Source of the DNA: Escherichia coli
GTDB taxonomy: Bacteria; Pseudomonadota; Gammaproteobacteria; Enterobacterales; Enterobacteriaceae
Assembly (NCBI RefSeq): GCF_030013595.1
Contig: NZ_CP122768.1
Reading direction: 5' to 3' (one strand)
Length of the DNA: 64,000 nucleotides
Part shown: positions 1-64,000 of the stretch, piece by piece
How positions within the stretch are numbered: the first letter of the stretch is position 1
Layout: the number at the start of each line of letters is the position of its first letter
Made by a program: the position numbers and the translations under genes
The notes under the pieces: generated by a model
Database searches by the model: none
What the model was told of the DNA's origin: nothing
Seen by the model: the letters and a program-made list of their open reading frames with translations, nothing else

Positions 1-23315: not shown

Positions 23316-24341
23316 ATGAAAGCGTTATCCAAACTGAAAGCGGAAGAGGGCATCTGGATGACCGACGTTCCTGTACCGGAACTCGGGCATAACGATCTGC
23401 TGATTAAAATCCGTAAAACAGCCATCTGCGGGACTGACGTTCACATCTATAACTGGGATGAGTGGTCGCAAAAAACCATCCCGGTACCGATGGTCGTGGG
23501 CCATGAATATGTCGGTGAAGTGGTAGGTATTGGTCAGGAAGTGAAAGGCTTCAAGATTGGCGATCGCGTTTCTGGCGAAGGCCATATCACCTGCGGTCAC
23601 TGTCGCAACTGTCGTGGCGGTCGTACCCATCTGTGCCGCAACACGATCGGCGTCGGCGTTAACCGTCCGGGCTGCTTCGCCGAGTATCTGGTGATTCCGG
23701 CGTTCAACGCTTTCAAAATCCCCGACAATATCTCCGATGATCTGGCTTCCATTTTTGATCCCTTCGGTAACGCCGTGCATACCGCGCTGTCGTTCGATCT
23801 GGTGGGTGAAGATGTGCTGGTCTCTGGTGCAGGCCCGATTGGTATTATGGCGGCGGCGGTGGCGAAACACGTTGGTGCACGTAACGTGGTGATTACTGAT
23901 GTTAACGAATACCGCCTTGAGTTGGCGCGTAAAATGGGTATCACCCGTGCGGTTAACGTCGCTAAAGAGAACCTCAATGATGTGATGGCAGAACTGGGCA
24001 TGACCGAAGGCTTTGATGTCGGTCTGGAAATGTCCGGTGCGCCACCAGCGTTTCGTACCATGCTCGACACCATGAACCACGGCGGTCGTATTGCGATGCT
24101 GGGTATTCCACCGTCTGATATGTCTATCGACTGGACCAAAGTGATCTTTAAAGGCTTGTTCATTAAAGGTATTTACGGTCGTGAGATGTTTGAAACCTGG
24201 TACAAGATGGCGGCGCTGATTCAGTCTGGCCTCGATCTTTCGCCGATCATTACCCATCGTTTCTCTATCGATGATTTCCAGAAGGGCTTTGACGCCATGC
24301 GTTCGGGCCAGTCCGGGAAAGTTATCCTGAGCTGGGATTAA
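23316..24341 (+). CDS. tdh: L-threonine 3-dehydrogenase
   Basis: 341 aa; [50 protein letters not shown]; zinc-ADH motifs. Confidence 0.95.
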
Positions 24342-24350
24342 CACAAACAA

Positions 24351-24375
24351 GGGCTGGTATTCCAGCCCTTTTTCC
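24351..24375 (+). terminator. Rho-independent terminator after kbl-tdh
   Basis: gggctggtattccagccc hairpin followed by tttttcc. Confidence 0.65.
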
Positions 24376-24579
24376 TGAGGATAATCTGTTAAATATGTAA
24401 AATGCTGTCAGTAAAATAAAGAATGGGTAATTGCGCTGATCTCTTATATAGCTGTTCTCATTATCTCTCTACCCTGAAGTGACTCTCTCACCTGTAAAAA
24501 TAATATCTCACAGGCTTAATAGTTTCTTAATACAAAGCCTGTAAAACGTCAGGATAACTTCAGAGGTAGTCGGTAATTT

Positions 24580-25614
24580 ATGATGAACAGCACCAATAAA
24601 CTTAGTGTTATTATTCCGTTATATAATGCGGGTGATGATTTCCGCACTTGTATGGAATCTTTAATTACGCAAACCTGGACTGCTCTGGAAATCATTATTA
24701 TTAACGATGGTTCAACGGATAATTCTGTTGAAATAGCAAAGCATTACGCAGAAAACTATCCGCACGTTCGTTTGTTGCATCAGGCGAATGCTGGCGCATC
24801 GGTAGCGCGTAATCGTGGGATCGAGGTGGCGACGGGCAAATATGTCGCTTTTGTCGATGCTGACGATGAGGTCTATCCCACCATGTACGAAACGCTGATG
24901 ACCATGGCGTTAGAGGACGACCTCGACGTGGCGCAGTGCAACGCTGACTGGTGTTTTCGTGAAACGGGAGAAACCTGGCAATCCATCCCCAGCGATCGCC
25001 TTCGCTCAACCGGCGTATTAACCGGCCCGGACTGGCTGCGAATGGGGCTTTCTTCCCGCCGTTGGACTCATGTTGTCTGGATGGGCATTTATCGTCGCGA
25101 TGTCATTGTTAAAAATAACATTAAATTTATTGCCGGATTACATCATCAGGATATTGTCTGGACAACAGAATTTATGTTTAACGCGCTACGTGCGCGATAT
25201 ACCGAGCAATCGTTATATAAATATTATCTGCATAATACGTCAGTAAGTCGCTTGAATAGACAGGGAAATAAAAACCTTAATTATCAACGCCACTATATTA
25301 AGATTACCCGACTGCTAGAGAAATTAAATCGAAATTATGCCGACAAAATTACGATTTATCCGGAATTTCATCAGCAAATAACTTACGAAGCATTGCGTGT
25401 TTGCCATGCGGTGCGCAAAGAGCCGGATATTATTACCCGCCAACGGATGATTGCCGAGATATTTACTTCTGGTATGTATAAGCGCCTGATTACCAATGTG
25501 CGCAGCGTGAAGGTGGGTTATCAGGCGTTACTGTGGTCTTTCCGCTTATGGCAATGGCGCGACAAAACGCGGTCGCACCATCGCATTACGCGTAGCGCCT
25601 TTAATTTACGCTAG
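24580..25614 (+). CDS. waaH: GT2 family glycosyltransferase WaaH/YibD
   Basis: 344 aa; [26 protein letters not shown]...[17 protein letters not shown] motif; position between tdh and yibQ. Confidence 0.87.
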
Positions 25615-26560
25615 CGTTAAGCTTCGCCGCTTCAGGCTGTTTGCCCCAGCCTTGCCACTGATGCTGGAAGTAAACGATCAGCGTGCTCTGGCTGATGCTT
25701 TCGTTTAATACTTCAAAGAAGCGATTAGCATAAACAGGTTCTATCGGTTTCTTCGGTTTGCACAGCTTCACGCCACGGAACGGATTACGCGGTGTGTCAG
25801 GCACAGTGTTGTTCGGCGGTGTAGACGTATCAACCTGCGGTTCATTCAGCAAGCTGCTGGCTTTCACCAGCGTAATGTCTGGCGGCAGGTTATAAACCAT
25901 CTGTTGTAGCACGCGTACCGTTGAAGGGTGAGGATGCCCAATGGCAATGGTTGAACCGTTGCGACGCGCCAGATCAATTGCGCGATTGAACTGCACACGG
26001 ATGTCCGCTTCATTTTGCGAATCGTCGAGGAACACTTTCCGTTTGATCACCTTCACGCCAGTGCCTTGCGCTGCGCGCATCGCCTGGGTATTACCGATGG
26101 TTACGCTGTCGAGGAAGTAAAGATTGTAACGCTCCAGCGCCTGCATCACTTTCTGCATACCAAACAGGTTAGAGGTCATCTTGCTGCCCATGTGGTTGTT
26201 GATCCCCACGGCATAGGGCACGTTATTGACCGCACTACGAATAATGCGCTCAATTTCGTCGCTGCTCATCTCCGGGCGTAGCGTATTTTTCTCCAGCGGC
26301 TGTTTACTCAGTGGTGCCATCGGTAGATGAATCAACACTTCGTGACCGCTGTTATGCGCTTTGGTCGCCATCTCTCTGGCGTGTGGTGAATCGGGTAATA
26401 CAGCGACGGAGATAGCGGAAGGCATCGCCAGCACCTGGTTTTCGTTGTGCGGGCGATACCCAAAATCATCAATGACGATGGCAAGTTTGCCAGCAATTAC
26501 GGGGGAGGAGAGCGCCAACAGAGCGGCAAATGCAAGAACGTTACGACGAAATGGAAACAA
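25601..26560 (-). CDS. yibQ: Divergent polysaccharide deacetylase family protein YibQ
   Basis: 319 aa with N-terminal signal peptide; last gene of the gpmM-envC-yibQ operon. Confidence 0.85.
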
Positions 26561-26563
26561 AAC

Positions 26564-27823
26564 TTATCTTCCCAACCACGGCTGTGGATTGACCGCCTGA
26601 CCCTGGCGGCGAATTTCGAAATAGAGTGAAGGCCGACCCTGACCGCCACTGCTGCCCACCAGTGCAATCGGCTGGCCCGCGCGAACCTGCGAACCAACGC
26701 TCACCAGTGCGCTCTGATTATAGCCGTAAAGACTCATGTCGCCTTTACCATGCTCAACCACCACCACCAGACCGTAGCCTTGCAGCCAGTCAGCCAGAAT
26801 CACCCGACCGTCGGCAATTGCTTTAACTTCAGTACCTTCAGAGGCACCGATAACCATTCCTTTCCAGCGTAATTCGCCCTGTAGCTGCTCGCCATAGCGA
26901 TGCAGCGTCGGCCCGCGAACTGGCCAGAATGCCTGACCACGCGGCGCACCCAGGCCACCAGTTCGGGACATCAGCGATTTTTCGCTTTCGGTCGGTTTGT
27001 AGGTGGTGCCTTTGCGCGTCGCTTCTTTCTGGCGGTCGCGAACCGCCTGGGCCTCACGCGCTTCTCGTTCAGCACGCGCTTTCGCCGCGGCTTCCGCACG
27101 GGCAATGCTGTTACGCAGACGGGATTCGTTGGCGCGCAGCTCGCTCAACTGTTGCTGACCTTGCTGGATGGAAGACTCCAGCCCTGCCAGCGTCTTTTTA
27201 CGCTCGTTCAGCGCCTGGGTCAGCTTCGCCTGTTGGGCGCGCTGCTCATACAACAGCGTTTGTTGCTCGCTCTGTTTCTCTTCCAGCTCGGCGCGTTGCA
27301 TAGCGACTTCTTCACGCGTTTGTTTCAACTGAGCAATGGTTTCTTGTCGCGCCTGGTTGAGATAGCCGAAATAAGCCTGTAAACGCTGTCCACGCTGGCT
27401 TTCTTCACCGCTGAGAATCAGCTGAATACCGGTATGCTCGCCCTGACGGAATGCGGCATCCAGTTGTGCGGCGAGGCTGCGCTCCTGGGCGGCTTTTTGC
27501 TGCTCCAGTTTGGCAATCGACGCGTTCATCTCATCAATCTGTTTATTCAGTTGATTGAGCGTGTTTTGCGTTTCGCGCAGTTTGCGAGTGGCTTCCGAGA
27601 TCGCTTCTTCCTGCTTTTTCAATTGTGCGAGCAGGCTTGCGCGTTGTTGTTGCTTTTGGCGTACCGCGCGCTCTTTCGCGGCGATATCGGCCTGAATAGA
27701 TTTGAGTTGGTCACGCTCATCCGCGTGGGCGGAAAAGGCGCACAACAATACGCCAGCGCTAAGAACGCTGGCGTAGATGATGGGCCTGATTGCAAACCTG
27801 CGCGGTTTCACGGCCCGTGTCAT
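26564..27823 (-). CDS. envC: Murein hydrolase activator EnvC (coiled-coil plus LytM domain)
   Basis: ORF 26564..27847 contains MTRAVKPRRFAIRPIIYASVLSAGVLLCAFSAHADERDQLKSIQ; long Q/A/E-rich coiled coil and C-terminal LytM-like region. Confidence 0.92.
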   Translation of the reverse strand: MTRAVKPRRFAIRPIIYASVLSAGVLLCAFSAHADERDQLKSIQADIAAKERAVRQKQQQRASLLAQLKKQEEAISEATRKLRETQNTLNQLNKQIDEMNASIAKLEQQKAAQERSLAAQLDAAFRQGEHTGIQLILSGEESQRGQRLQAYFGYLNQARQETIAQLKQTREEVAMQRAELEEKQSEQQTLLYEQRAQQAKLTQALNERKKTLAGLESSIQQGQQQLSELRANESRLRNSIARAEAAAKARAEREAREAQAVRDRQKEATRKGTTYKPTESEKSLMSRTGGLGAPRGQAFWPVRGPTLHRYGEQLQGELRWKGMVIGASEGTEVKAIADGRVILADWLQGYGLVVVVEHGKGDMSLYGYNQSALVSVGSQVRAGQPIALVGSSGGQGRPSLYFEIRRQGQAVNPQPWLGR

Positions 27824-27856
27824 GGTATTAATCGCCTTTCCCCTCATGGGGAGGGA

Positions 27857-29401
27857 TTATTCCACGATGAACAGCGGCTTACCAGTCATCTCTTGCGGGA
27901 TTTCCATACCCATCAGCGACAACATGGTCGGCGCGATGTCAGAAAGTTTGCCGCCTTCAACCGCTTTCACGTTCTTATCACCAACGTAAATCAGCGGAAC
28001 TGGCAGGTTGGTGTGTGCCGTGTGTGCCTGACCCGTTGCCGGATCGCGCATCTGTTCAGCGTTACCGTGGTCAGCGGTGATCAGCAGTTGTCCACCCACG
28101 GACTCAACCGCTTTCGCGACTTCTTCCACGCAGTGATCCAGCGCTTCAACCGCTTTAACCGCCGCTTCCATCACCCCGGTGTGACCTACCATGTCGCCGT
28201 TCGGATAGTTACAGATAATGGTGTCGTATTTGCCGCTCTTGATTGCCGCAACCAGTTTTTCGGTCAGCTCTGCAGAGCTCATTTCCGGTTGCAGATCGTA
28301 GGTAGCCACTTTCGGTGAGTTGATCAGAATGCGATCTTCGCCTTTGAACGACTCTTCTACGCCACCGTTGAAGAAGAAAGTAACGTGGGCATATTTTTCG
28401 GTTTCGGAAATACGCAACTGAGTTTTGTCGTTTTTCGCCATCCACTCGCCGAAGGTGTTAACCAGGGACGCTGGTGGGTAAGCAACCGCAGTTTTGATGT
28501 CAGCGGCGTATTCGGTCAGCATCACGAAATCGACGTTAACCACTTTCTTGCGCGCGAAGCCATCGAAATCAGCGTTCACGAATGCACGAGTGATTTCACG
28601 CGCGCGGTCAGCACGGAAGTTCATGAAAATCAGCGCATCGCCGTCTTCCATTGCCGCGTCTGGCTGACCTTCTGCACGAATAACGGTCGCTTTCACGAAT
28701 TCGTCGTTTTCGTCGCGAGCATAAGCAGCCTGCAAACCAGCAACGGCGGTATCGGCCTGGAACTCACCCTGCGCCAGAGTCAGCAGGTCATAAGCTTTTT
28801 CAACGCGATCCCAGCGGTTATCGCGGTCCATGGCGTAGTAACGACCAATGATGGACGCTACGCGGCCTTTACCCAGCGCGGCAAATTTCTCTTCGAATTT
28901 TTTCAGCGAGGATTCAGCACTGCGCGGCGGAGTGTCGCGACCGTCAAGGAATGCGTGCAGGTAGATTTTTTCTGCGCCGCGTTCAGCGGCCAGTTCTACC
29001 ATCGCCATGATGTGATCTTCGTGGCTGTGTACGCCGCCTGCGGAGAGCAGACCCATAATGTGAACTGCTTTGCCTGCGTTTTTCGCTTTATCTACCGCGC
29101 CAGTCAGTACCGGGTTAGCGAAGAAAGCGCGATCTTTGATTTCAACGTCCAGACGAGTCAGGTCCTGATACACGATGCGGCCGGCACCCAGGTTAACGTG
29201 ACCTACTTCGGAGTTACCCATCTGACGGTCAGGCAGACCGACTTCCAGACCGGAAGCGTCGATCAGGGTATGCGGACGATTGGCCCACAGTGCATCCATT
29301 ACCGGGGTTTTAGCACTAAAAATGGCGTTATCCTGCTGTTCTTCACGATAGCCATAGCCATCCAGAATCACCAGTACCATAGGTTTTTTAGAAACCGACA
29401 T
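27857..29401 (-). CDS. gpmM: 2,3-bisphosphoglycerate-independent phosphoglycerate mutase
   Basis: ORF 27857..29545 contains [39 protein letters not shown]; start at that Met (29401). Confidence 0.94.
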
Positions 29402-29645
29402 TGCGACAACCTCATACTCAAGAGTCAAAATTTGCGTAATTTTACTACAGCTGAATCGATAAAATAGCCTCTGAAGATCAAAATATACGACCGCTCGCAG
29501 CAAGCCGATGCCAGATTTGCGCTTTTTTTTCGTCGCGCCCCGCAAAATTGCATTCCAGTTAACGCGCTGGCTGTATTTGCCGCACCGCGCAGGTATACTC
29601 CTTTCCTGGTTTTTTTAATCACTACGTCGGGAGTTGTTACCCCCC

Positions 29646-30077
29646 ATGCAAGAAATTATGCAATTTGTTGGCCGTCATCCCATACTGAGTATCGCCTGGA
29701 TCGCGTTACTGGTGGCGGTTCTTGTGACTACGTTTAAGAGCCTGACCTCGAAAGTGAAGGTGATTACTCGTGGTGAAGCTACGCGTCTGATCAACAAAGA
29801 AGATGCTGTGGTTGTGGATTTACGTCAGCGTGATGACTTCCGTAAAGGCCATATCGCAGGTTCTATCAACCTGTTGCCGAGCGAAATCAAAGCCAACAAT
29901 GTTGGTGAGCTTGAGAAGCACAAAGACAAACCGGTTATCGTGGTAGACGGTTCTGGCATGCAGTGCCAGGAGCCTGCAAACGCGCTGACGAAAGCTGGTT
30001 TTGCGCAAGTATTCGTGCTGAAAGAGGGCGTTGCTGGCTGGGCTGGCGAAAACTTACCTCTGGTGCGCGGCAAATAA
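29646..30077 (+). CDS. yibN: Rhodanese-domain inner membrane protein YibN
   Basis: [33 protein letters not shown]...; start at internal Met of ORF 29634..30077. Confidence 0.88.
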
Positions 30078-30218
30078 TTTACCTGTCGTCTTTCATGATG
30101 CAGGCCGTTAGCTGCAATTAGGCCCCCAGCGACTTATTGTTATAAGCTTCTGGGGACACTCCATTTTGCAGCCGCCCTGCAACAAGAAATTTCAGGGTAA
30201 AAAAACAGGAGCTAAGTT

Positions 30219-30470
30219 ATGGCCAATGTTGAAATCTATACCAAAGAAACCTGCCCGTATTGCCATCGTGCGAAAGCACTGCTGAGCAGCAAGGGCGTGA
30301 GTTTTCAGGAGTTGCCGATCGATGGCAACGCCGCTAAGCGTGAAGAGATGATCAAACGCAGCGGTCGCACCACGGTTCCCCAGATTTTTATTGACGCACA
30401 GCACATTGGCGGCTGTGATGACTTGTATGCATTGGATGCACGTGGTGGACTGGATCCCCTGCTGAAATAA
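30219..30470 (+). CDS. grxC: Glutaredoxin 3
   Basis: 83 aa; [32 protein letters not shown] (CPYC active site). Confidence 0.95.
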
Positions 30471-30532
30471 CGTGTGAACGTTGGCATTACATTGCGCAGT
30501 ATTTAAGGACAACACTTAAGGGTTTTCTACAC

Positions 30533-31000
30533 ATGTCAGAACAAAACAACACCGAAATGACTTTCCAGATCCAACGTATTTATACCAAGGATATTTCTTT
30601 CGAAGCGCCGAACGCGCCGCACGTTTTCCAGAAAGATTGGCAGCCAGAAGTTAAACTTGATCTGGATACGGCATCTTCTCAACTGGCAGATGACGTTTAC
30701 GAAGTGGTACTGCGTGTTACCGTAACGGCCTCCCTGGGCGAAGAAACCGCGTTCCTGTGTGAAGTTCAGCAGGGCGGTATTTTCTCCATCGCGGGTATCG
30801 AAGGCACCCAGATGGCACATTGCCTGGGTGCATACTGCCCGAACATTCTGTTCCCGTATGCTCGTGAGTGCATCACCAGCATGGTATCCCGCGGTACATT
30901 CCCGCAACTGAACCTTGCGCCGGTTAACTTCGATGCGCTGTTCATGAACTATTTGCAGCAGCAGGCTGGCGAAGGTACTGAAGAACATCAGGATGCCTGA
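30533..31000 (+). CDS. secB: Protein-export chaperone SecB
   Basis: 155 aa; [33 protein letters not shown]. Confidence 0.95.
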
Positions 31001-32019
31001 TGAACCAACGTAATGCTTCAATGACTGTGATCGGTGCCGGCTCGTACGGCACCGCTCTTGCCATCACCCTGGCAAGAAATGGCCACGAGGTTGTCCTCTG
31101 GGGCCATGACCCTGAACATATCGCAACGCTTGAACGCGACCGCTGTAACGCCGCGTTTCTCCCCGATGTGCCTTTTCCCGATACGCTCCATCTTGAAAGC
31201 GATCTCGCCACTGCGCTGGCAGCCAGCCGTAATATTCTCGTCGTCGTACCCAGCCATGTATTTGGTGAAGTGCTGCGTCAGATTAAACCGCTGATGCGTC
31301 CTGATGCGCGTCTGGTGTGGGCGACCAAAGGTCTGGAAGCGGAAACCGGACGTCTGTTACAGGACGTGGCGCGTGAGGCGTTAGGCGATCAAATTCCGCT
31401 GGCGGTTATCTCTGGCCCAACGTTTGCGAAAGAACTGGCGGCAGGTCTACCAACGGCTATTTCGCTGGCCTCGACCGACCAGACCTTTGCCGATGATCTC
31501 CAGCAGTTGCTGCACTGCGGCAAAAGTTTCCGCGTTTACAGCAACCCGGATTTCATTGGCGTGCAGCTTGGCGGCGCGGTGAAAAACGTCATTGCGATCG
31601 GTGCGGGAATGTCCGACGGTATCGGTTTTGGTGCGAATGCGCGTACGGCGCTGATCACCCGTGGGCTGGCTGAAATGTCGCGTCTTGGCGCGGCGCTGGG
31701 TGCCGATCCTGCCACCTTTATGGGCATGGCGGGGCTGGGCGATTTGGTGCTTACCTGTACCGACAACCAGTCGCGTAACCGCCGTTTTGGCATGATGCTC
31801 GGTCAGGGCATGGATGTACAAAGCGCGCAGGAGAAGATTGGTCAGGTGGTGGAAGGCTACCGCAATACGAAAGAAGTCCGCGAACTGGCGCATCGCTTCG
31901 GCGTTGAAATGCCAATAACCGAGGAAATTTATCAAGTATTATATTGCGGAAAAAACGCGCGCGAGGCAGCATTGACGTTATTAGGTCGTGCACGCAAGGA
32001 CGAGCGCAGCAGCCACTAA
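31000..32019 (+). CDS. gpsA: Glycerol-3-phosphate dehydrogenase [NAD(P)+]
   Basis: 339 aa; [41 protein letters not shown]. Confidence 0.95.
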
Positions 32020-32098
32020 ACCCAGGAAACCTTTGTTACCGCTATGACCCGGCCCGCGCAGAACGGGCCGGTCATTATCTCATCGTGTGGAGTAAGCA

Positions 32099-32920
32099 AT
32101 GTCGTGTGAAGAACTGGAAATTGTCTGGAACAATATTAAAGCTGAAGCCAGAACGCTGGCGGACTGTGAGCCAATGCTGGCCAGTTTTTACCACGCGACG
32201 CTACTCAAGCACGAAAACCTGGGCAGTGCACTGAGCTACATGCTGGCGAACAAGCTGTCATCGCCAATTATGCCTGCCATTGCTATCCGCGAAGTGGTGG
32301 AAGAAGCCTACGCCGCCGACCCGGAAATGATCGCCTCTGCGGCCTGTGATATTCAGGCAGTGCGTACCCGCGACCCGGCAGTCGATAAATATTCGACTCC
32401 ATTGTTATATCTGAAAGGTTTTCATGCCTTGCAGGCCTATCGTATCGGTCACTGGCTGTGGAATCAGGGCCGCCGCGCACTGGCAATATTTCTGCAAAAC
32501 CAGGTTTCTGTGACGTTCCAGGTTGATATTCACCCGGCAGCAAAAATTGGTCGCGGTATCATGCTTGACCACGCCACGGGCATCGTTGTGGGTGAAACGG
32601 CGGTGATTGAAAACGACGTATCGATTCTGCAATCTGTGACGCTTGGCGGTACGGGTAAATCTGGTGGCGACCGTCATCCGAAAATTCGTGAAGGTGTGAT
32701 GATTGGCGCGGGCGCGAAAATTCTCGGCAATATTGAAGTTGGGCGCGGCGCGAAGATTGGCGCAGGTTCCGTGGTGCTGCAACCGGTGCCGCCGCATACC
32801 ACCGCCGCTGGCGTTCCGGCACGCATTGTCGGCAAGCCGGATAGCGATAAACCTTCAATGGATATGGATCAGCATTTCAACGGTATTAACCATACGTTTG
32901 AGTATGGTGATGGGATCTGA
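32099..32920 (+). CDS. cysE: Serine O-acetyltransferase
   Basis: 273 aa; MSCEELEIVWNNIKAEARTLADCEPMLASFYHATLLKHENLGSAL; hexapeptide repeats. Confidence 0.95.
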   Translation: MSCEELEIVWNNIKAEARTLADCEPMLASFYHATLLKHENLGSALSYMLANKLSSPIMPAIAIREVVEEAYAADPEMIASAACDIQAVRTRDPAVDKYSTPLLYLKGFHALQAYRIGHWLWNQGRRALAIFLQNQVSVTFQVDIHPAAKIGRGIMLDHATGIVVGETAVIENDVSILQSVTLGGTGKSGGDRHPKIREGVMIGAGAKILGNIEVGRGAKIGAGSVVLQPVPPHTTAAGVPARIVGKPDSDKPSMDMDQHFNGINHTFEYGDGI

Positions 32921-32972
32921 CGTCCTGTGATTGTGCCGGATGCGATGTAATCATCTATCCGGCATACAGTAA

Positions 32973-33446
32973 CTAATCTCTCAATACCGCTCCCGGATAT
33001 CCCAGCTGCCGCCAGGCTTCATACACCACTACCGACACCGCATTGGACAGGTTCATGCTGCGGCTGTCCGGCACCATTGGAATGCGAATTTTTTGTTCAG
33101 CGGGCAGGGCATCAAGAATGCTTGCTGGCAGGCCGCGCGTTTCCGGGCCGAACACCAGATAATCGCCATCCTGATAGCTTACGGCGCTGTGAGCAGGCGT
33201 ACCTTTCGTGGTGAGGGCAAACAGGCGCTGGGGATTTTCTGCTTCGAGGAACGCGCGATAGTCATGATGACGCGTAACGGCGGTAAACTCGTGATAGTCC
33301 AGCCCCGCGCGGCGCAGGCGCTTATCGTCCCAGGCAAATCCCATCGGTTCGATGATATGCAGACGAAAGCCGGTATTAGCGCAAAGACGGATGATGTTGC
33401 CAGTATTTGGCGGAATTTCTGGTTCGTAAAGTACGATGTTTAGCAT
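32973..33446 (-). CDS. trmL: tRNA (cytidine34/uridine34-2'-O)-methyltransferase (SpoU family)
   Basis: 157 aa; [54 protein letters not shown]. Confidence 0.93.
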
Positions 33447-33493
33447 ACTGCCCCCTTAGTGCGGGGGCAGGATAGCAGATATTCGTCTAACCC

Positions 33494-34684
33494 TTAAGCT
33501 GCATTCCCTTTCGCTATCGGAGCCAGTGCCGCAGGCAACTCTTTACCCAGCCCTTGCACCAGCGAATCTTGCGTAATTTCGCTAATCGATTTCGCGCCAG
33601 TCAGCGTCATTGCCACTTTCATCTCTTTCTCGATCAGGTTCAGTAGATTGGCCACGCCCGCCTGGCCCGCTGTTGCCAGCGCATACAGGAAAGCACGACC
33701 CAGCAGTACGGTGTCGGCACCGAGCGCAATCATACGCACGACATCAAGCCCGTTACGAATCCCGCTATCCGCCAGAATGGCAATATCACCTTTCACCGCA
33801 TCCGCAATAGCGGGCAATGCACGAGCGGAAGAGAGTACACCGTCCAGCTGGCGGCCACCGTGGTTAGAAACCACAATCCCATCAGCACCAAAACGTACTG
33901 CATCGCGCGCATCTTCCGGATCGAGGATCCCTTTGATCACCATCGGACCATCCCAGAAATCGCGGATCCACTCAAGGTCTTTCCATGAGATGGATGGATC
34001 GAAGTTATTCCCCAACCAGCCGATGTAATCTTCCAGTCCGGTCGGTTTGCCGAGGTAAGCCGAGATATTACCTAAATCATGTGGACGACCGTTCAGGCCC
34101 ACATCCCACGCCCATTGCGGATGCGTCACCGCCTGCAAGTAACGGCGCATTGCCGCATTTGGGCCGCTCATACCCGAGTGTGCATCACGGTAACGCGCGC
34201 CCGGTGTCGGCATATCCACGGTGAAAACCAGCGTCGAGCAGCCTGCCGCTTTTGCTCGCTCCAGCGCGTTACGCATAAAGCCGCGATCGCGCAGCACATA
34301 AAGCTGGAACCACATCGGACGTTTAATGGCTGGAGCGACTTCTTCAATCGGGCAAACGGAAACCGTCGAGAGAGTAAACGGAATGCCATGCGCATCCGCC
34401 GCTTTGGCAGCCTGAACTTCGCCACGACGCGCATACATGCCACACAAACCCACCGGAGCCAGCGCCACCGGCATCGACAATTTCTCATTAAACAGCGTCG
34501 TTTCCAGGCTTAAGTCAGACATGTTTTTCAGAATGCGCTGGCGCAGCGCCACTTCTGACAAATCTTCCACGTTGCGGCGCAGCGTGTATTCAGAATATGC
34601 ACCCCCATCCATATAGTGGAACAGGAACGGCGGCAGAATGCGTTGTGCTGCGGCGCGATAATCGCTGGCTGCGGAAATAATCAT
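33494..34684 (-). CDS. lldD: L-lactate dehydrogenase (FMN-dependent)
   Basis: 396 aa; [38 protein letters not shown]. Confidence 0.95.
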
Positions 34685-35457
34685 GCGTTTTTCTCCCTCG
34701 AATGCTCATTATGGTCACCAGGCAGGCGGGTAATGCGTGCATGGCGAGCTTGATCTTCATCGAATCGTTTCATGGTGGTGTGAACAAAGCTAAGGTGCGC
34801 CATCATTGCTTTACGCGCCCCGTCAGCATCACCGGCAAAAATGGCGTCAATGACTGCCTGATGTTGTTCGGTCAGCTGTGAAAAAACCGGGGGTACCAGA
34901 TACATCCGCTGGCGGCTATGCTTCACAGAGGATTGCAGGACATCGAAGAAACCGCGCATGGTTTGCAGCAGCACGATGTTATGTGAGGCTTCGGCAATCG
35001 CCAGATGAAAACGAACGTCCGCTTGTGAGGCGAGATCCGGGTCTTCACTTAGCGTTGCTTCAAAGCAAAGCTGAATTTTCTCTTTTTCGCCTGGTGTGGC
35101 GCGCATTGCCGCATGCCACGCGGTGCTGGCTTCAATGGCGTAGCGGGCTTCCAGAATATCGAAACTGTAATCCGGATCATCGGCCATCAGCGTTTTCAGC
35201 GGCTGGACGATGTTTTGCTCCGACCATGTGTCATGACGCCAGCGAATAAACGTCCCGCTGCCGCGTCGACTAAGCAGCACGCCTTCGCTCACCAGTTTTG
35301 CCAGCGCCTCGCGCAGTGAATTACGCGATACGCCGAGTTGCATCGCCAGTTGACGTTCAGCGGGCAACTTCATGCCCGCCTCCAGGTTTTTTTCATCAAT
35401 CAGCGCCCGCACACGATCGGCAACCTCGTCTGACAGGCGTCTGAGTAAAACAATCAT
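34681..35457 (-). CDS. lldR: L-lactate operon regulator LldR (GntR/FadR family)
   Basis: ORF 34681..35472; start placed at internal Met ([51 protein letters not shown]); 4-bp overlap with lldD. Confidence 0.9.
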
Positions 35458-48211: not shown

Positions 48212-48388
48212 TGTGATATCAGTCACATAAATATAGGGGGTAGAGAGGTAATTGACGTGATGCTCATCACAAAACGACTGTGTAAAAAAGCAACAAGGCG
48301 GCGATTTTCGCTAAAAATGGCATTTAAATGTGAGTAATGTCACATTTTTGTTTTGTTAGTTTGTTGAATCTTTGTGATCTGAATCACA
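48212..48388. promoter_or_regulatory. mtlA promoter region with at least three perfect CRP-type palindromes
   Basis: tgtgatatcagtcaca (48212..48227), tgtgagtaatgtcaca (48329..48344), tgtgatctgaatcaca (48373..48388), plus a half-site near 48256. Confidence 0.65.
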
Positions 48389-48604
48389 AGATATTTTCTT
48401 ACGGCGTTCACCTGATGTGATCTGCAGCATGTTATGCCTTCGTCATAAAATCGTTATGTAACTAAGCAACTCATCACCTCTAAAAATTATTCTTTGGTGT
48501 TATGGCGAGAATCGCGAACCCGAATTATTGTCAAAATATCAGCCTGACTCCCTTCTGGCTGCCAGCCAAAAAACAACACCGATAAACGTGAATCCGAGGC
48601 AGAT

Positions 48605-48967
48605 ATGTTTCTAAACTATTTCGCGTTGGGAGTGCTGATCTTCGTCTTTCTGGTGATTTTTTATGGAATCATCGCGATACATGACATCCCTTATCTGATT
48701 GCCAAAAAGCGCAACCATCCCCATGCCGACGCTATTCATACGGCGGGCTGGGTGAGCCTGTTTACTCTACATGTTATCTGGCCGTTCCTGTGGATCTGGG
48801 CGACGCTCTATCAACCGGAGCGCGGCTGGGGCATGCAGTCACATGTTGCGTCGCAAGAGAAAGCGACTGACCCGGAAATCGCCGCACTTTCTGACCGAAT
48901 TTCCCGGCTGGAGCACCAACTCGCCGCCGAGAAAAAGACTGACTATTCCACGTTCCCGGAGATCTAA
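48605..48967 (+). CDS. yibI: DUF3302-type small inner membrane protein YibI
   Basis: 120 aa; [50 protein letters not shown]. Confidence 0.85.
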
Positions 48968-48969
48968 AT

Positions 48970-50106
48970 ATGGATCTATTGATTGTTTTAACTTACGTGG
49001 CGCTGGCGTGGGCGGTCTTTAAAATCTTCCGCATTCCGGTGAATCAGTGGACGCTGGCGACGGCGGCGCTGGGAGGCGTGTTTCTGGTGAGTGGTTTGAT
49101 TTTGTTGATGAACTACAACCACCCTTACACTTTTACCGCGCAAAAGGCAGTGATAGCGATCCCCATCACGCCACAGGTGACGGGAATTGTTACTGAAGTC
49201 ACCGACAAAAATAATCAGCTTATTCAAAAGGGCGAGGTGCTTTTTAAGCTCGACCCGGTTCGTTACCAGGCGCGAGTTGACAGACTTCAGGCTGACCTGA
49301 TGACGGCGACGCATAATATAAAGACGCTGCGCGCGCAGCTCACTGAAGCGCAGGCCAACACCACCCAGGTTTCAGCGGAGCGCGACCGTCTGTTTAAAAA
49401 TTATCAACGTTACCTGAAAGGCAGCCAGGCGGCGGTGAATCCGTTCTCGGAACGTGACATCGACGATGCGCGGCAAAATTTCCTCGCGCAGGACGCGCTG
49501 GTGAAAGGCTCGGTGGCGGAGCAGGCGCAGATCCAGAGCCAGCTCGACAGTATGGTTAACGGCGAGCAGTCGCAGATTGTGAGCTTAAGAGCGCAACTTA
49601 CTGAAGCAAAATATAACCTTGAGCAGACTGTCATTCGCGCACCAAGCAATGGCTACGTTACTCAGGTACTGATCCGCCCAGGTACATACGCAGCTGCCTT
49701 GCCGCTACGTCCGGTGATGGTTTTCATCCCCGAGCAAAAACGGCAAATTGTCGCCCAATTTCGGCAGAACTCGCTGTTACGTCTGAAACCCGGCGATGAT
49801 GCGGAAGTGGTGTTTAACGCGCTACCTGGGCAGGTGTTCCACGGCAAACTGACCAGTATTTTACCTGTCGTGCCAGGCGGTTCGTATCAGGCGCAAGGGG
49901 TATTGCAATCATTAACGGTCGTGCCCGGCACGGACGGTGTGCTGGGAACCATTGAACTGGACCCCAACGATGATATCGATGCCTTACCCGACGGCATCTA
50001 CGCCCAGGTGGCGGTTTACTCCGACCATTTCAGCCATGTTTCGGTGATGCGAAAAGTGCTGCTAAGAATGACCAGCTGGATGCATTATCTTTATTTGGAT
50101 CATTGA
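48970..50106 (+). CDS. yibH: HlyD-family membrane fusion / secretion protein YibH
   Basis: 378 aa; N-terminal TM helix, coiled coil, HlyD-like barrel; 3-bp gap after yibI. Confidence 0.88.
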
Positions 50107-50176
50107 GACTTATATCACCTGTGTTTTGCGTGAGCCTGAGCCATACTGATATTTTTCCTCGCACAAAGGACTCGGC

Positions 50177-50785
50177 ATGAAACTCGTCGGTAGCTACACC
50201 AGCCCGTTTGTACGCAAACTTTCTATTCTGTTGTTAGAAAAGGGCATAACTTTCGAATTTATTAATGAACTGCCCTATAACGCGGACAACGGCGTGGCGC
50301 AATTTAACCCGTTAGGGAAAGTGCCGGTGCTGGTGACCGAAGAGGGCGAATGTTGGTTTGATTCGCCGATCATCGCTGAATATATTGAATTAATGAATGT
50401 CGCTCCGGCGATGTTGCCGCGCGATCCGCTGGAGTCGTTGCGGGTGCGCAAAATTGAGGCGCTGGCGGATGGCATTATGGATGCCGGGCTGGTATCGGTG
50501 CGTGAACAGGCGCGTCCGGCGGCGCAGCAGTCTGAAGATGAATTGTTACGCCAGCGGGAGAAAATCAACCGCAGTCTGGATGTGCTGGAAGGATATCTGG
50601 TCGATGGCACGCTCAAAACCGATACGGTCAATCTGGCGACTATCGCCATTGCCTGTGCCGTCGGATATCTCAATTTCCGCCGCGTTGCGCCAGGCTGGTG
50701 TGTCGACCGCCCACACTTAGTCAAACTGGTCGAAAACCTGTTTAGCCGCGAAAGTTTTGCTCGCACCGAACCGCCAAAGGCTTGA
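50177..50785 (+). CDS. yibF: Glutathione S-transferase homolog YibF
   Basis: 202 aa; [39 protein letters not shown] (thioredoxin-like GST N-domain). Confidence 0.9.
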
Positions 50786-50882
50786 TGCGCGATATGTCCT
50801 CCTGACCCATCTCACGTTACAATCCGTGGTTATGTTAAACGCCCTTCTCCGTGTGAGAGGGCCTTGATCAGCCAGGTTTCCT

Positions 50883-52274
50883 ATGACAACCGAAACGCGT
50901 TCCCTCTATAGTCAACTTCCGGCTATTGATCGCTTATTGCGCGATAGCTCCTTCCTTTCTTTGCGTGATACTTATGGTCACACCCGCGTGGTGGAATTGC
51001 TGCGTCAGATGCTTGACGAAGCGCGAGAAGTGATTCGTGGCAGCCAGACGCTGCCTGCGTGGTGTGAAAACTGGGCGCAAGAAGTCGATGCCCGGTTGAC
51101 GAAAGAGGCGCAGAGCGCGCTGCGTCCGGTGATCAACCTGACGGGAACCGTGCTGCATACCAACCTTGGTCGAGCTTTACAGGCGGAAGCCGCGGTGGAA
51201 GCCGTTGCGCAGGCTATGCGTTCGCCAGTGACCCTCGAGTACGATCTGGACGACGCCGGACGCGGACATCGCGATCGGGCGCTGGCGCAGCTGCTGTGCC
51301 GTATTACGGGGGCGGAAGATGCCTGTATCGTTAATAACAATGCGGCGGCGGTGTTATTGATGTTGGCGGCCACTGCTAGCGGGAAAGAGGTGGTGGTTTC
51401 TCGCGGCGAACTGGTGGAGATTGGCGGCGCGTTTCGTATTCCTGATGTCATGCGTCAGGCAGGCTGCACCCTACACGAAGTAGGGACCACCAACCGCACG
51501 CACGCGAATGATTATCGTCAGGCGGTGAATGAAAATACCGCACTGTTGATGAAAGTACATACCAGTAACTACAGCATTCAGGGATTCACCAAAGCGATAG
51601 ATGAAGCGGAACTGGTGGCGCTCGGCAAAGAACTGGATATTCCCGTGGTGACTGATTTAGGCAGTGGCTCGCTGGTCGATCTTAGCCAGTACGGTTTGCC
51701 GAAAGAGCCAATGCCGCAGGAGTTGATTGCGGCGGGCGTCAGTCTGGTGAGTTTCTCCGGCGACAAGTTGTTAGGCGGGCCGCAGGCAGGGATTATCGTT
51801 GGTAAAAAAGAGATGATCGCCCGCCTGCAAAGCCACCCGCTGAAGCGTGCATTACGCGCGGATAAAATGACCCTCGCGGCGCTGGAAGCCACGTTGCGTC
51901 TTTATTTACACCCTGAAGCTCTGAGTGAAAAATTACCGACCCTGCGCCTGCTTACCCGCAGCGCAGAGGTCATTCAAATCCAGGCACAACGTTTACAGGC
52001 CCCCCTTGCCGCACATTACGGCGCGGAGTTTGCGGTACAGGTTATGCCATGTCTTTCGCAGATTGGCAGTGGTTCGCTGCCGGTTGATCGCCTGCCGAGC
52101 GCGGCATTAACGTTTACACCCCATGATGGACGCGGTAGCCACCTTGAGTCATTAGCCGCCCGCTGGCGTGAATTGCCAGTGCCGGTGATTGGTCGTATTT
52201 ATGACGGACGATTGTGGCTGGATTTACGCTGCCTTGAAAATGAGCAACGGTTTTTGGAGATGTTGTTGAAATGA
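50883..52274 (+). CDS. selA: L-seryl-tRNA(Sec) selenium transferase
   Basis: 463 aa; [44 protein letters not shown]. Confidence 0.95.
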
Positions 52275-54115
52275 TTATTGCGACTGCCGGACACGTTGAC
52301 CACGGCAAAACAACCTTATTGCAGGCGATTACTGGCGTAAATGCCGACCGTCTGCCGGAAGAAAAAAAGCGCGGCATGACCATCGATCTCGGCTATGCCT
52401 ACTGGCCGCAGCCGGATGGCCGTGTGCCTGGTTTTATCGACGTACCCGGTCATGAAAAGTTTCTTTCCAACATGCTGGCTGGCGTTGGTGGTATCGATCA
52501 CGCGCTGTTGGTGGTGGCGTGCGATGACGGCGTGATGGCACAGACCCGTGAGCATCTGGCGATTTTGCAGCTGACCGGTAACCCGATGCTGACAGTGGCG
52601 CTGACCAAAGCCGATCGCGTGGACGAAGCGCGTGTTGATGAGGTTGAACGCCAGGTAAAGGAGGTGCTGCGGGAATACGGTTTTGCTGAGGCAAAACTGT
52701 TTATCACCGCAGCAACCGAAGGTCGGGGAATTGATGCCCTGCGCGAGCATTTGCTTCAGTTACCAGAACGTGAACACGCCAGCCAACATAGTTTCCGCCT
52801 CGCGATCGACCGTGCATTTACCGTAAAAGGTGCCGGGCTGGTCGTCACCGGTACGGCGTTAAGCGGGGAAGTGAAGGTAGGCGATTCACTATGGCTGACT
52901 GGTGTAAATAAACCGATGCGCGTGCGTGCGCTGCATGCGCAAAATCAGCCAACAGAAACTGCCCATGCCGGTCAGCGTATCGCGCTTAACATCGCGGGTG
53001 ATGCGGAAAAAGAGCAGATTCACCGTGGTGACTGGCTGCTTGCCGATGCGCCGCCGGAGCCTTTCACACGGGTGATTGTCGAGCTTCAAACCCATACACC
53101 GCTGACCCAGTGGCAGCCGCTGCATATTCACCACGCCGCCAGCCACGTCACGGGACGCGTTTCGCTGCTGGAAGATAACCTTGCCGAGCTGGTGTTCGAC
53201 ACGCCGCTATGGCTGGCGGATAACGATCGCCTGGTGCTGCGCGATATCTCGGCCCGCAACACGCTGGCGGGGGCGCGTGTGGTGATGCTTAACCCGCCGC
53301 GTCGCGGTAAGCGTAAGCCGGAATATCTGCAATGGCTGGCGTCTCTTGCACGGGCGCAGAGTGATGCCGATGCGTTATCTGTTCATCTGGAACGCGGAGC
53401 GGTTAACCTTGCGGATTTCGCCTGGGCACGGCAGCTCAACGGCGAAGGGATGCGCGAACTGCTGCAACAGCCTGGCTATATTCAGGCTGGTTATAGCTTG
53501 TTGAATGCGCCGGTTGCCGCCCGCTGGCAGCGGAAAATTCTCGACACATTAGCGACTTATCATGAGCAACATCGCGATGAACCTGGTCCTGGGCGCGAAC
53601 GTCTGCGACGTATGGCGTTGCCAATGGAAGATGAAGCGCTGGTACTGTTGCTGATTGAAAAGATGCGCGAAAGCGGCGACATCCTCAGTCATCACGGTTG
53701 GCTGCATCTGCCGGATCATAAAGCGGGCTTCAGCGAAGAGCAGCAGGTCATCTGGCAAAAAGCAGAGCCGCTGTTTGGTGACGAACCGTGGTGGGTGCGT
53801 GACCTGGCAAAAGAGACGGGAACCGACGAGCAGGCAATGCGCCTGACGCTACGCCAGGCGGCGCAGCAGGGGATAATTACCGCGATCGTTAAAGATCGTT
53901 ATTACCGTAACGATCGGATTGTCGAGTTTGCCAATATGATCCGCGATCTCGATCAGGAGTGTGGTTCAACCTGCGCGGCGGATTTCCGCGATCGCTTAGG
54001 TGTAGGCCGAAAGCTGGCAATTCAGATTTTGGAATATTTTGACCGCATTGGCTTTACGCGTCGTCGTGGAAATGATCATTTATTGCGCGACGCATTATTA
54101 TTTCCGGAAAAATAA
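52271..54115 (+). CDS. selB: Selenocysteine-specific translation elongation factor
   Basis: 614 aa; [45 protein letters not shown] (GTPase G1 motif); 4-bp overlap with selA. Confidence 0.95.
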
Positions 54116-54164
54116 GGAAATGATTAATTAAGTTTTAAAATAAATTAATACAAAATTCTTATGA

Positions 54165-54210
54165 ATTTAAAAAAAGCACATTGTTTAATGAATACAATGT
54201 GCTTTTTATT
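54165..54210 (+). terminator. Hairpin terminator after selB in an AT-rich spacer
   Basis: aaaaaaagcacattgtttaatgaatacaatgtgctttttatt. Confidence 0.55.
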
Positions 54211-54304
54211 AGATTAATTTTGATAATCAATAATACTGATCATATTTTCAAATGAAAATCCTCAGTAAGCTGCCCGCCCTTTTTTACACTTTCAGGAGTG
54301 TGTT

Positions 54305-55456
54305 ATGGCAGCTTCAACCTTTTTTATTCCTTCCGTGAATGTTATTGGTGCTGATTCATTGAATGATGCAATGAATATGATGGCAGATTATGGATTTACC
54401 CGTACCTTAATTGTCACTGACAATATGTTAACGAAATTGGGTATGGCGGGTGATGTGCAAAAAGCACTGGAAGAACGCAATATTTTTAGTGTTATTTATG
54501 ATGGCACCCAACCTAACCCCACCACGGAAAACGTCGCTGCAGGTTTGAAATTACTTAAAGAAAATAATTGCGATAGCGTGATTTCCTTAGGCGGTGGTTC
54601 TCCACACGACTGCGCAAAAGGTATTGCGCTGGTGGCGGCCAATGGTGGCGATATTCGCGATTATGAAGGCGTTGACCGCTCTGCAAAACCGCAGCTGCCG
54701 ATGATCGCCATCAATACCACGGCGGGTACGGCCTCTGAAATGACCCGTTTCTGCATCATCACTGACGAAGCGCGTCACATCAAAATGGCGATTGTTGATA
54801 AGCACGTGACCCCGCTGCTTTCTGTCAATGACTCCTCTCTGATGATCGGTATGCCGAAGTCACTGACCGCCGCAACCGGTATGGATGCCTTAACACACGC
54901 TATTGAAGCGTATGTTTCAATTGCTGCAACGCCGATCACTGACGCTTGCGCACTGAAAGCGGTGACCATGATTGCCGAAAATCTGCCGTTAGCCGTTGAA
55001 GATGGCAGCAATGCTAAAGCGCGTGAAGCAATGGCTTATGCCCAGTTCCTCGCTGGCATGGCATTCAACAACGCATCTCTTGGTTATGTTCATGCGATGG
55101 CGCACCAGCTGGGCGGTTTCTACAACCTGCCACATGGTGTATGTAATGCCGTTCTGCTGCCACACGTTCAGGTGTTCAACAGCAAAGTCGCTGCTGCGCG
55201 TCTGCGTGACTGTGCTGCTGCCATGGGCGTTAACGTGACAGGCAAAAATGACGCGGAAGGCGCAGAAGCGTGCATCAATGCCATCCGTGAACTGGCGAAG
55301 AAAGTGAATATCCCGGCAGGCCTGCGTGACCTGAACGTGAAAGAAGAGGATTTCGCGGTACTGGCCACCAATGCCCTGAAAGATGCGTGTGGGTTTACTA
55401 ACCCGATTCAGGCAACTCACGAAGAGATTGTGGCAATTTATCGCGCTGCGATGTAA
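54305..55456 (+). CDS. yiaY: Iron-containing alcohol dehydrogenase family protein
   Basis: 383 aa; Fe-ADH signatures ([37 protein letters not shown]). Confidence 0.92.
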
Positions 55457-55470
55457 TCATCATTCCCCCA

Positions 55471-55498
55471 ATGGCTGGCTAATTGTCAGCCATTTTTT
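55471..55498 (+). terminator. Rho-independent terminator after yiaY
   Basis: atggctggctaattgtcagccat followed by ttttt. Confidence 0.6.
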
Positions 55499-55656
55499 AA
55501 ACTATCTCAAAATTTGCGATTTTTGAGAGAGTTTTAGTTATCTCTGTAGTCCTTGCCCGTAAATTCGTGATAGCCGTCGTAAAGCTGTTACCGACTGGCG
55601 AAGATTTCGCCAGTCACGTCTACCCTTGTTATACCTCACACCGCAAGGAGACGATC

Positions 55657-57195
55657 ATGACCAATAATCCCCCTTCAGCACAGATTAAGCCCGGCGAGTA
55701 TGGTTTCCCCCTCAAGTTAAAAGCCCGCTACGACAACTTTATTGGCGGCGAATGGGTAGCCCCTGCCGACGGCGAGTATTACCAGAACCTGACGCCGGTG
55801 ACCGGGCAGCTGCTGTGCGAAGTGGCGTCTTCGGGCAAACGAGATATCGATCTGGCGCTGGATGCTGCGCACAAAGTGAAAGATAAATGGGCGCATACCT
55901 CGGTGCAGGATCGCGCGGCGATTCTGTTTAAGATTGCCGATCGGATGGAGCAGAACCTCGAACTGTTAGCGACCGCTGAAACCTGGGATAACGGCAAACC
56001 CATTCGCGAAACCAGTGCTGCTGATGTGCCGCTGGCGATTGACCATTTTCGCTATTTTGCCTCGTGTATTCGGGCGCAGGAAGGCGGTATTAGTGAAGTG
56101 GATAGCGAAACTGTGGCTTATCACTTCCACGAACCGTTAGGCGTGGTGGGGCAGATTATTCCGTGGAACTTCCCGCTGCTGATGGCGAGCTGGAAAATGG
56201 CTCCCGCGCTGGCGGCGGGCAACTGTGTGGTGCTGAAACCCGCACGTCTTACCCCGCTTTCTGTACTGCTGCTAATGGAAATCGTCGGTGATTTACTGCC
56301 GCCGGGCGTGGTGAACGTGGTTAACGGCGCTGGTGGGGAAATTGGCGAATATCTGGCGACCTCGAAACGCATCGCCAAAGTGGCGTTTACCGGCTCAACG
56401 GAAGTGGGTCAACAAATTATGCAATACGCCACGCAAAACATTATTCCGGTGACGCTGGAGCTGGGCGGCAAATCGCCAAATATCTTCTTTGCTGACGTGA
56501 TGGATGAAGAAGATGCCTTTTTTGATAAAGCGCTGGAAGGCTTTGCACTGTTTGCCTTTAACCAGGGCGAAGTTTGCACCTGTCCAAGCCGTGCTTTAGT
56601 GCAGGAGTCTATCTACGAACGCTTCATGGAACGCGCCATCCGCCGTGTTGAAAGTATTCGTAGCGGTAACCCGCTCGACAGCGTGACGCAAATGGGTGCG
56701 CAGGTATCTCACGGGCAACTGGAAACCATCCTCAATTACATTGATATCGGCAAAAAAGAGGGCGCAGACGTGCTCACCGGCGGGCGGCGCAAGCTGCTGG
56801 AAGGCGAACTGAAAGACGGCTACTACCTCGAACCGACTATTTTGTTTGGTCAGAACAATATGCGGGTGTTCCAGGAGGAGATATTTGGCCCGGTGCTGGC
56901 GGTGACCACCTTCAAAACGATGGAAGAAGCGCTGGAGCTGGCGAACGATACGCAATATGGCCTGGGCGCTGGCGTCTGGAGCCGCAACGGTAATCTGGCC
57001 TATAAGATGGGGCGCGGCATTCAGGCCGGGCGCGTGTGGACCAACTGTTATCACGCTTACCCGGCACATGCGGCGTTTGGTGGCTACAAACAATCAGGCA
57101 TTGGCCGCGAAACCCACAAAATGATGCTTGAGCATTACCAGCAAACCAAGTGCCTGCTGGTGAGCTACTCGGATAAACCGTTGGGGCTGTTCTGA
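55657..57195 (+). CDS. aldB: Aldehyde dehydrogenase B
   Basis: ORF 55567..57195 contains [51 protein letters not shown]; catalytic LELGGKSP...EVCTCPSR. Confidence 0.93.
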
Positions 57196-57201
57196 TGTGA
57201 A

Positions 57202-57237
57202 AGGCAGGCAACGTTAATAGTTGTCTGCCTTTGTTTT
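57202..57237. terminator. Bidirectional hairpin terminator between aldB and the convergent nuclease-like gene
   Basis: aggcaggcaacgttaatagttgtctgcct followed by ttgtttt. Confidence 0.6.
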
Positions 57238-57760
57238 AGTTGTATAAAGCGGCAGTCGCTTTTAACTCATCGCTGAAAGAATAAATATCATCGAGAGATT
57301 CAATAGGATGGCGGGTTTCGTTTTTCTCTAAGTCAAATAAACCAATATATTTTTGATTTCGATTGAAATGTAATCTACAGAGTGGCTTTCGATTATTGTC
57401 ATCTACAAGTATACCAAAATAGCTTTTTGTATCTCTGTGGACTATTCGTGGTGCATCAAGCACTACGCGAACTATAGCTTTAACAATATGAAATCCTTCA
57501 AGTTCCTCCATAGTAGTAGCAATATCGGTTTCTTCTTTATTAATACATTCTACTTCTTCATTGTGTGAATTCGAATCAATTACAGATAATGACCCACCAC
57601 CTATTGCCGATTTCAATCTTTCGTTTATTTGAGAGTTAATATATTGATTGGCAGCTTTCTTTGTTAATTTTGCAAACGTATCTTTTACCTTTTGTGTTAA
57701 CATACCTTCATAAATTCTTGCTGCAAAGAATTTTACAAAATCCTCTTCAGGATTATTCAT
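57236..57760 (-). CDS. Uncharacterized 174-aa ORF, in frame with and 18 nt downstream of the HsdR_N-like ORF (likely its C-terminal half)
   Basis: Same frame as 57779..58315 with one TAA (57779..57781) between: ...GELKYVSLI*KVLHAQMNNPEEDF...; no recognisable RBS before its ATG. Confidence 0.55.
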   Translation of the reverse strand: MNNPEEDFVKFFAARIYEGMLTQKVKDTFAKLTKKAANQYINSQINERLKSAIGGGSLSVIDSNSHNEEVECINKEETDIATTMEELEGFHIVKAIVRVVLDAPRIVHRDTKSYFGILVDDNNRKPLCRLHFNRNQKYIGLFDLEKNETRHPIESLDDIYSFSDELKATAALYN

Positions 57761-57778
57761 TTGTGCATGGAGAACTTT

Positions 57779-58315
57779 TTAAATTAAACTAACATATTTT
57801 AATTCACCTGCAGCATTAATTATTGATTCCAAATCAAATGCTGATTTAGTAAGCTTCTTTATCTCGGGAACAACTGTTTCATCTAAGTCAAGTAGATCTA
57901 TCTCAAGAAATGGTTTTTCATCCATTTTATTAGGTGCTTCTAAATCAGTAAAAAATTTATAAACTTGTTCATTGGTTAGAATAGATATTCTTGCATTTGT
58001 TACATGAAAGTATCGAAAAAGCTGTGAAGCATGATTTATATTTAGAGGATCGCCAATTTTTTTGCATTCAATGAGAATCTGAACCTCGCTATTTTTTAAG
58101 ATTGCATAGTCAATCTTTTCACCTTTCTTCGTTCCAATATCGCATACAAACTCTGGGATAACTTCGGTAGGATCAAAGACATCATAACCTAACACATTGT
58201 TAATAAACGGCATTACGAAAGCATTTTTGGTAGCTTCCTCCGTTTCAATGACTCCGGCTTGTTGTTTTATTTTTGCGGATAATGAATTCAGCTTATCTAT
58301 AAACTCCATAGACAT
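57779..58315 (-). CDS. PD-(D/E)xK nuclease-fold protein resembling the N-terminal domain of type I restriction R subunits (HsdR_N-like), N-terminal ORF of 178 aa
   Basis: EEATKNAFVMPFINNVLGYDVFDPTEVIPEF...GEKIDYAIL...VQILIECKKIG (D...E-x-K) ...QLFRYF; strong RBS aaggag 5 nt upstream of ATG; AT-rich. Confidence 0.65.
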   Translation of the reverse strand: MSMEFIDKLNSLSAKIKQQAGVIETEEATKNAFVMPFINNVLGYDVFDPTEVIPEFVCDIGTKKGEKIDYAILKNSEVQILIECKKIGDPLNINHASQLFRYFHVTNARISILTNEQVYKFFTDLEAPNKMDEKPFLEIDLLDLDETVVPEIKKLTKSAFDLESIINAAGELKYVSLI

Positions 58316-58787
58316 TATAACTCCTTATATATATTTAATAAAAATGCGTTTTATAAAAATATAGAAAATATTTATATATTAACGCTTTATCATTGGTCAT
58401 AGTTAATGTATAACACACAAAAAATAATGTTTGCACATTGTAAATACAATGGTGAAACAAACTTGATATTTATCAAGAAAATAAAACAATGTCTTTTATT
58501 GGTTGTTTTAAACGTTCAATGAATACGAGTTGGAGCTATAGCAAGACTAGCTTCGATATCGCATGGATAATCTAATACAGATTTTTTAACACCTAATACT
58601 ATGAGTTATATGTAAATTGCGAGCATCCTCGCATCTTTTCAACAAGTTACTGCACACCGTTATTCTCCTTCCGAGCGGCATTCCTGAGTCAACTTTATCC
58701 CCCTGACGGCCCATATAAATCGCGCTATCGTGATTGTTATCGCTAATTGTGTGTGTATCGTGTGTATAATCATGGAAGGGCAGGGAT

Positions 58788-58973
58788 GTGAAAAGTGCAG
58801 ACGTGATCGCCATCCTGAAGCAGCATGGCTGGGAACATATTCGAACCCGTGGCAGTCATCATCAGTTCCGCCACCCTGTTCATCCGGGTCTGGTGACGGT
58901 TCCGCACCCTAAAAAAGATATTAAGCCCGGTACGCTGGCGCAAATTGGGCGTCAGGCTGGTTTAACATTTTAA
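58788..58973 (+). CDS. hicA: HicA-family mRNA interferase toxin
   Basis: 61 aa from GTG: (M)KSADVIAILKQHGWEHIRTRGSHHQFRHPVHPGLVTVPHPKKDIKPGTLAQIGRQAGL; candidate -10 tataat at 58764..58769. Confidence 0.85.
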   Translation: MKSADVIAILKQHGWEHIRTRGSHHQFRHPVHPGLVTVPHPKKDIKPGTLAQIGRQAGLTF

Positions 58974-58989
58974 AATTTCAGGAGGCAAT

Positions 58990-59400
58990 ATGTTTTATCC
59001 CGCCTATATCCACAGTGATCCTGACGGCAGTGCCAGCGGTTTTTTCCCTGATGTTCCAGGCTGTTATTTTGCTGGTGATACGCTGGACAACGCTTTCCAG
59101 GATGCGCGAAGTGCACTTGTCGCGCACTTCGAAACCTTATGCGAGATGAATGAAGAGTTGCCGCTTCCAGGCTCTGTGGAAACACATCTGGTCCAGCGTG
59201 CGCAGGACTTTATTGGCGGGCAATGGTTGCTGGTGGATATCAATATGAATCAGTTCGAAGGTCGGGCTGAACGTATCAATATTACGATGCCAAAAAGATT
59301 ACTGAACAAGATTGATACCTACGTGCGCAATAACCCAGACTATGCCAACAGAAGTGCGTTTCTGGCGGAAGCTGCCCGGCGTGTATTGCCGGGCGTTTAA
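58990..59400 (+). CDS. hicB: HicB-family antitoxin with C-terminal ribbon-helix-helix domain
   Basis: 136 aa; MFYPAYIHSDPDGSASGFFPDVPGCYFAGDTLDNAFQDARSALVAHFE plus C-terminal RINITMPKRLLNKIDTYV; 16 bp after hicA. Confidence 0.85.
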   Translation: MFYPAYIHSDPDGSASGFFPDVPGCYFAGDTLDNAFQDARSALVAHFETLCEMNEELPLPGSVETHLVQRAQDFIGGQWLLVDINMNQFEGRAERINITMPKRLLNKIDTYVRNNPDYANRSAFLAEAARRVLPGV

Positions 59401-59471
59401 TCTCGCGTTTCGATGGTTGGCGGGCAACCGCACCGATATGTTGATACTGATAAGACGCGTTAAGCGTCGCA

Positions 59472-64000: not shown

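Follow-up and report, generated by a model that had tools for sequence, protein, structure and literature searches.

The tdh–waaH intergenic region

The window, by which we mean the whole stretch of Escherichia coli DNA analyzed here (64,000 nucleotides), carries the promoter region of waaH (yibD) in a spacer of 238 bp (24342–24579; 36.6% GC) that separates tdh from waaH. The features of this region are given with their coordinates, their strand and the evidence for each.

24339–24341, + strand: tdh stop codon; the spacer begins at 24342
24346–24373, + strand: hairpin AACAAGGGCTGG/CCAGCCCTTTTT just past the tdh stop codon (inverted repeat I1 and terminator scan)
24384–24436, + strand: upstream conserved block, consensus ATCTG.AAA..TGTAAAg...TGTCAT-TGTCATAAA.AATTCGTAATTGCGC (alignment A1)
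24493–24510, + strand: candidate weak PhoB box TGTAAA-AATAA-TATCTC-A, which includes motif 2 (6.2 bits with the ChIP-seq matrix, first half good)
24510–24517 and 24535–24542, no strand: 8-bp perfect inverted repeat ACAGGCTT/AAGCCTGT bracketing the BasR box (repeat I3)
24515–24531, + strand: PmrA/BasR box CTTAAT-AGTTT-CTTAAT (CTTAATAGTTTCTTAAT), in the place of a −35 element (perfect consensus match and conservation)
24542–24547, + strand: predicted −10 hexamer TAAAAC, inside cctgTAAAACgtcagg (TAnAAn 10 nt past the box)
24580–25614, + strand: coding sequence of waaH (yibD), UDP-glucuronate:LPS(HepIII) glycosyltransferase, 344 amino acids (list of open reading frames; RefSeq annotation of 2012C-4221 and K-12)

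The 341 bases around the spacer are 100% identical to strain 2012C-4221, in which, according to the annotation, tdh ends and waaH begins there, and the same bases found a match in 5,416 of 5,426 complete E. coli genomes. From 24443 to the waaH ATG, K-12 differs from the window at 2 positions, and about ten more differences are located further upstream; within 24470–24580, A24568→C is the sole difference. WaaH attaches glucuronic acid to the inner core of LPS, and a core phosphate is lost concomitantly (PMC6358824). The hairpin behind the tdh stop codon has 12-nt arms that are 92% complementary, a 4-nt loop and a T run that follows, and, judging from these properties, it is likely the intrinsic terminator of kbl-tdh.

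The orthologue set consisted of 54 fetched loci encoding WaaH relatives. In the Enterobacteriaceae loci, tdh is found upstream of waaH, with spacers that range from 157 bp to about 1.2 kb. Several loci (L005-L007, L009, L011, L014, L015, L049, and L051) contain about 1 kb of extra DNA between the two genes; in these, the BasR box and the −10 hexamer keep their distance to the waaH ATG, and in L049 the upstream conserved block stays with waaH as well despite the extra DNA.

A BasR/PmrA box takes the place of the −35 element

With the BasR consensus YTTAAK-N5-YTTAAK (CTTAA-N5-CTTAA; PMC1525208), the 64 kb window gave a single perfect match, at 24515–24531, compared to 0.15 expected. A perfect box in waaH orientation is present 64–71 nt before the ATG in K-12 and in 16 fetched loci from about 10 genera, and in each of these 16 orthologous loci (about 4 kb each) it is the single match on the waaH strand. 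The form CTTAAK-N5-CTTAAK is common to every genus with a close orthologue, that is Escherichia, Citrobacter, Salmonella, Leclercia, Cedecea, Enterobacter, Kosakonia, Superficieibacter, Pseudocitrobacter, and Siccibacter, and every box-bearing orthologue has TAnAAn exactly 10 nt downstream of the box. The sequences flanking the box vary from genus to genus, and the box with its −10 is the only part of the spacer that is conserved across about 10 enterobacterial genera. Within E. coli, a core of 76 bp (24485–24560) is at least 99% identical in 4,116 of 5,410 genomes.

From the position of the −10 hexamer, the transcription start is predicted near 24553–24556 (about 3,790,105–3,790,108 in K-12); a genome-wide transcription-start table has no entry near 3,790,1xx. 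No sigma-70 consensus promoter was encountered between 24200 and 24700, as expected for an activator-dependent promoter. On the evidence of its sequence, the core of the spacer is an activator-dependent sigma-70 promoter that lacks a −35 element and has the BasR box standing there instead.

Consensus, position and conservation all identify 24515–24531 as a BasR/PmrA box, and its binding is documented in the literature. The yibD gene was among those from which the PmrA consensus was derived (PMC1525208), in UPEC the yibD promoter is shifted by both PmrA~P and QseB~P and needs pmrA for its induction by Fe3+ (PMC5677524), and in Salmonella yibD is a known gene activated by PmrA and PreA/QseB (PMC2653508). 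This box, which had been missed in the original prediction, is the dominant conserved element of the spacer.

For the inverted repeat ACAGGCTT/AAGCCTGT around the box, some compensatory changes were noted in C. sedlakii, C. amalonaticus, and Salmonella, and its covariation amounted to 0.279 vs 0.159 in shuffles (0 of 500 reached the observed value) and to 0.11–0.15 when the partner was slid. The ACAGG of this repeat can also pair with CCTGT at 24491–24495. A structured RNA in the spacer was rejected, since an Rfam scan gave only chance-level matches (E 0.27–0.81) and RNAalifold produced no consensus structure over all 14 genera-wide sequences.

Phosphate control of waaH in published work

The original prediction described waaH/yibD as induced by phosphate starvation, and published PhoB-dependent induction bears this out. 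In O157:H7, waaH was 81-fold up in low Pi and 15-fold PhoB-dependent (PMC3978041). In an APEC pst mutant, yibD was 46-fold up, and basRS and eptA were down 1.7-fold (PMC2648988). RNA-seq of K-12 revealed about 4-fold more waaH transcript in the wild type than in ΔphoB (13,872/11,547 vs 3,032/2,925 reads; PMC10294691 Table S1), and eptA and basR were not PhoB-dependent (log2 −0.4 and −0.2, respectively; PMC10294691). A 140-bp 'modified yibDp' fragment, which corresponds to about 24423–24562 of the window, conferred tight phosphate-depletion induction from a plasmid and outperformed the full-length promoter in minimal medium (bioRxiv 10.1101/2020.01.26.920280).

In electrophoretic mobility shift assays, the waaH promoter of EDL933 was shifted by PhoB (10.1101/536201). 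In two in vivo studies, ChIP-seq and ChIP-chip gave no PhoB signal upstream of waaH, and because of this lack of occupancy Fitzgerald et al. (PMC10294691, 2023) call the regulation of waaH indirect. The tagged PhoB of that study may, as its authors point out, bind less well; with it, pstS expression was about 8-fold less (PMC10294691). The PhoB response of waaH is beyond doubt; whether it is direct or indirect is disputed in the literature. Yoshida 2011 reportedly described PhoB binding sites, with a footprint, at the waaH (yibD) promoter.

Indirect control through activation of BasSR is disfavoured, as eptA and basR are not PhoB-dependent and eptA and basRS fall in the pst mutant, which favours a local action of PhoB. 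The BasR and the phosphate inputs at waaH are both already known: both have been published and, according to the promoter paper (bioRxiv 10.1101/2020.01.26.920280), are in EcoCyc, so that in this respect the finding is not new.

An upstream conserved block is dispensable for phosphate induction

Behind the tdh terminator follows a block of about 50 bp (24384–24436) with the cross-genus consensus TGTAAA-N4-TGTCAT-TGTCAT-AAA..TTCGTAATTGCGC. The block is kept in Escherichia, Citrobacter, Salmonella, Leclercia, Silvania, Pseudocitrobacter, Siccibacter, and Kosakonia, and it also precedes waaH in the loci L002, L003, L008, L013, L016, L027, and L049. It comprises four same-strand hexamers of the TGTMAW type, with spacings of 10, 6, and 14 bp and no spacing of 11 bp. 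Among E. coli genomes the block is polymorphic: by megablast, 255 genomes matched at 99% or more and 1,981 at 90–95%, and more than 3,000 were unmatched. The block has decayed in E. coli, and the window carries a minority allele. With the classical PhoB matrix described below, it reached 8.7–12.8 bits in some orthologues and about 5 bits in E. coli.

The larger part of the block precedes the 5' end of 'modified yibDp' (about 24423), a fragment in which phosphate induction is kept, and the upstream part removed there is said to hold an NsrR site (bioRxiv 10.1101/2020.01.26.920280). The block is dispensable for phosphate induction. Its comparison with the consensus sequences for NsrR, CpxR, RstA, ArcA, ArgR, Fur, and PhoP gave no convincing conserved match.

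The three CTGTMA motifs do not form a Pho box

In the original prediction, three half-sites of the CTGTCA/CTGTAA type were proposed as Pho-box-like repeats at roughly helical spacing. The half-site strings are indeed present on the + strand, with ctgtcagtaaaataaag at 24405, cctgtaaaaataatatctcacag at 24491 and cctgtaaaacgtcagg at 24538, and the 238-bp spacer has three copies of CTGT[C/A]A (CTGTMA) on its + strand and none on its − strand. In dinucleotide-preserving shuffles 0.31 ± 0.55 occurrences were expected and at least three were obtained in 0.35% of cases (P≈0.004), so the enrichment is genuine; over the whole window, the density amounts to 0.39 per kb per strand. However, the spacing is not helical. 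The motifs start 87 and 47 bp apart, equivalent to 8.3 and 4.5 turns of 10.5 bp or to 7.9 and 4.3 units of 11 bp, and a search for a partner hexamer at 11 bp was negative for each of the three. A full-text literature search with the motif sequences returned no match.

Two independent PhoB matrices were applied, a classical one built from 12 Pho boxes (Table S4 of PMC3978041) and one built from 59 ChIP-seq sites (Table 1 of PMC10294691). With the classical matrix, the best score in the spacer was 8.1–8.3 bits (at 24386), whereas the sites from which the matrix was built score 13.5–21.7 bits. With the ChIP-seq matrix, the best score was 6.8 bits (24515), followed by 6.2 bits (24493). Real ChIP sites have a leave-one-out median of 14.0 bits with a 10th percentile of 9.3, and only 3% of them score as low as the best of the spacer; the canonical promoters of phoA, phoB, phoH, pstS, phoE, and amn reach 15–24 bits. 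In composition-matched shuffles of the spacer, 6.8 bits were reached in 34.5% of cases. The original prediction had itself named such a matrix scan as its check, and as no single site in the spacer is significant with either matrix, there is no Pho box here by that measure.

The spacer likewise contains no CTGTCAT-type 7-bp repeats 11 bp apart, its sole 11-bp direct repeat being CTTAAT/CTTAAT, and none of its scores both matches those of verified sites and exceeds background. By position only does it qualify as a Pho box: the unit at 24515–24532 stops 10 nt short of TAAAAC, and there is a second unit at −22. A canonical Pho box at any of the three motifs is ruled out by their spacing and by the two matrices.

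The three motifs differ in what they can contribute. Motif 1 (CTGTCAG, 24405) lies within the upstream block and outside the functional 'modified yibDp' fragment. Motif 3 (24539; string cctgTAAAACgtcagg) contains the predicted −10 hexamer TAAAAC, and its CCTGT is the right arm of the 8-bp inverted repeat. Motif 2 (CTGTAAA, 24492) is the sole plausible PhoB half-site among them. The original prediction is partly supported: phosphate control stands, one motif remains as a plausible half-site, and the motifs at 24405 and 24539 fall away as Pho-box-like repeats.

PhoB-like matches elsewhere in the window

At 43898–43915, the window carries the orthologue of a K-12 ChIP-seq PhoB site in the yibL–yibT spacer (TGTAATAGTTCTGTAACG), which reads TGCAATAGTTCTATAACG here. 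With two substitutions at highly conserved positions it scores 5.6 bits, compared to 16.9 bits in K-12, and the yibL–yibT PhoB site may thus have been lost in this strain. In the divergent spacer between rfaD and yibB(htrL), TGTAATCATACCATCACA at 20726–20743 (+ strand) scores 14.2 bits with the ChIP-derived matrix, which is about the median of real sites. Also, several matches of 12–16 bits are found in the AT-rich waa core-biosynthesis cluster (16590, 16742, 16973, and 19216); a segment at 16.5–16.8 kb is absent from the fetched stretch of 2012C-4221 that otherwise matches the window around waaH, so that the strain of the window is a different one in this segment. The K-12 ChIP-seq peak list has no counterpart for the matches in the rfaD-yibB spacer and the waa cluster, and those in the waa cluster are probably driven by composition, like intragenic H-NS-associated sites of K-12.

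Candidate weak PhoB sites overlap the BasR box

The two best matches with the ChIP-seq matrix lie 22 bp apart on the waaH strand: the unit at 24493 is located exactly 22 bp upstream of the BasR box at 24515. Their sum of 13.0 bits ranks 1 of 127,922 positions in the window and is reached in 0.23% of shuffles (P = 0.0023), in a post hoc test that was devised after both matches had been seen and in which half of the score is contributed by a box that is under constraint for another function. In units of 11 bp, four sequences follow each other in phase, TGTAAA (24493), TATCTC (24504), CTTAAT (24515), and CTTAAT (24526), and the array ends 10 nt before the −10 hexamer.

At position 5 of the half-site, all 59 ChIP sites have an A in both halves, and the 24515 unit has this A in both halves; the 24493 unit has it in its first half only, with a T in the other where 59 of 59 ChIP sites have A, at a cost of 5.9 bits. 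Both halves of the waaH box read CTTAATA and keep the invariant A at positions 5 and 16. Accepted PhoB half-sites include ATTAAC (phnC), TTTCAT (phoB), and ATTCAC. With the ChIP-seq matrix the waaH BasR box scores 6.8 bits, compared to 1.8 bits for the arnB box and −1.9 bits for the eptA box, both of which belong to genes that PhoB does not induce.

The upstream unit is narrower in its distribution. The distance between GTAAAAATARTAT and the box is constant in E. coli, C. amalonaticus, C. sedlakii, and Silvania. The 24493 unit is PhoB-like in E. coli only; in L001, a divergent Escherichia locus, it scores 3.4 bits, and in the other orthologues scanned it was absent from the top four matrix matches. 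Alternatively, 24493–24510 may be an A/T-rich, UP-like tract at about −61 to −44. A Pho box fed by the 24492 unit with TAGTTT (24520–25) as its −10 was set aside, because TAGTTT lies inside the conserved BasR box while TAnAAn is kept in all orthologues.

Most likely, the known phosphate control of waaH works via weak, non-standard PhoB sites that overlap the BasR box. We give an evenly balanced assessment to its fuller form, in which PhoB binding to the phased array is direct but weak and cooperative, the BasR box is shared, and low affinity or competition explains the negative ChIP results. Phosphate-starvation control would then act on the same core as the BasR box. Like BasR, PhoB~P is a member of the OmpR/PhoB family, and it would share the geometry of BasR, binding as a head-to-tail dimer to 11-bp repeats 10 nt before the −10. 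Binding would be weak and cooperative and would occupy the four in-phase 11-bp units at 24493, 24504, 24515, and 24526. The promoter-proximal pair of units would be the BasR box itself, whose nTTAAYA resembles accepted PhoB half-sites. Low affinity, possibly together with competition from BasR and QseB, may make such binding detectable in vitro and silent in ChIP. More tentatively, one 17-bp repeat may be a docking site shared by BasR/PmrA, QseB, and PhoB, with the Escherichia-specific TGTAAA half-site two turns upstream helping PhoB.

Comparison with BasR-dependent and Pho promoters

In Salmonella and UPEC, yibD is a listed PmrA target beside arnB/pmrH, eptA/pmrC, and ugd. The K-12 arnB promoter is built like that of waaH, with a perfect BasR box, 10 nt and then a −10 hexamer, TAAAAT at arnB and TAAAAC at waaH. 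However, the first repeat is CTTAAG at arnB and eptA and both repeats are CTTAAT at waaH, which for this reason scores 5–9 bits higher on the PhoB matrix than arnB and eptA. Unlike eptA and basR, waaH is also PhoB-dependent.

Similarly, the canonical Pho promoters of pstS, phoA, phoB, phoE, and ugpB resemble waaH in that they lack a −35 element and their activator site ends 10 nt before the −10 hexamer; the spacing between Pho box and −10 at phoA and pstS equals that between box and −10 at waaH. Tandem 22-bp boxes of 11-bp units are found at pstS, and the same phasing is proposed here for waaH. Strong induction upon phosphate depletion is common to waaH and the canonical Pho promoters. In contrast to the latter, waaH has no CTGTCAT repeat, its best score is 6.8 vs 15–24 bits, three of its four units lack the conserved G of TGTCA and there is no ChIP signal in vivo.

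In Baek & Lee 2006 and Yoshida 2011, ytfK is said to be the other 'Pho regulon' gene alongside waaH. Like waaH, it stays below the canonical Pho promoters on the PhoB matrix; ytfK scores 10.9 bits. PhoB-dependent induction and two degenerate pho boxes have been reported for ytfK (PMC8600398) and, like waaH, it lacks a ChIP-seq signal and was reclassified as indirectly regulated (PMC10294691). Unlike waaH, it has no BasR box, and promoters of the sigma-S type and dependent on CRP have been reported for it (PMC8600398).

Alternative explanations for phosphate control

The main rival to weak direct binding holds that PhoB acts purely indirectly, that the promoter is one for BasR/PmrA (and QseB) only, and that the CTGTAA motifs are incidental, one being a −10 and one an UP-like tract. 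That waaH is PhoB-dependent and yet negative in ChIP-seq and ChIP-chip (PMC10294691) would follow directly, and it would agree with matrix matches of which none is significant and whose single sites are indistinguishable from AT-rich background. The ΔphoB strain, moreover, still expresses waaH substantially (about 3,000 reads), the tract at 24494–24506 would be placed like a distal UP subsite if the predicted start is correct, and what is broadly conserved is the BasR box and not the PhoB-like sequence. However, BasR activity is itself not PhoB-dependent; an active Pho response leaves eptA and basR unchanged or lowers them, and since neither is raised by Pho, the indirect route cannot simply be BasSR activation. 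The shift of the promoter by PhoB in vitro (10.1101/536201) also speaks against a purely indirect effect, and on a high-copy plasmid the 140-bp fragment gives tight and very high induction, which would fit abundant, auto-induced PhoB better than a scarce intermediary. Binding sites, as already said, were reportedly described by Yoshida 2011 too. All considered, we take purely indirect control to be a serious though rather improbable explanation.

Direct binding might also occur elsewhere within 24423–24562, namely at the CT-rich, 11-bp-phased CTCTTATATAG/CTGTTCTCATT (24441–24462), which would then serve a separate upstream promoter. Here the classical matrix finds 6.8–7.0 bits at 24441 and, 11 bp further on, 3.9 bits at 24452, and TCTTAT..GCTG is kept in close relatives (alignment A1), but both scores are below those of all sites that built the classical matrix, the ChIP-derived matrix finds nothing at 24441–24462, and the stretch is without a −10-like hexamer 10 nt downstream, all of which makes this location improbable. 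Joint recruitment of PhoB by the three CTGTCA/CTGTAA motifs as helically spaced Pho-box half-sites is very improbable indeed. Their enrichment on the waaH strand (3 vs 0.31 expected) would suit it, but spacings of 87 and 47 bp are not helical and none of the motifs has an 11-bp partner, the 24405 motif is absent from the working truncated promoter and its block varies among E. coli genomes, and the 24539 motif shares bases with the conserved −10.

Implications

The waaH promoter is used industrially as a tight phosphate-depletion switch, and its place in the Pho regulon has shifted: earlier in vitro work reported PhoB sites, and the 2023 ChIP-seq study (PMC10294691) took waaH out of the direct Pho regulon. 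The PhoB-like BasR box together with the phased upstream half-site provides a concrete target for mutation with which to address the question of direct vs indirect control. That this site is shared we infer from the present analysis; otherwise, the finding is an ordinary one and known in the literature. If the site is shared, the view of 'direct' control from in vitro work and that of 'indirect' control from ChIP-seq would be reconciled, and signals of iron, envelope, and phosphate would converge on waaH through one −35-proximal site. The waaH promoter may thus be an example of paralogous response regulators sharing one site.

Follow-up and report, generated by a model that had tools for sequence, protein, structure and literature searches.

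In the 64-kb stretch of E. coli DNA analysed in this study (hereafter the window), the interval between yibH and yibF, at positions 50107–50176, is an empty RhsA site, the allele without the element that K-12 carries at this chromosomal position. The 70 bp found at this position very probably represent the ancestral spacer, which was never interrupted by an inserted element.

Structure of the yibH–yibF site and comparison with K-12

The yibH gene (48970–50106, plus strand; an ORF of 378 aa encoding an HlyD-family inner-membrane protein) ends with a TGA stop codon at 50104–50106 and forms the flank on the side away from yibF, which is found at 50177–50785 on the plus strand (an ORF of 202 aa encoding a glutathione S-transferase-like protein). 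The complete spacer lies at 50107–50176 on the plus strand, both by the predicted ORFs and by the sequence itself, so that the separation of only 70 bp given in the initial annotation is correct. The two genes are contiguous and intact, with the order and orientation of the genes that flank rhsA in K-12, and the gene order around the site is mtlD–mtlA on the minus strand followed by yibI–yibH–yibF–selA–selB on the plus strand. The gene names and boundaries agree with the RefSeq annotation of the nearest complete RefSeq genome, HCP5S3_I2, which is 100% identical to the window over the 1.8-kb yibH–yibF region and 99.6–99.98% identical, with indels, over the whole window. For positions 34000–46000 of the window, the best match among complete E. 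coli genomes has an identity of 98.6%, and none of these genomes is identical to the window.

As annotated in K-12 MG1655, the genes rhsA–yibA–yibJ–yibG–yibS–yibW–yibV–yibU are located between yibF and yibH; the order is selB–selA–yibF, then rhsA to yibU on the other strand and then yibH–yibI–mtlA. The K-12 map given in the initial annotation, with rhsA, yibA, yibJ and yibG between the two genes, therefore agrees with MG1655, in which yibH and yibF are not adjacent and rhsA through yibU intervene. When the window was aligned with K-12, by BLAST and directly, positions 48500–50107 corresponded to 15243–16850 of the K-12 locus (L001) and positions 50140–50999 corresponded to 6134–6993 of the same locus, so that the correspondence to K-12 stops 1 bp past the yibH stop codon on one side and 37 bp before the yibF start codon on the other. 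Between these two matches, a segment of 32 bp in the window (50108–50139, plus strand, ACTTATATCACCTGTGTTTTGCGTGAGCCTGA), which is limited to the empty allele, stands opposite 8,249 bp of K-12 (NC_000913, 3761993–3770241), and the break points of this segment are identical to those of the K-12 RhsA element. The remaining 37 bp (50140–50176, plus strand) form a block adjoining yibF that is the same as in K-12 up to the junction and is kept in every allele.

The identity to K-12 by BLAST is 98.1% for yibH and its flank and 99.3% for yibF; both flanks are thus common to the two strains at 98–99% identity, whereas no sequence of the element is present in the window. The K-12 RhsA element has a core of 62% GC and a distal part of 38% GC, and is transcribed in the direction opposite to yibH and yibF. 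A tblastn search of the 64-kb window with K-12 RhsA gave chance hits only (E values of at least 1.3), and a blastn search of the window with the whole 8,249-bp K-12 element gave no match. Of the features of an Rhs element of the RhsA-B-C-F type (clade I), the core, an ORF of about 3.7 kb that is rich in GC and encodes YD/RHS repeats, is absent from the 64-kb window; the variable C-terminal tip, with the immunity gene and the orphan tips downstream of the core, is lacking between yibH and yibF, where 70 bp are too short for any ORF.

Distribution of the alleles in E. coli

The state of the site was determined in 5,426 complete E. coli genomes. A contiguous empty site was found in 1,521 genomes (28.0%), the K-12-type junction between yibF and Rhs in 3,738 (68.9%) and the K-12-type junction on the yibH side in 3,715 (68.5%), so that about 3,740 of the 5,426 genomes (69%) carry an Rhs element with both K-12 junctions; a third allele, a protease–fimbrial island, accounts for a further 144 genomes (2.7%). 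The break on the yibF side (query position 102, which is position 50140 of the window) is common to all of the sampled occupied genomes. The length of the occupied site varies, from about 6.5 kb in O157:H7 through 8.3 kb in O26 to 9.5 kb in the APEC strain APEC37, and in these three the tips, immunity genes and orphan fragments differ while the junctions are alike. Empty sites include those of O25:H4, Nissle-derived, O102:H6 and O145:H28 strains. The initial annotation had taken the absence of Rhs as the mark of a different lineage, which is right only in the weak sense that the strain is not K-12-like, as the empty allele is common (1,521 of the 5,426 genomes) and occurs in several unrelated groups.

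An RhsA-type core is present somewhere in 3,903 of the 5,426 genomes, at a median of six places per genome with any. Strain Z1002, whose yibH–yibF site is empty and has 99.6% identity to the window, carries RhsA-type cores at eight other places; an empty site at this position is therefore uninformative on the remaining Rhs repertoire of a strain.

Rhs core repeats often break short-read assemblies. It is nevertheless extremely improbable that the adjacency of yibH and yibF in the window is an assembly artefact, in which a repeated Rhs element was collapsed and the two genes were falsely joined. The cores are indeed 3.7-kb multi-copy repeats, and one contig in the comparison (locus L006) ends just inside the element, but an assembly error of this kind would interrupt the contig or still show some Rhs sequence, and the clean 70-bp spacer of the window is identical to that of the 1,521 complete, mostly long-read genomes and homologous to the spacers of other genera.

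Ancestral state of the site

In a scan for YibH covering one genome per bacterial species, 80 loci were obtained, in 62 of which yibF is located downstream of yibH. In more than 50 species of Enterobacteriaceae, the genes yibI–yibH–yibF–selA directly follow one another, with a gap of 60–100 bp between yibH and yibF. A spacer of exactly 70 bp that aligns with the window over its full length is present in E. whittamii, in Escherichia sp. E1V33 and in two more genomes of the E. coli group, and a 70-bp spacer alignable over its full length is also present in C. braakii, C. gillenii and other Citrobacter. No deletion scar is seen in the spacer of the window, which aligns from end to end with these other Escherichia and Citrobacter spacers. 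The 32 bp of the window can themselves be aligned with the spacers of Citrobacter and Raoultella, with a score that was reached by three of 1000 shuffled sequences.

An exact match of at least 28 nt to the 32 bp was found at 436 places in 435 genomes, at the yibH end of the site among the matches listed; these 435 genomes with an exact match compare with the 1,521 genomes with an empty site. The 32-bp segment was not found in Rhs-bearing genomes among the matches listed and, because of this, a deletion of RhsA cannot regenerate it. The contiguity of the genes in the outgroups, the alignable 32 bp and the lack of this segment in occupied genomes together argue that the empty allele is the original backbone. 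On these comparisons, the empty yibH–yibF allele is best regarded as the ancestral spacer rather than as a deletion scar, and the Rhs allele as the product of an insertion plus a loss of 32 bp.

The opposite course of events, in which an ancestor of the strain carried RhsA and the site was emptied secondarily, either by deletion or by homologous replacement from a strain with the empty allele, is considered improbable. With flanks that are 98–99% identical between the alleles, recombination would be feasible; the empty allele is present in several unrelated serotype groups, as would result from allele exchange, and widespread loss of rhs loci has been described (Jackson et al., 2009; PMC2935791). 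A simple deletion is countered by the 32 bp, as described above, and by the full-length, scarless spacer that aligns with those of the outgroups. The sole remaining route is recombinational replacement, the product of which would still be the ancestral allele, and a site emptied in this way would look identical to one that had never been occupied.

Sequence features of the spacer

In Enterobacter, Leclercia, Pseudescherichia and some Citrobacter, the spacer opens with an intact yibH terminator hairpin and T-run (GGCAGGTG...CACCTGCC-TTTT), whereas the E. coli spacer, within 50108–50139, retains the 3′ half and T-run of this hairpin alone (CACCTGTGTTTT). On the yibF side, a CATACT box is located at 50142–50147, 35 nt before the yibF ATG, and the motif CATA[CA]T is found 31–37 nt upstream of the yibF ATG in 55 of the 62 loci, from many genera. 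A Shine–Dalgarno-like AAGGA is located at 50166–50170. The block adjoining yibF, which contains both motifs, is kept in all of the alleles examined, namely the empty allele, the Rhs allele, the protease–fimbrial island and those with the cargo of other genera, and may be regarded as the putative core promoter and leader of yibF. A sigma-70 consensus scan and a terminator search of the 70-bp spacer found nothing, Rfam gave no RNA family within the spacer and, in the surrounding part of the window, no RNA gene, and the predicted RNA folding of the spacer is no better than that of shuffled sequences (z = +0.98).

In the empty allele, the genes yibI–yibH–yibF–selA–selB are co-oriented. Because no recognisable terminator lies between yibH and yibF in this co-oriented run, read-through into yibF–selAB appears possible. 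This arrangement is unlike that in K-12, in which 8 kb of oppositely oriented genes are located between yibH and yibF.

Third allele and cargo in other genera

The third E. coli allele is represented by SCU-176 (NZ_CP054345.1; locus L005, 664–11092), in which a 10.4-kb island containing an S6-family protease autotransporter, a chaperone–usher fimbrial cluster and an HTH regulator occupies the site. The YibF and YibH proteins of SCU-176 are identical to those of the window, and the spacer next to yibF is about 78% identical to that of the window, so that the island allele retains a diverged copy of the spacer beside yibF. In Citrobacter youngae ATCC 29220, the same spacer (locus L023, 2104–10593) holds a gene for a 1,373-aa Rhs protein in the orientation of rhsA, with a core that is 68% identical to RhsA at the protein level and a different tip, followed by an orphan tip fragment. 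The cargo in Pseudocitrobacter faecalis (locus L074, 11138–17098) is a cassette of PAAR, VgrG and a LysM-domain protein, and that in Citrobacter sp. MGH106 (locus L012, 11138–18322) and Klebsiella spallanzanii (locus L058, 4196–12030) is a cluster of PTS, sulfatase and radical-SAM maturase genes. Beside the yibF block, spacer-derived sequence that is significant against shuffled sequences is found in the C. youngae, SCU-176 and Pseudocitrobacter alleles; its retention shows that the insertions in the three alleles took place close to the yibH stop codon and terminator.

The right end of the K-12-type element is present in Escherichia sp. MOD1-EC7003. A G-rich run is observed directly after the yibH stop codon, as TGA-GGGGGAGGGGGGAG in the K-12 Rhs allele and in MOD1-EC7003 and as TGA-GGGGGAAGGGGC in SCU-176 (15229–15242 of the K-12 locus, L001; about 11080–11091 of the SCU-176 locus, L005; and 11138–11152 of L006), and is absent from the empty allele. 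The common G-rich run hints that one island may have replaced the other inside a shared right junction.

With such different cargo in one spacer, it is conceivable, although only tentatively held, that the interval between the yibH stop codon or terminator and the putative yibF promoter block is a cross-genera hot spot which has repeatedly captured contact-dependent weapon cassettes and surface-factor islands. If so, the empty allele of the window would be a standing 'landing pad', still kept by about 28% of E. coli. The more specific proposal of a true insertion hot spot, in which cargo has entered independently several times at a target preferred for its sequence or its structure, for example the terminator hairpin of yibH, is rather doubtful. 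It agrees with the distinct cargo in the same spacer (the 144-genome E. coli island, C. youngae, Pseudocitrobacter faecalis and MGH106/K. spallanzanii) and with the observation that all of these cargo alleles keep the block adjoining yibF, with spacer-derived sequence beside it in three of them. On the other hand, five to seven types of cargo in about 60 species could reflect the mere tolerance of a non-essential spacer to insertion, and the junctions of the K-12 element, as described below, also weigh against it.

Formation of the Rhs allele

At the K-12 junctions, neither a target-site duplication nor terminal inverted repeats were found, and the 32 bp are replaced rather than duplicated in the K-12 allele. 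No direct repeats that could serve as an att site are present at the junctions; shared 10-mers occur only at least 45 bp inside the element, and the count of shared 7-mers is near that expected by chance. In the annotation of the K-12 element, there is no gene for an integrase, recombinase or transposase and no tRNA gene. The lack of a duplication, of inverted repeats and of such genes argues against an insertion hot spot, as does the single junction pair of the Rhs allele within E. coli, by which no repeated Rhs insertion is seen. The description of the site as an empty Rhs target in the initial annotation accordingly holds in that the site is unoccupied and free of a scar, but not in the sense of a mechanistic target, for which the missing duplication, the missing integrase and the one junction pair provide no indication.

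Since essentially all of the occupied E. coli genomes share one junction pair, a single acquisition is favoured. As judged from the junction sequences, the data fit one historical acquisition, followed by vertical descent and by allele exchange through the 98–99% identical flanks, rather than repeated targeting. Very probably, in one event in the lineage leading to K-12, an Rhs cassette of about 8 kb was placed between the yibH stop codon and the conserved block, with the loss of the first 32 bp of the spacer. The cassette, which is transcribed in the direction opposite to yibH and yibF, comprises a core gene rich in GC, a toxin tip that varies, immunity genes and orphan tips. The occupied E. 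coli strains then very probably inherited or exchanged the same junction pair, while their arrays of toxin tips diversified. RhsA is found at this position in K-12 and in most E. coli of groups A and B1 and of the O157 type. Strains of the type of the window would have the empty allele by descent, or may have recovered it when the conserved flanks recombined with those of another strain. As the Rhs gene of C. youngae is found in the same spacer and in the same orientation, it is also possible that the occupied allele is an old, horizontally exchanged one that did not originate inside E. coli.

Two further candidate similarities within the K-12 element were considered and rejected. The yibF end of the element was compared with the ancestral 32 bp as a possible diverged copy, which would indicate that the element was imported together with a foreign spacer by recombination in the flanks. 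By eye, CTGCCCTTTTTCCC is like the terminator half CCTGCCTTTT, but the similarity was reached by 32% of shuffled sequences and, in a second test, by 170 of 1000, and the idea was dropped. The 10-mers TTTATTTGGA and TTATATCACC, from the yibH end and spacer of the window, recur in reversed order in the yibF-proximal part of the K-12 element and were taken to be chance AT-rich words.

Other variable regions of the window

Several other places in the window also differ between strains. Between lldP and yibL, where K-12 has nothing, the window contains genes on the minus strand for a 1,587-aa YadA-like trimeric autotransporter adhesin (37410–42173) and a SadB/YajI-family lipoprotein (42217–42900); the repeat region of the adhesin, at about 40068–40790, differs in length from that of the nearest complete genome. 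Between aldB and a GH127 glycoside hydrolase gene, the segment 57236–59400 contains a type I restriction endonuclease-like gene together with hicA (58788–58973) and hicB (58990–59400). The restriction gene is split into two ORFs on the minus strand in the window (57236–57760 and 57779–58315) and is a single CDS in the nearest genome. At the same place, O157:H7, O26 and APEC37 carry yiaW–yiaV–yiaU–yiaT, which makes this a second replacement polymorphism in the window.

The spacer between mtlD and mtlA (46061–46154) is variable in length among strains, with 94 bp in the window, 229 bp in K-12 and 419 bp in SCU-176. Between rpmG and mutM, at about 5700–5740, the window is without the IS200/IS605 tnpA insertion that is carried by HCP5S3_I2. 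In the waa cluster, a family-8 glycosyltransferase gene (14555–15583) is intact in the window and has an internal stop codon in HCP5S3_I2. A JUMPstart RNA element (RF01707, 51 bits; 8726–8764, plus strand) is located at the expected position upstream of the waaQ (rfaQ) LPS-core operon.

Relation to the known Rhs polymorphism

In conclusion, this study describes a strain that is not K-12-like at the yibH–yibF locus and carries the backbone state of a well known variable Rhs position. The observation of the empty site is correct and ordinary, and the presence or absence of RhsA at this position is an established polymorphism, to which this study makes small and incremental additions: a large census, a third allele and the description of cargo at the site in other genera. 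The census provides current frequencies for a polymorphism that was earlier known from far fewer strains, and the site offers a convenient typing marker for E. coli with three alleles: empty, Rhs and protease–fimbrial island. The T6SS-linked toxins among the cargo of other genera could be of interest with regard to the movement of polymorphic-toxin islands.

An RhsA-negative allele of the rhsA locus, termed 'Rhs0', is said to have been described by the laboratory of C. W. Hill, by Feulner and colleagues in 1990 (J Bacteriol 172:446) and by Hill and colleagues in 1995 (Genetics 141:15). The 1990 work reportedly compared an 8,249-bp RhsA element with 32 bp in a strain lacking RhsA, and the polymorphism is said to have been described there for the first time, in a handful of strains. 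When the window is compared with this allele, the chromosomal position and the sizes (8,249 bp versus 32 bp) are the same and nothing substantive differs.

The site also corresponds to rhs position 10 of Jackson, Thomas, Parkhill & Thomson (2009) (BMC Genomics 10:584; PMC2935791), which is delimited by the same pair of genes, yibF and yibH, the window representing its 'absent' state. In that study of 20 E. coli and Shigella strains, an rhs element was scored at position 10 in many of them and was lacking in others, and its origin was placed within E. coli, at a time when one group of pathogenic strains had already split off (PMC2935791). The genes b3592–b3596 are likewise given as an Rhs region by Archer et al. 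(2011; PMC3032704), and papers from the Hill laboratory are cited by both Jackson et al. (2009; PMC2935791) and Archer et al. (2011; PMC3032704). Whereas 20 genomes were scored by Jackson et al. (2009), the present census covers 5,426 complete genomes, and the protease–fimbrial island of E. coli and the cargo-bearing alleles of other genera are added to it. The differing tips at common junctions observed here agree with the picture of tip displacement presented by Jackson et al. (2009; PMC2935791).

Follow-up and report, generated by a model that had tools for sequence, protein, structure and literature searches.

A nonsense allele of a solitary nuclease gene, probably from a restriction-like immunity family, beside an unrelated hicAB pair in Escherichia coli

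Next to aldB in the 64,000-nucleotide stretch of Escherichia coli DNA analysed here (the window), a block at 57.2–58.7 kb has a GC content of 24–36%, compared with 49% for the whole window. The ORF list gives two minus-strand ORFs in this block, of 178 aa (57779..58315) and 174 aa (57236..57760), that lie in one frame and are separated by a TAA (57779–57781) plus six codons; beyond them stand hicA and hicB on the plus strand (Table 1). A Shine-Dalgarno box precedes the first ORF, and inspection of the sequence found none in front of the ATG (57760) of the second. In all these particulars (ORF coordinates, shared frame, TAA plus six codons, ribosome-binding site at the first ORF only) our reading agrees with an initial annotation of the window, which had offered two interpretations of the ORF pair: a standalone HsdR_N-like nuclease gene of ~359 aa killed by a nonsense codon, or a translationally coupled two-gene unit. 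A promoter scan of the locus found fewer sigma-70-like sites than in shuffled sequence, so we name no promoter, and an Rfam search of the locus returned a chance-level match only.

Table 1. Features of the nuclease–hicAB locus, in window coordinates.
Feature	Position	Strand	Basis
Low-GC single-gene cassette, ~1.41 kb	57199..58611		Alignment with genomes that lack the nuclease gene
Terminator-like hairpin, 13-bp stem followed by a T-run	57200..57232	+	Inside the cassette; aldB and the nuclease gene converge on it
Pseudogene of a 359-aa solitary HsdR-N-type nuclease	57236..58315	-	ORF list, profile matches, single CDS in relatives, AlphaFold model
Premature stop TAA, Lys179 to stop	57779..57781	-	A to T at window base 57781, first A of an A6 run
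Codon 116 GGA to GAA, Gly116 to Glu	57968..57970	-	Changed window base 57969
Shine-Dalgarno box AAGGAG	58321..58326	-	Read off the sequence; six bases 5' of the ATG at 58315
hicAB upstream region	58612..58787	+	Shared with genomes without the nuclease cassette
hicA toxin gene, 61 aa, GTG start	58788..58973	+	PHROG, Pfam and PDB matches
hicB antitoxin gene, 136 aa	58990..59400	+	PHROG, Pfam and PDB matches

Comparison with other genomes upheld the first of the two interpretations. The nuclease gene is one annotated 1080-bp CDS in both genomes compared (L001 and L002), and intact alleles are on record under protein accessions WP_000061477.1 / WP_000061475.1. The window departs from the nearest genome (L001) at only 2 of 1595 bases, namely K179*, where L001 has the Lys codon AAA and the window TAA, and G116E. 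The gene is carried by 189 of 5426 complete E. coli genomes (3.5%), in keeping with the earlier view that the block is accessory; an intact, uninterrupted single gene is found in all 189, and the TAA at codon 179 in none of them. Among the 150 best diverse representatives of the family, 131 are full-length proteins (340–395 aa), all encoded by single ORFs, as are the Enterobacteriaceae homologues and the phage copies. These comparisons show the two ORFs to be one 359-codon nuclease gene, predicted to be dead in this strain through a single stop codon. A functional split into a nuclease subunit and a translationally coupled C-terminal subunit would suit the 18 bases from the stop to the next ATG and the placement of the entire nuclease domain in the first ORF; set against the single-ORF homologues, the absence of the stop from complete genomes, the lack of a Shine-Dalgarno sequence at the second ATG and the G116E change at an invariant residue of the same allele, we regard it as highly improbable, and the two-gene proposal is abandoned.

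The allele itself has a history in E. coli. The exact 178-aa product with G116E has been called on at least 15 contigs from independent runs of other samples, and one contig with the 178-aa truncated product occurs in 20 or more samples. An error of sequencing or assembly might be suspected, since the change is of one base, sits on the border of an A6 run and is lacking in all complete genomes, but it is scarcely credible: the truncated product is on record from many contigs, and a K179*-only version exists. That version (L101), which lacks G116E, suggests that the missense change came second. Gly116 sits in a T-N-G motif and is invariant in 75 diverse homologues; with G116E and a truncation after the nuclease domain, no function is expected in this strain. 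Two of the five SNPs across 12.8 kb lie in the nuclease gene, which as a sign of selection for inactivation is suggestive only (p ~0.06 by our own binomial estimate). Further alleles of the gene (K179* alone, delG418, K134* and +A534) bring out at least four independent loss-of-function alleles in E. coli, and such repeated knock-outs fit a dispensable or costly accessory nuclease.

Alignment with three genomes without the nuclease gene (L003–L005) defined the inserted DNA, whose limits are good to ~5 bp only. In place of the cassette these genomes have a ~110-bp spacer with a REP-like palindrome; the cassette consists of the terminator hairpin, the nuclease gene and ~300 bp of upstream DNA at 24% GC. 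The spacer between the nuclease gene and hicA (58316..58787), initially described as 472 bp long, does have that length, and it proved to be a composite of the ~300 bp that belong to the cassette and a ~170-bp hicAB upstream region common to the cassette-free genomes. These alignments show that the gene came in on a low-GC cassette of 1.4 kb, with no other gene, between aldB and a hicAB pair already in place.

The identification of the neighbouring pair as hicA with a ribbon-helix-helix (RHH)-type hicB held up in every search. PHROG matches were to families 353 and 497 (toxin/HicB-like), Pfam matches on identical loci were to PF07927 (HicA_toxin) and PF15919 (HicB_lk_antitox), and full-length PDB matches were found for HicA (4c26/6g26, E = 2e-16) and HicB (6g1n/4p78, E = 3e-25). 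The C-terminal 40 residues of HicB align with the C-terminal segment of the solved HicB proteins, a segment that forms an RHH DNA-binding domain in those structures. The pair is thus an ordinary member of the HicAB type II toxin-antitoxin systems (B. pseudomallei, 6g26; Y. pestis HicA3B3, 4p78).

The initial annotation had also treated the nuclease and hicAB as one module, and a single defence unit, controlled or assisted by the toxin-antitoxin pair, has some points in its favour. The genes are adjacent and divergent in the window, hicA, hicB and the nuclease gene stand in a row in Porphyromonas phages, and within 6 kb of the nuclease gene HicB is encoded at 5 of 80 genome loci, with HicA/HicB at 4 of 80 viral loci. 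However, of 505 genomes about 316 have hicAB at this locus and no nuclease gene, and in Enterobacter, Vibrio, Arthrobacter and Denitromonas the nuclease gene is found without hicAB. In the window it was brought in on a cassette of its own, complete with upstream DNA. At over 90% of nuclease loci there is neither a nearby HicAB nor any conserved neighbour, and four of the five genome cases come from one syntenic group in Pseudomonas. Nuclease and hicAB alike are typical cargo of prophages or hot spots, and this suffices to account for their occasional adjacency. We consider a joint unit very unlikely; genome comparison shows hicAB as an independent neighbour of the nuclease gene.

Profile searches with the 359-aa read-through product placed the nuclease in a single family from end to end, with residues 3–356 matching positions 2–352 of the 357 in PHROG 4225 ('endonuclease'; E = 3e-130). 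Its Pfam matches, HSDR_N_2 and HSDR_N, agree with the class first proposed; one or the other is found in 75 of 75 family members, and the C-terminal half has no Pfam family. The AlphaFold model of the intact protein (pLDDT 92) predicts a nuclease domain (residues 1–160), a helical connector (162–238), a disordered linker (244–263) and a C-terminal α-β5-α domain (269–358). The conserved residues E55, D69, E83-x-K85 and Q98xxxY102 show the N-terminal part to be, by sequence, a predicted HsdR-N-type PD-(D/E)xK nuclease domain with its catalytic set complete. Foldseek comparison of the C-terminal domain with AFDB50 returned the same family only, entered there as 'Prophage Lp2 protein 6' and 'restriction endonuclease', and this modelled domain is shown as specific to the family. 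Its invariant residues E271, D295, D305 and R314 are mostly acidic, which is odd for a DNA-binding face and is an observation that speaks against a defence reading. No helicase, ResIII, DEAD or methylase family was found by Pfam in the nuclease or in 75 relatives, no NCBIfam family covers the nuclease, and a PDB sequence search with it gave no match. The family may correspond to COG4748. COG4748 has been listed among restriction nucleases (PMC8649781). In one relative a RAMA domain is present at the C-terminus (8e-14); published descriptions of RAMA give it as a domain predicted to read m6A that occurs in fusions with restriction nucleases (PMC4738411; PMC11037411). Another relative (P0144) has a weak SeqA-C match (1.6e-3), and the C-terminal extension of a third (P0122) matches no Pfam family. 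Clear RAMA fusions number 1 among the 150 best representatives, a rarity that also counts against a defence reading.

The RefSeq product name, 'type I restriction endonuclease', and the Pfam HSDR_N matches would make the protein the restriction (HsdR) subunit in a restriction-modification system of type I. The nuclease does share the N-terminal PD-(D/E)xK domain of type I HsdR (HSDR_N / HSDR_N_2; PDB 3h1t, EcoR124I 2w00), but the match is confined to this domain of ~130 residues: at 359 aa the protein is one third the size of HsdR and lacks the SF2 helicase/translocase, hsdM/hsdS lie near the gene in 0 of 80 species, and no methylase or specificity gene is among the annotated neighbours in E. 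coli, Enterobacter, Arthrobacter, Vibrio and Denitromonas. The name reflects one domain only; we rejected a type I HsdR identity on the architecture, the missing helicase domain and the absent hsdM/hsdS, and its likelihood is negligible. Type IIG/IIL fusions (BpuSI 3s1s, DrdV 7lo5, MmeI family) offer a parallel in that the nuclease domain is followed by a helical connector, like the nuclease-to-methylase connector of IIG; in our protein, however, the methyltransferase and target-recognition domains are missing and a small α-β5-α domain comes after the connector. PADLOC v2 likewise gave a domain-level type IIG match (2.7e-7) over only positions 61–217 of a 1011-position profile and a non-significant PDC-S26 match, and no system protein model in PADLOC-DB v2.0.0 (including Shedu and the PD-T4/T7/Lambda series) was matched significantly over its full length. 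Type IV single-chain enzymes (Mrr-, MspJI- and DpnI-like reader-nuclease fusions) resemble it in having a nuclease and a separate small domain, no cognate methylase and a prophage-borne gene, and one relative has the RAMA domain, a predicted m6A reader (PMC4738411).

The PHROG 4225 family extends across many phyla at 40–79% identity (52–57% between E. coli and Actinobacteria members) and comprises over 5000 clusters at 50% identity; the cluster representatives that were looked up came from short metagenome contigs and gave no usable gene context. No neighbour gene is conserved across 80 species, and shared families came only from local synteny. Chromosomal copies lie among housekeeping genes in Arthrobacter, Vibrio, Denitromonas and Enterobacter, outside obvious defence islands, an observation that weighs against a defence reading. 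In many Enterobacter genomes the nuclease gene occupies one conserved site near aldB/yiaT and is near-ubiquitous; this single syntenic site is also compatible with a host function. The GC content of the gene is 7–20 points under that of its flanks at chromosomal loci across phyla, with a smaller gap in low-GC phage genomes. The chromosomal form is a solitary, low-GC, single-gene insertion.

Phage genomes give the family a more regular setting. In phages of Streptococcus, Corynebacterium, Fusobacterium, Enterococcus and Terrisporobacter the nuclease gene lies between the CI repressor/ImmA genes and the integrase gene, co-oriented with them; in those of Acetoanaerobium and Clostridium it directly follows repressor or HTH-regulator genes, again co-oriented, and Lacticaseibacillus phage P7.1, whose genome is unannotated, shows the same arrangement of genes. 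At 57 of 80 IMG/VR loci the flank contains a gene of the cI-like, ImmA-like or integrase type, mostly adjacent and on the same strand, and the phage RecT/exonuclease replication or recombination module stands apart from this lysogeny operon. Lambda rexAB lies next to cI, and mycobacteriophages have exclusion genes adjacent to their repressor genes. The nuclease gene is placed like such lysogeny-module defence genes: many temperate phages unrelated to one another have it beside repressor/ImmA and integrase or between the two. The nuclease has no sequence or fold relation to rexAB or the mycobacteriophage exclusion genes, and its mechanism would be direct DNA cleavage.

A different reading of these contexts is that the protein is a DNA-processing enzyme of the host or prophage outside immunity, acting in recombination, repair, resolution of replication intermediates, or prophage maintenance or induction. 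The housekeeping surroundings without defence neighbours in several chromosomes, the conserved Enterobacter site, the very high conservation across phyla and the membership of resolvases and repair nucleases in the same fold class would all accord with it. Yet the gene is accessory and repeatedly knocked out in E. coli, its GC lies under that of the flanks as in transferred genes, markedly at chromosomal loci, the phage copies sit in the lysogeny operon away from the RecT/exonuclease module, and the domains found on rare relatives are restriction-associated RAMA domains; on balance we find such a role rather unlikely.

From the prophage location, the intact family is probably an anti-phage nuclease, and the best explanation of the window as a whole is, with somewhat better than even confidence, a pseudogene of a solitary restriction-like immunity nuclease that is separate from hicAB. 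Our literature search found no functional study of any family member; a paper on Campylobacter mentions a gene of this kind in a strain resistant to phage. Expression of the intact nuclease would be constitutive, driven in prophages by the repressor/lysogeny operon, and the enzyme would cleave the DNA of incoming phages or other DNA foreign to the cell. Target or non-self recognition would come from the C-terminal domain and, in rare relatives, from an added RAMA-type domain predicted to read methyl-adenine. We prefer a type-IV-like restriction enzyme, dependent on a modification or other feature of the DNA, with an infection-triggered abortive nuclease as our second choice. More tentatively, it is possible that the family is a very widespread single-protein immunity nuclease whose C-terminal domain is a sensor or gate of a new kind, responding to modified DNA or to some other mark of non-self. 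A product cut before that domain might then be deregulated and harmful, and we propose that this could explain the second change, G116E in the nuclease core, of the K179* allele.

The window itself thus presents a recently killed accessory gene beside an unrelated toxin-antitoxin pair, under a misleading database name. The natural E. coli knock-out alleles, together with near-identical intact strains, offer ready isogenic comparisons. Beyond E. coli, the compact nuclease family to which the gene belongs is absent from the defence-system catalogue searched (PADLOC-DB v2.0.0); should its role be immunity, prophages would have in it a common defence made of a single gene.

One TAA and six codons separate two same-frame ORFs on the minus strand of the window (see table), as the initial annotation had described and as the ORF list and the sequence bear out. 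A strong Shine-Dalgarno sequence (AAGGAG) precedes the upstream ORF, none precedes the ATG at 57760 in the minus-strand sequence, and the block is low in GC (24-36%, compared with 49% for the window), all in agreement with that description. Two explanations had been proposed, a two-gene unit and a single gene inactivated by a nonsense codon. The first is not supported, and the second holds: at L001 and L002, E. coli loci with an intact gene, RefSeq has one 1080-bp CDS (WP_000061477.1 / WP_000061475.1), and the window has TAA in place of the AAA codon for Lys179. The gene in the window is a pseudogene.

Features of the split nuclease gene, its protein, the cassette and the neighboring hicAB pair
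Feature	Position	Strand	Basis
Upstream ORF, 178 codons	58315..57779	minus	ORF list and minus-strand sequence
Shine-Dalgarno AAGGAG ahead of 178-codon ORF	58326-58321	minus	read from sequence
TAA ending upstream ORF	57781-57779	minus	read from sequence
Downstream ORF, 174 codons	ATG at 57760, end 57236	minus	frame identical to upstream ORF
Nonsense change, Lys179 AAA to TAA	base 57781	minus-strand gene	window vs L001
Missense change, Gly116 to Glu	base 57969	minus-strand gene	window vs L001
Nuclease cassette, about 1.41 kb	about 57199-58611		alignment with cassette-free genomes
Terminator-like hairpin in cassette	57200-57232		
hicA	58788..58973	divergent from nuclease gene	Pfam, PHROG, solved-structure matches
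hicB	58990..59400	divergent from nuclease gene	Pfam, PHROG, solved-structure matches
Nuclease domain	residues 1-160		AlphaFold model
Helical connector	residues 162-238		AlphaFold model
Disordered linker	residues 244-263		AlphaFold model
Compact alpha-beta5-alpha domain	residues 269-358		AlphaFold model

We used megablast to compare window 57196-58790 with 5426 complete E. coli genomes. The full block was present in 188, chromosomal every time, and the hicA-proximal end alone in another 317. L001, the best match (99.9% identity), differs from the window at two of 1595 bases, both within the nuclease gene. An intragenic 71-base probe centred on the stop identified 189 complete-genome carriers and has exactly one mismatch to each, so TAA at codon 179 occurs in none of them (0/189). 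The K179* allele is real; its exact 178-aa product is recorded on at least 15 contigs from other sequencing runs, and one such contig is common to at least 20 samples. K179* also occurs without G116E (L101), which suggests that G116E arose after K179*. E. coli has three more independent knock-outs: K134*, delG418 (loss of one base at nt 418; not found in complete E. coli genomes) and a +A insertion within the A6 run of nt 529-534. This run (codons 177-179; window 57776-57781, minus strand) took two independent hits, A to T giving K179* and the +A frameshift of L105, and may form a small hot spot for mutation. The exact intact protein occurs on at least 1000 contigs, and the intact alleles look constrained, judging by six synonymous codon differences to one non-synonymous between L001 and L002.

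The approximate cassette limits come from aligning the window with three genomes in which hicAB is present and the nuclease gene absent. The cassette consists of the terminator-like hairpin, the nuclease gene and about 300 bp of upstream DNA at 24% GC, and stands in place of a spacer of about 110 bp with a REP-like palindrome. At the cassette-free loci L003-L005 this palindrome (GCCTGATGCGACG...) lies between aldB and hicA, at about 5900-6010. The 472 bp from the nuclease ORF to the divergent hicA-hicB are composite, because the final ~175 bp ahead of hicA are shared with the cassette-free genomes. Barely inside this shared sequence, upstream of hicA, is a short GC-rich hairpin followed by a T-run (58618-58633, plus strand), which may be the aldB terminator in cassette-free genomes. 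The divergent pair is an ordinary HicAB, with full-length matches to Pfam, PHROG and solved structures. Since the cassette replaces a spacer beside a pre-existing hicAB, hicAB is older here and independent of the nuclease gene. The proposal that nuclease and toxin-antitoxin module form one unit is unsupported; cassette-free genomes keep hicAB.

At L002 (3059-4354) and L102-L104 a Fic-family gene lies between yiaY and aldB. It is missing from the window (55457-55566), and its insertion site is one intergenic gap from the nuclease cassette, so the selB-aldB-hicAB stretch seems to collect small cargo genes. In L003 (6783-10580), yiaW-yiaV-yiaU-yiaT and a small hypothetical gene separate hicB from the GH127 gene, whereas in the window (59400-59480) and L001 hicB leads directly to GH127-MFS-AraC; this region thus has at least three gene-content variants. 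Compared with L194, from the closest complete genome (strain HCP5S3_I2), the window (about 5740) is without an IS200/IS605 tnpA between rpmG and mutM (L194 4697-5155), where the BLAST blocks skip about 680 bp. Within a large YadA-like adhesin gene (compared with L194 36935-42172), where the two strains diverge more than elsewhere, the window (about 40068-40788) has repeats of about 200-600 bp that are 79-93% identical. In the waa cluster (LPS core) of L194 (14079-15107), the annotation marks a family-8 glycosyltransferase as a pseudogene because of an internal stop.

The intact protein matches PHROG 4225 'endonuclease' over its full length (3e-130). Its sole Pfam match is to the HsdR N-terminal nuclease domain (residues 26-129); the same holds for all 75 diverse relatives scanned, and none has a match in its C-terminal half. 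NCBIfam has no family for the protein, a PDB sequence search gave no match, and PADLOC gave a domain-level match only, to type IIG enzymes. An all-against-library search found 5266 clusters (50% identity) at E <= 1e-3 and 1210 at E <= 1e-30; nearly all are 340-390 aa and align end to end. In the 75-member alignment E55, D69, E83, L99, T114 and G116, the last changed in the window, are invariant, and K85, Q98, R101 and Y102 nearly so, giving the complete E...D...ExK core and QxxxY helix motif of RecB/HsdR-type nucleases. AlphaFold predicts four regions with high confidence (pLDDT 92). The catalytic set is intact across the family. Type I enzymes are defined by a helicase and hsdM/hsdS, features that were sought and that the nuclease gene lacks; the RefSeq name, 'type I restriction endonuclease', is a domain-level label.

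The nuclease gene is solitary and horizontally mobile. In 80 loci from 80 species (52-79% identity), including Pseudomonas, Aeromonas, Vibrio, Asticcacaulis and many Actinobacteria, no neighbor family is common beyond local synteny. Pfam-annotated neighborhoods in Enterobacter, Arthrobacter, Vibrio and Denitromonas place it alone amid ordinary metabolic genes, in Enterobacter likewise near aldB/yiaU/yiaT. Its GC content is 7-20 points below the flanks in chromosomal loci; the gap is smaller in phage loci (about 2-12 points).

The gene is also positioned in prophage lysogeny modules. Phages of Streptococcus, Corynebacterium, Fusobacterium, Enterococcus and Terrisporobacter have it between a CI-type repressor, often accompanied by an ImmA protease, and the integrase, all on one strand; it lies directly 3' of co-oriented repressor or HTH-regulator genes in Acetoanaerobium and Clostridium phages. 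Lacticaseibacillus phage P7.1 has a like layout, though every gene is annotated 'hypothetical'. By a rough count using HMMs built from annotated phage genes, 57/80 IMG/VR loci have a flanking cI-like, ImmA-like or integrase gene, typically directly adjacent. HicA/HicB lies within 6 kb in five of the 80 genome loci (four forming one syntenic Pseudomonas group) and in 4/80 viral loci, and is immediately upstream of the gene in Porphyromonas phages. Two kinds of cargo are repeatedly co-located here, with no conserved pairing.

Among the 150 best representatives of the family, three have an N-terminal TerD domain (P0123, Pfam-confirmed at 7.7e-26; P0220 and P0243, judged from sequence) and one, P0126, a C-terminal RAMA domain (8e-14). 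The original definition of RAMA has it fused to restriction nucleases and adenine methylases and predicts that it reads m6A (PMC4738411), a role still unproven (PMC11037411). P0122, P0144 and P0192 share another C-terminal extension with at best a weak SeqA-C match; P0168 has a Cys-rich tail, zinc-ribbon-like in appearance.

Our literature search found no functional study of the family. On balance, it probably represents a restriction-like immunity nuclease, which lysogens and chromosomal cassettes would express and whose C-terminal domain would supply recognition or gating. A non-immune role in DNA processing, the main rival, appears unlikely. If it is an immunity nuclease, type-IV-like, feature-dependent action is somewhat favored over an infection-triggered abortive mode. 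Because the copy in the window is dead, the locus is of modest direct interest; the wider family is a sensible target for experiments.
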